A DNA stretch of 64,000 nt from a virus. Taxonomy: Duplodnaviria; Caudoviricetes. Below, piece by piece: positions 1-64,000 of the stretch (positions within the stretch are counted from its first letter, which is position 1; each line of letters starts with the position of its first letter). The notes below the pieces were generated by a model, which did no database searches, had not been told where the DNA came from, and saw only the letters and a list, made by a program, of their open reading frames with translations. A program made the position numbers and the translations under genes. The stretch spans positions 32,001 to 96,000 of IMG/VR virus record IMGVR_UViG_3300032233_002382. The stretch is one strand, 5' to 3'.

Positions 1-237
1 GCCAATGCTGTGTCCGCACATCTCGCAAAATCCGTCTTGTGTAGGCGAATAATATCTGCAGGACTGCGGTTGCCTGTTCGGGTTGCAATTGTCATGATCT
101 AACGACGCGACTCTTGATGCTATATGACTAATTTTCGACATATACACCCCGTTTCACGACCAGACGAGTTAGCAAAAACCTATTGAGGAATTTTCCTGAT
201 TCGTATCCGGAAGTCCGACCCGCCGCACGTTTCATTT

Positions 238-525
238 GTGGAGGCGGCGGGCTTGCCGTCTGGAGGTCAGATGAGCTTCTTGATCAAGCGTCCTTTTGCC
301 GATGGACTTGCGAACGCCATTATCCACAACGGTCTCAAGGAAATCTCGATCGCCTGCGATGACTCGTGCGGGATGATGAAGGACTACAGCCGAAGCGACA
401 TTCGCCTTTACCGTGATAACAAGAACGCGACTCATGAGGTTTGGCCTGAAGTCGGACCTAGCGGGACGGTTTACGCGACGCTGGAAAACATCGAGAAAGC
501 AATCGCCTGGCTGAAGGAGGTCTGA
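238..525 (+). CDS. hypothetical protein (likely start ATG 271)
   Basis: ORF behind motif copy; GGAGG SD before ATG 271. Confidence 0.7.
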   Translation: MEAAGLPSGGQMSFLIKRPFADGLANAIIHNGLKEISIACDDSCGMMKDYSRSDIRLYRDNKNATHEVWPEVGPSGTVYATLENIEKAIAWLKEV

Positions 526-526
526 A

Positions 527-703
527 ATGGTCTACCTGAAGAGTCTGCTGATCGCCGTTGGGATCGTTTACCTCATCGGTTCTTGGGTGAACTGGGTTGG
601 TGAAAGCGATGAACACTTGTTCCGTATCATGAACTGCATGTCAGACCATAAGGATGTGAGCCGTCAAGAAGCTGTGTATCTTTGCGAACGGGAGGTCCGG
701 TGA
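527..703 (+). CDS. small membrane protein (58 aa, not in track)
   Basis: Manual translation MVYLKSLLIAVGIVYLIGSWVNW...; GAGG SD; GTGA overlap with next gene. Confidence 0.6.
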   Translation: MVYLKSLLIAVGIVYLIGSWVNWVGESDEHLFRIMNCMSDHKDVSRQEAVYLCEREVR

Positions 704-1473
704 AGACTTGGGTGATCGGTGATGTGCATGGTTGTTCGGTGGAGCTCGCTCAGCTCCTGAGAATGGCTAGTGGGCTGACACAGAACGAACCGCACCGTTT
801 CATTTTCCTGGGTGACCTTGTACACAAGGGACCGGATCCGAAGGGCGTTATCGCTCAGGTGCGTGGGGTTCTGCATGACCGCCCTGGAAGCGTCTGCCTT
901 GCAGGGAATCATGAGGAGATCGAGATCCGGGCTTCGATGAAGGATCCGAAGAAGACCCCTGAGGAACCCGTACGACAGAAGCTCGACAACCTGTCGGCGG
1001 ACGAGATCGAATTCCTAAAATCCCTCCCTCTCCTCCACCAGTTCGAGGTTGATGGGAGTAAGTACATCGCAGTTCATGGCGGCATTCCTCCTTCCTTCCC
1101 CAAGGCCTATCCGGAGGGAATCGGGGAGATTCCGGCCGACTGGCATAAGGGCGGTGGAAAGAAGATGGACCGCCTGCGCCGGTTTCTTCGCGCAAGGTAT
1201 GTCAACCCGGCAGGCGATATGGTCGCCATGGGACAGGAGAAGCCGGAAGACAAGTTCTGGGCGGAGGTCTATCAGGGCGAGTACGGGGTCGCTCTTTTCG
1301 GGCATGATCCGTCTGAGACTGGAGCGATCCGATTTTTCCCGAATGCTATTGGACTCGACACTGGGTGTGTCTTTGGTCGAAGTCTGACCGCGTACTGCCT
1401 GGAGGATGGACTGATTCTTCAGGTTCAGGCCGAGCGTCAGTACGCCGAATTCCTCAACAGGAACGCAGAGTAG
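700..1473 (+). CDS. calcineurin-like metallophosphoesterase (PPP/ApaH-like)
   Basis: GDVHG, GDLVHKG, GNHE, HGG, GH and GLDTGCVFG motifs; probable GTG start at 700. Confidence 0.92.
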   Translation: MKTWVIGDVHGCSVELAQLLRMASGLTQNEPHRFIFLGDLVHKGPDPKGVIAQVRGVLHDRPGSVCLAGNHEEIEIRASMKDPKKTPEEPVRQKLDNLSADEIEFLKSLPLLHQFEVDGSKYIAVHGGIPPSFPKAYPEGIGEIPADWHKGGGKKMDRLRRFLRARYVNPAGDMVAMGQEKPEDKFWAEVYQGEYGVALFGHDPSETGAIRFFPNAIGLDTGCVFGRSLTAYCLEDGLILQVQAERQYAEFLNRNAE

Positions 1474-1491
1474 ATGTAAGATGAGGAGACC

Positions 1492-2196
1492 ATGACACAC
1501 AAAGATTCAATCGAGTATTACCGCAGCGTTGCGAAGAATTTCCCTCCCCTGAAGAGGGAGGATGAAACCAAACTTTTGAAGAGAGTCAAAAGGGGAGATA
1601 AGCAAGCCCGAGAGCTCCTTGTTAAGCATAACTTAAACCTTATAATTATGCTTGCCAAAAAGCAAGAAAAGACCGGACTGGCACTCGAGGATCTAGTCCA
1701 AGAAGGAATGGCGGGTTTTGTTCATGCCATAGACAAGTTTGACCTCAAGAAGGAAGTGAAGCTATCGACCTACGCGGTTTGGTGGGTCAATGCTTTCATA
1801 TTCCGCCACGCGAGGTCCGCTCGCGGTCCGGTCAAGTTGCCGAACAAGCGGAAGGATGGAGAGCTCCCGCCGTTCCCACGTTCCGTGTCGATGTCGTCGC
1901 CGATCGGGGAAAACGATGACGGAGAGTTTCTGGATTTGTTCGCTGACGAATCGCCGCTCATTGATGAACAATATGACCGTGAGACCGCAAGCGGCGGGAT
2001 TCGCTCATCCCTGAAGAAGATGGGATCCTTAGGATCAATCGGACGTGACATTGTTTATGAGCGTCTAATGGCAGAAGAGCCTATGACGCTCGATGAGATC
2101 GGAAAGCGGCACGGGCTCTCTAGGGAACGAATTCGTCAGTTAGAGGTCGGAGTTAAAGATAAGCTCCGGAAGCGTCTCATGGACTATGCAGCTTAA
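1492..2196 (+). CDS. phage RNA polymerase sigma factor, sigma70 family (RpoH/group-3-like)
   Basis: Region 2 DLVQEGMAGFVHAIDKFD...LSTYAVWW; region 4 MTLDEIGKRHGLSRERIRQLE. Confidence 0.93.
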   Translation: MTHKDSIEYYRSVAKNFPPLKREDETKLLKRVKRGDKQARELLVKHNLNLIIMLAKKQEKTGLALEDLVQEGMAGFVHAIDKFDLKKEVKLSTYAVWWVNAFIFRHARSARGPVKLPNKRKDGELPPFPRSVSMSSPIGENDDGEFLDLFADESPLIDEQYDRETASGGIRSSLKKMGSLGSIGRDIVYERLMAEEPMTLDEIGKRHGLSRERIRQLEVGVKDKLRKRLMDYAA

Positions 2197-2274
2197 ATCG
2201 CATCGGAGATCAGTTCGGTCCGCCGTCTCGTGTGTGGGCGGCGGTGGTCGCCGCCCCTATCCACGGGGTGACGC

Positions 2275-2487
2275 TTGGGTGACATCAGGACGGCTTTCGC
2301 GCAGATGACCTATCTCCGAGAGGAGATGGCTCCACCGGCCCCTTTCGAGCCATCGGTCTACACTAAAGCAGATCGTACTCACATGGAGAGGCGATATCGC
2401 CAGCTTGGCCATTCGATCTCTGACCAAGCGACCGAGTTCCTCAAGGCTAATGGGTTCCGGCCTGGTGGTTTGAAGAAGATCAAGTAG
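2275..2487 (+). CDS. hypothetical protein
   Basis: ORF between motif copy and hairpin. Confidence 0.55.
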   Translation: MGDIRTAFAQMTYLREEMAPPAPFEPSVYTKADRTHMERRYRQLGHSISDQATEFLKANGFRPGGLKKIK

Positions 2488-2489
2488 TC

Positions 2490-2525
2490 ACGAGGCCCGT
2501 GGGGATCATTCCCCATGGGCCTCGT
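2490..2525 (+). terminator. hairpin terminator
   Basis: acgaggcccgtgggg / ccccatgggcctcgt followed by T-run. Confidence 0.7.
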
Positions 2526-2573
2526 TCGTTTTTAGGGTTATTTTAAAAATCGCTATTTGCTGTAAAATCAGTT

Positions 2574-2762
2574 ATGGAGGATTCTAAAGTGAGCTACGTT
2601 ATTCGGGAAGTTTATCCGCTTGGTGGACATAATGTGACGGACAATCAGGGTCAGGTTATGTATTTTCGGTCTGAGCAGGATGCTGAAAAGACTGCATCGA
2701 CTTTGAACAAAATGAAGAAGGATGCTACACGTCTCTTCATAGTAGTGCCCGACACCCATTAA
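2574..2762 (+). CDS. hypothetical protein
   Basis: ORF 62 aa. Confidence 0.55.
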   Translation: MEDSKVSYVIREVYPLGGHNVTDNQGQVMYFRSEQDAEKTASTLNKMKKDATRLFIVVPDTH

Positions 2763-3019
2763 GATAAGTGCACTGTTGCTGCATAAGCCAGAAGGACTTC
2801 TCGATCTAATACTTCGAGAAGTCCCTCTGGCGTTCTATTATCCAGGAAGTCCATACGTTTGACGTACCCATCAACTTCGATCATGACTGATGCAGACATT
2901 TTGGTAACTAACACCCGGACATCATTGTACCTCAAGACCCATACGACATGAGGATCGTTCGGCATCCATTTCCTTGGATCAGATAGGGCGTTTCGCCATT
3001 TCTCAATCTCAGGATTCAT
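2759..3019 (-). CDS. hypothetical protein
   Basis: ORF coupled to upstream minus gene. Confidence 0.6.
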   Translation of the reverse strand: MNPEIEKWRNALSDPRKWMPNDPHVVWVLRYNDVRVLVTKMSASVMIEVDGYVKRMDFLDNRTPEGLLEVLDREVLLAYAATVHLS

Positions 3020-3278
3020 GTATCTTCCTCACTACGATAATTTGACTCAAGAATTCCACGACTTCTTTTAAATCGCGTGCGGACGGTACATCGTCAAAAT
3101 ATCTAGTTTCAAGGTCGTTCTGGATCCGGACTGAAACTGGGATTCCTTTCCGAGATTTCGCCCCTATCAAAACAGCCAATCCCGGTTTATCGAAGTATCT
3201 GTTAACGGGTAACTTCGTTGTGGTTCGTGTCTTCACGAGATTTTCGAGATCGGGAAATGGAACCATCAGACCTCCCAC
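3009..3278 (-). CDS. hypothetical protein with C-terminal tag (VRKIHES)
   Basis: ORF; C-terminal motif shared with many ORFs. Confidence 0.65.
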   Translation of the reverse strand: MGGLMVPFPDLENLVKTRTTTKLPVNRYFDKPGLAVLIGAKSRKGIPVSVRIQNDLETRYFDDVPSARDLKEVVEFLSQIIVVRKIHES

Positions 3279-3353
3279 AATACGACGAACGAGTCGGTAG
3301 ATTTCCGAGTGCCTTATGAAGTTCTTATGTGCTTCCGAGTGTAAGGAGAAACC

Positions 3354-3815
3354 ATGACCCCATCTGAACTGTCAGCTGCACTTCGCAAAATCGCCGCTAA
3401 GATCGACGCCTCTAAGAATCCGTCCCGAGAGCTCGTTATTTCAGACATCCAAAGAGTAGCTTCGAGACTGGTTACAGCGGCTTGGCAACCCCACAAAGCT
3501 AAGAATGTAGAAGAAGTAGACATGAGTAAGCTCCCAAGGCAGCTTTTAACCGGTACCACCATGGGAGACATAGTTCGTGGTGTTCTAAAGCACATGAAGG
3601 ACGAACAGCCTGTTAGAATGTCTCTTTCGGGCAAGGGTCCTCTTGGGACTGACATTTCAGTCGACATCGACGACGGTCAGATCACCATTAAGGTGCTTAA
3701 AGCTGAAAAGGATATGAAAGCTCCGACGGATGATTCGGTAGCTTTATCAGCTTCCATGCCTCTCAAGGATTGGGTCAAGGAAAATAAAGCCGCTATCGAA
3801 AAAGAAAAGCGGTAG
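3354..3815 (+). CDS. protein with long conserved N-terminal leader (putative virion protein)
   Basis: MTPSELSAALRKIAAKIDASKNPSRELVISD leader; AAGGAG SD. Confidence 0.75.
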   Translation: MTPSELSAALRKIAAKIDASKNPSRELVISDIQRVASRLVTAAWQPHKAKNVEEVDMSKLPRQLLTGTTMGDIVRGVLKHMKDEQPVRMSLSGKGPLGTDISVDIDDGQITIKVLKAEKDMKAPTDDSVALSASMPLKDWVKENKAAIEKEKR

Positions 3816-3837
3816 TTCACAAAACGTTCTACTAACT

Positions 3838-3871
3838 TTTGGGCCGCCTAGGGTAACCTAGGCGGCCCAAA
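3838..3871. terminator. inverted repeat / terminator
   Basis: tttgggccgcctagg-gtaa-cctaggcggcccaaa. Confidence 0.7.
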
Positions 3872-3989
3872 TCGTATTTATGGTGCATAATCAAGTTCAA
3901 AGTGCGATCGGAGATCGGCTGGCCACGGCGTCATGTGGATGGGACGGCGCCAGCCGCATTTAGCGGCGGCCGCTCCCTTGGAGCCGACC

Positions 3990-4421
3990 ATGACCCGCAA
4001 CAATCTCTCCACCCTCAACGACACCATGGCGGTGCTCTGCGAGGCGATCCCGCCCATCGTGGCTCAGCCGCCCCTCTATCCCTTCATCGGGGTCAAGGCC
4101 GTCAAGGCCCGCCTCGAGGCGGATCTGGTGGTCCAGCACGCCACCCTGGCGATGCTCTACCACCTGCAGACGGGTGATGAGCAGCAGGCCAGGGACACCC
4201 ACCACAAGAACCGTGCTGGCTTCATGAGCAGTGATGCGTTCACGGGCACCCGGTTGGCTGAGAAGCTGATTCTTGGTCTCGAGCTGGAGCCGGATGAGCT
4301 CGAGCGGGCCTCCCGCATTGCAACCAAGTACTCCAAGCAGCTCTCCATCCAGCTGCGGCGGGTGGCGATGCAGGAGAACCCCATGCTGGCGAGCTACGCC
4401 GTCACTTTCAGCATCAAGTAG
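3990..4421 (+). CDS. conserved phage hypothetical protein
   Basis: LAMLYHLQTGDEQ...NRAGF..SDA pattern resembles a recurrent phage domain; SD before MTRNN. Confidence 0.65.
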   Translation: MTRNNLSTLNDTMAVLCEAIPPIVAQPPLYPFIGVKAVKARLEADLVVQHATLAMLYHLQTGDEQQARDTHHKNRAGFMSSDAFTGTRLAEKLILGLELEPDELERASRIATKYSKQLSIQLRRVAMQENPMLASYAVTFSIK

Positions 4422-4433
4422 TCTGGGCTGAAG

Positions 4434-4463
4434 ACCCCGGCTCCCCTCGAGGGGAGCCGGGGT
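4434..4463. repeat. perfect 30-bp palindrome
   Basis: accccggctcccctc|gaggggagccggggt directly after a stop codon. Confidence 0.85.
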
Positions 4464-4554
4464 TCGGCTTAATGTGGATCTGTTTTGAAATAAATCGGAA
4501 ATCGGGCGCGGCTCTCGTCCTGCTTGTGCGGCGCGGTGCCGCAAGGAGTCGACC

Positions 4555-4890
4555 ATGGGACTGGAACTGAATTTGCCTGAGGACTACAAGCTTTCTGCGG
4601 GAGAGATCGACAATATCGTCTACTTGACGTGCAAGTATGCTGTTGACTGGCCTATGCGTCAGGTGGACCTCTTTGTTTGCAAGATGATGGCGGGTCTCGA
4701 TAAGCCAGATGCCCCGACCGGTTCGAAGGCGGTAGAGAAACTGCTTGAAGTAACCTGCGATTATCTGTGGGACCATGTGTGCGGTGAGCCCGATGACTTC
4801 ACCGCAAAGAGTCTCGTTGAGCACATGGAGCCTGCACTAACCCAGTGGTATCAGAACAGCACTCCGGAAGAGCGTGCCAAGACAGAATAA
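4555..4890 (+). CDS. hypothetical protein
   Basis: ORF after motif copy, AAGGAG SD. Confidence 0.75.
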   Translation: MGLELNLPEDYKLSAGEIDNIVYLTCKYAVDWPMRQVDLFVCKMMAGLDKPDAPTGSKAVEKLLEVTCDYLWDHVCGEPDDFTAKSLVEHMEPALTQWYQNSTPEERAKTE

Positions 4891-4900
4891 TGTAATTTCG

Positions 4901-4930
4901 AGGGCCCTGGGAGAATTCTCCCAGGGCCCT
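4901..4930. repeat. perfect 30-bp palindrome
   Basis: agggccctgggagaa|ttctcccagggccct; related to the 40651-40684 hairpin. Confidence 0.85.
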
Positions 4931-4941
4931 AGGGGTGTTTC

Positions 4942-5403
4942 GTGGGCGATAACAGGTATCGAAGTAAGGATCCGGCTTTGAATGATGTCCGATTTCGAAT
5001 CACAGAAGAGATCCGCAAGAATATTGAGGCCACGATCCGAGAAGAGATTGGTCGGCAGGTTAACCGTCAGATCACCCCTCTGCTTAAAGGGGATCTGAAT
5101 GGGATCGTCGTCAGGTACGTGGAAGAGGCCGCAAAGGGGCATGTCGGTGCCGTTCTCGGCATCAATTCCAAAGGTAGGACGAACGATCTGTTTAAGCATC
5201 TTGTTAAGGCAGTTGCGTCAGATCCAGACTTCGCCACAAACATGCGTCAGTTTGTTTTAGGAGAGATGAACCAACTGGTGGAGAGGCACTGGGCGAATGC
5301 ATATAAGAATGGTCTCGCAATGAAGATGAGGAAGATGCTTCGAGATACCTGGCGGGAGATGATTGTGCGGGAGATTCAGGAAGAACCTGGAGATGACAAT
5401 TAA
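4942..5403 (+). CDS. hypothetical helical protein
   Basis: ORF 153 aa. Confidence 0.7.
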   Translation: MGDNRYRSKDPALNDVRFRITEEIRKNIEATIREEIGRQVNRQITPLLKGDLNGIVVRYVEEAAKGHVGAVLGINSKGRTNDLFKHLVKAVASDPDFATNMRQFVLGEMNQLVERHWANAYKNGLAMKMRKMLRDTWREMIVREIQEEPGDDN

Positions 5404-5492
5404 ATGAGTCCGGGAATCGGCCGCGCCGCGCGTCCTCTTTGTGGGCGCGCGGGCGGGCGCGTCCGACCCAAATTCCGCCCAGGAGCCGACCA

Positions 5493-6176
5493 ATGAGCTG
5501 CATGATCAAGATCGACGGTGTGAAGAAGACCAGCACCCAGAAGGCCCGTGGGTATCGCGGCAACACCCATCGCCCCTGGAACGACCAGCACCGCTCGGTG
5601 GAAGATCTCCTCGGTGTGGGATTCTCGTGCTACACCACCCCTATCATTGAGCACCTGAAGATCTGCAAGGAGTGCAATCTGAATCGGGTCATGTGGTTGC
5701 TCGAGAAGGAGAGCGTGTCCGCAAACTCCCACTCGGAGCGGATCGCAAGGACCTTCTTCGACGACCCCCGGACCACCCGCAAGCAGGCGACCAATACCTT
5801 GGTCAAGCTCCAGGGTTTGAATAGCCTCTTCTGGCTCGGAACCAAGCTTTCGAAGGAGGAATTCTTCGAGGCCATCCGGATGGCCTACCTCAAGGCGGCA
5901 ATGGATTCGGCAAGCTACCGGCAGCTCCCCCTGTTCAAGACGGTGATCCCTCGCAGCGCGCGGGTCGCTTGGGATGCCACCCGTCCGAACGCGGAGGTCG
6001 CGCTCCAGGGCCCTCACCCGTTCGGGCCGGATCGTTCACGATACACCAAAATGTCCGTTGAGAATCGGGAGCTTCTCACGAAGGCGGCCACTCTGATCAA
6101 CGCCAAGATGACGTTCCCGAATACCATGGATGAGCTCGAGCGCACCGCCATCGTCCATAAGATCCAGACTAGCTAG
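5493..6176 (+). CDS. hypothetical protein with C-terminal tag (VHKIQTS)
   Basis: AGGAG SD before ATG 5493; motif copy upstream. Confidence 0.75.
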   Translation: MSCMIKIDGVKKTSTQKARGYRGNTHRPWNDQHRSVEDLLGVGFSCYTTPIIEHLKICKECNLNRVMWLLEKESVSANSHSERIARTFFDDPRTTRKQATNTLVKLQGLNSLFWLGTKLSKEEFFEAIRMAYLKAAMDSASYRQLPLFKTVIPRSARVAWDATRPNAEVALQGPHPFGPDRSRYTKMSVENRELLTKAATLINAKMTFPNTMDELERTAIVHKIQTS

Positions 6177-6285
6177 TCTGAAATGGATGCCTGGTCCCCT
6201 CAATGAGGGGACCAGGCATGGTCCGTAAATCCAACATGGAAGTCGTCTGTCTCCCTCGTTCTCTCTGTGGGCGCGTGGTGCGTCC

Positions 6286-6636
6286 GTGGGGTGTATTATG
6301 CGGATATGTGTCGAGTGTGGCGGGGATTTTGACCCGAAGTCCCCTCAGAAGAAGGCGGTCGGTGGTCTTATTACCCAGTGCCCCGAGTGTTCTGAGGAGG
6401 TCGTGGCTAAGCACGCAGGTGTTACTGCGGGTGATGGTAAGCAGGCTGGAGTCCAGGTATTGGCTTTCGAATCCCCTCAGGCACGCGAAGGATTCCTGAG
6501 TTATTGGAAGGCAGCCACCGGCCTATATACTGGAAAGCAGTGCCAGATGGGTCGAGGCCAACCGAATTCGCCGAAGATGGAATTCCGTAAAGTAACCGAG
6601 CACGGTGTCGGAATGAATCATAAGGGGAAGTCATGA
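6286..6636 (+). CDS. zinc-ribbon protein
   Basis: CVEC...CPEC. Confidence 0.7.
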   Translation: MGCIMRICVECGGDFDPKSPQKKAVGGLITQCPECSEEVVAKHAGVTAGDGKQAGVQVLAFESPQAREGFLSYWKAATGLYTGKQCQMGRGQPNSPKMEFRKVTEHGVGMNHKGKS

Positions 6637-6863
6637 TATCGCGCAATCAGTTCGTTGGTCTCATGGTTGTTCTTTTCTCGTTGCTCTTTTTGGTTCTGGG
6701 TGTTCGGGTGTGCCACGATTCTGGTGCCACCTCATCCAGCGCGGTCTGCCAGGAGGCCTGCTATCCAAATCCGGTAGATCGGGTATCTGGTAGACAGTGC
6801 TTTTGTCAGGCAACCATTACAATTAAGGAGATTCCAAATGAAGAGGTTCCTCGTAGTCGATGA
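6633..6863 (+). CDS. membrane-anchored Cys-rich small protein
   Basis: N-terminal hydrophobic helix plus C..C...CFC. Confidence 0.6.
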   Translation: MISRNQFVGLMVVLFSLLFLVLGVRVCHDSGATSSSAVCQEACYPNPVDRVSGRQCFCQATITIKEIPNEEVPRSR

Positions 6864-7209
6864 TATGCAGGTGAGGCACGACGAATTTGACCGGATTCTG
6901 GCAGGGAATCAGGTGATCCATACTTGGAATGTGATGCAGGCATTTCTTCAGATCCGAGAAGACTTCAGGGATGAGAAGAAGTTCGACACTATCTTTCTTG
7001 ATCACGACATTGAGGAAGGAGACGACAGGCGAGATGTGATCGAACTTGTACACTGGATTGTCAAGACGCCTTGGGTTCGTGACCAGCTTAAGAAGGATGG
7101 GACGAATTTCTTCATCCACAGCTGGAATAATCATGGGGCGCAGAACATGAAGGCGCTTCTCGAGGATGCCGGATTCGAAGTAAAAGTGAAGCCGTTTAGG
7201 GTGGGATAA
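6838..7209 (+). CDS. receiver-like domain protein (cyclic-phosphate-processing REC type)
   Basis: LVVDD, IFLDHDI, IHSWNNHGAQNM motifs. Confidence 0.75.
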   Translation: MKRFLVVDDMQVRHDEFDRILAGNQVIHTWNVMQAFLQIREDFRDEKKFDTIFLDHDIEEGDDRRDVIELVHWIVKTPWVRDQLKKDGTNFFIHSWNNHGAQNMKALLEDAGFEVKVKPFRVG

Positions 7210-7996
7210 GCAAGTGGTCGAAGTCGAAGAATTTATCCCTGAAGTCTGCTTTATACCAGCGTGGGCTGAAACCAAGGTGGGTTTCAGCCCACGCCCATAA
7301 CATGACTTCGAGATGAAGTCTGGGATACAGAGACTGGAACGCTTGTCTGTGGAAGTTGTAAAATGATATGAGATCGTGTAGATGCCCTGTGAAGAACCCA
7401 CCTAAGAATCTCCAATATAATGTTTCGATGTCAGATGTAGGGGATTCTTCCCATCCAGGAATCACTAAACCACATCCCAAGTGATGGAGTTTATTTAGCT
7501 GTGCCAGCGTCTGCGGATGATGTTTCAGGATATGCATTATACCGAAATCGATCCAAGATAATCGTTCATCCGGCACTAATTTCATCGCCCGAACCATGAA
7601 TTCGGTCTTGGCGTTCGTGATGAGGTAGTAGTCTTCGGGCGGATCGGAAATTCGACGTTCCGGTCGTTTAACTTGTGAGCGGACGAACTGGTAAGTCCAT
7701 AGGTCTTGTATGGTAAGATAAACGACGCGGACGTTTGGATAGTTTACTCGACCTTCTAACGACTTGTCTAGAAATAAGATGATCGGAATTTCAGTTGCCG
7801 CAAGAGAATCGAATTCCGCCAAATATTCATCGACAGTCTTTTTAGACGACCCGTCTTCATAACATATGAAGGCCGACACGAACATAAACCACGTTACCTG
7901 GAGAAATAAGTGAAGCCCGCAGACATGACCCTTTTTGGTGGAAACTCGGTTCATCGGATTCTGGACGCATTGGCGTACGAACTGGGTGAGCATCAC
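7196..7996 (-). CDS. HtrL/YibB-family putative glycosyltransferase (start likely MFVSAF)
   Basis: FVSAF, NAKTEF, WIDFGI, WRFLGGFFTG; paralogous to 60178-61724. Confidence 0.75.
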   Translation of the reverse strand: MMLTQFVRQCVQNPMNRVSTKKGHVCGLHLFLQVTWFMFVSAFICYEDGSSKKTVDEYLAEFDSLAATEIPIILFLDKSLEGRVNYPNVRVVYLTIQDLWTYQFVRSQVKRPERRISDPPEDYYLITNAKTEFMVRAMKLVPDERLSWIDFGIMHILKHHPQTLAQLNKLHHLGCGLVIPGWEESPTSDIETLYWRFLGGFFTGHLHDLISFYNFHRQAFQSLYPRLHLEVMLWAWAETHLGFSPRWYKADFRDKFFDFDHLLIPP

Positions 7997-8266
7997 GATG
8001 TCGAAACCAAGTGGTTGTGGAATCTGTCGGAGCCCTACACATGCGGTTGGAAGATCGATCCAGACAGCCTTTTGGCTGAGAACCTGTTCAAGGTATTTCC
8101 GAAGCCTGGATTGAGTCAGTTCGAAGAGCCTGAGGATTTCGAATCCCTTGATGTGGATGCGAAGTTTGCTTGGCAGATGAAGAGAATTCTCGAATCAACC
8201 GGCTATCAATTTGCTTATGAATCCGGTCTCCTCCGTGGTCTCCCCCTCGGGGTCGAGCCTCGATGA
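7910..8266 (+). CDS. hypothetical protein
   Basis: ORF coupled to deaminase gene. Confidence 0.6.
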   Translation: MKPADMTLFGGNSVHRILDALAYELGEHHDVETKWLWNLSEPYTCGWKIDPDSLLAENLFKVFPKPGLSQFEEPEDFESLDVDAKFAWQMKRILESTGYQFAYESGLLRGLPLGVEPR

Positions 8267-8604
8267 ATCCATATAAGTATTTCGAGATCGCCGCGAAGTT
8301 CGCTGTTCTTAAGGAAGATCAACGGGTCCACCGCCTGGGTGCGGTCGGTGTCCGACGCGATGGCGTTCTGGTCGGTGCTTATAACTCGCCTGCGCCCGAC
8401 AAGCTACCGAAGGCGCACGCGGAAGCACGGCTCGCCCGTAAGCTCGACAAGGGCGCTACCGTATTCGTTGCTCGCGTTGCTAAGTCCGGAATACGACTCG
8501 CTCGACCTTGCGCATCCTGTCAGGCTTTCCTGAAGGCGGCAGAGGTCGAGCGAGTTTATTACACGATTTCTGAGACTGAGTACGGAGTTATCGACCTCGT
8601 GTAG
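8263..8604 (+). CDS. cytidine/dCMP deaminase-fold zinc protein
   Basis: HAE...RPCASC signature. Confidence 0.85.
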   Translation: MNPYKYFEIAAKFAVLKEDQRVHRLGAVGVRRDGVLVGAYNSPAPDKLPKAHAEARLARKLDKGATVFVARVAKSGIRLARPCASCQAFLKAAEVERVYYTISETEYGVIDLV

Positions 8605-8606
8605 TA

Positions 8607-9374
8607 CTAAAGACCGTGAGTAATGAGACCGTTCTCAACGGTAAGGATGTCGTGAACTTCATGACCTTCCCGAGTGGCCACGGCCTCCACAGCCATCGTG
8701 AAAGCATCGATTGGTCTTAAACTATTAAATTCATCCGGACTAAACATCTGAGCACTTTCCGGCGGATCGAACGTCTGTCTTGACCCACCACGTCCGGCTG
8801 ACACCACACTGACTCTAGTCTTCATTCCTCCACAGTCGATCGTACCTTCCACGTTGCTCGCACTTTTTTCGCCCAGGAAATCACACCTGTGGAGAGTTAT
8901 AGTGCATGAAGGACCGAGCTCAGTCGGTCCTATATCGACAGGCTTATTTAAGACGTTGACTTGCCCACCGACAGCAGCTACCAATTTCCTAATATCCTTC
9001 AAAACTAATTCTTTCGAGGGACTCTTAGATTTTTCGATCCCCGCCGCGATGCGGCGGAGTTCCTGACTAAGATCTGACGGTTTCATTCGACTGGCCTTTC
9101 TGGGTTTTTGTGAACCCTTGAGAAATGTTCCGACGAGTTTCGCGATCTCACCGAAGTGCTTATCGCTGAGCTTCTGCTTCTCGATTCCGGAAAGGACGCG
9201 ACCGTAGTGGGCGGCCTTCTGCATTATCGAGTCGTCCATCGGGACCGTGACGCCGCCCTTCTCGATCGCTCCGAGCGCCCCACATAACATCGCGTGCTCT
9301 CTGGATTTCGGGTCCTCGGCGGCTTCTGCGACTCGCTTCGGGTCGCTAAGTTCAGATAAGGATGGCTTCGACAT
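8607..9374 (-). CDS. protein with internal copy of the long leader
   Basis: Internal MKPSDLSQELRRIAAGIEKSKSPSKELVLKD at about aa 97. Confidence 0.7.
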   Translation of the reverse strand: MSKPSLSELSDPKRVAEAAEDPKSREHAMLCGALGAIEKGGVTVPMDDSIMQKAAHYGRVLSGIEKQKLSDKHFGEIAKLVGTFLKGSQKPRKASRMKPSDLSQELRRIAAGIEKSKSPSKELVLKDIRKLVAAVGGQVNVLNKPVDIGPTELGPSCTITLHRCDFLGEKSASNVEGTIDCGGMKTRVSVVSAGRGGSRQTFDPPESAQMFSPDEFNSLRPIDAFTMAVEAVATREGHEVHDILTVENGLITHGL

Positions 9375-9377
9375 ACT

Positions 9378-9415
9378 TTTAGGCCTCCAACGACGTCTGT
9401 CATTGGAGGCCTAAA
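9378..9415. terminator. inverted repeat
   Basis: tttaggcctccaa / ttggaggcctaaa. Confidence 0.6.
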
Positions 9416-9416
9416 T

Positions 9417-10184
9417 TTAAAATCCTAGATCGTCTTCACCAAACCCAAGGTCATCAAATTCATCCTCGGACGGTTTCTTAGTGGATGATGGGTTTTGTTT
9501 CAACTTAGACTGGAATGGTTTATTGAGTCCAATAAGTGCCTCTTCGAGGTATCCCTTGAAAACGTCTTCTGATCTTTCTCCAACGGCGGTTTCAAGATCA
9601 TGGGTTGCAAGATAATCTTTAATCTTCTTCAAACCTAGTACCTTTTGAAGCACGTTATTTAGTGCCTTTTCAGGGGACATGGGTTTCTTCTTATCATACA
9701 ACATATCCAGGTAATACTTCTGGATTTCAGGGTGTTTTTCCAGCTCCGAGCGGATTAGAAGGATCATATCCTCAAGATCCTTCGGTCGACCTGAACGAAC
9801 TTTCAGTGCGGTCAGGGCGTGCTGGCTTATGACTGGGACTCCGTCTCGGATTGTCGGATCAGATAAGGCATCAGAAGGCAGGCCATCTGCAAAAAGAAAA
9901 TCGACCTCTATGCCGAGGTGTTCGGTTGACCAAATCGGCAATTTCCCGGAAGGCGTTTCGCTGGATTTGCCTCCTGGGAACAGACGTTTAATTTGCTGTT
10001 TGGATCTAGAATCCACCAAGATGTCTATATCTTGCGTGGTCCGTCCGCTTATGTAAGTTCCCATAGCGATGCCGCCGACCACAGCATGCGGGATCCGATT
10101 ACTAGTCAGTGTTTGCGAAATGTCCTTCACGACCTCTCGAAGGTTCTCGCCAACTTCTTCGTAAGCCGCATAACGTAAGATCAT
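9417..10184 (-). CDS. nucleotidyltransferase, AbiEii/MenT/DUF6036-like
   Basis: VVGGIAM....GRTTQDIDILV and KVRSGRPKDLED motifs. Confidence 0.75.
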   Translation of the reverse strand: MILRYAAYEEVGENLREVVKDISQTLTSNRIPHAVVGGIAMGTYISGRTTQDIDILVDSRSKQQIKRLFPGGKSSETPSGKLPIWSTEHLGIEVDFLFADGLPSDALSDPTIRDGVPVISQHALTALKVRSGRPKDLEDMILLIRSELEKHPEIQKYYLDMLYDKKKPMSPEKALNNVLQKVLGLKKIKDYLATHDLETAVGERSEDVFKGYLEEALIGLNKPFQSKLKQNPSSTKKPSEDEFDDLGFGEDDLGF

Positions 10185-10197
10185 CCGGAGCCTCCAT

Positions 10198-10458
10198 ATG
10201 GAGAAACAATTAAAGATGTCTTACGGCGATCACCGGATGGTGGCTACCAAAACATTTGATCCCATGGCCGCAAATTTAACGATTCATCTTCATTGTGAAT
10301 CATGCAATAGTCACATCCAGTCGCGATATACCGAGTTTGAACAAGTCCTGAACCCTTCATTTTACGAAGACTTCTTCGAAAGCGCTTGCCGAATATTTCG
10401 AAAAACATTTCCTGAATCGTGTGATGAAACTAAAGTCAAACAAGTTCACGATTCTTGA
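10198..10458 (+). CDS. Zn-binding miniprotein with C-terminal tag
   Basis: CESC...CDETKVKQVHDS. Confidence 0.65.
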   Translation: MEKQLKMSYGDHRMVATKTFDPMAANLTIHLHCESCNSHIQSRYTEFEQVLNPSFYEDFFESACRIFRKTFPESCDETKVKQVHDS

Positions 10459-10555
10459 TGTACGGCAGAAGTCTCCAAAATCCGGGAAGACGGAATTCGT
10501 TCGGGTCTGGCACATACTGACGAAGTACATGGCATAGATTCAATTTGTTTTCGAA

Positions 10556-10891
10556 TTACTCATGATGCACGGAGTCAGCTATCCAGTATTGAGTCGCGAC
10601 CTGTACCATAGTCTCGACTACCTGATCCACTGTCGGATTCGGCGGACACTTGGCGAGACAGGGTGTTCTTGCTTGCCAGCCAACGTCCTGAGTGATTCCA
10701 AGATCGCCCATTAGAGCTAAGTCATCGCCTGCTTGGCTCGAGAGCATACTTCCGAACCTCAAGAGCCACGTGCTTCGATCATTCAAGTCATCTTCCGTTG
10801 CTTCCACATTAACTTCCCATACTTCAAAAAGGTCTCCGTGACGTTCATTGAACGCTTTGGAGACCTTTCCGATAAACTCCTGGGTCACCAC
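10556..10891 (-). CDS. hypothetical protein with tag (ADSVHHE)
   Basis: ORF, GGAG SD. Confidence 0.65.
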   Translation of the reverse strand: MVTQEFIGKVSKAFNERHGDLFEVWEVNVEATEDDLNDRSTWLLRFGSMLSSQAGDDLALMGDLGITQDVGWQARTPCLAKCPPNPTVDQVVETMVQVATQYWIADSVHHE

Positions 10892-11196
10892 TGCTCCTTC
10901 CTCCAGTCCCGCTTAGTTTCACGGGACTTTCGGCGATCCTTCATGATGCGGGTACCAGCCTTTCCGGCCAGCACCATCTGCATCGCAATGTAATTTCGCG
11001 GCTTCTTGACTTCAATTCTCATCTCAAGCTTCGGCTTGTCCATTTGATCCTCCATCAACCAAACGAGCGAACGATCCAATTTCCGAATTCGTTTGACTGT
11101 GGTGTAATTTGTTGTATGGCAGAGAAGCGACCGATACTCGTCATTAAGGGTCAAGCGGCGCTTCCGTTTGCTGATATATGCACAAATAAGCGTCAC
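10885..11196 (-). CDS. basic hypothetical protein
   Basis: KPRNYIAMQM..RK.G pattern; true start probably internal. Confidence 0.5.
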   Translation of the reverse strand: MTLICAYISKRKRRLTLNDEYRSLLCHTTNYTTVKRIRKLDRSLVWLMEDQMDKPKLEMRIEVKKPRNYIAMQMVLAGKAGTRIMKDRRKSRETKRDWRKEQW

Positions 11197-11271
11197 GTAT
11201 CTTATCTGAGACCGATCTTTGAGTGTAATGCTCCTTCATGCGCTCCGAAAAAACTACACGCAGCTTAATAA

Positions 11272-11577
11272 ATGCCTAGAATCGCACATTCGAAACGCCC
11301 TGGTAGTCTTCGTCGCAAACATAACCGCGAGCGGTTGATTAAAGCGCGTATTTTATTGAAAGAGAAAGAAATTCATATACGCGAAGTCGAACAGCTCACC
11401 GGGATCGGAGTAGGACAAACAACCCTGATGATCCAGGGTAAAGCCAGAATGGATCAAGTTACTGTTATGCTAATAGAGACGATCGCGAAGTATCCATCAA
11501 CGATGCGTCAGATTGAGCTCATGTGGCAAGGCCATACAATTGATGAAGTTGCGGCCATCATGGTTCATGAATCATGA
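11272..11577 (+). CDS. putative HTH protein with tag (IMVHES)
   Basis: IREVEQLTGIGVGQTTLMIQG resembles an XRE HTH. Confidence 0.55.
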   Translation: MPRIAHSKRPGSLRRKHNRERLIKARILLKEKEIHIREVEQLTGIGVGQTTLMIQGKARMDQVTVMLIETIAKYPSTMRQIELMWQGHTIDEVAAIMVHES

Positions 11578-11804
11578 ACTTGCCATGCTGCGTGTTCGTC
11601 GCAGTCTAGAGCTGTGTGAATTCCATCATAAATTTCGATCCTTGCGTCATTCGGTGGCTTGTCGTTCGCCAACCAAGCAAGGCGTCTATCAATATCAGAA
11701 CTCGTGCCTCCGCACTTACGACAAACCCAGTAGTCGCCTAGTCGGAGTTTCCCGATTTCAGATGGTACTTCATGCGGTTTAATATAGAACCACAAATGAG
11801 CCAT
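11565..11804 (-). CDS. HxW-CxxC-C zinc-finger miniprotein
   Basis: MAHLW...WVCRKC...PP...CDEHAAWQVHDS. Confidence 0.75.
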   Translation of the reverse strand: MAHLWFYIKPHEVPSEIGKLRLGDYWVCRKCGGTSSDIDRRLAWLANDKPPNDARIEIYDGIHTALDCDEHAAWQVHDS

Positions 11805-11816
11805 TTCAAACAGTAC

Positions 11817-12182
11817 TTATGCTTCCATCATTTCTCTTACGATTTTCTCATTCTTAACGTCGTCACAAGTTAATATAACGCACCCAGTAGTTGCGGCTCC
11901 GAAGAGAATAGTTATGTACATTCCACCATGTGCCATAGATCCGCATTTAGTACACTGACCACCAAACCGGTTCGAACGCACCCAGTGTCCGTAGTTTTCC
12001 TTTGAATGCTTTAAATTCCATACGACATCATAAACGAATCGAATTGGAGTCCATATGCGCCAATAACGCATATATGTCTCTTTATAAACCATGGTGAAAA
12101 TTAATCCGAGGAATGGACCAATTATGAAGACAATCATGAAGATCTCTTGAGTCATTCGATATCCGTTTATATTGGTGTTCAC
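11817..12182 (-). CDS. membrane-anchored HxW-CxxC-C zinc-finger protein
   Basis: TM helix then GHW...CTKC...CDDVKNEKIVREMMEA. Confidence 0.7.
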   Translation of the reverse strand: MNTNINGYRMTQEIFMIVFIIGPFLGLIFTMVYKETYMRYWRIWTPIRFVYDVVWNLKHSKENYGHWVRSNRFGGQCTKCGSMAHGGMYITILFGAATTGCVILTCDDVKNEKIVREMMEA

Positions 12183-12428
12183 TCATGACTTATGGATCTG
12201 AGCTACCATGAGCTCATCGCATGTCATGTGGTTTCCTCCCCCGACCCATATTTTAGCTTCGTTTGGTGGTTTGTCTGAGACGAAATGGAACATCCAAGAT
12301 GCTATGTTCTTATGAGTTGCACTACACTTAGTACACTGCCATTCATTATGAGAACCCCTGTCGACTAATTCCCATTTATGGCTCATGAGCTCGTTACATA
12401 GCGAACAATGCAATCTCTGTCCAAACAT
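12183..12428 (-). CDS. HxW-CxxC-C zinc-finger miniprotein (start likely MSHKW)
   Basis: HKW...WQCTKC...PP...CDELMVAQIHKS. Confidence 0.75.
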   Translation of the reverse strand: MFGQRLHCSLCNELMSHKWELVDRGSHNEWQCTKCSATHKNIASWMFHFVSDKPPNEAKIWVGGGNHMTCDELMVAQIHKS

Positions 12429-12544
12429 TCTTTAGCTTCAATTCCATGCCGACATTTTTCCTGAACAAACAAATCATTCAGATTGTATGGCTCGTGAAGG
12501 AGATCTGCAATTGCATTTGCGATAAAGGCAAGTATGATTCTCAC
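12383..12544 (-). CDS. CxH-x6-C-x4-C miniprotein (53 aa, not in track)
   Basis: Manual translation ending KCRHGIEAKECLDRDCIVRYVTSS; paralog of 12740-13329 ORFs. Confidence 0.6.
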   Translation of the reverse strand: MRIILAFIANAIADLLHEPYNLNDLFVQEKCRHGIEAKECLDRDCIVRYVTSS

Positions 12545-12756
12545 GATTTCATCACCTGGGCTAACACTATCTGATGGCAGTGGTAGAATGCTGCCTTACC
12601 GTGTCCGTCTATGATCGTTATCTGAAATTCCGGGAGTGGTTTACCGTAGTGTTGACATACTTTATATCCGCAGTTCTGACATCGATACCAAATCTCGCCA
12701 TACTCACTTTCGTCATCAGTCAGCTGCCAGTCATGATGTTCAAGATCCATGAACAA
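12541..12756 (-). CDS. HxW-CxxC-C zinc-finger miniprotein
   Basis: HDW...YRCQNC...CHQIVLAQVMKS. Confidence 0.75.
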   Translation of the reverse strand: MFMDLEHHDWQLTDDESEYGEIWYRCQNCGYKVCQHYGKPLPEFQITIIDGHGKAAFYHCHQIVLAQVMKS

Positions 12757-12967
12757 ACGCTGCCTGACATTCGGGATCTTCGCAGTATCGAATATCCCGT
12801 GAATGTTTACATATGTTGTTCAGGGCCCTCATGATCCTAGCGTCTTCTTCTGCCTGTATTTGGAGCTTCATCTGATGTTCTAGATGCGACATAATATCAA
12901 CCGACACAGAATCGACCAAAGCATTCGATGTGGACTCCAGAACGATCTTTCTCAGTTTATTGATCAT
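12740..12967 (-). CDS. CxH-x6-C-x4-C miniprotein
   Basis: CKHSRDIRYCEDPECQAAFVHGS. Confidence 0.7.
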   Translation of the reverse strand: MINKLRKIVLESTSNALVDSVSVDIMSHLEHQMKLQIQAEEDARIMRALNNICKHSRDIRYCEDPECQAAFVHGS

Positions 12968-13175
12968 GAATCAACTCGACTATGCACGATTTATCGTCAC
13001 ATTTTTCTGCTTCTTTAAGATGCTTACATATCGAATACCTACCATATATGGATCCGAATAAAATCGATTTCGCATCATTTCGGATTAAATTAATTTCTTG
13101 TTCGAAGTGTTCATTCGTCGTGGATGTACTCAGCGACGCATTTAGGGTTATCGCATTCACCTGGTCTTTTATCAT
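12957..13175 (-). CDS. CxH-x6-C-x4-C miniprotein
   Basis: CKHLKEAEKCDDKSCIVELIHDQ. Confidence 0.7.
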   Translation of the reverse strand: MIKDQVNAITLNASLSTSTTNEHFEQEINLIRNDAKSILFGSIYGRYSICKHLKEAEKCDDKSCIVELIHDQ

Positions 13176-13329
13176 GTTCGCAGTTCCATTTCAGGCCGTA
13201 AATCAATGCGTCGTGTACGCTCGGTGGATACCTGTTCATATGTGCCTGACTATGCTTCTTAGCCATTTCAAGCCACTTCTTTTTGTCCTCTTCCGTCACT
13301 TCCGGGATCGGAAACCTGATCGAGGTCAT
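13111..13329 (-). CDS. CxH-x6-C-x4-C miniprotein
   Basis: CEHDKRPGECDNPKCVAEYIHDE. Confidence 0.7.
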   Translation of the reverse strand: MTSIRFPIPEVTEEDKKKWLEMAKKHSQAHMNRYPPSVHDALIYGLKWNCEHDKRPGECDNPKCVAEYIHDE

Positions 13330-14014
13330 TTAGGACTCCCACGACTCGGAGCATGTCGTCCGCAACCAGGTTCAGTTTATCATCCACGTCGGGAAAGCGC
13401 TCGCGCAGCAGCGGGAGCACGGTCTGCCGGAGCCAGACGCGGGTGTAGCGGTCGTTTGAGTTGCTCGGATCGGTTGCGGCCTCGAGCCGGTGGACGCCGC
13501 AGTACGCAGCGAGAGCGGAACGCGACACGCGCAGCAGCGGACGGAAGACGCGACCGGACAGCGGCGGCAACACGGCGAGCGAGCCAGCGCCCGACGCACG
13601 CAGCAGGCGGAGCAGCACCGTCTCCGCCCTGTCGTCGCTGTGGTGCGCGGTCACAACCCAATCAGCGCCGTACCGGATTCGGGCGTCATAGAGCTCGGTG
13701 TAGCGACCGTCCCTGGCTCGCGCCTGGATATTGCCGCCCGGCTCGACCTGGATTCGGCGAGTCTCGTAGGTGATCCCAAGAGACCTCGACAATTTCTCGG
13801 CGAGCTGAAGTTCTGAATCGGCTTCAGGACGAATCCCGTGATTCACTCCAACGGCTGCCACGACTTCGTGGCCGAGCTTCTTCGCTACGTGCGGGAATGC
13901 TTTAAGGAGGGCTTGGGAGTCAGGACCGCCGCTCACAGCCAAGACAAACTTCTGTGGATTCGAAAAAGATTCTTTCAGCGACTTCTCGATCGAGCCATTG
14001 ACCGTCATGATCAT
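13268..14014 (-). CDS. tilS: tRNA(Ile)-lysidine synthetase, catalytic domain only
   Basis: AVSGGPDS, VNHGIR, ARDGRY, TAHHSDDRAETVL, RPLL, DPSN, R..LR..VLP motifs. Confidence 0.93.
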   Translation of the reverse strand: MIMTVNGSIEKSLKESFSNPQKFVLAVSGGPDSQALLKAFPHVAKKLGHEVVAAVGVNHGIRPEADSELQLAEKLSRSLGITYETRRIQVEPGGNIQARARDGRYTELYDARIRYGADWVVTAHHSDDRAETVLLRLLRASGAGSLAVLPPLSGRVFRPLLRVSRSALAAYCGVHRLEAATDPSNSNDRYTRVWLRQTVLPLLRERFPDVDDKLNLVADDMLRVVGVLNDLDQVSDPGSDGRGQKEVA

Positions 14015-14028
14015 ACCCCAAAATACAA

Positions 14029-14060
14029 CGAGGCCCCCGTCGAATTCGACGGGGGCCTCG
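14029..14060. repeat. perfect 32-bp palindrome
   Basis: cgaggcccccgtcgaa|ttcgacgggggcctcg. Confidence 0.85.
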
Positions 14061-14071
14061 CAAAACTTCCG

Positions 14072-14449
14072 TTAGGCCTGGCCGACCTGAGGTGACATTC
14101 GAGGATCCGCAGCGATCATCTGTCGTGCGACCTCCATTCCGCGACCACGGACGATCACGCTCATGTAGTCGCCCGTCACGCCATACCGATCAAACGCGAA
14201 TTGCGTCTTGGTTCCACGCTTGATCAGTGGGAGATGACCGGCTCGGCGGAGAGACTCCACGTCAACTCCGCCTCGCTGGCCTCGCTTGTAGTCGTATCCG
14301 TCGAACTTCGCGACGTCCTCAAGGAACTCCTGGAAATCCTCCTCGGTCGTCACAACGGACGTCATCTTCCAAGGACCGGGATCCCCGACCGGGGACTTCG
14401 TGAGGACTTCGAACTCATGAACGCTAAAGGTATCCTGGCTCATCTGCAT
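14072..14449 (-). CDS. hypothetical protein
   Basis: ORF, AAGGAG SD. Confidence 0.7.
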   Translation of the reverse strand: MQMSQDTFSVHEFEVLTKSPVGDPGPWKMTSVVTTEEDFQEFLEDVAKFDGYDYKRGQRGGVDVESLRRAGHLPLIKRGTKTQFAFDRYGVTGDYMSVIVRGRGMEVARQMIAADPRMSPQVGQA

Positions 14450-14636
14450 CTCCTTAGATAAACTCTCGGGTGGTCTTCCCGTCGGGGTGGAATTGCACGA
14501 TAACGTCCTTCTTGCCGCTTGCGATCATGTTCATGGCGATCTCCCACTCGAGACTCGCCTCAGGAGGAGCACCGGGGTTGGAGAGGACTGACATGTAGAT
14601 CGGGATGCTCATCTTCTGCGATTGCACTACGCCTCC

Positions 14637-15062
14637 TTAGGGAAAACTAGCGGAATGGCCGCCAAGATCGGTGAACACCTTCGGGTCAATCCCCGGCTTC
14701 TGAGACTTCGCATCTGCCACAACGACTGTGCGGGTCTTATCTTGCATCACCTCACGCACCTTCTCGAGCACCTCCGGAAGAGCGCGCCGGACTTCGGAGA
14801 TGATGACGGTGGCGTCCGGAGACGTCGACCGGACCTCAGCCGAGAACGTTTCGACGTCCATCATATCGACCTCGAGCAAGATCGGCTCAATCCCCTTCTT
14901 CCAACATTCTTCCTTTACCATCATAACAGCTCCGGTCGAGCTGCCGGTCGTTACCAAGAGCGGTTCCCCTGGCTTCATTAGATCCCCGAGAGACGTTCCC
15001 TTGCCGTGGTCACATGACTGGCTCATCAACACCTCCAACGGACGAGCGCCGCGCCCGCCCAC
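14637..15062 (-). CDS. hypothetical, possibly degenerate P-loop/AAA fragment
   Basis: LLVTTGSSTG and VIISE weakly recall Walker A/B. Confidence 0.5.
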   Translation of the reverse strand: MGGRGARPLEVLMSQSCDHGKGTSLGDLMKPGEPLLVTTGSSTGAVMMVKEECWKKGIEPILLEVDMMDVETFSAEVRSTSPDATVIISEVRRALPEVLEKVREVMQDKTRTVVVADAKSQKPGIDPKVFTDLGGHSASFP

Positions 15063-15112
15063 ACAAGGGACGAGCGCGGCGTCCGACTTCCAGATTTACT
15101 TCAGTGGTAGTT

Positions 15113-15709
15113 CTATCCTTTGTCAGTCTCATGGAGAATCTTCTCGATCAACGCCACCCGATACTTCTTTCTCTTAATCTCCTGAAGCTTACTAATTAAG
15201 AGTTGGTTCTGCTTGGCAAGCTCCTGATATTCCCAGACTTCTTTCGGAATCTCGTCATCGGGGACCCGAATTTTCATGCAGAGAGACTCGATGGGTGGTT
15301 TTTCCGCCACGAGTTCATATTCGTACTTACCGTCGAAAATCTCACTCTGACGGAAGTAAATATCGATCTCGGTACCAGGAATCACTAATTCGATCGAAGG
15401 AACGACTTTGGATAGGCTCTTCGGAATGTAGTCGAGAGGACCGTTTGAGTGGGCACCGACCTTGCCAAAGATGAGATTCATTTTCTTCTGAACTTCGGCG
15501 AGTTCCTGGTTGATCAGCTCCTCGGCCTTTGCCGCGATATAGTCGGCAATTTCGGATACGGTGAGCTTGCTCTCGGCATATGTTGCCATCAGGTTGGCCG
15601 TAATTCCATCAATCTTTTCAATCGCGCCAGTCTTCGACATATCGAACCTCCAAAATGGTGACGCCCTGCGCGTCCCACAGAGGGAACGAGCGGGGCGTCC
15701 GACTTCCAT
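15113..15709 (-). CDS. hypothetical protein (start likely MSKTG)
   Basis: ORF behind motif copy. Confidence 0.7.
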   Translation of the reverse strand: MEVGRPARSLCGTRRASPFWRFDMSKTGAIEKIDGITANLMATYAESKLTVSEIADYIAAKAEELINQELAEVQKKMNLIFGKVGAHSNGPLDYIPKSLSKVVPSIELVIPGTEIDIYFRQSEIFDGKYEYELVAEKPPIESLCMKIRVPDDEIPKEVWEYQELAKQNQLLISKLQEIKRKKYRVALIEKILHETDKG

Positions 15710-15938
15710 ATCTGATTTAAGGGATCCGATATTTCACTTCAATAAGTTAGTCGAACGGGTAGTAGTCTCGGATTCACACACCCATCAACCCTGAACTAGT
15801 GCCGGTCTTTCATTATACGTAAGTCGCTTCTCTCTGAAAGTGTAGTTGTCCCGGCATCACTTTCACATCAAAGAGTCGCCTAGGCTAGCCTTACGACCAG
15901 CCCGTACTAACTAGAGAACCATACATAGGGCCTCCTTT

Positions 15939-16268
15939 CTAAGAGTTATGGACTTCATAGACGGGTCGGTTTTTGATCTTATTCGCGATCGTGATTCCGA
16001 TCTTCCGAAGGTTCATCATTGATTCAGGCCTGAAGCGAACTCGATAAAACATACGAGGGTGTTGCTCAACCGTCATCACGTAAACCGAGACTTCGCGTTC
16101 ATCAACGCCGATCGAGAGGTTGTAGGAGTGATCATCTTTCGTGATTAGGATGTCCCATCCCTCATGAGCCTCCGCTCGCATCTTAAACCTAGGACGGTTG
16201 AAGACGGAGCGGAGGCTCGTCGAGACGTGATCCCTTAGAGCGTAGAATGGCTCGCGACTATGCAGCAC
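15939..16268 (-). CDS. hypothetical protein with tag (VYEVHNS)
   Basis: ORF. Confidence 0.65.
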   Translation of the reverse strand: MLHSREPFYALRDHVSTSLRSVFNRPRFKMRAEAHEGWDILITKDDHSYNLSIGVDEREVSVYVMTVEQHPRMFYRVRFRPESMMNLRKIGITIANKIKNRPVYEVHNS

Positions 16269-16662
16269 TCTTCTTCGCCTTCTGGATTGCCTGAGCGTAC
16301 TTGGTCAGCTCGTAAACAGCTCTCTCAAACCGGCTGTGCGCTCGCGACCAATCCTGCTTACACTCGAGAGATTGCTTCTCCCAGTCAGCCCCCTTCTCCT
16401 TCTCGAAGCGCTTGAAGTGGTCGTTCTTGTCGTCGTGGGCGTTCACAAGTTCCTCGAGAAGAGAATCGAGTCCCTTGTCCAGCGCCTTGGCCTCGATCTC
16501 AAGACTGTAGAGTCGTGTGCTGACGGCCTTGTTCAGTTCAGTCGTCGCGTTACGGATGGTTTCGATCGCCTTCGTGATCATCTCGGTCTCGGTCATCATA
16601 ACCCCCAAAGAGGGCGGGAGAATCCGCCCACACAACAAACGCACCGACGGCCCGATTTCCAT
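16258..16662 (-). CDS. coiled-coil protein
   Basis: Helical heptads; motif copy at the 5' end. Confidence 0.65.
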   Translation of the reverse strand: MEIGPSVRLLCGRILPPSLGVMMTETEMITKAIETIRNATTELNKAVSTRLYSLEIEAKALDKGLDSLLEELVNAHDDKNDHFKRFEKEKGADWEKQSLECKQDWSRAHSRFERAVYELTKYAQAIQKAKKSAA

Positions 16663-16796
16663 ACTGACTTCAGACTTCCCACCATTGAGCCAAGAACATA
16701 CCGATTAGTGACGTCCAAATACAAGACCACCGAAGGGTCTCATCGGTTGCAAATACACCGATAAAGAACATGAACGAAAGAATACCTTGAGTTCTC

Positions 16797-17060
16797 TTAG
16801 TCAACGTTAACCATCTGTTCAGCAATGACCCTTCGTTCAGTTCGCCTGTTCACTCGTGCAGTATCTCCATCCTTCCTCGCGTGGCACATTCCCGAGTGGT
16901 CTGAACAATTACACCCGAGGGCACTGCGCTTCCTGAACTTCCCAGGCTCCTCAGCGTCCTGCTTAGTGGACCAGCTGAACCAGGAATAGACCCGCTGGCG
17001 GAGCTTAGCCCGCTTGGCAACGATCTTCCCGTTCCGATGCCGACGCTCTGATCTATGCAT
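16797..17060 (-). CDS. Arg-rich small protein
   Basis: ORF coupled to upstream gene; C.C..C/H. Confidence 0.6.
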   Translation of the reverse strand: MHRSERRHRNGKIVAKRAKLRQRVYSWFSWSTKQDAEEPGKFRKRSALGCNCSDHSGMCHARKDGDTARVNRRTERRVIAEQMVNVD

Positions 17061-17539
17061 TAGTCCTCCACTTGGACTTCATGAACCGAATAAGGAACGG
17101 TCTGAACGAACTCAATCATCTGTTCCCGACGCTCATCGCCCGCAGGAAGCAGACGATAAACGGTCTGGAAATAGCGAACAAATCGCTCAAGCTCCTCGTG
17201 CGATCCAGACTCCTTGATCGTGTTAAAATCTACCTCCATCGACTCTTCTTCCTCGTTATGGATCTCGATCGGAGTGATCAGGTCCTTGAACTGCTCCATG
17301 AACTTGATGCCGTCCTCTTGCATGAAGCTCCATACCCCGTCGTTCAGGTAAGTGATAAAATTGCTTGAGAGGACGAGATCCTCATTTGCTGCGTTACAGG
17401 CCTTGCGCGCCTTCTCCTCGCTCTTATAAAGAGAGCGCGGGCTTGAATAACCCTCTGTCGCGTTATAGTAGTTGTCGTCGTACTCGTAGTGGGTTTCAAG
17501 AACCGCGTACATCAACTGAGTGCTCTTCTTCTTAGCCAT
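17060..17539 (-). CDS. acidic hypothetical protein
   Basis: ORF, TAATG coupling. Confidence 0.7.
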   Translation of the reverse strand: MAKKKSTQLMYAVLETHYEYDDNYYNATEGYSSPRSLYKSEEKARKACNAANEDLVLSSNFITYLNDGVWSFMQEDGIKFMEQFKDLITPIEIHNEEEESMEVDFNTIKESGSHEELERFVRYFQTVYRLLPAGDERREQMIEFVQTVPYSVHEVQVED

Positions 17540-17961
17540 TAGTCCACCACCTCAACATTGTGACGGGAAAGGGAAATGGTCATCGGACGGGGCTTGATCT
17601 CAGGAGCGCCCATCCACGGCTCCATCGGGAGAGAAGCAAGACACTTTTCAAGCGTCGGAATGTGGCCTAGATCTTCGATCACATGAGCCTCGAGGATATC
17701 ACGCACCGCAACGGTCTTTCCATCCGAGTTTGTGATATAGACCCCGAACTTATCTTGGCCTTGGTAGATCCCCCAGGCGTTATGGAGAATCATCCGGTGC
17801 CTCATGTCGGGCACCAGCATTTTCGTGTGGTCCATCCACTCATGAAGCGGGATGTAGTCGTCGAGCTTGCCGCCGAACTTACGAACAGAATTCTTGGCGT
17901 GCGTCAAAGGCTTCATGCGAACCTCCACCGGAGAAACGAGCGGAGCGACCGACTTCCACAT
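17539..17961 (-). CDS. DUF6915-like protein (start likely MKPLTHA)
   Basis: HAKNSVRKFGG..DY..LH.W.D.TK....D.RHR..LH...G....FG...TNSDGK.V.VR...E.HV.EDLG.IP pattern. Confidence 0.8.
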   Translation of the reverse strand: MWKSVAPLVSPVEVRMKPLTHAKNSVRKFGGKLDDYIPLHEWMDHTKMLVPDMRHRMILHNAWGIYQGQDKFGVYITNSDGKTVAVRDILEAHVIEDLGHIPTLEKCLASLPMEPWMGAPEIKPRPMTISLSRHNVEVVD

Positions 17962-17966
17962 TTACT

Positions 17967-18395
17967 TCAGTGCTCGTATGGGTGTGGAACGACAACAACT
18001 TCTCCATCTTCAGTCTCAACTTCCACCGATCGGTTTTCCAGCACCTTCATCTGCAACTTCGGGCTAGTTCCAGCAAAGGCTAGAATTAGGGCTTCATCTG
18101 GGTGGATGGCTTCGTGGTGACCTTCCCCGCACCACATGAACATCCGGATTGGTGGGAAAATGTCCATGTACTTAAGCTTCGGATGATCGATCTTGATGAC
18201 TAGACAGTCTTCAACCCGAGTCTCACCGACTTCCCAAGCGTATCCGTGAGTTTCAATCATTCCCTTGATGCAGGTGCGAGCCCAGCCAGGAAGAGACTTA
18301 ACGTCTTGCTTCTCGAACTTCATCCCGGAATTGACGAGCTCTTCGAACTTATCTGAAACTCTCGCGATCAGATCGTCGATTTCCTTGTCGGTCAT
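17967..18395 (-). CDS. hypothetical protein
   Basis: ORF. Confidence 0.7.
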   Translation of the reverse strand: MTDKEIDDLIARVSDKFEELVNSGMKFEKQDVKSLPGWARTCIKGMIETHGYAWEVGETRVEDCLVIKIDHPKLKYMDIFPPIRMFMWCGEGHHEAIHPDEALILAFAGTSPKLQMKVLENRSVEVETEDGEVVVVPHPYEH

Positions 18396-18396
18396 C

Positions 18397-18822
18397 TTAG
18401 GCTCCCATCACATTCTCTACGCAGAATTCATCAAGTGCTTCCTGGAACACCTGCTGCCATTCTTCTCGAGTCAGCTTCGCTACGTTGCGCTGCCCCATCC
18501 AATGTTTAAGCCGGAGCTTTACTCCATCAGTTACTTGGGTCTTCTGGTATTGCCTCAAATTCGATACTTCAACTTCTTCAAAAGACTGGACCTGACCGCC
18601 AAGCCACCTAATATGGCCTTCGCTATACTTGTCTTTCCACTTCGTCGGATCGCCGTGAGTTAACAGGTGTTTCTCGCAAATCCCGATGATGGCTTCTTGT
18701 CGCCAACGACCGTTTGTCCGAACCTTGAAGAACTTCTTCCCATACTTCGGGCACGTACCGATCTTTTCGTGGTTGTACTTCTCGTTGAAGCTCTTCACGA
18801 GCACCTGACATCTGGTCGACAT
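18397..18822 (-). CDS. hypothetical protein with tag (CVENVMGA)
   Basis: ORF, GGAGG SD. Confidence 0.7.
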   Translation of the reverse strand: MSTRCQVLVKSFNEKYNHEKIGTCPKYGKKFFKVRTNGRWRQEAIIGICEKHLLTHGDPTKWKDKYSEGHIRWLGGQVQSFEEVEVSNLRQYQKTQVTDGVKLRLKHWMGQRNVAKLTREEWQQVFQEALDEFCVENVMGA

Positions 18823-18830
18823 ATTACCTC

Positions 18831-19124
18831 CTATTCCGAATGAGTCCGTCTAACTTCCTTATCATGACTACAGATCTTCATCAGATTCACATAGTGCAGA
18901 ACGGCTGCCATCGGAGCATGGTGGATTATCGCGACAAAGTACTCGCTCTCTTCTAGCTCGGAGAAATACTCCGCATCTTCATGGCCCGCATTCGGGCCAG
19001 ATATTACAACGAATCGGGCTCGAGGACTAGTCTCTTCGCCCTCGATACCGGTTACTAGACTATAATCATAATCGGTATCGACTATGATCGACCCGACACG
19101 AATCTCATCGGACGAAATAGGCAT
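18831..19124 (-). CDS. hypothetical protein
   Basis: ORF behind motif copy. Confidence 0.7.
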   Translation of the reverse strand: MPISSDEIRVGSIIVDTDYDYSLVTGIEGEETSPRARFVVISGPNAGHEDAEYFSELEESEYFVAIIHHAPMAAVLHYVNLMKICSHDKEVRRTHSE

Positions 19125-19176
19125 GCGCGGCTCCTCCCGTGGTGGGACGAGCCGCGCTGCCGATTTCCGGATTATT

Positions 19177-19491
19177 TTAATCGTGCCCGTATTCGATCAG
19201 AAAAACGCCTGCCATGGCTACGAACATTCCCACTAAAGACATAGGGGAGATGGATTCACCTTCTTTCCATACGACCCAACCAACCGCCATCAAAATGACT
19301 ACTGTTTCCCAGATAACTAGGGATGACCCAAGGTCATTCCCATCCTTCAGGATCTTCGCCCAAATGAAGGCGTCGATCACGTAAGAAGCAAGACCCCAAG
19401 CAATGTGAGTCTTGCCGAGTGACCAACGCTTTAAAAGGATATCACCAAGGACGTTAAATGCAGCGCCGAGAAAAATCCAAAAGAATTTCAT
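19177..19491 (-). CDS. SMR/DMT-family 4-TM small transporter-like protein
   Basis: 104 aa, four hydrophobic segments, E..S....VG G-rich last helix. Confidence 0.7.
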   Translation of the reverse strand: MKFFWIFLGAAFNVLGDILLKRWSLGKTHIAWGLASYVIDAFIWAKILKDGNDLGSSLVIWETVVILMAVGWVVWKEGESISPMSLVGMFVAMAGVFLIEYGHD

Positions 19492-19694
19492 TCGCAGGAT
19501 CGAGCAAACGAGACAGCTTCAGACTTAGCCGTCTCGAGGCTATTCGAACTCCCGTTACCGACTAAACAGCCGTTCCCCTGTTCGTCGAACTGCATGACGG
19601 TCCAAAAGTACTTGCCTCGAAAATTGGTAACCGAAACTTTTTTATCGCTAAAAGACGTTTCATAGTTCTCGCGATCATCCTGCGCCCAGTTCAT
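19488..19694 (-). CDS. hypothetical protein
   Basis: ORF, ATGA overlap. Confidence 0.6.
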   Translation of the reverse strand: MNWAQDDRENYETSFSDKKVSVTNFRGKYFWTVMQFDEQGNGCLVGNGSSNSLETAKSEAVSFARSCE

Positions 19695-19704
19695 TTCGAC
19701 TCCA

Positions 19705-19992
19705 TCAGGTTTCGTGAATATCCTCTAAGATATCGTCCACAAAAGCTGGGCTCAACGGAATCTCTCCTAAAATCCTCTCGAATTGCTCGGGAGGCGCGCC
19801 AGCTTTCGCTAACGCTACCGCCTGAGCAATGCAAGCGTTCTTCATGTTCTGTGCGGCGAATTTATACGCCTCATCCGAGAGACGCTGATATTCCCGATAG
19901 GCGTTATGTAAATCAGCCTGAAGCTTCTGAATGGTTTGTTCTAACTTCATGGCTCGATTTTTGAGGTCGTTAAATTCGACTGCCGGTTTCAT
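19705..19992 (-). CDS. coiled-coil protein with tag (LEDIHET)
   Basis: ORF. Confidence 0.65.
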   Translation of the reverse strand: MKPAVEFNDLKNRAMKLEQTIQKLQADLHNAYREYQRLSDEAYKFAAQNMKNACIAQAVALAKAGAPPEQFERILGEIPLSPAFVDDILEDIHET

Positions 19993-19998
19993 TGGAAC

Positions 19999-20304
19999 TC
20001 ACCCTACTAAGAAAACTCCGATTATGAGAAACAATATCCCGCACACTTGCTTTATAGTCACCTCAGTACCAGAGATTATTGCTGCCACGTACCAGGATAA
20101 GTTGTAGCTTACATCAAGTACTGCCGAAGTGAGCAATAAACTGGCAAAAGGCCTTCGGAAAGCCTCTGCCCAGACCGCGACCATTCCTACTGAACCTATG
20201 AGAGTAAACCACCAAGGCAAACTGCCGGATCGGATGTGGTGAGCAACCGATCCGGCAGTCAGACCAAGGCATATCGTGATGAAGATGATTATCTGGAATC
20301 GCAT
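19999..20304 (-). CDS. second SMR/DMT-like 4-TM protein
   Basis: 101 aa, four hydrophobic segments, KQVCGILFLIIGVFL. Confidence 0.6.
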   Translation of the reverse strand: MRFQIIIFITICLGLTAGSVAHHIRSGSLPWWFTLIGSVGMVAVWAEAFRRPFASLLLTSAVLDVSYNLSWYVAAIISGTEVTIKQVCGILFLIIGVFLVG

Positions 20305-20326
20305 CCAGACACTTTACGTGCCCGGT

Positions 20327-21559
20327 TTATTCGTAGTTGCGGGCCGCAATGAAAATCGGGAACCTCGGAACCTGATCCTTGGACAGCTCGAAGTATCGGA
20401 AGGTGACCTGGGTGCCGACCGGAGGTGGATTTCGTCGGATTGCGTCTGAGATCCCACTACCGATGTTGAACTGAACGCCGTTCGGGAGCTGGCAGATGAG
20501 TCCGCCGGTCATCCCCTTGAGGCGGCCCTTCCCTGGCATGTGTCCAATGACCTCGGCCTCGGCGTCGAAGAATGTCTTGACTTTCAGAAGCGAGTGACTG
20601 CGCTGCGCCTCGTACTTGGAGCCAGGCTCCCGAAGCATCAGACCCTCGCCTCCGAGCGCCTCAATCCGCTTCAGCTCGCTCTTGAGGTGTGCGAAGCCCT
20701 TACAGACCTCCTGATCCAGCATCAGAGCGTACGGAGCGTTCCGAATCAGCTCCTTGGCCTTCGCGATTCGTTCCTCGAACCCTCCAGGAACACTCGGAGC
20801 GTCGAAGACCTCATATTTGACCTGCTTCCATGCGTCGCCGGAGTTCAGGGTCTTCACAACCGAGATCGTTTCAGCGAACTTCCCACGACCGATAATCAGC
20901 TCTCCATCCAGAGGACAGTCGGGTAGACCTGCCTTAAACCACTCAGGGGCCGTGTAGATGTTCCCGTTGCGGGAGAGGAAATCCTTGCCGTCCCAATAGG
21001 CCCGAACCCCATCCCGCTTCTCGCTCAGCCACCATCCGGTCGGGTCCTGCTCGCCGTCCCATGAGTGTGCAAGGAGGACGGGAGGGCCGTAGAGGTCGGC
21101 CTTCTCATCCTGACGGAGCTTCCGCCCCTCCTTCGCGGCCCGCTCGAGCACCTCGCGAGCACGTTCGGGCGTGCAGGTGAACTTCTTGTCCGGTTCCGGA
21201 TTGACCGGATAGCCGTCCGAAGACACGGAGACGGCCTCCGGAGCCTTCTGGGAGACCGGAATGGCCTGAACCACCACCCCTCCCATATTGCGCGCAAGAC
21301 GGGCGGCCTCGTTTGCCTCGCCATGGACCTTCTTGGTGTGCTTACAGGTCTTCAGATCGACCTTCCCACCCGAATTGCGCCAGGCAGGGCAATCGCAAGA
21401 CCAGATTCGGTCGTCGTGATTCTTGACCACGTACGGATTCTTGCCCGATCCCTGAACTGTCGTGGACTCACCGGCTGCAAGCGACATGATTCCTCCATAG
21501 GCGGACGCCCCGCCCACCAGCAGAACGGGCGGAGCGTCGGATTTCCAGATTCGACTCAC
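20327..21559 (-). CDS. lig: ATP-dependent DNA ligase with N-terminal SWIM-like zinc finger
   Basis: SEKRDGVRAYW (KxDG), LDGEL, EGLMLR, LLKVK, OB domain; CDCPAW...CKH N-terminus. Confidence 0.95.
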   Translation of the reverse strand: MSRIWKSDAPPVLLVGGASAYGGIMSLAAGESTTVQGSGKNPYVVKNHDDRIWSCDCPAWRNSGGKVDLKTCKHTKKVHGEANEAARLARNMGGVVVQAIPVSQKAPEAVSVSSDGYPVNPEPDKKFTCTPERAREVLERAAKEGRKLRQDEKADLYGPPVLLAHSWDGEQDPTGWWLSEKRDGVRAYWDGKDFLSRNGNIYTAPEWFKAGLPDCPLDGELIIGRGKFAETISVVKTLNSGDAWKQVKYEVFDAPSVPGGFEERIAKAKELIRNAPYALMLDQEVCKGFAHLKSELKRIEALGGEGLMLREPGSKYEAQRSHSLLKVKTFFDAEAEVIGHMPGKGRLKGMTGGLICQLPNGVQFNIGSGISDAIRRNPPPVGTQVTFRYFELSKDQVPRFPIFIAARNYE

Positions 21560-21831
21560 GAGTTGTGGATCTTATCGATAAACGTCTGTTCTCTTTCCCA
21601 CATCTTGATACAGATTCGATTGCAAAATGTCGTGAAACCGCAATGCTCAGTGCAATGACCCGCTACACACCGTTTATCCTTGAACGATCGGCAATTCTCC
21701 CTCGAGCAATAGTATTTCATCTTCCTAGATTCGGAATGGTAACAAGCCCCGAAACCTGCAATGAACGCAGTGATTGCAGCGAGGATTCCAATAGCAATCG
21801 CTTGACCTACCATCATTGCTTCATAACCCAA
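21556..21831 (-). CDS. membrane-anchored Cys-rich protein with tag (IDKIHNS)
   Basis: TM helix plus C..C...C...HC..HC. Confidence 0.6.
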   Translation of the reverse strand: MGYEAMMVGQAIAIGILAAITAFIAGFGACYHSESRKMKYYCSRENCRSFKDKRCVAGHCTEHCGFTTFCNRICIKMWEREQTFIDKIHNS

Positions 21832-22220
21832 AGAACCGGTTCATCTCGAGCGAAATCCCAATAAACCTTCCCATCCTTTGTCGACCCTGTAACCTTCACA
21901 ATCTTAGACCAGATCGGGCGTCCGCCGGTCGAATTCCGATTCGGTAGAATCGTCACAATTTTCGTGTCACCGGACGACGTGCTCAGGTACCCGGAAGCCG
22001 TATCCCCGTGCTCATACCAGACCTTCACGCGTGTGCGGTATGAACGACCCGGATGTTTAATGAGATCGAGCATTACCTTGCAAAGGGACTCCGGCCATTC
22101 ATTGCGGAAAGTGATCCCATCGATGATCATGTGTTCATGACTTTCTCCAAGACATCTTTGACTTGATCCCAAAACACCATCTTCCGAACGGTCAACCGAA
22201 TGACGTCCGGGCGAAGCCAT
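21813..22220 (-). CDS. hypothetical protein, paralog of 22127-22435
   Basis: F.nEWP..L...V.V.Y..G...SGYL shared; ends VMKQ. Confidence 0.7.
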   Translation of the reverse strand: MASPGRHSVDRSEDGVLGSSQRCLGESHEHMIIDGITFRNEWPESLCKVMLDLIKHPGRSYRTRVKVWYEHGDTASGYLSTSSGDTKIVTILPNRNSTGGRPIWSKIVKVTGSTKDGKVYWDFARDEPVLWVMKQ

Positions 22221-22435
22221 TTCCAGGTTTTAGCCTTCTGAGTCTTAGTGATAGCGGGAAGAGTAAGTTCGTTTTTCGATTTTGGGCAGAGGTAACCGGA
22301 TTCGTGAGTCCCGTCCGAATAATGAACAGTGACCCAAATCGGAAGGTTCTCGGTCTGCTGAATTACGAAGAAGGAGACACGCTCCTTCAGCTCGTCTGGC
22401 CACTCATCAAAGAATGAGAGGTCAGACGCTTTCAC
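22127..22435 (-). CDS. hypothetical protein, paralog of 21813-22220
   Basis: FDEWPDEL...VTVHYSDGTHESGYL; ends VMNT. Confidence 0.7.
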   Translation of the reverse strand: MKASDLSFFDEWPDELKERVSFFVIQQTENLPIWVTVHYSDGTHESGYLCPKSKNELTLPAITKTQKAKTWKWLRPDVIRLTVRKMVFWDQVKDVLEKVMNT

Positions 22436-22610
22436 AATGTTTACTCAACCTGTTAGCCAGGTTCTGAATAGCTTCCTGTGGAGTCTTACCGGTTGTCTGA
22501 ATTCCGACACACGCCGCAACCCACCCGTCCGGCGTCCTTGCAACCACGACCGGTCCAGTCCGGTCGAGCCTAATATCATCCAAGTCAACATTCATCTCAG
22601 GACTCCTCAT
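22422..22610 (-). CDS. HicB-like N-terminal domain miniprotein
   Basis: GWVA....TTGKTPQEAIQNL pattern. Confidence 0.45.
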   Translation of the reverse strand: MRSPEMNVDLDDIRLDRTGPVVVARTPDGWVAACVGIQTTGKTPQEAIQNLANRLSKHCESV

Positions 22611-22917
22611 AAGCTTTCAGCGCGGCCAGATATGGCTCCGATTTTTTAATGGCGTCTTCGATGAACGCTAAATACCTACCAGGTGGGGTTAGAACTCGAC
22701 CACTATCGTCTTGAGCTAGAATGTCCCTCTCTGGCTCATTGATACCTACGACGGCGTTTGCGGTGAACTGAATGCCATCCATCACTCCCTTCACAGTGAA
22801 GGAAGGAGTATCGATCGGGTCCAGTGTCTTGATGAACTCGGGCGATTTCAGATCAGCATCGGTCAGTGCGTAGTCATCCTTGAAGTTACGTTCGATGGTA
22901 CTGATGCTTAGTCTCAT
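22597..22917 (-). CDS. hypothetical protein
   Basis: ORF. Confidence 0.65.
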   Translation of the reverse strand: MRLSISTIERNFKDDYALTDADLKSPEFIKTLDPIDTPSFTVKGVMDGIQFTANAVVGINEPERDILAQDDSGRVLTPPGRYLAFIEDAIKKSEPYLAALKAYEES

Positions 22918-23142
22918 TTAGTGCTCCTTGATTCGCTTGCCATCACCGATCCAAAACATCCCAACCCCGTTCGAGCGGTCGAGCCACTCGTCCAGATTGG
23001 CGTGAAGGAAAGCACGCCATTCGGTATCGGTCATGCCCTTCGAATCATGCTGAGGTGGGCAGATGTCCGAATGGACGCTCTCCCCGTCCTCGTTGAGATA
23101 CTCGATTTCTGCGTGAACTTCGGCCATGTGTGCAACCTCCAC
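22918..23142 (-). CDS. hypothetical protein (start likely MAEVH)
   Basis: Motif copy with GGAGG directly upstream. Confidence 0.7.
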   Translation of the reverse strand: MEVAHMAEVHAEIEYLNEDGESVHSDICPPQHDSKGMTDTEWRAFLHANLDEWLDRSNGVGMFWIGDGKRIKEH

Positions 23143-23180
23143 CCAACGAACGAGCGGAGCGACCGATTTCCGGATTTGAC

Positions 23181-23525
23181 TTAAGCTTCCATGACTTTCT
23201 TGACTTTCTTTAAACTTGGGCAGTCATCAATGATCTTTGATATCTGTTCGGTCGGATCTTGAGTATAGAAATAATAGTGGGCAAGAGACCCTATCATAAA
23301 TATCACTTCATAAAGCGATTTCTGACTGCCTAATATGTACCCGCGAATGAATCCCAGTCTTGTGGCTCTAGAAATATCGCCGCTACCGGCATCGGATAAC
23401 ACGTATCCTGGGACAGCTTCTATAGCTTCTTCAAAAGTCTCGCCGAGTCCGACGCCGATATCCTTAGCCAACAAGCGCTCGTACTGGTTTATACCGTGAA
23501 GGAAGACCCTTATCTGCGGCATCAA
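23181..23525 (-). CDS. hypothetical protein with tag (VKKVMEA)
   Basis: Motif copy with GGAGG directly upstream. Confidence 0.7.
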   Translation of the reverse strand: MMPQIRVFLHGINQYERLLAKDIGVGLGETFEEAIEAVPGYVLSDAGSGDISRATRLGFIRGYILGSQKSLYEVIFMIGSLAHYYFYTQDPTEQISKIIDDCPSLKKVKKVMEA

Positions 23526-23583
23526 ACACCTCCACAGACCGAACGAGCGGAGCGGTCGACTTCCAGATTTGACTCAAATAAGC

Positions 23584-23619
23584 TGATGGCCCGTCACCTA
23601 ATCCGGTGACGGGCCATCA
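23584..23619. terminator. hairpin downstream of tRNA
   Basis: tgatggcccgtcacc / ggtgacgggccatca. Confidence 0.7.
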
Positions 23620-23621
23620 AT

Positions 23622-23698
23622 TGGTAGGTCCCCGGTGACTTGAACACCGAACCCCCTGATTATGAGTCAGGCGCTCTAACCTGTTGAGCTAGGGACCC
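23622..23698 (-). tRNA. tRNA with CAT anticodon (elongator Met or Ile2)
   Basis: GGGTCCC/GGGACCT acceptor, CCTGA-CTCATAA-TCAGG, GTTCAA T-loop, CCA; lacks initiator GGG/CCC stem. Confidence 0.92.
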
Positions 23699-23740
23699 AA
23701 ACTTCTACTTGTCGAACTTTACATCTGAGGAATTTCCGTT

Positions 23741-24079
23741 CTACTCATCATCCTCTTCATACTCGTCGTCTTCATCCTCTTCTTCTTCGATCAAGTCGTC
23801 TTCCGTATAACTATCGGCGAAACATTCATCACAAATCCGTCCATCCTCGACGACTTTTGCCTTCTTCGCCTTCGCTAATCCCTTGAATGCCTTGTCGCAG
23901 ATGGCGCAGTGCGAGCAAGTCTCACAGAGCTTCTTCCCGATTGACGCTTCAGCATCACAGAGCGCACACTCTTCAGGTGCTATCGACTCGTCGTCTGTAT
24001 CGCTTCCTTCATCTTCATCTTCAAGACTCTCAAGTTCTTCGTCTCGGTCGATCTCTTCGGTTTCGCGCTTACGACCCAT
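23741..24079 (-). CDS. very acidic protein with four CxxC pairs
   Basis: D/E tracts flank CALC..CETC..CAIC..CDEC. Confidence 0.7.
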   Translation of the reverse strand: MGRKRETEEIDRDEELESLEDEDEGSDTDDESIAPEECALCDAEASIGKKLCETCSHCAICDKAFKGLAKAKKAKVVEDGRICDECFADSYTEDDLIEEEEDEDDEYEEDDE

Positions 24080-24083
24080 ATGG

Positions 24084-24296
24084 TCACCTCGTTTGGACGT
24101 CCCGAGCCATAGAAATCGGAAAATAAGTGTTGATCAAAAGACCCTTATCTTCTCGGCTCAACGTTACCGTCATCAGATCCGGATCGTAAGTCACCAAGTG
24201 ACCAAAGGCACGGCGACCATCAGACAGCTGGACGTCCACGTTTTTACCCACGAGCTTCGCAAGACCTTGAGGAGTCTGCCATTCACCGTTCTGCAT
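24084..24296 (-). CDS. Sm/LSm/Hfq-like fold protein
   Basis: LVGKNVDVQLSDGRRAFGHLVTYDPD matches the Sm1 motif. Confidence 0.65.
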   Translation of the reverse strand: MQNGEWQTPQGLAKLVGKNVDVQLSDGRRAFGHLVTYDPDLMTVTLSREDKGLLINTYFPISMARDVQTR

Positions 24297-24340
24297 TTAA
24301 ATCCCCTTTAGGGGTTAGAAGTGAGTCATGCTCGTTTAAA

Positions 24341-24580
24341 TCACGAGCCATTGATTTTACTTACAATGATCTCTTCGCAGGTTCCCGTATGTCTTAAATC
24401 GCCTTTTACGATACGATCAGGTTCTGGCGTAGATCCATCATGAACAACTTCGGTAACTCCGCAGTTCAGGCATTTCCACAAGTTATAACGAGGCGGGGGT
24501 CTTTTGGTTCGGTTCACCCAATCATGAGGCATGAACTTGCTCCGCCTGCTTCTCCTCGCAGGTAAGCCACTTACCCCCAT
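24341..24580 (-). CDS. HxW-CxxC-C zinc-finger miniprotein (start MPHDW)
   Basis: HDW...WKCLNC...CEEIIVSKINGS. Confidence 0.75.
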   Translation of the reverse strand: MGVSGLPARRSRRSKFMPHDWVNRTKRPPPRYNLWKCLNCGVTEVVHDGSTPEPDRIVKGDLRHTGTCEEIIVSKINGS

Positions 24581-24797
24581 TACCCTGAACCAGCATCCCT
24601 GAATGCGGGCTCTGGTCCAGGTTAATCATCATCGTAGAACCACAATTGCGGCAATGGTACCGCTCCCAGTAATTGTCAGGGGAACTGTCCGTAATCGACC
24701 ATCGATGACCCATGTGAGCCTCCACGGACCGGACGAGCGGAGCGGACGACTTCCAGATTAGCTTCGATGAACACTCTCGGCTTGTTTCTCTTCGCAA
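24522..24797 (-). CDS. HxW-CxxC-C zinc-finger miniprotein (start MGHRW)
   Basis: HRW...YHCRNC...CEEKQAEQVHAS. Confidence 0.75.
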   Translation of the reverse strand: MRRETSRECSSKLIWKSSAPLVRSVEAHMGHRWSITDSSPDNYWERYHCRNCGSTMMINLDQSPHSGMLVQGNGGKWLTCEEKQAEQVHAS

Positions 24798-24952
24798 GTC
24801 ATCGGCGGTCCGTTATGATAACTAGACACGAGCTCTTCCCCGTCAGGAGGTTCATGAATCTTATAGATTACTGATCCGCATGAAAGGCATTTATATCTGT
24901 AGTGTTCTTGGCTTGTTCGGCCTTGTCCTTCCCACTTCCATTTATGAGACAT
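24758..24952 (-). CDS. HxW-CxxC-C zinc-finger miniprotein
   Basis: MSHKW...YKCLSC...CEEKQAESVHRS. Confidence 0.75.
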   Translation of the reverse strand: MSHKWKWEGQGRTSQEHYRYKCLSCGSVIYKIHEPPDGEELVSSYHNGPPMTCEEKQAESVHRS

Positions 24953-25258
24953 TCACGACTCCATCACGTTCTTCGCAACCGCCTCACTACAGGACATGTG
25001 AATTTTCTGAAATGGTATGTTCCCGTACCAGAATTTGTAATGAGGACTGGGCTTCTTTCTTTGATGCCATTCGTGATCACAATTCGTACATTTCCAATAC
25101 GAGCAAGCATTCGTCTCTATCCACACCCAACTATGCATCTTGGATGTTCTCCACCATTTTCTCTTTACAATTGAGCAGCTTTTTCCGGTCTTTCGATAAG
25201 GAGAGTCCTGTGGGCTTGGGCGGTGTAGGATCCATGTAGCTAGAAGCGCGAGAATCAC
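24953..25258 (-). CDS. HxW-CxxC-C zinc-finger miniprotein (start MHSW)
   Basis: HSW...WKCTNC...CSEAVAKNVMES. Confidence 0.7.
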   Translation of the reverse strand: MILALLATWILHRPSPQDSPYRKTGKSCSIVKRKWWRTSKMHSWVWIETNACSYWKCTNCDHEWHQRKKPSPHYKFWYGNIPFQKIHMSCSEAVAKNVMES

Positions 25259-25346
25259 AACGGGAGCAAATCCAGAAATGAGTTACCCTATCGTCCTCGG
25301 TAGGGCCCTCAAACCCTCGATAAACCCAGTCATGATTCGTGGACAT
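25131..25346 (-). CDS. HxW-CxxC-C zinc-finger miniprotein
   Basis: HDW...WICSRC...CKEKMVENIQDA. Confidence 0.75.
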   Translation of the reverse strand: MSTNHDWVYRGFEGPTEDDRVTHFWICSRCDSRASSYMDPTPPKPTGLSLSKDRKKLLNCKEKMVENIQDA

Positions 25347-25539
25347 CAGCGGCTTGAGCCTCCATACACGTCATGAACGTGGCGACGCGTACATGGTCTC
25401 TATATATCTCCGCACTCATAGGACTTGGAATGCCTTCCCGACATCGAGTGAGGCTATGACAGTTCTGACACTCCCACCATCCGGACTTCGCACCGGACTT
25501 AATGCTTGGATCAGTATAGCGCTTCCAGTTATGATTCAT
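25330..25539 (-). CDS. HxW-CxxC-C zinc-finger miniprotein
   Basis: HNW...WECQNC...CMEAQAADVHES. Confidence 0.75.
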   Translation of the reverse strand: MNHNWKRYTDPSIKSGAKSGWWECQNCHSLTRCREGIPSPMSAEIYRDHVRVATFMTCMEAQAADVHES

Positions 25540-25738
25540 GTACTGACCTCACGGTCATTAGTTCTTGGATTTCTTCACATGAAACATCTTTAGCATCTCT
25601 AAAACTAAGCTTAAAATCTTCGCTAGGTTTCCCAGATTGCGTCCACTGGGAACCGCAGTTATTACAACGCCACAGGGTGTCCCACCCGCTATTCGTAAAA
25701 TTCAAGATCTTAGTGACTGGTAACCAGTTATGATTCAT
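25529..25738 (-). CDS. HxW-CxxC-C zinc-finger miniprotein
   Basis: HNW...WRCNNC...CEEIQELMTVRSVHES. Confidence 0.75.
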   Translation of the reverse strand: MNHNWLPVTKILNFTNSGWDTLWRCNNCGSQWTQSGKPSEDFKLSFRDAKDVSCEEIQELMTVRSVHES

Positions 25739-25949
25739 GGATCAGCCTAGCCTGAAGTTCTTCACAAGTCAATTGGCCGAGTCTGATACCAACTGAGACC
25801 AAGAGTACTGAATCGGGCGGTTCATCATCCATCTCCCCAATCCCCCATTCAAGGCACTTCTGACACCGGAATTCGAACTGTCCGAACTTATTCCGACCAT
25901 CATATTTCCACTCATGAGGCATGAAGGTTCCTGACCTGAATTTCTTCAC
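25728..25949 (-). CDS. HxW-CxxC-C zinc-finger miniprotein (start MPHEW)
   Basis: HEW...FRCQKC...CEELQARLIHES. Confidence 0.75.
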   Translation of the reverse strand: MKKFRSGTFMPHEWKYDGRNKFGQFEFRCQKCLEWGIGEMDDEPPDSVLLVSVGIRLGQLTCEELQARLIHES

Positions 25950-26103
25950 ATGTCATTTTGACGGTCTTGGTCGGGATCTTCATCTCTGGATCAGGGTCCG
26001 GTGCACTTTGATGGGTTCTGGTATAGCAACCGCATTTTTCGCAATGGAATGTAACCGTGGTCGAATGAGAGGGCCACTCGTGACACTGCCAATCATGAGG
26101 CAT
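25912..26103 (-). CDS. HxW-CxxC-C zinc-finger miniprotein
   Basis: HDW...FHCEKC...CEEIQVRNLHAS. Confidence 0.75.
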   Translation of the reverse strand: MPHDWQCHEWPSHSTTVTFHCEKCGCYTRTHQSAPDPDPEMKIPTKTVKMTCEEIQVRNLHAS

Positions 26104-26335
26104 GTACTTCTCTCACAATATTGAGTTCCGACATTTCATTACACTGAAGGAACGCACCCGTCTGATAATCGAACACTTTCTCAGTCGGATCAGGCTTGCT
26201 AGCGTGGAACGACCAGTGATCGCACTTCTTGCACCACCAGTAACCGCCAAGTTCAATATATCTATGACGATTGGACCGATTCGGCGAGAAGAAGGTTCGA
26301 AACCAGTTCAACCATCCGTTTAGCTGAAGCTTCAT
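26093..26335 (-). CDS. HxW-CxxC-C-related zinc-finger miniprotein
   Basis: HRY...WWCKKC...CNEMSELNIVREVHAS. Confidence 0.7.
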   Translation of the reverse strand: MKLQLNGWLNWFRTFFSPNRSNRHRYIELGGYWWCKKCDHWSFHASKPDPTEKVFDYQTGAFLQCNEMSELNIVREVHAS

Positions 26336-26489
26336 CTCGGGTGTTACCTTCTATGAAGTGGCCATAACCTTGTAACGCATACTTCCAGATGGAATCCTTG
26401 CTCCAGACCGAGGCATTGCAACCATCATCACTTACATAGAAGAATCTACCAGAACCAGGATCATATTGCCATCTAGGATTCTTGAACAT
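26262..26489 (-). CDS. hypothetical protein with tag (AESVQSS)
   Basis: ORF within array, no CxxC. Confidence 0.6.
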   Translation of the reverse strand: MFKNPRWQYDPGSGRFFYVSDDGCNASVWSKDSIWKYALQGYGHFIEGNTRDEASAKRMVELVSNLLLAESVQSS

Positions 26490-26745
26490 GATACACTTTC
26501 ATGAGATGGCAGTCATGGAAATCCAGTGTGAATCGGTTCGGATGCTCCAGTCGACAAGGCTGAAAGTATTTTACCCCATTATCCTCGGCCTGCTCGAACA
26601 AAACAGGTCGGCCGGGCGTCGGATAGACGTCCCCGACCCAGTAAGTTGCACAACTCCGACACATCCACACTCGATTCAGATTGGTTTTGATCCAGGTGTG
26701 CCTCATTAGACTCCCCCATACTTCTTCTCCATCTGGTCTAGCCAC
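26473..26745 (-). CDS. HxW-CxxC-C zinc-finger miniprotein (start MRHTW)
   Basis: HTW...WMCRSC...FHDCHLMKVYHVQES. Confidence 0.75.
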   Translation of the reverse strand: MARPDGEEVWGSLMRHTWIKTNLNRVWMCRSCATYWVGDVYPTPGRPVLFEQAEDNGVKYFQPCRLEHPNRFTLDFHDCHLMKVYHVQES

Positions 26746-27185
26746 TTAAATAACGCGTCGTTTGGCTTACTGTAAGCGTAATAGTCCGTTTCGTGTTCAG
26801 GTGAACTCGGACTCGCGTGCTTCCACCGGCCAGGGAACTTGATGACCTCACCGTCATCATAAGTCTTCTCGTGTGGTTCCAAGATATATTCGACGGGCTC
26901 ATTGCAGACCGAGCACCAGGAGCCAATTAAATTCGACACATTCTCGATTTCCGAGGGAAGAATCTCGTTAAGCTCTTCAAGAGGCTGGACGGTTCCGAAT
27001 GGCGGACCGTTATCATAATGATATTCCTGAAAGACGAAGTGGCGACCGAATTTCTCTCGAATTCCATTGAATCCGTTTTCAGCTTTATTAAAGACACCGA
27101 ACTTTAAGTTCCTTGACGCGATGCGATATAAGACTCGATCCTTACAATCTTCTCGCTTGATGTATCCAGGCATGGTCCTACTCAT
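26706..27185 (-). CDS. hypothetical protein
   Basis: ORF 159 aa with CSVC. Confidence 0.7.
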   Translation of the reverse strand: MSRTMPGYIKREDCKDRVLYRIASRNLKFGVFNKAENGFNGIREKFGRHFVFQEYHYDNGPPFGTVQPLEELNEILPSEIENVSNLIGSWCSVCNEPVEYILEPHEKTYDDGEVIKFPGRWKHASPSSPEHETDYYAYSKPNDALFKWLDQMEKKYGGV

Positions 27186-27426
27186 TCTGAAGATTTCGGA
27201 CCATCATCTGGTCACAGTCGTGGAAATTAGTAAACTGAATCTTAGCGGAACTTAATGGTCTGCAGCAATAATAAATGTCCATCCCATCCATCTCTTTTAT
27301 GCCTAGTCCAATTGTCATAGTTCGGTTCGGAAGGCGGTTACCAAGCCACTTCGTCTTACACTGGTTACAAATCCATGTCGAATGATATGCACTAAGTTCT
27401 TCCCATTTATGAGCTCGCATGCTCAA
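27178..27426 (-). CDS. HxW-CxxC-C zinc-finger miniprotein
   Basis: HKW...WICNQC...FHDCDQMMVRNLQNE. Confidence 0.75.
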   Translation of the reverse strand: MSMRAHKWEELSAYHSTWICNQCKTKWLGNRLPNRTMTIGLGIKEMDGMDIYYCCRPLSSAKIQFTNFHDCDQMMVRNLQNE

Positions 27427-27683
27427 GCCTGATTAACATGCAAAGTCGCCATGAAACCGCAGTCGCGGAATTCACTTACATCGAACTGGTGTGGAACATG
27501 CATCCCAACTTCGTAGTAGGAAACGCCCCCAGTCTGAGAGACTGTTCCCTGCACATTCTTCACCGTGGTCGGGTAGCTCGATCCACGATACCTGGTTCCG
27601 CAATCCGAGCAAATGAACACACGAGAATGGATGCTGCCCTGTGATAAGTCGGGACCAGATTTCTTCCATCGGTGTTTCTTCAT
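27423..27683 (-). CDS. HxW-CxxC-C zinc-finger miniprotein
   Basis: HRW...FICSDC...FRDCGFMATLHVNQA. Confidence 0.75.
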   Translation of the reverse strand: MKKHRWKKSGPDLSQGSIHSRVFICSDCGTRYRGSSYPTTVKNVQGTVSQTGGVSYYEVGMHVPHQFDVSEFRDCGFMATLHVNQA

Positions 27684-27758
27684 TATTCACCAACACGCCA
27701 GCGCGGCGGCCCCCATGATAGGAACGCGCCGCGCCGCTGATTTCCGTGTATGATTTAG

Positions 27759-27929
27759 CTATTCCGCCTGAGACGGTTTCTCAGGCCTCACCATACAAAA
27801 GCGGCAATTAGGATCTCTACACTGGGCCTCTAGCCACTTGTCGCACGGGACGCAATAGTATGCGTCATGTCGATCGTTCCGGATGACTTTGGGTTTTGCG
27901 CAACCGCATTCAGGATAGAATTTAGGCAT
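27759..27929 (-). CDS. Cys-rich phage miniprotein (56 aa, not in track)
   Basis: Manual translation MPKFYPECGC...DAYYCVPCDKWLEAQCRDPNCRFCMVRPEKP. Confidence 0.65.
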   Translation of the reverse strand: MPKFYPECGCAKPKVIRNDRHDAYYCVPCDKWLEAQCRDPNCRFCMVRPEKPSQAE

Positions 27930-28329
27930 CATTATCATCCATTGGATCTGGGAGACCGCGAATCACCCACGCACACTCGTCGGCTCCGTGGGCGGTCAAA
28001 GACTCGTGTGGATGAGCGAGAGCCGACCGACATTTCATGGCCACAAGGTCGCTTGCCTGTGCTGCCGCATCCCGCATCGCTTTAACGCCTCGTTTGAAAG
28101 CTAACTTCTCATAGTCCTTGCGGAGAGCGATCATCTCGGACGTCATCTTATTCACGTCTTCTTGAGAGTACGTCAGATCTACGGGCTCTGCAAGAACTTC
28201 ATTGATTTTGTGCTCAAGTTCGCCAATGTATCGAACGCCCATATACTCACCAAGAACGAGACGGTTCGAAGCGATAACGCCCTGGGCTTCTTCAAGAGTT
28301 TCCCTTATCTTATCACTCATCTTGAACAT
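27922..28329 (-). CDS. hypothetical helical protein
   Basis: ORF. Confidence 0.65.
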   Translation of the reverse strand: MFKMSDKIRETLEEAQGVIASNRLVLGEYMGVRYIGELEHKINEVLAEPVDLTYSQEDVNKMTSEMIALRKDYEKLAFKRGVKAMRDAAAQASDLVAMKCRSALAHPHESLTAHGADECAWVIRGLPDPMDDNDA

Positions 28330-28555
28330 TCCTCACTGACATGTATTCGCAGTCGTGGAAATTCCATTCTACGATATAGACACCAGCTCTTACATCTGGA
28401 ATTCTATGAAATTGCGACATCTCAGTACCCTGAAAATGCTTGGTGTAACACTGTCCCTTGCGAGGCTTTTCCATCCCGTAGGCGGTGGAATCACATTCAT
28501 TGCAAATCCAAAACAAATCACGCTCTGGAGCTTTTCTCCATTTGTGCGTTTTCAT
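28313..28555 (-). CDS. HxW-CxxC-C zinc-finger miniprotein
   Basis: HKW...WICNEC...FHDCEYMSVRNVQDE. Confidence 0.75.
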   Translation of the reverse strand: MKTHKWRKAPERDLFWICNECDSTAYGMEKPRKGQCYTKHFQGTEMSQFHRIPDVRAGVYIVEWNFHDCEYMSVRNVQDE

Positions 28556-28793
28556 CCGATTTTGCCTCCAAGTAGGACTTCAGAAGATTGACATCTTGGA
28601 TTATCAAATCTATCTTCTTCTGATTCGGTGGCTTCCCGTACGAACCATCCTGGTGACACTGAATCTGGAATTCCTGCTCCCGAACCATATCACATACTAC
28701 CTTTCGATAGGCTTCCATCAGCTCATCGGGTGAGAATCGAACTGACTTATCGTACATGGCAAAATGAAGATAATTCTCAACGGTCGGCTTCAT
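28518..28793 (-). CDS. hypothetical protein
   Basis: Motif copy with GGAGG directly upstream. Confidence 0.7.
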   Translation of the reverse strand: MKPTVENYLHFAMYDKSVRFSPDELMEAYRKVVCDMVREQEFQIQCHQDGSYGKPPNQKKIDLIIQDVNLLKSYLEAKSDENAQMEKSSRA

Positions 28794-28878
28794 GTGATCA
28801 AACCTCCACCGGAGGAACGAGCGGAACGTCGGATTTCCATATTTAGGTTTTTATATACTGTTACACCTGGAGGATATC

Positions 28879-29385
28879 ATGAAACCAACCGACCTATCGT
28901 CAGCTCTACGCCGCATCGCTTCGAAAATCGAAGCTTCAAAATCCCCAAGCCGAGAACTCGTACTCAAAGATTTGAATAGTTTGGTTCGGAAGATGGCTAT
29001 GGATGATGATTCTCAGGATGATAGTAGTCTTCCTACCGGCGTACATGAAGTCATATCTATGCCGAATGCCGAGTTCACTGTCACTATCGATTGTACGAGG
29101 GGGAGTTCTGGAGTCATAGGTGAGTGTACCATCCAGATACAATCTGAGTGGTCTGAAATCCCGTCTGTAGTTTCTGCTGTACAAAGTATTGATAGAGAAA
29201 TCAACAGTGCCACCACTGGTGAATATTGGGCTATGGTACCAGACAACTTGCCCAAGGCGGCTCGAAGCGCCACGGACGGTTGGATAACTGGATACCTTGT
29301 GTGGTGCTTAGAAAATGGGAAATTCGAAGGCCAACCTGATATCGGTCAGTTTATTTTCAAGTTTGACGTTCTTTTCGAAGGCTAA
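28879..29385 (+). CDS. protein with long conserved N-terminal leader
   Basis: MKPTDLSSALRRIASKIEASKSPSRELVLKD; GGAGG SD. Confidence 0.75.
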   Translation: MKPTDLSSALRRIASKIEASKSPSRELVLKDLNSLVRKMAMDDDSQDDSSLPTGVHEVISMPNAEFTVTIDCTRGSSGVIGECTIQIQSEWSEIPSVVSAVQSIDREINSATTGEYWAMVPDNLPKAARSATDGWITGYLVWCLENGKFEGQPDIGQFIFKFDVLFEG

Positions 29386-29463
29386 TAACCGGCTAGATGA
29401 CGATCATGATTCCATTCACGAATCATGAGCCAAACTAAGCGAACCAAAGAATCTTCGATGTAT

Positions 29464-29521
29464 AAAAAGCCGGAGTGATAAGCGCACCAGACTGAAACTG
29501 GGCTTATCACTCCGGCTTTTT
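29464..29521. terminator. 20-bp-stem bidirectional hairpin
   Basis: aaaaagccggagtgataagc / gcttatcactccggcttttt. Confidence 0.8.
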
Positions 29522-29539
29522 CTTTCCAGATCTTCATAT

Positions 29540-29617
29540 TGGCGCTCCTGGAGGGAGTCGAACCCCCGACCGTCGCCTTAGAAGGGCGCTGCTCGTATCC
29601 AGCTGAGCTACAGGAGC
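29540..29617 (-). tRNA. tRNA-Arg (TCT)
   Basis: GCTCCTG/CAGGAGC acceptor, CT-TCT-AA loop, GTTCGA, CCA. Confidence 0.93.
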
Positions 29618-29624
29618 AAATATC

Positions 29625-29792
29625 CCATCAGGTCCGGTCGGCGTTGCAGCGCCGCCCTTCGCATACTGCAATATACCGCGCTTTCTCAAAGGCGCGCCTG
29701 ATGGAAAACGAGTCCCTGCCGGTCAATTCCGGTAGATTCACGGTGTTCAGCACACCGCCATTCTTTTACCGCCCTTAGCGGGCAGTCCAGGG
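29625..29792 (-). ncRNA. candidate structured RNA(s) between tRNA-Lys and tRNA-Arg
   Basis: Two multibranch folds closed by CCCTG/CAGGG and CCATCAGG/CCTGATGG. Confidence 0.4.
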
Positions 29793-29795
29793 AAA

Positions 29796-29871
29796 TGGTG
29801 AGGACGGTGGGGTACGATCCCACAACCAACGGCTTAAAAGGCCATTGCTCTACCAATTGAGCTACGTCCCC
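29796..29871 (-). tRNA. tRNA-Lys (TTT)
   Basis: GGGGACG/CGTCCTC acceptor, CT-TTT-AA, CCA. Confidence 0.92.
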
Positions 29872-29899
29872 GAAATCTGACTGATTTTACATTTAAAGT

Positions 29900-30192
29900 G
29901 TCGGCTCGCCCCATAACCCGACCGAATTGCCGAGTATTTTCCACCCGCTGCCGACCGATCCGCCTGAGGAAAGACGAACCCCCTGTGATTACGATTTTAG
30001 GAGTGGTAAATCGCGTGCGGCTCACCGCAAGCCGTTTTTATTTCTTGTTGGCTCGCCCCGTCGGGATTCCACTCCCGAACACCGCCGCTACCAACTTGTG
30101 CTTCCTGGAAAGGTTTAACAGGAAGCTTTGCCCCTGTGATCCGCTGAGAGGCGGTAGATGAATTCGCCTTCAGCTTGCGCTCACGCTCGCGT
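29900..30192 (-). ncRNA. candidate tandem-duplicated structured ncRNA
   Basis: Two units sharing ATCACAGGGG, GTYGGYAGCGG, GGGGCGAGCCRAC with a covarying stem; motif copy at 30216 upstream. Confidence 0.5.
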
Positions 30193-30222
30193 TTGCTTGA
30201 CGTTCGATTGTCGAGATTTCCG

Positions 30223-30489
30223 CTATCGCTTAGGCTTAATAGTCCCGATGATAGGCGATTCATCCTCGGTAGACCAGAGGGCATTCAGGGCTCTTTCCAG
30301 AGCCCTGGGATCTTCCATGACTTCTGACACGACTGCAACATTAGGGATGTCGAGCAAAAGTTCTTCATTGATTGGACCTGAATAAACGGGCTCGTTTCCA
30401 AGCGTAACGCGGAATTCTTTAGAAGCTGGAATTTTGATCTTCATGGCGACCTCATCTGGAGCGGGAGACGGGATTCGAACCCGCGACAT
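30223..30489 (-). CDS. hypothetical protein (start likely MKIKIP)
   Basis: 5' part of track ORF overlaps tRNA-Gly; GAGG SD before MKIK. Confidence 0.6.
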   Translation of the reverse strand: MSRVRIPSPAPDEVAMKIKIPASKEFRVTLGNEPVYSGPINEELLLDIPNVAVVSEVMEDPRALERALNALWSTEDESPIIGTIKPKR

Positions 30490-30532
30490 TCAGCTTGGAA
30501 GGCTGACGCTCTACCAACTGAGCTACTCCCGC
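30457..30532 (-). tRNA. tRNA-Gly (TCC)
   Basis: GCGGGAG/CTCCCGC, CT-TCC-AA, GTTCGAAT, TCCA. Confidence 0.95.
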
Positions 30533-30533
30533 A

Positions 30534-30620
30534 TGGTGGTTGGGGTTGGATTTGAACCAACGAAAGTCATTGACTGGCTGATTTACAGTCAGCTCCCTTT
30601 GGCCGCTCGGGCACCCAACC
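30534..30620 (-). tRNA. tRNA-Tyr (GTA)
   Basis: GGTTGGG/CCCAACC, CT-GTA-AA, long variable arm, CCA. Confidence 0.94.
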
Positions 30621-31040
30621 TTAAATATCTACTAGACCAGCGTGATGCTCAGCATGACAGTTATGGCAAAGCAAAGCACACTTATCTATTTCTTCTTTTA
30701 TTATTTCCCATCTTCTCGTTCGACCATCGTTCAATCCAAACGATTTTTGGGATTTGTCTTTATGGTGGAAGGTTAGTGCTGCTAACGATTTAGAATACCC
30801 ACAAATTTCACATTTCCCGCCTTTGTATTCTACTGATTTCCTCTTCATCTCTTGTCGATAAGCTGTAACAAGAGCCATATTCTTTTGTTTCTTATCGAAT
30901 CCTGGCAGTCCGGGGCCTGACTTCTGGTTCTTAAAAGGGCTGCACTTGAAACACTTTGTTCGGTTTGAAAGGGAGTGAGTCTTACCTTCAATCGTAATCA
31001 ACTTGGGTATTTCACCACCACAGGATTTGCAGCTCTTCAT
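30621..31040 (-). mobile_element. free-standing HNH (His-Cys) endonuclease in tRNA cluster
   Basis: KGGKCEICGY....LTFHH.D...K.F.........EIDKCALLCHNCHAEHH. Confidence 0.85.
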
Positions 31041-31083
31041 AACAGGGGCACGTTAATAGAGCTCTATTAACGTGCCCCTGTTA
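31040..31083. repeat. perfect 44-bp palindrome abutting HNH start codon
   Basis: taacaggggcacgttaatagag|ctctattaacgtgcccctgtta. Confidence 0.9.
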
Positions 31084-31085
31084 AT

Positions 31086-31161
31086 TGGCTCCTGGGGAGG
31101 GATTCGAACCCCCGACATGGCGGTTAACAGCCGCCCTCTCTGCCAGCTGAGATACCCAGGA
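31086..31161 (-). tRNA. tRNA-Asn (GTT)
   Basis: TCCTGGG/CCCAGGA, CT-GTT-AA, GCCA. Confidence 0.93.
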
Positions 31162-31193
31162 GTGAAACTATCCAGGAGCGAACTAACTACACT

Positions 31194-31595
31194 TTACCAC
31201 GGCTCGTCTTCATAGAGATCGAAGAACGTGTTTTCGTAATCGTGACCGTCGTCGTGTTTTACGCTGCGCCGTGCTGTCGGCTCTTTCCGCATTCGCGCCG
31301 CGCCGCCGTCGACCGGCTCGGCCTCGATCGGTGCGACGGGCGCGGCCTTCTTGCGCTTTCGCGTCTTCGGCGTGTGCGGTCCGTGCGGTCCGTCGCGCAT
31401 CGGGAATTCGGTGATTCCGCCACACCAACAGCATTTATTCCCATGGAAACAGTGGGTATCATCCCGATCAAACCACCCTAGTCCACGCTTCTCATTGTCG
31501 ATCGATCTTTCCATACAATGATCAGGTCCCAAATTCGGCATGAATTTCCCTATTAAAAGAATGCCGCTTGTAGGAATTCGGCGCAGCGGCGGCAC
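31194..31595 (-). CDS. hypothetical protein (start likely MPNLG)
   Basis: HC...CCWC motif; GC-rich central patch. Confidence 0.55.
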   Translation of the reverse strand: MPPLRRIPTSGILLIGKFMPNLGPDHCMERSIDNEKRGLGWFDRDDTHCFHGNKCCWCGGITEFPMRDGPHGPHTPKTRKRKKAAPVAPIEAEPVDGGAARMRKEPTARRSVKHDDGHDYENTFFDLYEDEPW

Positions 31596-31649
31596 CGGAA
31601 TTGGGCATCCTACTTACCCGTATTGATAGAAATTACCGGACTCATAATT

Positions 31650-31970
31650 TCATTCTTCGGGAGGAATCGGCTTTAGTTCCAGGGGTGGACGGCGTTTATA
31701 CTTCCGAACCCAGAAGAATGGGGTAGTCTCAAGATCTGGGCCATCGAAATGATCCCACTTTATTATTCCAGCAGGCACGTTCCCATAACGTCTTGGCTTT
31801 GAACCGGGTATCGGTGCAAATTCCTTTGTAACTGTAACAACGGTGCCCTTCTTATTGATATCTAATTCGAGATAAACTCGATCTCCTACTTTGATATCAT
31901 CACCTAAATAAGGTTCCGAGGAGATACGAACCGCAATATTGTTGATGTCGATCATATGATCACCCCTCAT
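31650..31970 (-). CDS. SH3/KOW-like protein with short leader
   Basis: MIDINNIAVRISS then IKVGDRV...KKGTVV. Confidence 0.6.
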   Translation of the reverse strand: MRGDHMIDINNIAVRISSEPYLGDDIKVGDRVYLELDINKKGTVVTVTKEFAPIPGSKPRRYGNVPAGIIKWDHFDGPDLETTPFFWVRKYKRRPPLELKPIPPEE

Positions 31971-31990
31971 CCAGGCGATCTATTAAAAAT

Positions 31991-32077
31991 TGGTAGGGAT
32001 GGCCGGACTCGAACCGGCACGGCTGATAAGGCCGGGAGATTTTAAGTCTCCTGTGTCTACCGTTCCACCACACCCCC
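31991..32077 (-). tRNA. tRNA-Leu (TAA)
   Basis: GGAGA-CTTAAAA-TCTCC, long variable arm, ACCA. Confidence 0.93.
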
Positions 32078-32089
32078 AAACCGACCGCG

Positions 32090-32365
32090 CTCACCACTCG
32101 GTTTTATTGGTAACCGAGAAACAACGTGCGCCAAGCCCGCCAGTCGATTTTTAGATGGAATCGACAAACCACTTCGGGCGACGTGGAGTTAAACCACGCA
32201 AGCACTTTTGGATGACCGTACACTTGCAGTACGGACTGCTTATGAGAGCGCCGCTACCCGCCCGAAAGAAAAGGCCCGAAGCTCGTTCCCGCTTTCGCTT
32301 CGGGCAACCCTCACTGCTTTAGGGAAGAGGGCTTTTGGAGGAGCCGACTTTGGGTCGGTTACCCC
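32090..32365 (-). ncRNA. candidate multi-hairpin structured RNA upstream of tRNA-Leu
   Basis: At least 7 stems, including a 9-bp and an 8-bp long-range stem; no convincing ORF. Confidence 0.4.
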
Positions 32366-32398
32366 TTTAGACCGGATGGGGGGGGTACCCGGTCTAAA
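32366..32398 (-). terminator. hairpin after 32399-32818
   Basis: tttagaccgg / ccggtctaaa. Confidence 0.6.
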
Positions 32399-32818
32399 CT
32401 AATTCGTATCGTCCGTGTCGTCATCTTCATCCGGCTCAGACTTCATGCACGAATCGCAGTACTCGTGGTCGGAGCCGAGATGATTCTGGCAGCTCGGGCT
32501 GATGCAGAAACCGGCTGCCTTCTTTGCAGACTTCACCCGATCGGTTTCGATGGCCGCTGCCATTGAAGTCGGGTGGGCAAGCCACATAGCGCGCTCGATC
32601 AGCACGATCTCGTTCGCCAAAATGATGGGAGGCGCGTTCAGGTCAATGAACCGCTTCAAGCGGGCCACTCGCTGCTCCAGCTTATATTCCCCTGCGAGCT
32701 TAACCTCATCGAGAATCCCATTGTCATTCAAGTCGCTCATCATCTCTCCGTGGCGCGGGCTTGATTGCCCGCTACATAAACGTGCGGCGGCTCCGATTTC
32801 CGCTTTCCATTCGAACAA
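32399..32818 (-). CDS. hypothetical protein (start likely MMSDL)
   Basis: C-terminal C...C..H....YCDSC plus acidic tail. Confidence 0.65.
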   Translation of the reverse strand: MFEWKAEIGAAARLCSGQSSPRHGEMMSDLNDNGILDEVKLAGEYKLEQRVARLKRFIDLNAPPIILANEIVLIERAMWLAHPTSMAAAIETDRVKSAKKAAGFCISPSCQNHLGSDHEYCDSCMKSEPDEDDDTDDTN

Positions 32819-32820
32819 AA

Positions 32821-32910
32821 TGGCAGAGGGTGAGAGATTCGAACTCTCGAAACGGTTTCCCGTTTACACGCGTTCCAGGCGTGCTCCTTCAGCCGCTCGG
32901 ACAACCCTCT
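32821..32910 (-). tRNA. tRNA-Ser (GGA)
   Basis: AGAGGGT/ACCCTCT, CT-GGA-AC, long variable arm, GCCA. Confidence 0.93.
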
Positions 32911-32953
32911 GCAAGACTAGGTTTTCAAAGATTCAGTAGTTCTACTTTACACT

Positions 32954-33039
32954 TGGTGCCTAAGGACGGACTCGAACCGTCACGACGTTGCCGTCGGGAG
33001 ATTTTGAGTCTCCTGTGTCTACCGTTCCACCACTCAGGC
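32954..33039 (-). tRNA. tRNA-Leu (CAA)
   Basis: GCCTGAG/CTTAGGC, CT-CAA-AA, long variable arm, ACCA. Confidence 0.93.
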
Positions 33040-33153
33040 CAAAAAGAAGAGGGAGGGCGGCGCACCCAGCTTGGAGCCGACCAAGGCATGGGCCGGATGC
33101 GCCGACCTCCCACCAACTATACGAGCGGGCGCGTCGACTTCCGCGCCTCTTTG

Positions 33154-33405
33154 TCAGTGATACTGATCTGGGGTGTTCGGGACCATATGACCCGCAAGAG
33201 CCGCAGAAGAAATACCCTTTGCGATCGCGTTGATCATATGCGGATCTTCGTCGCCCAACTTCCAAGTCTTTGCATAATCATAAAGAGCAGCAACAACAGC
33301 TCCAGCCTCTTCGGCGGAGAGGCTCGAAAGAATTTCCTGAGCTCGGGTCTTCTCTACATTGGCCTGATGATCGTGCTTATGGTGGCTGTGCATTATTACC
33401 TCCAA
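33154..33405 (-). CDS. hypothetical protein
   Basis: ORF in minus-strand run. Confidence 0.6.
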   Translation of the reverse strand: MEVIMHSHHKHDHQANVEKTRAQEILSSLSAEEAGAVVAALYDYAKTWKLGDEDPHMINAIAKGISSAALAGHMVPNTPDQYH

Positions 33406-33424
33406 TATTATATTACATTTAAGG

Positions 33425-33610
33425 TTACGGGATCTCGGGGACGAAGACCCAAGCTTTAACGTACGTTCCGCCGGTCACTTCCACGAACGAATCTCGTTGC
33501 CAGTCTGCACTCTTATTGAGCTCGTCCACTTCCACAAAGTCTTCGATCTTGTTTTTGCGAATGATATCCTGGGCCTTCGAGATCATCTTCTCTGCGGTCT
33601 CAATGTCCAT
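33425..33610 (-). CDS. hypothetical protein
   Basis: ORF, AGGA SD. Confidence 0.6.
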   Translation of the reverse strand: MDIETAEKMISKAQDIIRKNKIEDFVEVDELNKSADWQRDSFVEVTGGTYVKAWVFVPEIP

Positions 33611-33618
33611 GATCCATC

Positions 33619-33900
33619 CTAATTAATGAAAAGTCTCGCCTTAGCAGATTCTTTCTTATATCTCTCAACATTCTCTACTAGGTGTCGCCAAACCACGTAG
33701 CTCTCGCCGATCTCGTGCTTTAGTGCTAACGCCATCATTGCAGCAATTTCCGCATTCTCTTCGCTCATGATGGTCGTATTCTCAGTAATTTCAACTGAAT
33801 CGCGATTTTTAACGCACCCGACGATCTTCTTACCGTTCTGAAGCGCGATCGTTACGATCTCATCATTTCCTTCATTTGTAACATTTAAATCGGCTAACAT
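33619..33900 (-). CDS. hypothetical protein
   Basis: ORF, GGAGG SD. Confidence 0.65.
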   Translation of the reverse strand: MLADLNVTNEGNDEIVTIALQNGKKIVGCVKNRDSVEITENTTIMSEENAEIAAMMALALKHEIGESYVVWRHLVENVERYKKESAKARLFIN

Positions 33901-33945
33901 GAGATCCTCCTACCTACAATGTAACCCAGCTGAACGAACGGTCAA

Positions 33946-34398
33946 TTATGCGGACATCATGTCATTCACGATCCCGACGCCGCAGTTAGGGTCAATTTCC
34001 CCTTCCTTCAACGCCTCATTAATCGTCTGTTCCTCTTGAACGTGCACAGCCTTTAAACAACGCTTGCATTTGAAAATATAAGGCTCGCCGTTGAACAGCT
34101 TCTCTCGATGCATCTTCCAGTCATGCTCCTGGATATCACCGGAAGTCGGATTATACCGGCGGAGCATTTCCTTCTGAACGTCTACTCCTTCGGCCGCAAG
34201 AGCCTGGTCGATCATAGCAGCGAAGGGATCTTGAGGTTTCGGGATCTCTTCCGGATTCGGCGCAGACGGAGTATCGAACTCATCTTCAGGATCCTCTGGA
34301 AGCGGGGCTGCACCGTTCGGAGCCGAAAAATCTCGTACTGGCTCTTCCTTCTTTTCTTCGATACCTAGTGCTTTATCGAGCTGGTCAAGAAATGACAT
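33946..34398 (-). CDS. acidic protein ending in an HxW-CxxC-C zinc finger plus tag
   Basis: EHDW...FKCKRC...CGVGIVNDMMSA. Confidence 0.75.
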   Translation of the reverse strand: MSFLDQLDKALGIEEKKEEPVRDFSAPNGAAPLPEDPEDEFDTPSAPNPEEIPKPQDPFAAMIDQALAAEGVDVQKEMLRRYNPTSGDIQEHDWKMHREKLFNGEPYIFKCKRCLKAVHVQEEQTINEALKEGEIDPNCGVGIVNDMMSA

Positions 34399-34471
34399 TT
34401 AGCCTCCGCAGACGGACGCGCCGCCCAGACGAGCGACGGGCGGCGCGTCCGGTTTCCGATTTACTTCATAA

Positions 34472-35107
34472 TTACTCTTCCATGACCATTCCGGCGAGTA
34501 CCATCCCAAAACCATCCTTAACGTCCTGGTCCGTCAGCTCAGGCTTATTCAGGAGCTCCTTCTGGATTTTCTTCCAGAGACGCTCTCCGCCCCAAGTATT
34601 CGCCTTCGCCCACCTCTGGTGTTCCTCAGCAAGTTTTTCGATCGAATCAATGTCTCCAAGGAAGGTGTGCGGGGTCGGCTTTACGATAGTGCGTCCGCCA
34701 TAAGCCTGAGGATTCTTGAGCTGGAACTGATAGTGGTTTTCTTCGGACTGGTTCTTTAGGTCGATTTCCTCTCGGAGGCGATTGATTCGAATCGCCACCA
34801 TCTTAGCAAGAGTCTTCTGTGTGACTTTGCCCTTGATCTTAGGCTGGGCATTTTCGATGAGGGGCCTTACTTCGTGTATTGGTTTACGGAAATAGGCAAG
34901 CGCTTGCGGAATCTTCACGAAAGTCAAGTAAAAATCTGACTCAATGGCGCCGTCGGCGTCAGCTTCCTTCCAAGTCCGGATGATAACGTCCGAATCGCCA
35001 GTCACTCGGACCTGATCCGAACTTGCCTTAATGTCAGCTCGTGCGCCTTGGTCACACTTAGCGATCGCCAGGGCATCCAACTGCGGATCGTGGTAGATTG
35101 GCATCAA
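34472..35107 (-). CDS. hypothetical protein with tag (AGMVMEE)
   Basis: Motif copy upstream. Confidence 0.75.
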   Translation of the reverse strand: MMPIYHDPQLDALAIAKCDQGARADIKASSDQVRVTGDSDVIIRTWKEADADGAIESDFYLTFVKIPQALAYFRKPIHEVRPLIENAQPKIKGKVTQKTLAKMVAIRINRLREEIDLKNQSEENHYQFQLKNPQAYGGRTIVKPTPHTFLGDIDSIEKLAEEHQRWAKANTWGGERLWKKIQKELLNKPELTDQDVKDGFGMVLAGMVMEE

Positions 35108-35169
35108 GCCTCCGTGCGCGGGAATCGCGCACCAACAAAACGGACAAGGCGCCCGACTTCCGATATGCT

Positions 35170-35511
35170 TTAGGCAGAACTCACGACGTAAACTGACTCT
35201 TCCATGTAAGACACGTTATTGAGGATGTTTTCCTGGGCATTACTTACTTTGTGCTTAACCGCTTCAATGAGAGCGCATCCAATTGCCATTGAGAGACTCT
35301 CGAATGCACCGAGGTCTTCGTGGTCCATCTCCCATCCTGTGTCGTCATCATAGTACCCGTTGATTTGCGAGACCACCCATTTCTCGTCCACACGATCAAT
35401 GTCGAGGCCGTCGACTTCAAGGTGGTTAGCGTCAACGACCTTGATCTCGGAATTCGGAAATCGCTTCGTGAAAACGTCGATCGCTTCGGTTTCATCAGTG
35501 TTCATTGGCAT
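35170..35511 (-). CDS. hypothetical protein (start about MPMNTDE; track ORF extends through promoters)
   Basis: AGGAG SD and motif copy at 35527-35559. Confidence 0.65.
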   Translation of the reverse strand: MPMNTDETEAIDVFTKRFPNSEIKVVDANHLEVDGLDIDRVDEKWVVSQINGYYDDDTGWEMDHEDLGAFESLSMAIGCALIEAVKHKVSNAQENILNNVSYMEESVYVVSSA

Positions 35512-35688
35512 CTCCTGGTAAGTCGACCACATTATCAACGAGGGAAGCGGCCGATTTCCGACATTCTTCAAAGTAAATACGGAAATCGGAGAGGTCGTCG
35601 CGTCTCTTTGGTGGATCAACCAAATCTCTAATCTAAAGAGCGCTGGAAGTGCGGCGCTGTTGCCGTCCTGTTGCCGGAGGTGCCACAT

Positions 35689-36315
35689 ATGGGGAAGTCG
35701 AGTTTTGAGAAGATTACTGACGCGCTTTACGAAACGGGCGAGTTCAAGTCGCTCATGATTGAGATAAAGGAACGAATCCAGTCGACCAAGATTACGCATT
35801 ATGCCGGTGCGTGCAATTCATATGACCCGAAGGCTACGCTGATGGTTCATATGGAGACCGAGTACTGCGGCAAGAAGAATGAGGCTGCCAGCAACGTCGG
35901 TAACATGAAGACGAATCCGTTCTGGACGATCTCCCGTGATCTATACCTGCCAGACTCATTCAAGGCGATTTTTAACGCGAATTTCGGTGTACTGAAGCCG
36001 AACTCGACAAAGAAATATCGCGTCCCGACATACAACGTGAAGCGAGACAAGGCGTACGAACACTTTGCATCCAATGCAAGGGGCAAAATTGCGGTTGAAT
36101 TCGACACGATGATTAAGGATAAGTCGAGTCAGATTCGAAACCAGGCACTTGAGTTCGACACGACTCCCATGGCGGATCAGATTAAGCAGGACACTCGAGA
36201 TCGGTTCACGATCGACTCGATTAAGGAGACTCTACTCCGCTTCAAGGACGCCAGGCCTGAGATCTTGAAGGCTGCCATGGATGAGTTCGTGTGTCATGCT
36301 ATCATGGAAAACTAG
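35689..36315 (+). CDS. hypothetical protein with tag (CHAIMEN)
   Basis: Two tandem motif copies, GGAGG SD. Confidence 0.75.
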   Translation: MGKSSFEKITDALYETGEFKSLMIEIKERIQSTKITHYAGACNSYDPKATLMVHMETEYCGKKNEAASNVGNMKTNPFWTISRDLYLPDSFKAIFNANFGVLKPNSTKKYRVPTYNVKRDKAYEHFASNARGKIAVEFDTMIKDKSSQIRNQALEFDTTPMADQIKQDTRDRFTIDSIKETLLRFKDARPEILKAAMDEFVCHAIMEN

Positions 36316-36482
36316 TTCGGCAAGGAGTGGCTTACCCGCAATAGGGCGGATAATCCACTGTAAGTTGATAGGACTCCCATCCCACGCAAAGAGCGCCGGA
36401 AGTCGAGGCGGCGGCGCGTCGGTTGGGTGGGCGGCGCGGTGGGTGGTCCACGGCGGTCCGACCCCTTGAGGAGCGAGTAATC

Positions 36483-37583
36483 ATGCTGACTGGCATCGTT
36501 GAGATCCCGAACGACACGTACATGGACGTCCTGCGATTCAATATCCGCACGGGCGGCAATATGCTCGCCTTCGGCCAGGCCGGTATCGGCAAGACCGAGA
36601 TGGCCCAGCAGGCGGCGGTTAATGAGGGATTCGGGGTCTGCTACCTGAACCTCTCCGTCCTCGAGGCCCCCGATCTTCTTGGCCTCCCCCTCATCACCGA
36701 CGACAAGAGCGTGGATTACGCCCGACCGCGCTTCCTCCCGATCGAGGGGAAGGTCGACAAGCCGGTGGTCCTGCTCGTGGATGAGCTGGATAAGGCCAAG
36801 CCCGAGCTTCAGAATCCCCTCCTCGAGCTGTTCCAGAGCCACTCGCTCAACGGCACCAAGCTGGCGATCCAGGCCATCATCGCCACGGGTAACCTCCCCG
36901 ACGAGGGTGCCCACTCGCAGCCGGTCTCCCATGCCCTCACGAACCGGTGCAAGGTCTACAAGCTGGTGAGCGCCTTCGAGCCTTGGCGTCAGTGGGCGCA
37001 GGATTCGAATCTGAACGCATTCATCATCGGCTTCCTGAGCAAGAATCAGGAGTTCCTGAGCCGTCCTCCGGTCGAGGGTGACCCCACGGCTTACTGCCGA
37101 CCCTCTCCTCGCGCGTGGTCCCAGGCTGCCCGTGAGCTGGACCAGACCACCACCAAGGATACGGTCGACTTCCAGACCCTCCTCGTCGCTGGTCGGGTGG
37201 GTAGTGAGGCCGCAGCCAAGTTCCGCGTCTGGCTGGAGCACTACCGCATCCTCGAGCCCATCATCGATCGTCTGGTGGCGGAGGGTACCCTGCCGAATAT
37301 GGGGGAGATGACCATCGACCGCCAGCTGGTCTGCGCGATTGGTGCTGCAAGCGCGGTGGCCCAGGAGTGCCGCAAGGACGTGAAGGATAAGGCGAAGCAT
37401 CAGGAGGCCGTGAACAAGACGGCTAAGAATGTCTTCACCTGGCTCCAGAAGCTCCCCTCCGAGTTCCAGATTGCCGCAGTGAAGAGCACTCTGAACATGG
37501 AGATCATCACGAAGTACCAGCTGACGAAGATCCCTGAGGTCATGAACACCTACCTCAGCGTCCGGAAGGCCATGAAGGACTAG
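36483..37583 (+). CDS. MoxR-like AAA+ ATPase
   Basis: GQAGIGKT Walker A, LLVDE Walker B, IIATGN, ALTNR. Confidence 0.9.
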   Translation: MLTGIVEIPNDTYMDVLRFNIRTGGNMLAFGQAGIGKTEMAQQAAVNEGFGVCYLNLSVLEAPDLLGLPLITDDKSVDYARPRFLPIEGKVDKPVVLLVDELDKAKPELQNPLLELFQSHSLNGTKLAIQAIIATGNLPDEGAHSQPVSHALTNRCKVYKLVSAFEPWRQWAQDSNLNAFIIGFLSKNQEFLSRPPVEGDPTAYCRPSPRAWSQAARELDQTTTKDTVDFQTLLVAGRVGSEAAAKFRVWLEHYRILEPIIDRLVAEGTLPNMGEMTIDRQLVCAIGAASAVAQECRKDVKDKAKHQEAVNKTAKNVFTWLQKLPSEFQIAAVKSTLNMEIITKYQLTKIPEVMNTYLSVRKAMKD

Positions 37584-37599
37584 ACCACCTGGTCCTTCG

Positions 37600-37717
37600 A
37601 CCCCACCCACCCCTCGACGAGGGGTGGGTGGGGTTTTTCGGATATCTAACGTACCTTGGCAAGGTGAGTTGCACATATGTTTAGGCCCCACCCAGGCGAT
37701 CCTGGGTGGGGCCTAAA
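37600..37717. terminator. two convergent hairpins
   Basis: accccacccacccctcg/cgaggggtgggtggggt plus T-run; tttaggccccacccagg/cctgggtggggcctaaa. Confidence 0.75.
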
Positions 37718-37734
37718 CAGTTTTTCAATACTGA

Positions 37735-38052
37735 CTATTCTTCGGAACCGCCGGACTCCTCAGAACCACCAGCCTTAACACGGCTTTCCATAGTCTTAAC
37801 GAGGTTCTCGAGTGCCTTCAGTCCCTGAGGTAGTTCCTTGAAAGCGTCAACCACTTCTTTTTCCTGACCCTGGAATTTGGGTCCTAGTATTTTCAATCGG
37901 GACATCTTCTGGTCAAGAGTCTCTTCCTTACCAGCAATCTTCGAAACGAGATTCTTTAGATCCCGAATAACGAGATCTTTCGAAGGACTCTTAGAGGCCT
38001 CGATAGTTGCCGCAATTCGCTTGAGTTCTCTAGATAGGTCTGACGGATTCAT
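37735..38052 (-). CDS. protein with long conserved N-terminal leader
   Basis: MNPSDLSRELKRIAATIEASKSPSKDLVIRD. Confidence 0.75.
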   Translation of the reverse strand: MNPSDLSRELKRIAATIEASKSPSKDLVIRDLKNLVSKIAGKEETLDQKMSRLKILGPKFQGQEKEVVDAFKELPQGLKALENLVKTMESRVKAGGSEESGGSEE

Positions 38053-38088
38053 AGGTTTTCTCCCTGCAATACGTGGGTAATAAGTGAT

Positions 38089-38673
38089 TTAAATAGATAT
38101 GGAAAGAGCCGCCTCAAGATATTTCTTTCGATCGTTGAAATATTTGAGGTAATAAGCATGTTCCCAGACATCTAAAGTGAATAAAACTTTGGCGTTCACT
38201 AAAGACTGATTCTGGTGATTTTCGATCACATTGATCATTAACTGATTGGCGATCTGATCCTCGGCGAGACAGACCCAAGCGGACCCCTCAGCCTTAGTAC
38301 CAGCTTCAATGAATTGCTCTTTGAAAGACTCAACCGAACCGAAATCCTCGACCAGCCTTTCCTGAAGACCCTTCAAGATAGTGTTTGACGGATCGATACA
38401 ATTCCAGTATAAAGTGTGAAGAATGTGACCACTATAATTAAAAGCGAGATTTCTCTCAATTCCCTTTAGGTGAGTGAAATCCTTCTTCTCTCGAGCCTCT
38501 TGAAGTTGATCCAGGTTCTCATTCAAACCATCTACATATGATTGGTGGTGCTTGTCATGGTGTAAAGATAAAATTTGTTCGGGGATTATATGGCTTATAG
38601 ATTTGGGGTCAAATGGTAATGGCGGAAGGATATAACGGCTTTGGGCAGCAATACGAAAGTCATAGTCGATCAT
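38089..38673 (-). CDS. sod: Fe/Mn superoxide dismutase with N-terminal leader
   Basis: LPPLPF, HHDKHHQSYVDGLN, FNYSGHILHTLYW, DVWEHAYY. Confidence 0.95.
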   Translation of the reverse strand: MIDYDFRIAAQSRYILPPLPFDPKSISHIIPEQILSLHHDKHHQSYVDGLNENLDQLQEAREKKDFTHLKGIERNLAFNYSGHILHTLYWNCIDPSNTILKGLQERLVEDFGSVESFKEQFIEAGTKAEGSAWVCLAEDQIANQLMINVIENHQNQSLVNAKVLFTLDVWEHAYYLKYFNDRKKYLEAALSISI

Positions 38674-38782
38674 ATACTAATGTCCCAAAAAGAAATTAAA
38701 TACCGCAAAGCACAGCGGAAGTCGGCGCGTCGGCGCGTCTATTTGGTGGGCGGATTGGCCGCCCCCGTATCGGAGGATTGAG

Positions 38783-40267
38783 ATGGACTTTACCGCATCT
38801 ATTACGCGTCTGAGCGACCCTAAGAACGTTGCGACCAGCCCCCGACAGCTCAAGGATCTGAACGAAAAGATCTCGAGCACCATGACCCGTCTCTTCCGAC
38901 AGCCTGAGAACGGAGGCAATCCGTTCCTCTTCGCGCTCGCTGGCCCCAAGCCGCACGAGCTGGCTCGTGACGGGATCGATACCGCAGCGACCGATGGCAA
39001 GAAGTTCTACTGGAATCCGGACTGGCTCGAGCAGATGGATGCCGACCAAGTGGCGACCATCATGTCGCACGAGTCCTACCATGTCCTCTTCTTCCATTGC
39101 TCTCCGGAGCGGGCGGGTGGTCTGAACCCGCAGGTCTGGAACATCGCCGTCGACTACATCGTGAACGGGGTGATTATGGCCGATCACGAGAAGTCGGGTC
39201 GTTCGAAGAAGCAGCCTAAGTTGTTCTACGGGGCCATGGGCACCCCGATCTCGCTCCAGCAGTACATCGAGTGGATTGACGGCAAGCGTGACTCGCTTCC
39301 GGAGCCTGGGTGCTTCGCGGACGAGACGACTCACGGTCGAAGCCCTGAGTCGATCTACGACCAGATCCAGAAGGCCTTCATGAACAGCCCCCGTCGCTGC
39401 AAGGAGAATGCAGGTGGTTGCGGGGCGCTCTCCATCGACCCCAAGACCGGCATTTCGACGCTGGGTCCTGGCCCCTACGAGCCGGATTGCTGCCAGAAGT
39501 GCGGTGCCAAGCCGAACCAGGGGTTTGGGCCAGGGTCGCTCGACTCCCATCTCCCCTCCCAGCAGACCAAGGATGAGACCCTTGGAGATATGATGAGGGC
39601 GGCTGAGCAGACCCGTGCCATGGGTCGCGGGGATGTGCCAGGGGATATTGAGGCAGCCCTGGGTCGCCTCAAGAAGCCGGAGCTGTCTGCGCGGGATATC
39701 ATCCGTGCAGCCATCGCCCAGAAGCGACTGGATGCCGGTAATAACAATGATTGGAAGCGATTCCGTCGTCGTCCAGCATACATCTACGAGAAGGATGTGG
39801 AGGGTAACTACAAGCCCACCCACCGGCTCTACACGCCCAAGAAGCACGACTTCAAGCCGAAGTGGGTCGCGCTGATGGATACCTCTGGCTCGATGAGCGA
39901 TGATGATATCGCCAACGGGGTGAAGGAGCTGAAGATTGTGGCGGATATTGCCGAGGGTACTATCGTCCCCTGCGACACCCGCCCCTTCTGGGATAAGGCC
40001 ACCAAGGTCACGAAGGCCACCGATATCACGCGGACCAAGGTGGCTGGTCGTGGAGGCACCGTCTTCGAGCAGTTCTTCCGTGAGCTTCCGAAGCAGGCTT
40101 GCGGTCAGGAAGTGGACCTTGTAATCATCATCACCGACGGCGACTGTGATCAGGTTCCGGTGAATCTGATGCCCAAGGGGGCCGATACCCTGTGGATCAT
40201 CACGAACAAGCGGGAGTTTAAGCCGAATTTCGGACGGGTTTGCCAGCTCCGTCCCTCCCACGCGTAA
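38783..40267 (+). CDS. DUF2201-type metallopeptidase-VWA protein
   Basis: TAATDG, HESYH (HExxH), WNIAVDYIVN; C-terminal VWA DTSGSMS...GRGGT.F. Confidence 0.9.
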   Translation: MDFTASITRLSDPKNVATSPRQLKDLNEKISSTMTRLFRQPENGGNPFLFALAGPKPHELARDGIDTAATDGKKFYWNPDWLEQMDADQVATIMSHESYHVLFFHCSPERAGGLNPQVWNIAVDYIVNGVIMADHEKSGRSKKQPKLFYGAMGTPISLQQYIEWIDGKRDSLPEPGCFADETTHGRSPESIYDQIQKAFMNSPRRCKENAGGCGALSIDPKTGISTLGPGPYEPDCCQKCGAKPNQGFGPGSLDSHLPSQQTKDETLGDMMRAAEQTRAMGRGDVPGDIEAALGRLKKPELSARDIIRAAIAQKRLDAGNNNDWKRFRRRPAYIYEKDVEGNYKPTHRLYTPKKHDFKPKWVALMDTSGSMSDDDIANGVKELKIVADIAEGTIVPCDTRPFWDKATKVTKATDITRTKVAGRGGTVFEQFFRELPKQACGQEVDLVIIITDGDCDQVPVNLMPKGADTLWIITNKREFKPNFGRVCQLRPSHA

Positions 40268-40276
40268 GATAACCCT

Positions 40277-40313
40277 ATCCCACCCAGGCATCACTACGAT
40301 GCCTGGGTGGGAT
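40277..40313 (+). terminator. hairpin
   Basis: atcccacccaggcatc / gatgcctgggtgggat. Confidence 0.7.
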
Positions 40314-40333
40314 CTTTCGTATTTAGGTGACAC

Positions 40334-40645
40334 ATGCCGAAAGATACTAAGAAGTACACGGAAAAGGAACGGGCAGCCGCGATTCAGAAGATGTATCGGT
40401 TCTTGACGGACAAGCATCAGAACCATAGTTGGGTGTTCCGTCCAGGCAGAGACCCGATTTTCACTCGGACTAAGTCACCGCAGGATCTCTACAATCTCAT
40501 CCAGATGTTCTTCTACCATGAGCATGAGATTAAAGCACTTTCTAAGTGGGCCAATACCCACAAGCGGGCCTTTAAAGAGTTGAAGCCTGAGGACTATAAG
40601 GCAGTCCAGGATCTATTTGCCGTCGAAGCCGTTCACGAGTCTTAA
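40334..40645 (+). CDS. hypothetical protein with tag (VEAVHES)
   Basis: ORF followed by hairpin, no overlapping downstream gene. Confidence 0.7.
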   Translation: MPKDTKKYTEKERAAAIQKMYRFLTDKHQNHSWVFRPGRDPIFTRTKSPQDLYNLIQMFFYHEHEIKALSKWANTHKRAFKELKPEDYKAVQDLFAVEAVHES

Positions 40646-40716
40646 ATAACTTGAGGGCCCTGGGATTCGTTCCAGGGCCCTCAAGCGAGCGGGTAGCGAC
40701 TTCGAACTAGTTTACA

Positions 40717-41400
40717 CTAGAAGGAATAGTCTACCACCGTAAACTCTTCCGCCTCGCCAGCGCGGCAACCGCACGCGCAATCGGGCGGACAGTGGCAGGT
40801 GCCAGCTCCGCACGCCTCACAGCCGCACGAACAGGCGGGAGCGACAGCGTGCGACGGCGCATGGTCGTGCACCGTCGGCATCGACCCCTTGGACTTCTCG
40901 CCCATAATATAACGTTTGGCTTTAGCGACACGGTCTGCAGCTTCAGACAGACACTGATCTACCCACTGAGGTAGGTCGTCACAATTGTTCATGAGCTGCA
41001 TTATTTCCATGACGTCGTGCATCATGGTTACCGTGTTTGAATAAGCCATGTATGATACTGGAAAGACCCCAGGATGCTCTTCGATCACCACGTTCGGATC
41101 TAGAAGGACAGTAGGAGCCATACCAGAAGTACTGGAACGCTTCTTACCAAACCCATCAGATAATCTCTCGGCCACTTCGAGAGCCATGGCACCTGGTCCT
41201 CGATGTTTGATGTAGCTAAGCTGAGTTTTAACGTCAGTGGGCTTGTGAACCAAAACACCACCTTGCTTTTCGAATTCATCTGGCTTTACATGAAGTTCCA
41301 AAGCTCGTACATTTTTACTCTTATTTACTACTTTAACAATATCATCGATTATCTTTTTAATATTTTCATCTGCAGACATACGATAGTCATAATTAGACAT
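40717..41400 (-). CDS. putative virion protein with short leader and Cys/His-rich tail (start MSNYDY)
   Basis: GGAGG SD; DDLPQWV...L..A.D...AKRYI segment; CSCGCEAC...CHC...CACGC. Confidence 0.7.
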   Translation of the reverse strand: MSNYDYRMSADENIKKIIDDIVKVVNKSKNVRALELHVKPDEFEKQGGVLVHKPTDVKTQLSYIKHRGPGAMALEVAERLSDGFGKKRSSTSGMAPTVLLDPNVVIEEHPGVFPVSYMAYSNTVTMMHDVMEIMQLMNNCDDLPQWVDQCLSEAADRVAKAKRYIMGEKSKGSMPTVHDHAPSHAVAPACSCGCEACGAGTCHCPPDCACGCRAGEAEEFTVVDYSF

Positions 41401-41510
41401 AGTTCCTCCAGTATTACAACACTTCAATAATGGTCTATATAGGTTAAGCAGATCCGGAAGTCGGACGGCCCGACCGTTTCGCATATGCAAGACTAACCAA
41501 CGGAGTCGAA

Positions 41511-42278
41511 ATGCTACTGAGTGAGATGGACGCATCTGATGCCGCCAAAGAAGTGCTCAAGTCTGAGAAAATTCATAAGCTTGGGAGCGAATCTGATCAA
41601 GAGCATGAAGAGAAGGTGGCTCAGATCCACAACGATGTCGCAAGGATTATCGAATTTATTCGGAATGCGAAGATTACTTCCACAGAAATCAAAGCAAATC
41701 GTGGTTCAAAGTATGGATCACTGATTTCGAATCAGTATCCTGGTGTCTACATCCATCAAATCATCACGCTATCTGATGGAAAGCACAAGTACTCAGTAAA
41801 TAATCCCGAATTAATCGCAAAGACTGACTATGCGGACCAGAACAAGATAGTTCCATCAAGTTTCTTCGGGATTTGGGGTGATAAAAGAGTATACCTGAGC
41901 GACCGCTCCCTGTCTCGAATGACCAAAGCCGCTCCGAATCTTGTTAATCTATATCGAAGTGCTCTTGAGATTCGTTTGGGGTTTACGCAGGAAATTGCCG
42001 AACAAGCCGCAGACAAGTATGTGAATAAGAACCAAGGGCGCGCAAAGGCTCAGATTATTAAGAAGATGGGTGGCTTCCTTGCCGAATGCAATCTCAAAGA
42101 TGAGGACCCGGAGTTCCTTCTCCAGATCATGAAGTTCATCTCTCGAGACAACTTCTGGGAGATGAAGAATTTCTTCAATTACTGTCGACGAAATCGTGGT
42201 GATATCAATTTTCTGACACCCGATGAAGTGATCCAGGCTCAAAATCTTGCTAAGGCGATTGAAATCCAGAAGTCCTAA
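41511..42278 (+). CDS. hypothetical protein with tag (IEIQKS)
   Basis: Motif copy upstream. Confidence 0.75.
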   Translation: MLLSEMDASDAAKEVLKSEKIHKLGSESDQEHEEKVAQIHNDVARIIEFIRNAKITSTEIKANRGSKYGSLISNQYPGVYIHQIITLSDGKHKYSVNNPELIAKTDYADQNKIVPSSFFGIWGDKRVYLSDRSLSRMTKAAPNLVNLYRSALEIRLGFTQEIAEQAADKYVNKNQGRAKAQIIKKMGGFLAECNLKDEDPEFLLQIMKFISRDNFWEMKNFFNYCRRNRGDINFLTPDEVIQAQNLAKAIEIQKS

Positions 42279-42349
42279 AGGGAACTGGAAGTCGGACGCG
42301 GCGCGCGTCTTCTTGGTGGGCGACTTGGCGCCCGATATGGAGGCATAAC

Positions 42350-42676
42350 ATGGCTCGCACGAATGAATTCACGAAGCTGGCTGAGGTTGTCGAGGTGATG
42401 GAGGTTCCAAGTGGGTGTTTTAACAAGATGCGAATCTGCATTACTGGTCATCTGGGTAAGCCTCGACATGAGATCGTCCGTCTTATTGAGCAGGGTGGTG
42501 GTGTTTTTCATGACACTGTGAAGTACGACACCACCCACCTTCTGACGAACGCTGATTGGACGACGATCAATGGGAAGACTTCGTCCAAATACGACAAGGC
42601 CAAGAAGTATGGATGCAAGTTCATCAGCGAGGCTGATTTCTTCTCGATGATGACATCGGCTGAGGCAGCCGCATGA
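42350..42676 (+). CDS. stand-alone BRCT domain protein
   Basis: ICITGHLGKPRHEI..LIEQGGG....V..DTTHLL....SSK..KAKKYGCKFISE.DF. Confidence 0.85.
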   Translation: MARTNEFTKLAEVVEVMEVPSGCFNKMRICITGHLGKPRHEIVRLIEQGGGVFHDTVKYDTTHLLTNADWTTINGKTSSKYDKAKKYGCKFISEADFFSMMTSAEAAA

Positions 42677-42963
42677 ACTTCTACATTGGCGTGATCTCTG
42701 AAGCCGACAACTTCGATTTAAACATCAAGTACCTTGATACGATTTATACGTCGAGGGAAGCGAACATCGCCAAGAAATACTACGACTCCCTGAATGAAAA
42801 AGATAAGAAGTGGTTTGAACGGTTATCTTTCGACAGTATGATGTGGTGGAGTCGGGCGTTCGTTGATGGAATTAAGAAGACCCCGAAGGAATTGAAAAAG
42901 GAACGGGGTGACTTGATGAGAGCAAAGAGGGAGGCCAAACGTGCCGCACAAATTCGCAGTTGA
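42673..42963 (+). CDS. hypothetical protein
   Basis: ATGA overlap. Confidence 0.65.
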   Translation: MNFYIGVISEADNFDLNIKYLDTIYTSREANIAKKYYDSLNEKDKKWFERLSFDSMMWWSRAFVDGIKKTPKELKKERGDLMRAKREAKRAAQIRS

Positions 42964-43645
42964 TAATGGCTCGACCGACACTGAAATCGAACAAGCGATG
43001 GACCATATCCGGCATACGATCGAACTAGGCCGTCAAGCCGAATTAGCATTAATCAATATTGAGAGACAGGGATATCACAACGGCGACATCACGGTAGTTG
43101 TTGATCCGAATACTAAGACCTATCACGGTGCTCTTAGGAATCTTCGCCTAGCCAAGTACATTGAGCCGACTCGTGATAAGGCTCCATCTTTTGCCGACCT
43201 AAGTGTGACTTGCGGGAGAATGATGGAAGATTCTCACGGCGGTCATTATTTCAAGAGCTGCGAAGTGACCTTAAGCGGAACTCGAGTGAATCAGATTGAG
43301 GGAAAGCTCGTGAACGAGCCATTTTCCATCATCATGGGGAATCTGAGGCTTAAGAAGACCGGACTTTCGATCGAGCTGAAGCATGAACAGTACTACAACC
43401 GATACGACGTAGCTCAGGTATACAAGAAGCCGACGGGATCTTCCATGTCGTCTTATAGAGAGATTGCCAAGTGCGTTGCGGATCATGTGGTGTCGATCGC
43501 AAATAGTTATCATGATCCAGAATTGCAGATTACGCACGATCTTCGGATGAAAGCCCGAGAGTGGTTGGTTTCGGAAGGTGTCATTCAGCGTCTCTCCACG
43601 AGTCTTTTCGAGCAAGCCAAGATTGTTGAGGTGATGAATGCGTAG
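42941..43645 (+). CDS. hypothetical protein with tag (IVEVMNA)
   Basis: ORF. Confidence 0.7.
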   Translation: MPHKFAVDNGSTDTEIEQAMDHIRHTIELGRQAELALINIERQGYHNGDITVVVDPNTKTYHGALRNLRLAKYIEPTRDKAPSFADLSVTCGRMMEDSHGGHYFKSCEVTLSGTRVNQIEGKLVNEPFSIIMGNLRLKKTGLSIELKHEQYYNRYDVAQVYKKPTGSSMSSYREIAKCVADHVVSIANSYHDPELQITHDLRMKAREWLVSEGVIQRLSTSLFEQAKIVEVMNA

Positions 43646-44144
43646 CAGTACTACCCTTCATTATCATAACCTGCCTCAAGCCATCAGTGTAATCAAATCG
43701 GCAAAAGTATCCTCAGCCGGTTCTACCCTAAAGGGTAATTCGATTCAAGTAAGGGTTAAGTTTACGAATACGATGGGTCAGCCGTCGATCGGATATTTTT
43801 CGATCAATTCGAGTCGTATTTCAGACTACAAATTCTACGACCCTGGGTTTATGCGAAAATGCTTTCGAATGTCTGCAATCGGGTCGGCTGCTCGAAACCA
43901 GTATGATGACTGGGTTAAGGGAAATCCGGTCGAATTGCGTAGACTTCAGAAAGAAATCCTCGATGCGGCTAAGAAAGAATACTCAGAGGGTGAAGCCACT
44001 AGGCGCAAAAACGAAGCAGTTGTTGCTAAGTGCCGAAAGGCGCTTTCCGAGTGGATGATCCATTCCTTCAAGCACGGGATTGAGCAGGAGGAGATTCTAG
44101 ATATCATGAGGGAGTCGCTCATCAAGTCTACGATGTCCGAGTGA
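43638..44144 (+). CDS. hypothetical protein with tag (IKSTMSE)
   Basis: ORF, coupled. Confidence 0.7.
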   Translation: MRSSTTLHYHNLPQAISVIKSAKVSSAGSTLKGNSIQVRVKFTNTMGQPSIGYFSINSSRISDYKFYDPGFMRKCFRMSAIGSAARNQYDDWVKGNPVELRRLQKEILDAAKKEYSEGEATRRKNEAVVAKCRKALSEWMIHSFKHGIEQEEILDIMRESLIKSTMSE

Positions 44145-44217
44145 TGAAATGCGGAAGTCGGATGCGCCGTGCGTCTCATATGTGGGCGCACGGCGCGCTC
44201 ATTTGTGGAGGTGAATT

Positions 44218-44838
44218 ATGGCGAATCCGGTTCTTCTTGCGAAGTTTACAAATCCTGGTCCGGTTGCGAATGCGTTCATTAAGGAATGGAACGAGTATTT
44301 TAAGGGTTCTAAGTACGTCGGGCATGGTGCTAGTAAGACCGGTACCACCGCTTATGCGAAATTCTCCATTCCGGCTGTGAATAAGTTCAAGCTTTGTAAG
44401 GTTTCGATCCGAGTCCGCTATCATAGCAAACCGAGCGGAGTGTCTATCACTTCAGATGTGTGGGAGGCCTGGGCCAAACTCCGTGTCGAGAAGATCACGG
44501 ACGGGGCGAGAAGTCGGAACATGTTCTACGATTGGACACGCAATTACACGGGAGAGTCCTCTCTATCTAAGCTGTTCAATGAGACCGGTGCCAATGGACA
44601 CCAAGATCTATATGAAGCATTCTTTACGGCAGTCGGATTCATGCCGGAGTTAGATAAGGCTGCAAAGGATGTCGCCTCATCATCAACCGTCGAAGAGAAA
44701 AAGAAGATTCACGAAGTCAAGAGCGCGCTTTTTGACATTCGTGCACCTCTGCGTACTCTCCTCCGACACGGCATTGAAACTGAACAGTTGCATGAGATGA
44801 TCAATCACGAAATCGTGGATCTAATCACCGATGGATGA
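44218..44838 (+). CDS. hypothetical protein with tag-like end (VDLITDG)
   Basis: Motif copy plus GGAGG SD. Confidence 0.75.
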   Translation: MANPVLLAKFTNPGPVANAFIKEWNEYFKGSKYVGHGASKTGTTAYAKFSIPAVNKFKLCKVSIRVRYHSKPSGVSITSDVWEAWAKLRVEKITDGARSRNMFYDWTRNYTGESSLSKLFNETGANGHQDLYEAFFTAVGFMPELDKAAKDVASSSTVEEKKKIHEVKSALFDIRAPLRTLLRHGIETEQLHEMINHEIVDLITDG

Positions 44839-45184
44839 AGCCAAGATTAAGGAAGTCATCACCGAGTTCGAAGGTTACCCAAAAGAATATAAGGATCAGA
44901 TGCTACAGAGGTGGTGGGAAATTAGCCCATATCTGGACAATAAGTCCGACATGCTAGCCAAGACTTTATCTTGGATTGCGTACGCCTTTAACCATAAAGA
45001 AGAGTATTGGTGGTCTAGGGAAGCAATTTGGTTTCTGCACAAGAATGATCCTGAAGTATCCGTGTATGCTCTGGTTGATCAGTATGGGTATGATTGGAAG
45101 AACACAGTAATGCCGCAATTAAAGCCAGTGTTTGAAGTGATTGCTCACCCCAGCTTACTTGTCGGTGGAATTCACGGTTCCTGA
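44831..45184 (+). CDS. hypothetical protein with tag (VGGIHGS)
   Basis: Coupled ORF. Confidence 0.65.
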   Translation: MDEAKIKEVITEFEGYPKEYKDQMLQRWWEISPYLDNKSDMLAKTLSWIAYAFNHKEEYWWSREAIWFLHKNDPEVSVYALVDQYGYDWKNTVMPQLKPVFEVIAHPSLLVGGIHGS

Positions 45185-45260
45185 AGCAAATCCGGAAGTC
45201 GCGTGCTGCGCGCGTTCTCTGGGTGGGCGGGCGGTCCGCCCCCATTATGGGAGAGATTAG

Positions 45261-46064
45261 ATGGATCTCATGTCGATGATCGATGGCGTTCTGGCGAAGA
45301 ATGGTGTTCCGGTTGCGGTCGTTCCCGAGCCGGTCTTGGAGAAGAAGGAGGATGTCGTCGTGAACAATGCACACGTCTGCGATGAGATCGTGGCGGCACC
45401 GAAGATGGTGGAGATTCCGCCGGACCAGGTCTATATGTACAAGGGCATGCGCCACAAGCTGGTGTTCGAGGGAGTCTGCTCCCACTGCGCGCACTGTGGG
45501 CAGCCTTTGACCGACTCAGAGTCCGTTGAGCGCGGTCTCGGTCCGATCTGCTCGAAGAAGGGCTACCTCGAGGAGGTCGTTCCCGTCGACGACACCGAGG
45601 CTCTCCTAGCGCTGGCTGAGTATCCGCAGCTGGTCGAGTACCTCACGGCGAAGTACAAGCCGCAGGGGAATCGAGCTCTCTGCAACGGTCTCGTCAGGAC
45701 CGCTTCCTTGAACCGGAGGACCCCCGTCCACGCCGCTTGTACTGACGCGGTGGAGGCATTGGGCTACAAGCGGCTGGCTTCCGCCCTGCGCGAGTCCCTC
45801 TCCGTTGTGGAGATTTCGGACTCGAAGACGAAGCCCGACTGCTACGGCCTTTGGGTGAAGAAGTCCGACTTCTCGTGGCAGTTTTGGAACGAGTTGAAGG
45901 CTCTGAACGGGGTTTATATGACGCGGTACCCCGCACGCGAGACCGTCGTCCCGAAGGTGCATCGCCGGAAGCTGGCTGAACTCCTCTTGAAGTACTACGA
46001 GGGGCTTTGCGTGAAGACCCAGAACGGGGCTCACAAGATTTCCCCGGCATGGTTGGGGAAGTAG
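45261..46064 (+). CDS. DUF6011-like zinc-finger protein
   Basis: CAHCGQPLTDSESVERGLGPIC signature. Confidence 0.8.
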   Translation: MDLMSMIDGVLAKNGVPVAVVPEPVLEKKEDVVVNNAHVCDEIVAAPKMVEIPPDQVYMYKGMRHKLVFEGVCSHCAHCGQPLTDSESVERGLGPICSKKGYLEEVVPVDDTEALLALAEYPQLVEYLTAKYKPQGNRALCNGLVRTASLNRRTPVHAACTDAVEALGYKRLASALRESLSVVEISDSKTKPDCYGLWVKKSDFSWQFWNELKALNGVYMTRYPARETVVPKVHRRKLAELLLKYYEGLCVKTQNGAHKISPAWLGK

Positions 46065-46093
46065 TGGGGGCAGTTTGAGCAATCCCCGATACG

Positions 46094-46365
46094 GGTTCGG
46101 CGGAAGGGAGACTCCTCTTCCGCCGAACCTGGGGCTTAGGGATTAAATTCTCAAAGGCTTTCGGGTCGGGTGTAGATAACTCGGTGCCCTTGACCCTCAG
46201 TAAGATCGCCTTATGAGGATTGTGGGGAACGTTAAAGACTTTGTTGAGATATCTGTGAGCCAAGTCCAATAGTTTTGAACCGCTAGTGTGTTCTCCGGCG
46301 GCAAGCTCGGCAGGAAACTCATGAACCTTTCCGTTGAATTCGAATCGAATGAAGAATTTGCGCAT
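46094..46365 (-). CDS. hypothetical protein (5' part of track ORF 45694-46365)
   Basis: GGAG SD, plausible first ~75 aa; true end uncertain. Confidence 0.4.
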
Positions 46366-46407
46366 TGATCTCCCGTTCAGGTTCTACCGTAACAATACGG
46401 CTTAACA

Positions 46408-46950
46408 ATGGTTCCCATTTACATTCTAAGATCTCGAAAGAGGGTCAATATGGCAGAGGATGGGTACTGGGCAAAGCAATTCCGTGATGGGGCACCCGAG
46501 GCAGTTGCGAAGTCATGGTTGAGCTCTGGCAATCATCAGAATCGAGTCTTGCACCACATCGGTCAAATAGGGATCGATAGACTAGTAGAAAAGACCCAGG
46601 GATCTTGGAAGCGTGAAAATCTGGCTAAAGCAGTGATCGAAGACATGAAGTTGGTACCAGAGATCATCAGGGATATTCAAAGCAGTAGCAATTTTGTCAT
46701 GGGGCCTATTTTATCGGGCCTGTCGGTTAAAGATCAGATCAGCAAGAATGATATTCAAGCCAAGATGTGGCTTGACAAGAGCCCAGACCATGTGATTTTT
46801 TATGGTCCATATAGCGAGACGTTAGAGACATTTCTTATTTCTGAAGTCGGTAAGGTCATTTCGAATTCTGAATGGTTTAAAAAGAACATCAAGTCGATTC
46901 GAAGTGCAGCAGCCAAGATCAATGCAGTTAAGAAGGTAATGAACCAGTAA
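46408..46950 (+). CDS. hypothetical protein with tag (VKKVMNQ)
   Basis: ORF; start likely MAEDG. Confidence 0.7.
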   Translation: MVPIYILRSRKRVNMAEDGYWAKQFRDGAPEAVAKSWLSSGNHQNRVLHHIGQIGIDRLVEKTQGSWKRENLAKAVIEDMKLVPEIIRDIQSSSNFVMGPILSGLSVKDQISKNDIQAKMWLDKSPDHVIFYGPYSETLETFLISEVGKVISNSEWFKKNIKSIRSAAAKINAVKKVMNQ

Positions 46951-47018
46951 TCTATTGTATCCATTTTGGGACAGGTACCCCAAATTCATAAACCAAGTAC
47001 CTACCATGGAGAGTTAGT

Positions 47019-47369
47019 ATGTTTAATCGTGTTCCGGTCCAGAACGACATCATGAACAACACTGTAGGTGAGACGTCTGTCGAAGGACGAATTATTCCGG
47101 TCGGTCGTGGCGGTGAAGCAATCGTGTTCGAAATTCCGATGGGGTTCTTCAAGATTGTAGCAATCGCCAACATTCCTGAGGAAGGCGCTGAGAAGGCGCC
47201 AGTCTACCTCAAGCTCAAGGTAGGCGATTTTGCGTATCAGCGGGCTCAGAATGCACAGGCTCGTGCGAATAGCCGCCGTGCCGCTCGACAGGCTCAGTAC
47301 GCAAACAATGGACATGACTCGGACGTAGATGATGGTGATTATGAAGGTGATGATTCCCATCCCGCGTAA
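47019..47369 (+). CDS. hypothetical protein with acidic tail
   Basis: GGAG SD. Confidence 0.7.
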   Translation: MFNRVPVQNDIMNNTVGETSVEGRIIPVGRGGEAIVFEIPMGFFKIVAIANIPEEGAEKAPVYLKLKVGDFAYQRAQNAQARANSRRAARQAQYANNGHDSDVDDGDYEGDDSHPA

Positions 47370-47406
47370 AGCGGCGCGGAAGTCTCGCGGTCGGCGCGTC
47401 CGATAG

Positions 47407-48177
47407 GTGGGCACGGGGCGCGAGTCGCGGTGGCGCGGGGATGATCTGGTGCATTGTGCACTGGACCTCCCCCGCAGCGAGCTCCCTCCCCGAATGGAGG
47501 CCCAAATGCAGACGCAGAATGGTTCGGCGCTCGAGATCCTCAAGTCACTCGGTGTTTTCCAGATGGTCGCTCCCCCGCAGGTCCCTGCCGTTTCGGATCC
47601 CGCACTCTCCGGCGCGGTTCGTGAGAAGAATGTGGTCCGTCTCGGCGAGGATCCCTCGATCCAGACCAAGGCGGAGCATGCGGCTCAGCTGAAGGCGGCG
47701 CTCGAGAAGGCGCAGTCCGACTTCGAGGCCATCCAGGGTGAGATCAGGGAGTACGGCAAGGAGAAGCGGGACGCCTTCAACGACCACTTCCGGACCAACA
47801 TCACCACCGTTGCAATCCCATACGGTGATGAGAAGGCGGTGCAGGTCATTTGCGCCAACCGGTACTCGGTCAAGAAGGACATCATCCTGAACAACAAGGC
47901 GGCGTTGGGCTCGACGGTGAATGATCTTTTCACGATTGAGACCACGCGTTCGCTCAAGGCCAAGGGAGAGGACCTGCTTCGTCGGCTCCTCGTCGAGGTC
48001 GGTGTTCAGGCGAAGGACGTGGAGTTCGTCCTCAACGAGCTTACTGAGGTCGAGCACACGGTCAAGACGGTGGAGGATTACGAGCAGAAGGCCAAGCTTG
48101 TGACCGATACCGGAGTTCAGGAGATCTTGGCTCAGGCGGTCTCCCGCGCCTCCCCTGCTCTCAAGTTCGTCGGTTAG
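47407..48177 (+). CDS. hypothetical helical protein (start likely MQTQN)
   Basis: GC-rich codon usage; motif copy upstream. Confidence 0.7.
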   Translation: MGTGRESRWRGDDLVHCALDLPRSELPPRMEAQMQTQNGSALEILKSLGVFQMVAPPQVPAVSDPALSGAVREKNVVRLGEDPSIQTKAEHAAQLKAALEKAQSDFEAIQGEIREYGKEKRDAFNDHFRTNITTVAIPYGDEKAVQVICANRYSVKKDIILNNKAALGSTVNDLFTIETTRSLKAKGEDLLRRLLVEVGVQAKDVEFVLNELTEVEHTVKTVEDYEQKAKLVTDTGVQEILAQAVSRASPALKFVG

Positions 48178-48187
48178 TTCTTAATCC

Positions 48188-48228
48188 GATGTGGGGGGAG
48201 GGGTCTAAGCGACCCCTCCCCCCACATC
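48188..48228 (+). terminator. 18-bp hairpin
   Basis: gatgtggggggaggggtc / gacccctccccccacatc. Confidence 0.75.
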
Positions 48229-48244
48229 TTTCCTGGAGGTCCAT

Positions 48245-48850
48245 ATGGTCCCGAACGTTCTTGTCAGCTATGTTCCCCTATTCTATGGTCAGCCCGGAAC
48301 CATCCTTGAGAAGGATGGTGAAGTTGAAAAGACCCTTAAGGATGCCTTCGATCAGGAAGTTGGTCACTCCAAGGGAGCTGCCTGGTCTCTCGAGGAGGAT
48401 GGGTCTTCCGCCGTGACCCTGATTCTCGACAAGGCTACTGAGATTTCTAAACACTTGATGGCGTGGTCTGAGAATAAGCCGAGTGATTGGTTCACATTCC
48501 AGATCGTAAAGAATGACGGTGGTTACGCGATTGCCATCATGCCCGAAATGGAAAAGTCGATGGTGCGGTTCAAGTCGACCTACAAGGTGGCGGACGAGGA
48601 GGCGAAGTCGGTGCGAATCATCTTCCGACCGCTCACCTTCTCATCTGAGTCCGTATCAGCGCTCAATGGAGCGGAACCGAACATCAAGGACGAAATTCGG
48701 GTCTATGTGTTGGACGCCGATCTGGTGAACGAAAAGAAGTTCTCCCCGAATCATTTGAACCACCGGGTTGAATTAGGTAAGTTCAAGGTGGTTCGTGACG
48801 GTTTCGCCAAGCAGTACCTGGAAGAGATGATCGCGAGCGAAAAGAATTAG
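48245..48850 (+). CDS. hypothetical protein
   Basis: GGAGG SD. Confidence 0.75.
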   Translation: MVPNVLVSYVPLFYGQPGTILEKDGEVEKTLKDAFDQEVGHSKGAAWSLEEDGSSAVTLILDKATEISKHLMAWSENKPSDWFTFQIVKNDGGYAIAIMPEMEKSMVRFKSTYKVADEEAKSVRIIFRPLTFSSESVSALNGAEPNIKDEIRVYVLDADLVNEKKFSPNHLNHRVELGKFKVVRDGFAKQYLEEMIASEKN

Positions 48851-48868
48851 GAAACAAGAGAAATAAGT

Positions 48869-48910
48869 AAAGTTTGGGGACTTCTCCTTCGGGGGAAGTC
48901 CCCAAACTTT
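48869..48910. terminator. hairpin
   Basis: aaagtttggggacttc / gaagtccccaaacttt. Confidence 0.7.
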
Positions 48911-48921
48911 TATAAGCATAT

Positions 48922-49347
48922 ATGAGTATGGATTTATTTGAAAAAATTGCTAAAAGAATCGCTTCTAACTATAAGCGGCAGCGATTTACATGTAAGGGAA
49001 ATCGTTGGAAAGTGCCGGATCTGCTTAACTTCATCAAAGAGCAGGAGATAGAGCTCGTGATGTATCCGGTCGCTCCATTATATGAAAGAGTGTCAACCTC
49101 TCCTGAAGGATACTTCGACGAGCCCTTTGAGAGCCCCGAGTTTATCGAAAGAGCCATGAAGTCCGATTACAACACCTATCCGGTCGTACTCTTTGATCTT
49201 CCAGATAAAATCCGGATCGCTGACGGAAATCACCGGGTGTATAAGGCGTTCAAGGATGGGGCAGAATTCATCCCAGCATATGTATTATCTGAAGAGCAGG
49301 TATGGCAGGCCCCGCACGCTCCCGTAGAAGAATCTGCTTCAGATTAG
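48922..49347 (+). CDS. ParB/Srx-like N-terminal domain protein with short leader
   Basis: YPVVL......IADGNHRVYKAF..G...IPAYV; MDLFEKIAKRIAS leader. Confidence 0.75.
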   Translation: MSMDLFEKIAKRIASNYKRQRFTCKGNRWKVPDLLNFIKEQEIELVMYPVAPLYERVSTSPEGYFDEPFESPEFIERAMKSDYNTYPVVLFDLPDKIRIADGNHRVYKAFKDGAEFIPAYVLSEEQVWQAPHAPVEESASD

Positions 49348-49476
49348 GTAATTGTTTAAAAACCAATAATTATTTTGAAAATCACCCGAATGACTCAGGG
49401 CTGGGACATGTCTTGGGTTGTATTATGACTTAACGGAAATTTCCTGAAAACTTAGTTTCTTTTATGGGAGAATCAT

Positions 49477-50775
49477 ATGATCGAAAGATACGCGCAGCCT
49501 GAGATGACTGAAATCTTCTCGGACCGGACTAAGTTAGAGCTCATGATCTCGGTTGAGAAGGCTGCCGCCTCGGCGATGGCTTACAAGGGCCTAATCCCGG
49601 TTGATGCCGAGATTGCTATCAATAACTACAAGGTCGATTTCGACGATGCGCTCCAAAGAATTCCTGAGATCGAAAAAGAGACTCGGCACGACGTCCTGGC
49701 GGTTTTGAAGTACCTAGAGTCGAAGATCGGTCCTGAGGGAAGGTACCTTCACCGAGGGATGACGAGCTCTGATGTCCAGGATACCGTTCTAGCCATACAA
49801 CTCGTCCGGGCCGGGCGGATTATCTTGAAAGAGTCCAAGATTTTGAGGGATTTCCTTAAAGAAACTGCGATCAAGTACAAGAAGACTCCGTGCGTTGGAA
49901 GATCCCACGGAATGCACGCTGAGGTAACGACGTTTGGACTCAAGGTCCTCAGCTGGCATGGCTATGTTGCCAGGGCCCTCAAATTATTTGAAACGGCTCT
50001 GTCTGAAGTCGGTTATGGGAAGATATCGGGCGCCGTCGGAACTTATGCCCATCTGAGCCCTGAAGTCGAGGAATCAGCTTTATGGCGAATGGGTTTAAAG
50101 TGCCAATACCCTTCAACGCAAATTGTGCCGAGGGATCGGATAGCTAATTTGATGGCGGCGATGGCCTCGATGGGAAATGCGATTGAAGTAATTGCCCTGG
50201 AAATCCGCCATTTATCTCGAACGGAAGTTTCAGAGGTCGCAGAATCTTTTGCAAAGGGACAAATGGGCTCGAGTGCGATGCCCCACAAGAAGAATCCGAT
50301 TGTTTCGGAACAGATGTGTGGTTTAAATAGAATCCTTAAAGGATATCTAATACCGGCCTTTGAAGACGTTCCCCTCTGGCATGAAAGAGATATCTCCCAC
50401 TCCTCTGTAGAGAGATTGATTGTTCCAGACGCATTCCATATCTTGAAATACATGATCTCAAAGACAACTGGGATGGTTTTGAATTTAGTCGTGAATTCCG
50501 AAAGGATGGAGTCTAACCTAAGGATGACTCTTGGAAATATCTTTTCGGGATCGTTATTACTTAAAGTGTCCGATCGGGTCGGGCGGGACGAGGCCTACAC
50601 GTACGTTCAGCAGTTAGTGCATACCGAGTCGACCCATTCGCTTAATTTCCGAGTGAGGAAAGACGAGAAAATTATGGGGTGGCTGACCAAGGAGGAGATT
50701 GAAGAGGTGTTCAGTATATCTCACCATCTAAGACATGTCGATGAAATATTTGACCGAGCTCTGAGAGATGGCTAA
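49477..50775 (+). CDS. purB: adenylosuccinate lyase
   Basis: MIERY, TRHDV, H.GMTSSDV.DT, GRSHGMHAE.TTFG, GSSAMPHKKNP, HERDISHSSVER. Confidence 0.97.
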   Translation: MIERYAQPEMTEIFSDRTKLELMISVEKAAASAMAYKGLIPVDAEIAINNYKVDFDDALQRIPEIEKETRHDVLAVLKYLESKIGPEGRYLHRGMTSSDVQDTVLAIQLVRAGRIILKESKILRDFLKETAIKYKKTPCVGRSHGMHAEVTTFGLKVLSWHGYVARALKLFETALSEVGYGKISGAVGTYAHLSPEVEESALWRMGLKCQYPSTQIVPRDRIANLMAAMASMGNAIEVIALEIRHLSRTEVSEVAESFAKGQMGSSAMPHKKNPIVSEQMCGLNRILKGYLIPAFEDVPLWHERDISHSSVERLIVPDAFHILKYMISKTTGMVLNLVVNSERMESNLRMTLGNIFSGSLLLKVSDRVGRDEAYTYVQQLVHTESTHSLNFRVRKDEKIMGWLTKEEIEEVFSISHHLRHVDEIFDRALRDG

Positions 50776-51139
50776 ACCAAACATGCTTAAAATGAGTTGC
50801 ACGATTCAAGATGGGTGGGGTTATGTCGAATTTTCCAAGCGGGCCGCATATGAGACCCAAGAGCTCATAAGAGATTGTATCCACGAGCAATCTAAGTTCG
50901 GCTATGGGATGGCGACCGTTCACCGTCTTTCCCGTATGTATATGGAACTGGATAAATCCACGAACCTCGAAATGCTGTCGAGGGAAGACTTGGATTGTCT
51001 CAGGAAGTGCCTTCCGACTGTTGAAATTGAAAACCAAATGAACTGGTTCTATCGGGCGAATTTCTTTAAGCCAGATCAGGGGAAGTTCAAAGAGGCCAGT
51101 CAGATTTGCAAATCAATGTTCTCGATTCATGAGGAATAA
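50768..51139 (+). CDS. hypothetical protein with tag-like end (FSIHEE)
   Basis: Coupled ORF. Confidence 0.65.
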   Translation: MAKPNMLKMSCTIQDGWGYVEFSKRAAYETQELIRDCIHEQSKFGYGMATVHRLSRMYMELDKSTNLEMLSREDLDCLRKCLPTVEIENQMNWFYRANFFKPDQGKFKEASQICKSMFSIHEE

Positions 51140-51210
51140 CGAGACAGTCTCACTAAACGATTGTTCATTTTGAGACATTAATTCGTTCGAAAAACAAATC
51201 TCTGTCTAAG

Positions 51211-51270
51211 TATATGGCAGAGATTTTCACAGTATATGGCATATATTTCGTCAATGTGTGGCATATATTT
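51211..51270 (+). repeat. three direct repeats TGGCAnAnATTT at 22-bp period
   Basis: TGGCA at 51215, 51237, 51259. Confidence 0.8.
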
Positions 51271-51294
51271 TAACAACATAACGGATAAATCGCT

Positions 51295-51588
51295 GTGTTG
51301 AAGGAATTTAAACAGGCATTCCTACAAGCGTTCGTTGAAACCGTCGTTCGGGGTTATCCGGAGAAATCTAGATTCAAGAAGGTCAAATTGGAAGATAGAT
51401 CCTGGAGCGTTTGGATACTCGAGACCAAAGAGGGGATGCAGCTCCTCTCTGTCCAGGGCTATATCGACGATGCAATTCCGGAAGACGGCTCGTTTATTGG
51501 CGCGTTTGAATTGTGTGGCAATCTTACTGAAGTCGAAGCGGACCAGATGATGGATCGAATTGCTAAAGAGAGATCTGCAAGCCCCTAA
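51295..51588 (+). CDS. hypothetical protein
   Basis: ORF. Confidence 0.55.
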   Translation: MLKEFKQAFLQAFVETVVRGYPEKSRFKKVKLEDRSWSVWILETKEGMQLLSVQGYIDDAIPEDGSFIGAFELCGNLTEVEADQMMDRIAKERSASP

Positions 51589-51589
51589 A

Positions 51590-52445
51590 ATCCCGAAAAG
51601 AGAATATAATACCTATACGGGGCCGTTCAAACGTATATTTGATTTTTTACGGGTTTCGAGGTTTTTACGGGTTTCGAGGGTTTTGCAGGTTTTCTCCGTA
51701 TTTAGTTTCGAGGTTTATCCAGGTTCCCGAGTCATTTGCGAGGTTTTACGATTGATGGGGGGGGGTTGTGCAGGTTTACGAGGGAGTGATGGGTTACGGA
51801 GGGTTTATGGGATTCCAGATTGCTTTACAGGGTTCCGGATATTTATAAAATTTCGTGAATTTGATGTGATATAACCGGATTGAGTATTGTCCGGTATGAG
51901 AGCCCGGTTTACCTTGACTCCCGATCCCGTACAATTTCGTCTTATGCTAAACGAATTTCCTCCACGTTCCTCCCGTAAGCTTCCCGTTTTGGAGTTAGAA
52001 CCCCGTAACGTCTTCTTTAATCTATCTCGTTCCGAAGTCCTTTTAAGCGGTTTCGGAACCGTTTCGGTTTCTCGTACCGATTCAACCCCGTTTCGTCCTT
52101 CCTGTGTTGTCCGAAGGGTGTTCCTTGCCTTTCCTAGGGGGTCTCGATTCGACTTGATTATCGAGTTCGTCGGTAAGACTTCCCGCAAATTAATATAATT
52201 ATTATATCGGCTAAATGAGGCCCATATAGTGTGGCGCTTCCGACGTTTTCGGAATTCTAAGTGTCTAATTTATCGATGAGACCCTAATAAGCCGTGGAAA
52301 CGGATCCGATCGATTTTGACGAATTCGTGAACCGCCGTTCATACCTGAACGAAAGTTCATGATAAAATTGTTACCCGATATCTATATACCGTTCATTTAT
52401 CCGATCTTCCGAAGCCGTTTACACTTTTACTAAGATCTCATCGAT
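51590..52445. other. large non-coding region with repeats and strand-skew switch (candidate origin)
   Basis: 18-bp tandem repeat 51644-51679, G/T-rich then C/T-rich halves, AT tract 52187-52207. Confidence 0.5.
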
Positions 52446-53372
52446 ATGAGCTTAATTGAAAAGATCGCTTCTCGAATTTCACGTTTAGCCGCCTTGGTTG
52501 AAATCGTCGATTTAAGTCAGATGAAGCATCCAGAGGATCTTGATAACATTCAGATCTTCGAGAAATCCGACCCCAAGTACGATTCGGTTTTTAAATTCTT
52601 CGAGACCTTTGACATCCCCGTTAGCGTCTTCCGCGTCACCCAGACGGTCCCCGGATATTTTAACAAGACCCCAGCCGAATTCCTCGAGACCATCCGGAAG
52701 ATCCACAATCCGAACGCCATCAACGTTATCCACACCGAAACCGCCGATATGTCTCCCGGATGGGTCGCACACGACTTATTCCACGTCTTACTGGAGCGCA
52801 ACCCCGATCACGACATTCTCGCGGGCGTCATAGGCGATAACGTTTTGGCGGGTTTACTCGATCTAGATCAGTGGCGCTCTGAATTTGATCGAGCATTCCG
52901 CAAGGATTTTGCCACCGCTTTATCCGAATATTCCGAAGGCGCCGACATTGAAACCGGTCCAATATCCGACATGGTTATGCGGTACATTTCGGACACACGT
53001 CTCAAGAATAAGTTGGTCTCAGTCAAGCTCAATCAAGACACCGATATGTACCCAGATCTCTTCATAAGTTGGGTCCTAAGGAACGGTCAATATCGTTCGG
53101 TTCCTCTCCGGTACGTCTCGACCTATCTCAATAAATTCGATAACTCCGAAGGTGTGGAACTCGGGAACACTTCGAATCCTGTATTCTATGAAGTAACAGT
53201 CGGATTTAATAAAGGGCGCGATGCCTACGGCTATCTTGGAGCCTTTAAGATACTTCCAGACGATCCATCACTTCCCGCACTGACCGAGACTCTCGATCGG
53301 TTTAATCGGACCGCTTACGACACAGTTCGAAGCAATTTCCAACGTTTCATCGGTCGTGACTTCATCGTTTAA
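52446..53372 (+). CDS. hypothetical protein with short leader
   Basis: MSLIEKIASRISRLAA. Confidence 0.75.
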   Translation: MSLIEKIASRISRLAALVEIVDLSQMKHPEDLDNIQIFEKSDPKYDSVFKFFETFDIPVSVFRVTQTVPGYFNKTPAEFLETIRKIHNPNAINVIHTETADMSPGWVAHDLFHVLLERNPDHDILAGVIGDNVLAGLLDLDQWRSEFDRAFRKDFATALSEYSEGADIETGPISDMVMRYISDTRLKNKLVSVKLNQDTDMYPDLFISWVLRNGQYRSVPLRYVSTYLNKFDNSEGVELGNTSNPVFYEVTVGFNKGRDAYGYLGAFKILPDDPSLPALTETLDRFNRTAYDTVRSNFQRFIGRDFIV

Positions 53373-53381
53373 GGATTCGAC

Positions 53382-54260
53382 TTGACCTCCCCAGATTCGT
53401 CCTCGATCGCGAAGGTTCAGCAGAATCTTCAGCGGATCCAAGCCTTTAACGATTACATATACAATAACGGCGGTTCCTATATCGCCAATTGTTACTTGCT
53501 TCTGACCGCTCAGGACGACCATGACCCCGGTCTCCAAGTCGGCATCGATCTTCTCGAGGGTGCTTTCGGCGTCGTCGGATCCTTCGGCGCGTTCGGCGGT
53601 TTCGCCGCCTGTTTTATGTGCGCTGAGGTCTCCGCCTGGACCTCAGATACTCCCCCGAACCTAAATTCGACTTTCGCCGACATGACCACACGGTTCCAGA
53701 AGTCGTCGATGGCTTTCGACTATAAGTGCGCTTTATATGCTTCCGATCCGGTCACTTATTGGGATAAGACCTTCACTTGGAACGGTCAGACCATCACGCT
53801 TGGCGATCTCGCCACAATCGACTTTCCAGCCGAATCTGACCCGCAGTTCTTCCCGATGGCCGAGGCCTCTCTCGAGTCCCTTGATATCACCATATGGAAG
53901 ACCGTCCTTCGGCAAAATTGTTGGCTAACCCTTTGGCTCACGAACGGGGCACCAGAGAAGCTGTATGTCGATGATATCCTAGCCTGGGATGAGAATTATA
54001 TAGCTCTCCATCCCGCATGGTACTGCACATGGGAATGGCATAATAAGTCCGGTCTCTTCGACTCTTCCTATTGGGCCGTTAAGGAATGGAACCTGAATTT
54101 CGGGTCGGGTCGATATAAGGCTAATAACGTCCCGGATGCTGCCTGCGATTATCTCTTCACAGACTCTTCGGACGGACACGTCATAAATCCGGAAGGTCTC
54201 GCTTCCCGCCGTGATGTTTTTGAAAAATGGGGAATCCGAACCGACATCGTGTCCGAATGA
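53382..54260 (+). CDS. hypothetical protein with Gly-rich hydrophobic hairpin
   Basis: TTG start after AAGGA; AFGVVGSFGAFGGFAACF. Confidence 0.7.
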   Translation: MTSPDSSSIAKVQQNLQRIQAFNDYIYNNGGSYIANCYLLLTAQDDHDPGLQVGIDLLEGAFGVVGSFGAFGGFAACFMCAEVSAWTSDTPPNLNSTFADMTTRFQKSSMAFDYKCALYASDPVTYWDKTFTWNGQTITLGDLATIDFPAESDPQFFPMAEASLESLDITIWKTVLRQNCWLTLWLTNGAPEKLYVDDILAWDENYIALHPAWYCTWEWHNKSGLFDSSYWAVKEWNLNFGSGRYKANNVPDAACDYLFTDSSDGHVINPEGLASRRDVFEKWGIRTDIVSE

Positions 54261-54306
54261 TATCGATTTTCGCGTCTTAATTTGTATATATACTTAGGAG
54301 ACCCTT

Positions 54307-55005
54307 ATGGACCTAAAGAATGTCGCAAACCGCATCGCGAGATCCGGACACACGGCTGGTATCCTAGACGACGCATACGCCTCAATATATCGGGTCCTAA
54401 GCGGAAAACCCTCAGACTCTCAGATTAAGAGCACCCTCAAGGACTTCGCCACGAGTCTTGATGAGGCTCTAGGCGACCTTTGCAATAAGGTCTTTAAAAC
54501 CTACGCCGATCTCGATCGAGCAGGTCACGGCATTATGGTGACTTATAAAGACATTAAGTCGGGTTACCAACCTCACGATCGGATCAAAGACTATACTTCC
54601 TATCTCGCAAAATCCTTTAGAGAGTTTAGAGAAGCCAGCGAAGCCTTAACCAGGGCGGTTTCTGAGGTGCAAAAATCGCCGGTCCTTGCGGAGATGAAAG
54701 ATAAAGCCTCCCACGATAACCGCTTTAAAACCATAGTCAAGGCGGTTGAGTCGATCAAGTTCCCGTCAATCGATGACTCTGAAGCTTACGGAGTTCGACC
54801 AAGCCAGTCACTCCCTAACGATTTGTCGATCGGCAAGATCTACGACAATATTGAAGTCGCTTATTCTTGGTACACCAACTGCCTGCAGCCTGGGAAATCT
54901 ATACCAAACCAAGCCAACGACATGGTAAAGAAGATACAGTCGACCATTGAGAGTCTACCTAGGGTGATCGATTCAGTCAAATTCGTACCTGGCCGAAACC
55001 AGTAG
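54307..55005 (+). CDS. helical protein with short leader
   Basis: MDLKNVANRIARSGHTAG; AGGAG SD. Confidence 0.75.
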   Translation: MDLKNVANRIARSGHTAGILDDAYASIYRVLSGKPSDSQIKSTLKDFATSLDEALGDLCNKVFKTYADLDRAGHGIMVTYKDIKSGYQPHDRIKDYTSYLAKSFREFREASEALTRAVSEVQKSPVLAEMKDKASHDNRFKTIVKAVESIKFPSIDDSEAYGVRPSQSLPNDLSIGKIYDNIEVAYSWYTNCLQPGKSIPNQANDMVKKIQSTIESLPRVIDSVKFVPGRNQ

Positions 55006-55059
55006 GCTCACCAGATCAAGGCAGGTCACAATTCTGATTTGACCGGTGTATTCTGAATC

Positions 55060-55254
55060 ATGCGACACATACTATCTGTAGCTGCTGTCATACTGATGTG
55101 TGATACTGATCCGAAGACGTGCTCGGACTGTATCGATTTCTGTCATCCCGCCACCTTAAAGCAGTGTCTGCCGTACAATGGCGGCGTCACCTGCGTATGT
55201 AATGACGACGCATTTCGGAAGCCGGACATCAAGCCGAAATTACCGGTCAGATAG
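55060..55254 (+). CDS. small Cys-rich exported protein
   Basis: Signal-like N-terminus, 7 Cys. Confidence 0.55.
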   Translation: MRHILSVAAVILMCDTDPKTCSDCIDFCHPATLKQCLPYNGGVTCVCNDDAFRKPDIKPKLPVR

Positions 55255-55644
55255 ACTCGCCGCGATTGCCTTCTTGAATTTAGTGGTTGACCATCCGTGT
55301 GATCGGTCCATGTATACTATCTTCCCACAATATTCTTGACCAGTAGCATATTTCCCTATATAGTCATCTCCTAATATCCGGATGTCGAACATATGGTGTT
55401 TCATAATAGCATATAGATCTGCTTCCGTATCATATTCAATTACTTCATCTATATGGCGTATAGATAGTAGCATCATCTTTCGATCGTTAAGTGATAGTAT
55501 AGGAGGCAGTTTTTCCGGACGTTCATATGATGGATCGTTATGTAATGCAATGGTCAAATGGTCACAATGAGCTTTTGCCTCTCGGAACATGTGGATATAT
55601 CCGGGATGCAAAACGTCAAAATTACCGGCAATTATACCTTTCAT
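55240..55644 (-). CDS. cytidylyltransferase (TagD-like HIGH family)
   Basis: GNFDVLHPGY, L.VAL, RHIDEVI.Y, GDDY, R.HGWSTT. Confidence 0.9.
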   Translation of the reverse strand: MKGIIAGNFDVLHPGYIHMFREAKAHCDHLTIALHNDPSYERPEKLPPILSLNDRKMMLLSIRHIDEVIEYDTEADLYAIMKHHMFDIRILGDDYIGKYATGQEYCGKIVYMDRSHGWSTTKFKKAIAASLSDR

Positions 55645-55684
55645 TGTTTGTCCTCTGTAGAGTATTAAAACCCAGGAGAATTAA

Positions 55685-56203
55685 ATGATCCTAGCAGACT
55701 GGATTTCAGAGAATACCGAAAACACGAAAGTTACGGTAGAATTCGGGTCCATGTTTTTTGATAAATTAAGTCATAGCCAGTCTTTAAAGAAGATAGGAAT
55801 AGAAATTCATAAGCCATACATAGATCGAGCTAAATATTTTGATTGTTTAAAAATATGCGGGGACTTTAAGAACTTTGAAGACTATATCGCGGAATCTGAT
55901 ATGGACGTGGCTATGTTTATCGATACCTTAGAACATTTAAACCGATCGGAAGCTTTCGAGCTCATGAGTCGTGTGATGCAGAAATTTAAAAAAGTCATTC
56001 TAATGATTCCAGAGGGTTTGCATGAGCAACATCACGACCATTTTAACCTTGGAGCAGACAAACATCAGACACATCGAAGTACATGGTTCCGTGATGATGT
56101 TGAAGCCCTAGGATTCTCGAATATCGTAGTCGACCCTATTTTCCATCGTGGATCAAAGTCTCCAGGTTGTATCTTCGCAGTTTGGGAGAAACAGCGTGCT
56201 TGA
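55685..56203 (+). CDS. class I SAM-methyltransferase-like protein
   Basis: VEFGS, IGIEIH..Y, FIDTLEHL...E. Confidence 0.7.
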   Translation: MILADWISENTENTKVTVEFGSMFFDKLSHSQSLKKIGIEIHKPYIDRAKYFDCLKICGDFKNFEDYIAESDMDVAMFIDTLEHLNRSEAFELMSRVMQKFKKVILMIPEGLHEQHHDHFNLGADKHQTHRSTWFRDDVEALGFSNIVVDPIFHRGSKSPGCIFAVWEKQRA

Positions 56204-57128
56204 TTTGACTTCAGTGCCGCATTTTAGGTTTGCAGTTAAAAAGCACGGTGCTCCGATAATATATGATTCAGGAACATCTTGGAAGTTAACTAGTATCCCA
56301 AAGGAGGCTCACTTCTATTGGGGATCTTCCTCTATGCCATTTTTAAGAGCTATGACTATAGTATCATTCGCTAAACACAATCCTGATTGGTCCATTAATC
56401 TGTATATTCCATCAGCGGTTAACAATAAAGGTAGCAACGGGTACAATATTGAAGCATCCAGTCTATCGATCGACGATAGTATCGCAGAAGTCATATCGAT
56501 TCCGAACTGCACCATCTGGAAAACGGATTGTTTACTGGAAAAATCCGCAAACATGACCGAAGTCCAGAAATCAGATTTAATTAGATGGGCTTTATTAAGC
56601 CATGTTGGCGGAGCTTGGTTTGATATGGATATATTATTCCTAAATCCGATAGGGTCTATCTATTTCAATACAGCTGAGAATTCATCGACTGATACAGTAG
56701 TATGCTTCGATCATCGACATGGGGGAGAGATGTTATATGGCGCTTTATTCTCATCGGTTAATAATAGGTTCTTCTTAGATTTATTCTCGCGTTGTGTCCT
56801 TAATGATGACTTGCATAACCATTTCTCGCTGGGCGCCCGGATGATAAAGAATTTGGGTATCACCGCTTCTACAATTAATGATCTTTATCGCGGCTTGAGT
56901 ATAGTGTCTATGAATTTAGATAGTTTTTACTTAAAAAGTTATAAGGAAATGCGAACCGTCCACGAGCAGAATTGTTTTCATGAATATCTTAACCGACAGT
57001 GTATCGGAATACACTGGTTTGGTGGACTGACCATGTCTGCGGAATCAATACGGAGAATTACTAAACAAAACTACGATGACTTCGACGACACTTTATGTAA
57101 GGCAATTAGTCATACTATGAGAGCATAG
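56148..57128 (+). CDS. GT32 / DXD glycosyltransferase
   Basis: HFYWG, KSDLIRW..L..GG.WFDMDIL, IHWF. Confidence 0.85.
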   Translation: MDQSLQVVSSQFGRNSVLDLTSVPHFRFAVKKHGAPIIYDSGTSWKLTSIPKEAHFYWGSSSMPFLRAMTIVSFAKHNPDWSINLYIPSAVNNKGSNGYNIEASSLSIDDSIAEVISIPNCTIWKTDCLLEKSANMTEVQKSDLIRWALLSHVGGAWFDMDILFLNPIGSIYFNTAENSSTDTVVCFDHRHGGEMLYGALFSSVNNRFFLDLFSRCVLNDDLHNHFSLGARMIKNLGITASTINDLYRGLSIVSMNLDSFYLKSYKEMRTVHEQNCFHEYLNRQCIGIHWFGGLTMSAESIRRITKQNYDDFDDTLCKAISHTMRA

Positions 57129-57174
57129 CTAATTTATTCAGGTAAGCATATAAATGAAAGGTGTTTGGACTTGC

Positions 57175-57990
57175 TCACACAGACCGCGTAATGCATTTGA
57201 ACGATCCCCAATCTCTACCTTGATTAGCCACCAGTGTGTTAGAATCCCTAAACAAAGCGAACAGTTTATCGTTTAAGGGTAATTTAGACCAGTGGCTACG
57301 TGGATGACATAGATGAAGCCCCGATATCTCTTCATCTAGTATTAGCTCCACTCCAGAGAGTCTCACGCGACGAATGAAATCATCGTCCTCATATCCTTGT
57401 CCGTTCATGAATAGCTCTTCAATTCCTTGGATCGCAACGAAATCCTGTTTACGCATGGCTCCGAGGAAGTATGCACAATCCCTCCAATTTGATCTATTGC
57501 ATACGGCTTCTCCGCATTTAATCGAGTATTTAGACTTCAGGAAGGTGCTCGAGAAATCCGTGGATATGAACGGTTTGACATTTTCTGCTGGTTGTTCGTT
57601 TATCCACGCATAAACGAATTTCTTTTTTCCGTCTTTAAACTGGTTTTTTATTTGTTCAACATTCGTAGTTGCGTTTACGACTTCTGGTGATGTTAGTACT
57701 ATTATGTCGCCTTTAGCTTTACGGACCGCGATGTTTTGCTGTAGTGCTGGATTAATTTTTTCTAATGAATGAGTTAGCTTCAAATCAATTAGTTTATGAT
57801 CTACAAAGTGTAACTGAATTTGTAGACCCAATTCTCGGTATTTTTTGACTAGAGCGCATATAGGTGCTGTATCTGAGGAATTATCGGCGATAACCACCTC
57901 GAAATCTTTATCCGTTTGGTTTGCTAGCGATGATAAATTGATTTCGAAAAGGTCCGTTCGGTCTTTATGCGCTATACAATAGCTTATCAT
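57175..57990 (-). CDS. GT2 glycosyltransferase
   Basis: DFEVVIADN, QNIAVRKAKGDII, GYEDDDF..R, HL.HP. Confidence 0.85.
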   Translation of the reverse strand: MISYCIAHKDRTDLFEINLSSLANQTDKDFEVVIADNSSDTAPICALVKKYRELGLQIQLHFVDHKLIDLKLTHSLEKINPALQQNIAVRKAKGDIIVLTSPEVVNATTNVEQIKNQFKDGKKKFVYAWINEQPAENVKPFISTDFSSTFLKSKYSIKCGEAVCNRSNWRDCAYFLGAMRKQDFVAIQGIEELFMNGQGYEDDDFIRRVRLSGVELILDEEISGLHLCHPRSHWSKLPLNDKLFALFRDSNTLVANQGRDWGSFKCITRSV

Positions 57991-58213
57991 TTTCCGGACC
58001 CTCTTTCGAATTACCGAGTCAATTTAACAGACAGAATATCTAGAAGAGTTTTAACGAAGTCCGAAATGATCTTACAGGATTAATATGCACGCCTAAGTCG
58101 CCTGCTCAAGCATAGGTGTTTGGTTTTAACGAGCGCGCACACAAGAGGTAAAACGGGTACGGTTCTGATAAATTATTGTTAATTTACTCCATAAAAATAC
58201 AACAGGGGATATC

Positions 58214-59395
58214 ATGGGAGGCAAAGTAATCGTAACCGGAGGCGCCGGATATGTTGGTTCATTTATATGTCGAGACTTAAGACTTAAAGGATTCGATCCT
58301 ATCGTCGTCGATGATTTTTCAACCGGATTCAAAGAGAACGTAAGATTTGGAGAATATGAGCGGTGTGATTTACGTAATTATATGGAAGTCCAGAGGGTCT
58401 TTGAATCAATTAATGCCACAGCTGTAGTTCACGCTGCAGGATCGGTATCAGTAGAAGAGTCGGAGAGAGATCCTTCTAAATATTTCAGAAATAATGTGAC
58501 GACCACAATAAACATACTAGATGCTTGTGTGAATTTAGGTGTAAAAAATGTAGTATTTAGTTCTACGGCTGCCGTATATGATGAGTCAAACGCCGATATA
58601 GATGAGATGTCCGCGATTAGGCCAGTATCGAATTATGGTGTATCTAAACACTTGGCGGAGAAGATTCTGGAATCTTACTACAGGAGCTTTGGTCTTAATG
58701 TCATAATCTTTAGGTATTTTAATGCATCGGGAGCGAATCCGGGGTTAATGCTCGGTGATCTTAGGGCCAACAAGACACATTTGATCCCCAGAGTGGTCGA
58801 AAATGCTTTATCGGGAATCACCACCATAATAAACGGCAATGATTTTAATACCTCAGATGGTACTACAGTGAGAGATTATATTCATGTTGAGGACATAGCT
58901 TCAGCGCACTCCAAAGCTATCGAATTTTTGATGGATAAATCGACGTTCTATGACACCTTTAATCTCTCTACAGGTGTTGGGACAAGTGTTAAAGAGATAA
59001 TCGATGTCGTCGGACGTCGATTATGTGTGTCCGAAGCTTCTTGGTTCTATAGGTATGGTAATAGAAGACCGGGAGACTGCCAAAAGCTCACTTCCGGATC
59101 AGAGAAAGCGAAAAGGGCATTAAATTGGATGCCTACCAAGTCCCTTAAAGATATCATCGAAGATACTATAGAATACTCGAAGGCGAGAGGTAATTTCATG
59201 AAAAACGCAGGTCAACCGTCTCCTTATAGTAGCATATCACCAAATCAGTCAGCAGAGTGGATTGCTGGATACGCCGCTGGGCATGCAAACGCAATGTCTC
59301 AGATGCATGCGTTGATATCTAAGATCATAAGAGACATTGAGGTTTCAGAAATCAGTAAGCAGGAAATAATTAATAAACTCACTAACGCTTTGTGA
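58214..59395 (+). CDS. galE: UDP-glucose 4-epimerase with in-frame C-terminal appendage
   Basis: TGGAGYVGS, FSSTAAVY, YGVSK, FRYFNASG, DGTTVRDYIHVEDIASAH, RRPGD. Confidence 0.95.
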   Translation: MGGKVIVTGGAGYVGSFICRDLRLKGFDPIVVDDFSTGFKENVRFGEYERCDLRNYMEVQRVFESINATAVVHAAGSVSVEESERDPSKYFRNNVTTTINILDACVNLGVKNVVFSSTAAVYDESNADIDEMSAIRPVSNYGVSKHLAEKILESYYRSFGLNVIIFRYFNASGANPGLMLGDLRANKTHLIPRVVENALSGITTIINGNDFNTSDGTTVRDYIHVEDIASAHSKAIEFLMDKSTFYDTFNLSTGVGTSVKEIIDVVGRRLCVSEASWFYRYGNRRPGDCQKLTSGSEKAKRALNWMPTKSLKDIIEDTIEYSKARGNFMKNAGQPSPYSSISPNQSAEWIAGYAAGHANAMSQMHALISKIIRDIEVSEISKQEIINKLTNAL

Positions 59396-59402
59396 GGAAT
59401 CG

Positions 59403-59633
59403 ATGTTTATAGACTCGAGTTCGGTATCAAACCCTCAATCTTTTTCGTCTAATACAATCACGATCACCACAGGCTCTTCATCTCTAGGCGGCGTTCAGAC
59501 CCTACAGTACTCACCACCACCCATTACCTTCTCGAAAGACTATGTGAAAAGTCTCCTGGATATGATAGAGGCAGATCAAGAGTTATCTGCTCAGTTCGCT
59601 CGCATCATTGCATCTACGCTACATAACGAATGA
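59403..59633 (+). CDS. hypothetical protein
   Basis: GAGG SD. Confidence 0.55.
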   Translation: MFIDSSSVSNPQSFSSNTITITTGSSSLGGVQTLQYSPPPITFSKDYVKSLLDMIEADQELSAQFARIIASTLHNE

Positions 59634-59872
59634 TTCATCCTACAGACCTGCAAGATTTGAAGTTACAAACAAGCCGATTTTATGCGGTATCTACAGACAC
59701 CGCTAAAAACCTTATATGTGAGATACAAGGTTTTCACAGAATCTTAGAGCATCTTGCAAATGTCCTGAATATTAACAAGGATGAATTATATTCAATGTCG
59801 CCCGACCAAATATGTGTCCTTATATCGAAGAAACTTTCAAGGCCGGAGTCAAAAAGTCATGATGTGGACTAA
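59630..59872 (+). CDS. hypothetical protein
   Basis: ATGA overlap. Confidence 0.55.
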   Translation: MIHPTDLQDLKLQTSRFYAVSTDTAKNLICEIQGFHRILEHLANVLNINKDELYSMSPDQICVLISKKLSRPESKSHDVD

Positions 59873-59955
59873 AGACTCGTTGATTACGAATTTATCATAT
59901 AGATACTTTCAGATGTAAACAAATTAACCAGAGTTATCGTTAAATAGAGATCACT

Positions 59956-60159
59956 ATGGCGACGTTAAAATCGAATTCTCGACTCGGTATAAGCCCTGTG
60001 TGTAGCTCCATGGTGGCCTGCGACGGCATAACGGTTACCAACGGTAAAGATATTTGTGCTAGGTGTTTAAAAGCTTTGGCGAAGCGTAATGCTCCTCCAA
60101 AGCCACTCCGTGGCGAGTACTTATCTGCAACAATGGATATTAAAAAGAAGAAGCTTTGA
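59956..60159 (+). CDS. small zinc-binding basic protein
   Basis: C...C...ICARC. Confidence 0.5.
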   Translation: MATLKSNSRLGISPVCSSMVACDGITVTNGKDICARCLKALAKRNAPPKPLRGEYLSATMDIKKKKL

Positions 60160-60177
60160 CTAGTTTTAGACTGATGA

Positions 60178-60864
60178 TCACAGTAATAGGGACTTCACCC
60201 CTGTGATGATCGTGTCATCGTGGTTAGCCTTGTACCAGTTAACCGGAAATCCCATCGATTCTACAACTGCCCAAATATTCACCTCCCACGTAATCCGGGG
60301 TTTTATTGATTTAATGATATTCTGGGTAGCTATATGGAAATTCTTTAATGACTCCGAATCACTCGAGAGAACACCACCACAAAATCTCCACGAAATTTCG
60401 TGAATGTGATTTGTCTTTGAATTCCAGCATCCTGGAATCGTAACACCACTTGGAAGTCGATCGAATTCGACCAAATATTTTAAATGGTCTTTGTTTTTTA
60501 TGACGTGCGATATTCCGAAATCTACCCACGTTACGCGAGGAAGGTCGTACCGCTGGGCTGCTTTGACACAAAATTCAGTCTTCGCGTTTTGAATGATGTG
60601 AAAGTCGAGAGTGTTTTTAGTCGGATTATCGGAAACATAAACCTCCGGATTTTTTAAATCCATAAGCTTAAACGTATCCAATTCGCGTAGATCAGTCGGT
60701 ATTAAATTCACATGCGACGGAAAACGCGGAACATCTAGATTCTTGTCGAAAAATACCACGATCGGCAAACCTGTGTTGACCAAATCATTAAAGTATCTAA
60801 GGTAAGAATCGATGGGTCGGGTCGTATGGCCGTCTCTTTGAGCGAAAAATGAAGTAACTAACAT
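60178..60864 (-). CDS. HtrL/YibB-family putative glycosyltransferase
   Basis: LVTSF, QNAKTEF, WVDFGI, WRFCGG, WEVNIW. Confidence 0.8.
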   Translation of the reverse strand: MLVTSFFAQRDGHTTRPIDSYLRYFNDLVNTGLPIVVFFDKNLDVPRFPSHVNLIPTDLRELDTFKLMDLKNPEVYVSDNPTKNTLDFHIIQNAKTEFCVKAAQRYDLPRVTWVDFGISHVIKNKDHLKYLVEFDRLPSGVTIPGCWNSKTNHIHEISWRFCGGVLSSDSESLKNFHIATQNIIKSIKPRITWEVNIWAVVESMGFPVNWYKANHDDTIITGVKSLLL

Positions 60865-61724
60865 GGGATACCGGAGTTTCTAACCACTTCTAAACATGAA
60901 TTTAATAAGTCTGGTCTGTTAGATTCTTTGATTCGTGTGAGGCATTCAAACACGTTTTTCGTGTTTTTGACTTTAACGTTATTTTCAATGATAGAAATGT
61001 AATCAGCAGGATAGCATCTAAACAGCTCCGGATTTTCGTGATAAACTTGGAACATTATCTGTTCGTCTGCGTGTCCATATCCAAGCTCGACCATTTCATT
61101 GAATTTCGACATTGCATGGTCGCAGTATAATTTCATATTCTCGATGCTGCCAGACCAAAATGTTCCTCCAAGGCCTGCGTGACCGTAAGCATAATACTTT
61201 TCGAGATCTCCTAAAAGTGAAGGCGAGTGAGAGTTCAGAATAGCCACGTTCATCTGGTCGATATTACTATCTAATATCAGATCTAAGTCTTCTCGTCGAA
61301 CGTCGCATGTTTTATAAAGCCCGAAATCCGCCCAAGCAAAATGACTCGAACCAAAAAGATCCAGATCGACTGCTTTGGAAACAAACCAAGGCTTACTGCA
61401 TGTTAAAGCAAAATATTCAGGAGTATTTCTAGGGTCCGGGTTATACTGTCTTCTGTGCCTATCTGATCGAATTTTATCTAGGAGTCTGTAGTTCGGCAAC
61501 AAAGATTTCGGTACGGGGATAACTACCGATCGGTCCGATCGGCAAAGAGATCTTATGTGAGATCCCATATCAGGTTCACAGAAGGTCACGATGTTGCAAC
61601 CATTATTCAATAATTTTTGCCCGCTTTCAAGGTATGTCCTGATCCGATCCGACTGAATTGGATTATCATCAAGACGATAAAAAGCAGTAACTAAAGTAAA
61701 GTTATTTGTGGCCATAAATGACAC
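60858..61724 (-). CDS. HtrL/YibB-family putative glycosyltransferase
   Basis: TLVTAFY, SKPWFV, FAWADFG, GGTFWSG, DEQI. Confidence 0.8.
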   Translation of the reverse strand: MSFMATNNFTLVTAFYRLDDNPIQSDRIRTYLESGQKLLNNGCNIVTFCEPDMGSHIRSLCRSDRSVVIPVPKSLLPNYRLLDKIRSDRHRRQYNPDPRNTPEYFALTCSKPWFVSKAVDLDLFGSSHFAWADFGLYKTCDVRREDLDLILDSNIDQMNVAILNSHSPSLLGDLEKYYAYGHAGLGGTFWSGSIENMKLYCDHAMSKFNEMVELGYGHADEQIMFQVYHENPELFRCYPADYISIIENNVKVKNTKNVFECLTRIKESNRPDLLNSCLEVVRNSGIPC

Positions 61725-61739
61725 TACCGAGAGACCTAA

Positions 61740-62522
61740 ATGAAAATATATGATTGCTTCATGTTTTTCGCGGAATTCGAAATACTGGAATTAAGACTAC
61801 AAGAATTGAACGACTCGGTTGATTATTTCGTTCTTACGGAGTCGAATAAAACTCACGCTTTGAGGCCTAAGCCTTTATATTTTAAGGAAAATAATCACAG
61901 ATTCGAACCCTATCGAAAGAAAATAATCTACATCGAGAACTTAGATACGAACAAGTATTCGGGAGTTTGGTCTAAAGAAAATGCGGATCGCAATAGCTTA
62001 TCTCGAGGTTTAGTCAACGCAGACCAAGAAGATATTATTATGATTTCAGACGTCGATGAGATTCCCGATATAAGTAATTTAGATCTTGGTTCTGTTTCTA
62101 AACCCATTACTTTAGACATGGAATACTACAACTACTACGTTAATTGTCGTAAGAACAGGTGGTGGCCCGGTACGACGCTTCACAGGTTCAGCCATGGTCG
62201 CGACCCCCAATGGTATAGAGATAACAGAGTGGAATTCCCTAGAGTGCAGAACGGTTGGCACTATTCGTATCTTGGGGGTTTCGATCGAATAAAAGAGAAG
62301 CTCAGGCATGCTCCAGATTCGATTGAATATCGCCATTTCGACTACGTTAGCGACAATTCAAATGGGGAACTAATTAAGAAACGTTTGGATGGTATGCAGG
62401 ATATCTTCGGTAGAGGTGGTGATCAGACTATCAGGGTCGTAGATGCATTTGAAGGTCGTAAACCACGTAGCTTACGCGAATGGACTCAGAAGTATCCCTA
62501 CATGATAAGGACGGACTTGTAA
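61740..62522 (+). CDS. GT17-family glycosyltransferase
   Basis: IYDCFMF..E.EILELRL.EL...VDYFVL.ES..TH; SDVDEIP; GWHYSY.GG. Confidence 0.88.
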   Translation: MKIYDCFMFFAEFEILELRLQELNDSVDYFVLTESNKTHALRPKPLYFKENNHRFEPYRKKIIYIENLDTNKYSGVWSKENADRNSLSRGLVNADQEDIIMISDVDEIPDISNLDLGSVSKPITLDMEYYNYYVNCRKNRWWPGTTLHRFSHGRDPQWYRDNRVEFPRVQNGWHYSYLGGFDRIKEKLRHAPDSIEYRHFDYVSDNSNGELIKKRLDGMQDIFGRGGDQTIRVVDAFEGRKPRSLREWTQKYPYMIRTDL

Positions 62523-63256
62523 TGATCGATGTGTCGCTATGTATTCCATGCGGCGCAAAGCATGTGAAATACTTGCCTGCCGCCTTGAACTCTGTGCTTA
62601 CAGCTCCGGTGTTACCGGACGAGATCATAGTCTCGGTGTCTGGATGTGAAGACCAAGAATTGGTTCGCAGCATTCTTTCGTCTGTTAGCTTCCCTCGTTC
62701 TTTGGTCTTGAAAACCTTCATCTATCCTGAACAAAGAACGGCTGGACGAAATAGAAACGACTTGGCTGAGAAAGCGTCTTGCTCGATTATCTCATTCGTT
62801 GATGCTGATGACTGGTCTCATCCACAGCGAGTGTCCACTATAAAAAACATCTTTTTATCTGATGGCATTGTTCACCTCAATCATGGTCTAACATTATGTC
62901 CACCGCATCCTTACGATTCTTTCAGGTCGACGAAATATGATAGTGTCGAAATTATCGATTTAAAACCCGCTCGCGAATTTCTAGCGAAAATAGGCTCACC
63001 CAGACTAATGGGAGGTTACGGGAATTTTGAAAGAGTCCCAGGATGCCGTAATGATTTCGGCGTTCATAATGGAGCGGTAACCGTGCACAAAGATGTGTTT
63101 AAAAAGGTCAAGTTTAAGGAATCTCGCCGGGACTGGATCATAGCTGAAGACCAGGACTTTAACTATGAGGTTATGTTCCGATTTAATAAGTCGGTGCTTT
63201 GTCGAAATTCTCTTTATCTTTATAACCTTAGTGACCGGCTTAACGGAGGGTACTGA
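62480..63256 (+). CDS. GT2-like glycosyltransferase
   Basis: LNSVL..PDEIIVSVS, RNRN, SFVDADD..HPQR, EDQDF. Confidence 0.8.
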   Translation: MDSEVSLHDKDGLVMIDVSLCIPCGAKHVKYLPAALNSVLTAPVLPDEIIVSVSGCEDQELVRSILSSVSFPRSLVLKTFIYPEQRTAGRNRNDLAEKASCSIISFVDADDWSHPQRVSTIKNIFLSDGIVHLNHGLTLCPPHPYDSFRSTKYDSVEIIDLKPAREFLAKIGSPRLMGGYGNFERVPGCRNDFGVHNGAVTVHKDVFKKVKFKESRRDWIIAEDQDFNYEVMFRFNKSVLCRNSLYLYNLSDRLNGGY

Positions 63257-63933
63257 TGGAGAACGTTATTTATTGTTTCTGGACTGGGTCGAACCCCATG
63301 TCCGAAAATAGAAAGCGTTGCTTATACAGCATTTTAAATGCAGGGGTCGAAGTAAGACTTGTAACCCCACAGAATCTTTCAAATTACGTGCTTCCCGATC
63401 ATCCGCTACATAAGTCGTATGACTTACTAACGCCTGTTCACAAAGCGGACTACTTGAGAACTTACTTCATGCATTTTCATGGTGGCGGATACACTGATAT
63501 CAAGGAAACCAAGGTCTCATGGAAGCCGTACTTTGACCTCCTTAGGAATTCCGAGAAAGTATTGTGTGGATATAAAGAGGTAGGCCCTAATGGCGTAGCA
63601 GTTGTGGAAGAACCTCTTTATTCCTTTTTAAAGACAAAATGGGAAACGCTTCCAGGAAACTGCGCTTACATATGTAAACCTCGAAGCATCATAACTACGA
63701 AGTGGCTTCATCAGTGCGAACATATTCTGGATTTGAAGTATGAACTTCTATTAAAAAACCGGCCTACTGATTACCGAGACCACTACGAAAAACCTATGGG
63801 TAACTTCTTAAAATCCAACTATCCGCTTCGCTGGTCGGAGATTTTAGGTAGTGTGTTTCAGCCCATAGCCTATCTTCACAGGGATTTGGTGGACTTAAGC
63901 CTACCACCTCCAAATTTCAATGGTTATTGGTAA
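63256..63933 (+). CDS. GT32 / capsular-polysaccharide-synthesis-like glycosyltransferase
   Basis: IYCFWTG, HKADYLR.YFMHFHGGGYTDIK. Confidence 0.85.
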   Translation: MENVIYCFWTGSNPMSENRKRCLYSILNAGVEVRLVTPQNLSNYVLPDHPLHKSYDLLTPVHKADYLRTYFMHFHGGGYTDIKETKVSWKPYFDLLRNSEKVLCGYKEVGPNGVAVVEEPLYSFLKTKWETLPGNCAYICKPRSIITTKWLHQCEHILDLKYELLLKNRPTDYRDHYEKPMGNFLKSNYPLRWSEILGSVFQPIAYLHRDLVDLSLPPPNFNGYW

Positions 63934-64000
63934 CCGTTATAACCAATAAGACTTCGGAGGCAATTGATCATGACACAGAATGAGCTGAAGCAGATTTCAA

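Follow-up and report, generated by a model that had tools for sequence, protein, structure and literature searches.

Genomic setting of the RNA pair

The two RNA units considered here lie on the minus strand of a 64,000-nucleotide stretch of viral DNA, the whole of which was analysed and is referred to as the window. The window corresponds to bases 32001-96000 of a 307,777-bp IMG/VR virus record (G000), estimated to be 72% complete, from a giant, uncultured phage of 46% GC; no close relative of this phage was found among deposited phages. A minus-strand tRNA array occupies 23.6-33.0 kb of the window; its nine tRNA genes are interspersed with small ORFs and a gene for an HNH endonuclease. Within it, unit 1 (30140-30047) and unit 2 (29989-29900) sit between a 73-codon ORF (30444-30223), for which no relatives were found, and a tRNA-Lys(UUU) gene (29871-29796, minus strand) that is recognised by both ARAGORN and Rfam. 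An earlier note on this DNA had read the pair, from its letters, as homologous and covarying non-coding RNA units with their own promoter.

Layout of the two units

Both units are built from the same parts, namely a shared CAGGGG 5' block, a variable hairpin (P2), a 6-bp stem (P1) and an invariant core, which bears out their homology. The sequence blocks quoted for them in the earlier note are all present on the minus strand, ATCACAGGGG at 30140 and 29989, GTYGGYAGCGG at 30095 and 29955, and GGGGCGAGCCRAC at 30059 and 29912. In unit 1, the 5' block AUCACAGGGG (30131-30140) is followed by P2 (30100-30126), which has 8 bp and an 11-nt C/U-rich loop in the minimum free energy (MFE) fold, and by the core (30047-30095), which scores 60.8 bits with the covariance model R1 described below. 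The core comprises P1 (30095-30090 with 30052-30047), AGCGG (30089-30085), an inserted hairpin P3 (30077-30062) and GGGGCGA (30059-30053). Unit 2 carries the same 5' block (29980-29989), a P2 of 4 bp with a C/U-rich loop (29961-29976) and a core of 54.8 bits (29900-29955) with P1 at 29955-29950 and 29905-29900, AGCGG at 29949-29945, P3 at 29934-29917 and GGGGCGA at 29912-29906. P1 thus encloses an invariant AGCG(G)...GGGGCGA core in both units, and CAGGGR is found at the place equivalent to the 5' block in other phages. The spacer between the units (29990-30046, 57 nt) is not conserved. Upstream of unit 1 lies the hairpin GCUGAAGGCG/CGCCUCUCAGC (30174-30143, minus strand; Pa of unit 1), which is predicted in both MFE and centroid folds.

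The combination AGCGG-N20-50-GGGGCGAGCC occurs twice in the window, both times in the units, against 0.01 occurrences predicted from shuffled sequence; two matches were obtained in none of 100 shuffles. The closing stem covaries between the units as had been proposed, GUUGGU/GCCAAC in one and GUCGGC/GCCGAC in the other, with the changes compensated. The wobble argument for the strand also holds, as plus-strand RNA would have an A-C mismatch in place of the U-G pair 30090/30052 in P1 of unit 1. The predicted folds consist of three simple hairpins, and because the folding z-scores are ordinary (-1.2 for the whole region), stability alone is uninformative here. Two additional contacts were considered and set aside: pairing of the C/U-rich P2 loop with GGAA of the core is possible in units 1 and 2 and is not general across members, and pairing of the 5' block with the core has inconsistent support among them.

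Probable promoter copy and transcription

A copy of an ECF-like promoter core, GGAAATC-N12-CGTC, is located at 30199-30221 on the minus strand, with an inferred start site about 7 nt downstream. It begins two bases past the stop codon of the 73-aa ORF and sits 55 nt upstream of the units. The core GGAARTC-N12-CGTC is found 12 times in the window where 0.17 would be expected (70-fold enrichment), and about 20 copies with this spacing are present in the whole record, mostly preceding genes. As had been noted, this copy stands in front of no ORF: no conserved ORF follows, and tRNA-Lys begins 28 nt after unit 2. The proposal that the units have their own promoter holds in that the motif core is present at 30221-30199; however, the copy is weak, with an AT-rich spacer where the best copies have a GC-rich one and with no GTGGGCG box downstream, and it is absent from the commoner strain variant. 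Judged by the motif statistic, it is likely but not certain to act as a promoter. The hairpin that follows it, described earlier as strong, is present and folds but lies outside the conserved core. Neither the promoter nor this hairpin is counted as part of the core, because the DNA 5' of 30142 is replaced in the commoner variant.

A terminator scan returned no minus-strand terminator between the units and tRNA-Lys, and the promoter core is enriched, so the units and tRNA-Lys are probably carried on one transcript. The sequencing runs listed as containing this stretch include no RNA run. On the plus strand, a terminator-like hairpin with a T-run is found at 30017-30035, within the variable inter-unit spacer; it could halt antisense transcription.

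Strain variation

Strain contigs from four metagenome runs (freshwater, lagoon and river samples of three studies) were aligned to positions 29300-30900. They fall into two variants that are about 90% identical to the window from 29837 to 30142 in the commoner variant V1 (runs X2, X3 and X5) and to 30192 in the other (run X4). Four compensated stem events were found across these variants. In P1 of unit 1, the pair U30093-A30049 has become C-G in both variants; in P3 of the same unit, A30073-U30066 has become U-A in one of them. G29975-C29962 in P2 of unit 2 is A-U in the other variant, X4, and in X2, X3 and X5 this hairpin has two substitutions and has lost C29973, with four pairs remaining. 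A 1-nt insertion in P2 of unit 1 is confined to the loop. Up to position 30093, the listed differences leave the P1 strands, AGCGG and GGGGCGA untouched apart from the compensated pair. They break no stem pair; up to three further differences in the commoner variant and seven in X4 could fall in conserved blocks, between 30094 and 30192. The core of unit 2 has a single listed difference, at 29943 in the variable part after AGCGG, and its P1, AGCGG and GGGGCGA are unchanged. Other listed changes within the units are in loops, linkers and the variable stretch after AGCGG, the exception being C29985 to U in the 5' block of unit 2 in one variant. The 57-nt spacer (29990-30046), in turn, has 17 substitutions at 14 positions across both variants and loses one base in each V1 run (29998 in X2 and X3, 29995 in X5). 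The differences are thus distributed as a structured RNA predicts.

Larger replacements surround the pair. In V1, the segment 30142-30434, which includes the upstream hairpin, the promoter copy and the 73-codon ORF, is swapped for 354 unrelated bases, and X4 keeps the upstream hairpin. In related strains the tRNA-Arg region (29536-29796) is swapped for 88 other bases. Unit 1, unit 2 and tRNA-Lys are intact as a block in X5, the strain that covers tRNA-Lys, and both flanks are replaced in V1. The tRNA array is a mosaic around this kept block.

The strain contigs also bear on coding potential. Minus-strand ORFs of 95 and 63 codons overlap the region, and a protein reading is excluded because related strains carry single-base, frame-breaking indels inside both ORFs (29973, 29995/29998 and 30115/30118).

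Recurrence in other phages

IMG/VR was scanned with sequence patterns, and the covariance model R1 was then built from the cores. At least about 15 copies in about 10 contigs make up the family. In a complete phage of 85.8 kb and 65% GC (G001), 470 nt separate a full copy (B) from a minimal one (A). The two related phages G002 and G003, with 68% GC, each combine a minimal with a full copy at a distance of about 110 nt, and a single copy is present in a complete 75-kb phage (G004). The core is also found in the fragment G006, and L289 and L228 are weaker candidates carrying it. R1 detects one or two copies in each genome and, in the 308-kb G000 record, nothing beyond the two units. A second search, independent of any RNA pattern, started from the SSB-type protein encoded ahead of the RNA in G001 and G004. 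It yielded five more contigs (L447-L451) with a diverged hairpin at the equivalent place. P1 of L447 is GUCGAG/CUCGGC, that of L448 and L449 is GCCGGG/CCCGGC with the bulged A replaced by C, and L450 and L451 have a GGC/GCC extension in place of the AGCG/CGA element with the G-rich loop kept.

The general plan of the module is a C-rich tract, often the hairpin Pa, CAGGGR, P2, a linker of 2-5 nt, and P1 with a fixed element. This element consists of a bulged A, a G opposite an A, the pairs C-G and G-C, a purine loop N-GG...GGGG and then CGA. The loop of full copies contains P3 as an additional hairpin; minimal copies measure 28-37 nt. The sequence of P2 differs in each phage, yet P2 folds in every full member. 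On the alignment of 15 cores (A5), which includes one coding false positive, P1 is 99% paired and five of its six pairs change on both sides, values reached by none of 500 shuffles and lost when the register is slid. The pattern hits had been selected for complementarity of the outer three P1 pairs. The strain contigs and the members found by synteny are free of this bias, and the inner P1 pairs have changed in a compensated way in the synteny-found L447 and L448. G-U pairs are present in P1, P2 and P3, and every copy is on the strand of the flanking genes. Conservation and covariation at homologous loci, the absence of which was named in the earlier note as grounds for rejecting the units, are thus seen in unrelated phages, where the core recurs with compensated stems.

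The GC-rich carriers have 65-68% GC, and in them the module usually stands behind an SSB-type gene and is often followed by a U-tract. In G003 the pair comes directly after ssb, with a separate strong terminator behind it. In G001, G004 and L447-L451 the module starts just behind the stop codon of a different SSB-type gene, ahead of the DNA polymerase region, and P1 is followed by 5-7 U and then by the ribosome site of the next gene. By direct reading, a U-tract follows seven of 11 minimal copies in other phages and none of the five full copies, window units included.

A number of searches delimit the distribution. BLAST of the region in distant mode against 50,697 phage records gave no match, nor did the full three-block pattern in IMG/VR; the 5' half of the pattern had one match, which is coding and due to chance. 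Pattern scans of metagenome contigs gave, among the matches listed, the weak candidates L127 and L536, the rest being coding or chance matches (LeuRS, ProC and others). A narrow pattern run on GTDB, with one genome per prokaryotic species, returned coding chance matches only and no prophage copy. Three R1 hits (G001:22401, L324:3953 and G005:38009) are false positives inside genes. No relatives were found for the 124-aa ORF after copy B of the 86-kb phage. Just upstream of this copy (L057, about 8725-8745, minus strand) is a third, much reduced look-alike hairpin with a UUGGC/GCCAA stem and a loop ending in GGCGA, which R1 does not report.

Comparison with described RNA families

The earlier note did not recognise the family, and the comparison with Rfam agrees, as no Rfam 15 family matches. 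At gathering thresholds, Rfam 15 reports tRNAs and one wcaG motif elsewhere in the window and nothing at the units. With E-values up to 10, positions 29850-30260 give only noise of 11-13 bits, with no match to the GOLLD, ROOL, YrlA, wcaG, manA, riboswitch or ribozyme models. ARAGORN finds no tRNA-like gene in the region. A search of G000, which is 72% complete, and of G001 for TROVE/Ro60 (PF05731) at E up to 1 gave none, with control genomes responding. The Y-RNA reading is removed because neither phage encodes this protein; there is also no match to YrlA or tRNA models and no tRNA-like domain. A kink-turn, in which tandem G-A and A-G pairs follow a three-nt bulge, requires a nearly invariant A at the second position of the bulged strand, a position that varies among G, C, U and A in the members; the GA-GCC strand of the module resembles the non-bulged strand of Kt-7. 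A CsrA/RsmA sponge, which would present GGA in a hairpin loop of each repeat, is not favoured either: GGA occurs after AGCG(G)N or in the P3 loop in about eight of 15 copies, and the invariant bases are not GGA. The window units are not intrinsic terminators, as P1 runs into A-rich or mixed sequence and the minus strand yielded no terminator site. Membership of a riboswitch class was rejected on the downstream genes, which are unrelated, with a tRNA following in the window.

Gene content shared among carriers

Proteins shared by the giant phage and the GC-rich carriers belong to named families only among cell-wall hydrolases (45-64% identity). These are an SLT-type transglycosylase (61-64% identity) and a VanY-type peptidase with a peptidoglycan-binding domain (45%), encoded at G000:112875-113567 and G000:109549-110346, both outside the window, and at L210:17818-18516, L551:17757-18638 and L556:2452-3243. 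Also shared are a distant PolA, large unnamed proteins of structural size and a Cys-rich zinc-ribbon repeat protein; the distant PolA excepted, they fall into no Pfam or PHROGs family, with one weak PHROGs match. No evident RNA-binding protein is found among the proteins shared with G000, and no shared protein is present in all carriers. The common lysis enzymes suggest a shared host range or gene pool, which would explain movement of the module between such different phages. The Cys-rich protein (L551:4334-5041, plus strand), with relatives in G003 and at G000:8412-8873 (42-44% identity), is common to three RNA carriers. It contains three zinc-ribbon-like repeats of the form C...GC...G-x-C-x-x-H and has no Pfam or PHROGs family.

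Interpretation and alternatives

The module is a real, selected RNA fold, modular in construction. Several uncultured phages that are unrelated to one another carry it on the sense strand, in one or two copies per genome. The reading preferred here, to which a probability of roughly 0.45 is given, is that the two units are copies of an undescribed phage-borne structured RNA module whose purine loop is recognised by a conserved host component. Transcription would start at the ECF-type promoter copy at 30221 and proceed through both units into tRNA-Lys. Processing of the tRNA 5' end by RNase P would then set the 3' end of the RNA and free a molecule of about 300 nt. RNA polymerase, the ribosome, an RNA-binding protein or another conserved component of the host would dock on the invariant purine-rich loop of P1, and in GC-rich phages the hairpin may also end the transcript of the SSB-type gene. 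From the genomes compared, a host partner appears more likely than a phage partner, since the core is conserved across a 20-point difference in GC and no phage protein is common to the carriers. A more specific proposal, in which the RNA acts without any phage protein, either as a tiny self-cleaving ribozyme or by binding host RNA polymerase or ribosome through the AGCG / GG...GGGG / CGA hairpin, and has spread horizontally among unrelated phages, is considered improbable.

The U-tract that follows P1 in half of the members counts against a stable RNA, as it fits a cis-acting terminator equally well. P1 may accordingly be viewed as a terminator or attenuator hairpin whose loop, together with the G-rich and C-rich strands, would set or respond to read-through into the genes downstream. 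By analogy with nut/put sites or protein-controlled attenuators, such a signal would tune transcription into tRNA-Lys in the giant phage. It would account for the 5-7 U directly after P1, followed by a ribosome site and start codon, in L446, L447, L448/L449, L450, L451 and copy A of the 86-kb phage, for the position right behind the SSB-type stop codon and ahead of the DNA polymerase region, and for the one or two copies per genome, comparable to nutL and nutR. In MFE folds of these phages, the CAGGGG strand is paired with the C-rich tract that follows the stop codon, an arrangement that would permit coupling to translation. However, neither window unit has a U-tract or a detectable minus-strand terminator, the tract is missing from all five full copies, and a plain terminator leaves an invariant loop across differing GC unexplained. 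A simple terminator scan did not flag the hairpins of the relatives, which its loop limit of 8 nt excludes anyway. This explanation, the main rival, is judged unlikely, though by no means implausible. It is quite improbable that the module is a small self-cleaving ribozyme, or another RNA-processing element, by which polycistronic phage transcripts (in this phage, the tRNA-array precursor) are cut. Its compact core, in which about 17 nt are conserved while the stems vary and a further hairpin may be inserted, its place between genes of one operon or within a tRNA array, its spread among unrelated phages and the lack of an apparent protein partner would all suit catalysis. Yet searching at E-values up to 10 gave no hit to a known ribozyme model, and the members show no evident conserved site at which cleavage might occur. 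The minimal copies, moreover, are simple hairpins of 28 nt whose loops have 9-10 nt, and a catalytic fold of that size would be very small.

A tandem riboswitch aptamer for a small molecule or ion could present invariant unpaired purines in a stem-enclosed loop, and some copies do lie in 5' leaders of genes and are arranged in tandem here, as in some riboswitches. The genes downstream are nevertheless of unrelated kinds (a tRNA, a small membrane protein, unknown proteins and DNA polymerase), the window copies have no expression platform, the minimal copies offer too little structure for a pocket and no Rfam riboswitch matches, which makes this very improbable. The G-tracts raise the idea of a quadruplex made from the CAGGGG strand and the GG...GGGG loop, in a single unit or across both, or of a stable RNA-DNA hybrid from which replication is primed. 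The idea is in keeping with the fixed positions of short G-runs, two to four in every member, with the frequent pairing of copies and with the location in the replication block of GC-rich phages, beside SSB-type and DNA polymerase genes. Part of each G-run is predicted to pair in stems, though, the stem covariation argues for a hairpin fold, and the window copy is in a tRNA array away from replication genes; the idea has a very slight probability. The overlap with the 95- and 63-codon ORFs and the loose likeness of P3 of unit 1 to a tRNA T-arm could point to the decayed remains of a duplication or of a tRNA, or to a short protein gene, with no functional RNA at all. That is scarcely credible, and it is already contradicted by the strain changes and the P1 alignment: the 1-nt indels would break any frame, the stem changes are compensated, tRNA models do not match and the core recurs in unrelated phages.

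Relation to known systems and significance

The module matches no described RNA family, and its closest analogues, the T4 species 1 and 2 RNAs, GOLLD, ROOL and phage Y-like RNAs, resemble it by context only. The species 1 and species 2 RNAs of T4 (rnaC and rnaD) are small stable RNAs within the phage tRNA cluster and share precursors with tRNAs. They have in common with the module that they are RNAs of a phage tRNA cluster, a likeness of context; the module, unlike them, is also found outside tRNA clusters, behind SSB-type genes, and no model of the T4 RNAs was among the Rfam results. In lambda, the nut sites (boxB), and in HK022 the put sites, are short hairpin RNAs with purine-rich loops, typically two per genome, that act on the transcribing polymerase. 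Their position on the sense strand between genes and their copy number are compatible with those of the module. However, their sequences are unlike that of the module, for which neither a boxA-like element nor an N-like protein was identified, and several module copies are followed by a U-tract. GOLLD and ROOL are structured RNAs frequently located close to tRNA genes and in phages or prophages, and it has been suggested that they are co-transcribed with tRNAs (PMC5737381). They are 580-800 nt long with many junctions, whereas the module measures 30-95 nt, and neither Rfam model matches it. Y RNAs (YrlA), which act with Ro60/Rsr, are like the module in being tandem, small, covarying RNAs in phage tRNA clusters, but the module phages G000 and G001 have no TROVE/Ro60 gene, and the module has no YrlA match and no tRNA-like domain.

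Phage tRNA clusters have repeatedly yielded small structured RNAs, as T4 species 1 and 2, GOLLD, ROOL and the Y-like RNAs illustrate. Among the orphan structured RNAs of phages, the present module is unusually compact and has a sharply conserved recognition hairpin. Conservation of the core between a 46%-GC giant phage and mid-sized phages of 65-68% GC points to a conserved host target. A short module with so sharply defined a recognition element is easy to synthesise and probe, and it offers a tractable entry to the use of RNA rather than protein by phages on host machinery. Should the hairpin prove to control termination or to cleave itself, it would represent a new class of small functional RNA.

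Other features of the tRNA array

The wcaG motif (RF01761) is itself a candidate structured RNA of phages and aquatic metagenomes, and one copy lies 1.9 kb from the units in the same tRNA array (32083-32173, minus strand; 44.4 bits against a gathering score of 42). The units match neither the wcaG model nor any of its blocks. This copy is directly 5' of tRNA-Leu(UAA), with no sugar-metabolism gene behind it. The tRNA-Gly(UCC) gene at 30460-30532 (minus strand) has 94.5% identity to the tRNA-Gly gene found in Virus Rctr197k, whose source is a methane-oxidising enrichment culture. No module copy was found in Virus Rctr197k, and its PolA is the best deposited match for the PolA of the 86-kb RNA-carrying phage. 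Between tRNA-Tyr and tRNA-Asn in the window is an HNH endonuclease-like ORF (30621-31040, minus strand; 139 aa) with a CHNCH motif, which suggests mobile-element traffic in the array. Virus Rctr197k likewise has an HNH gene at the end of its own tRNA array.
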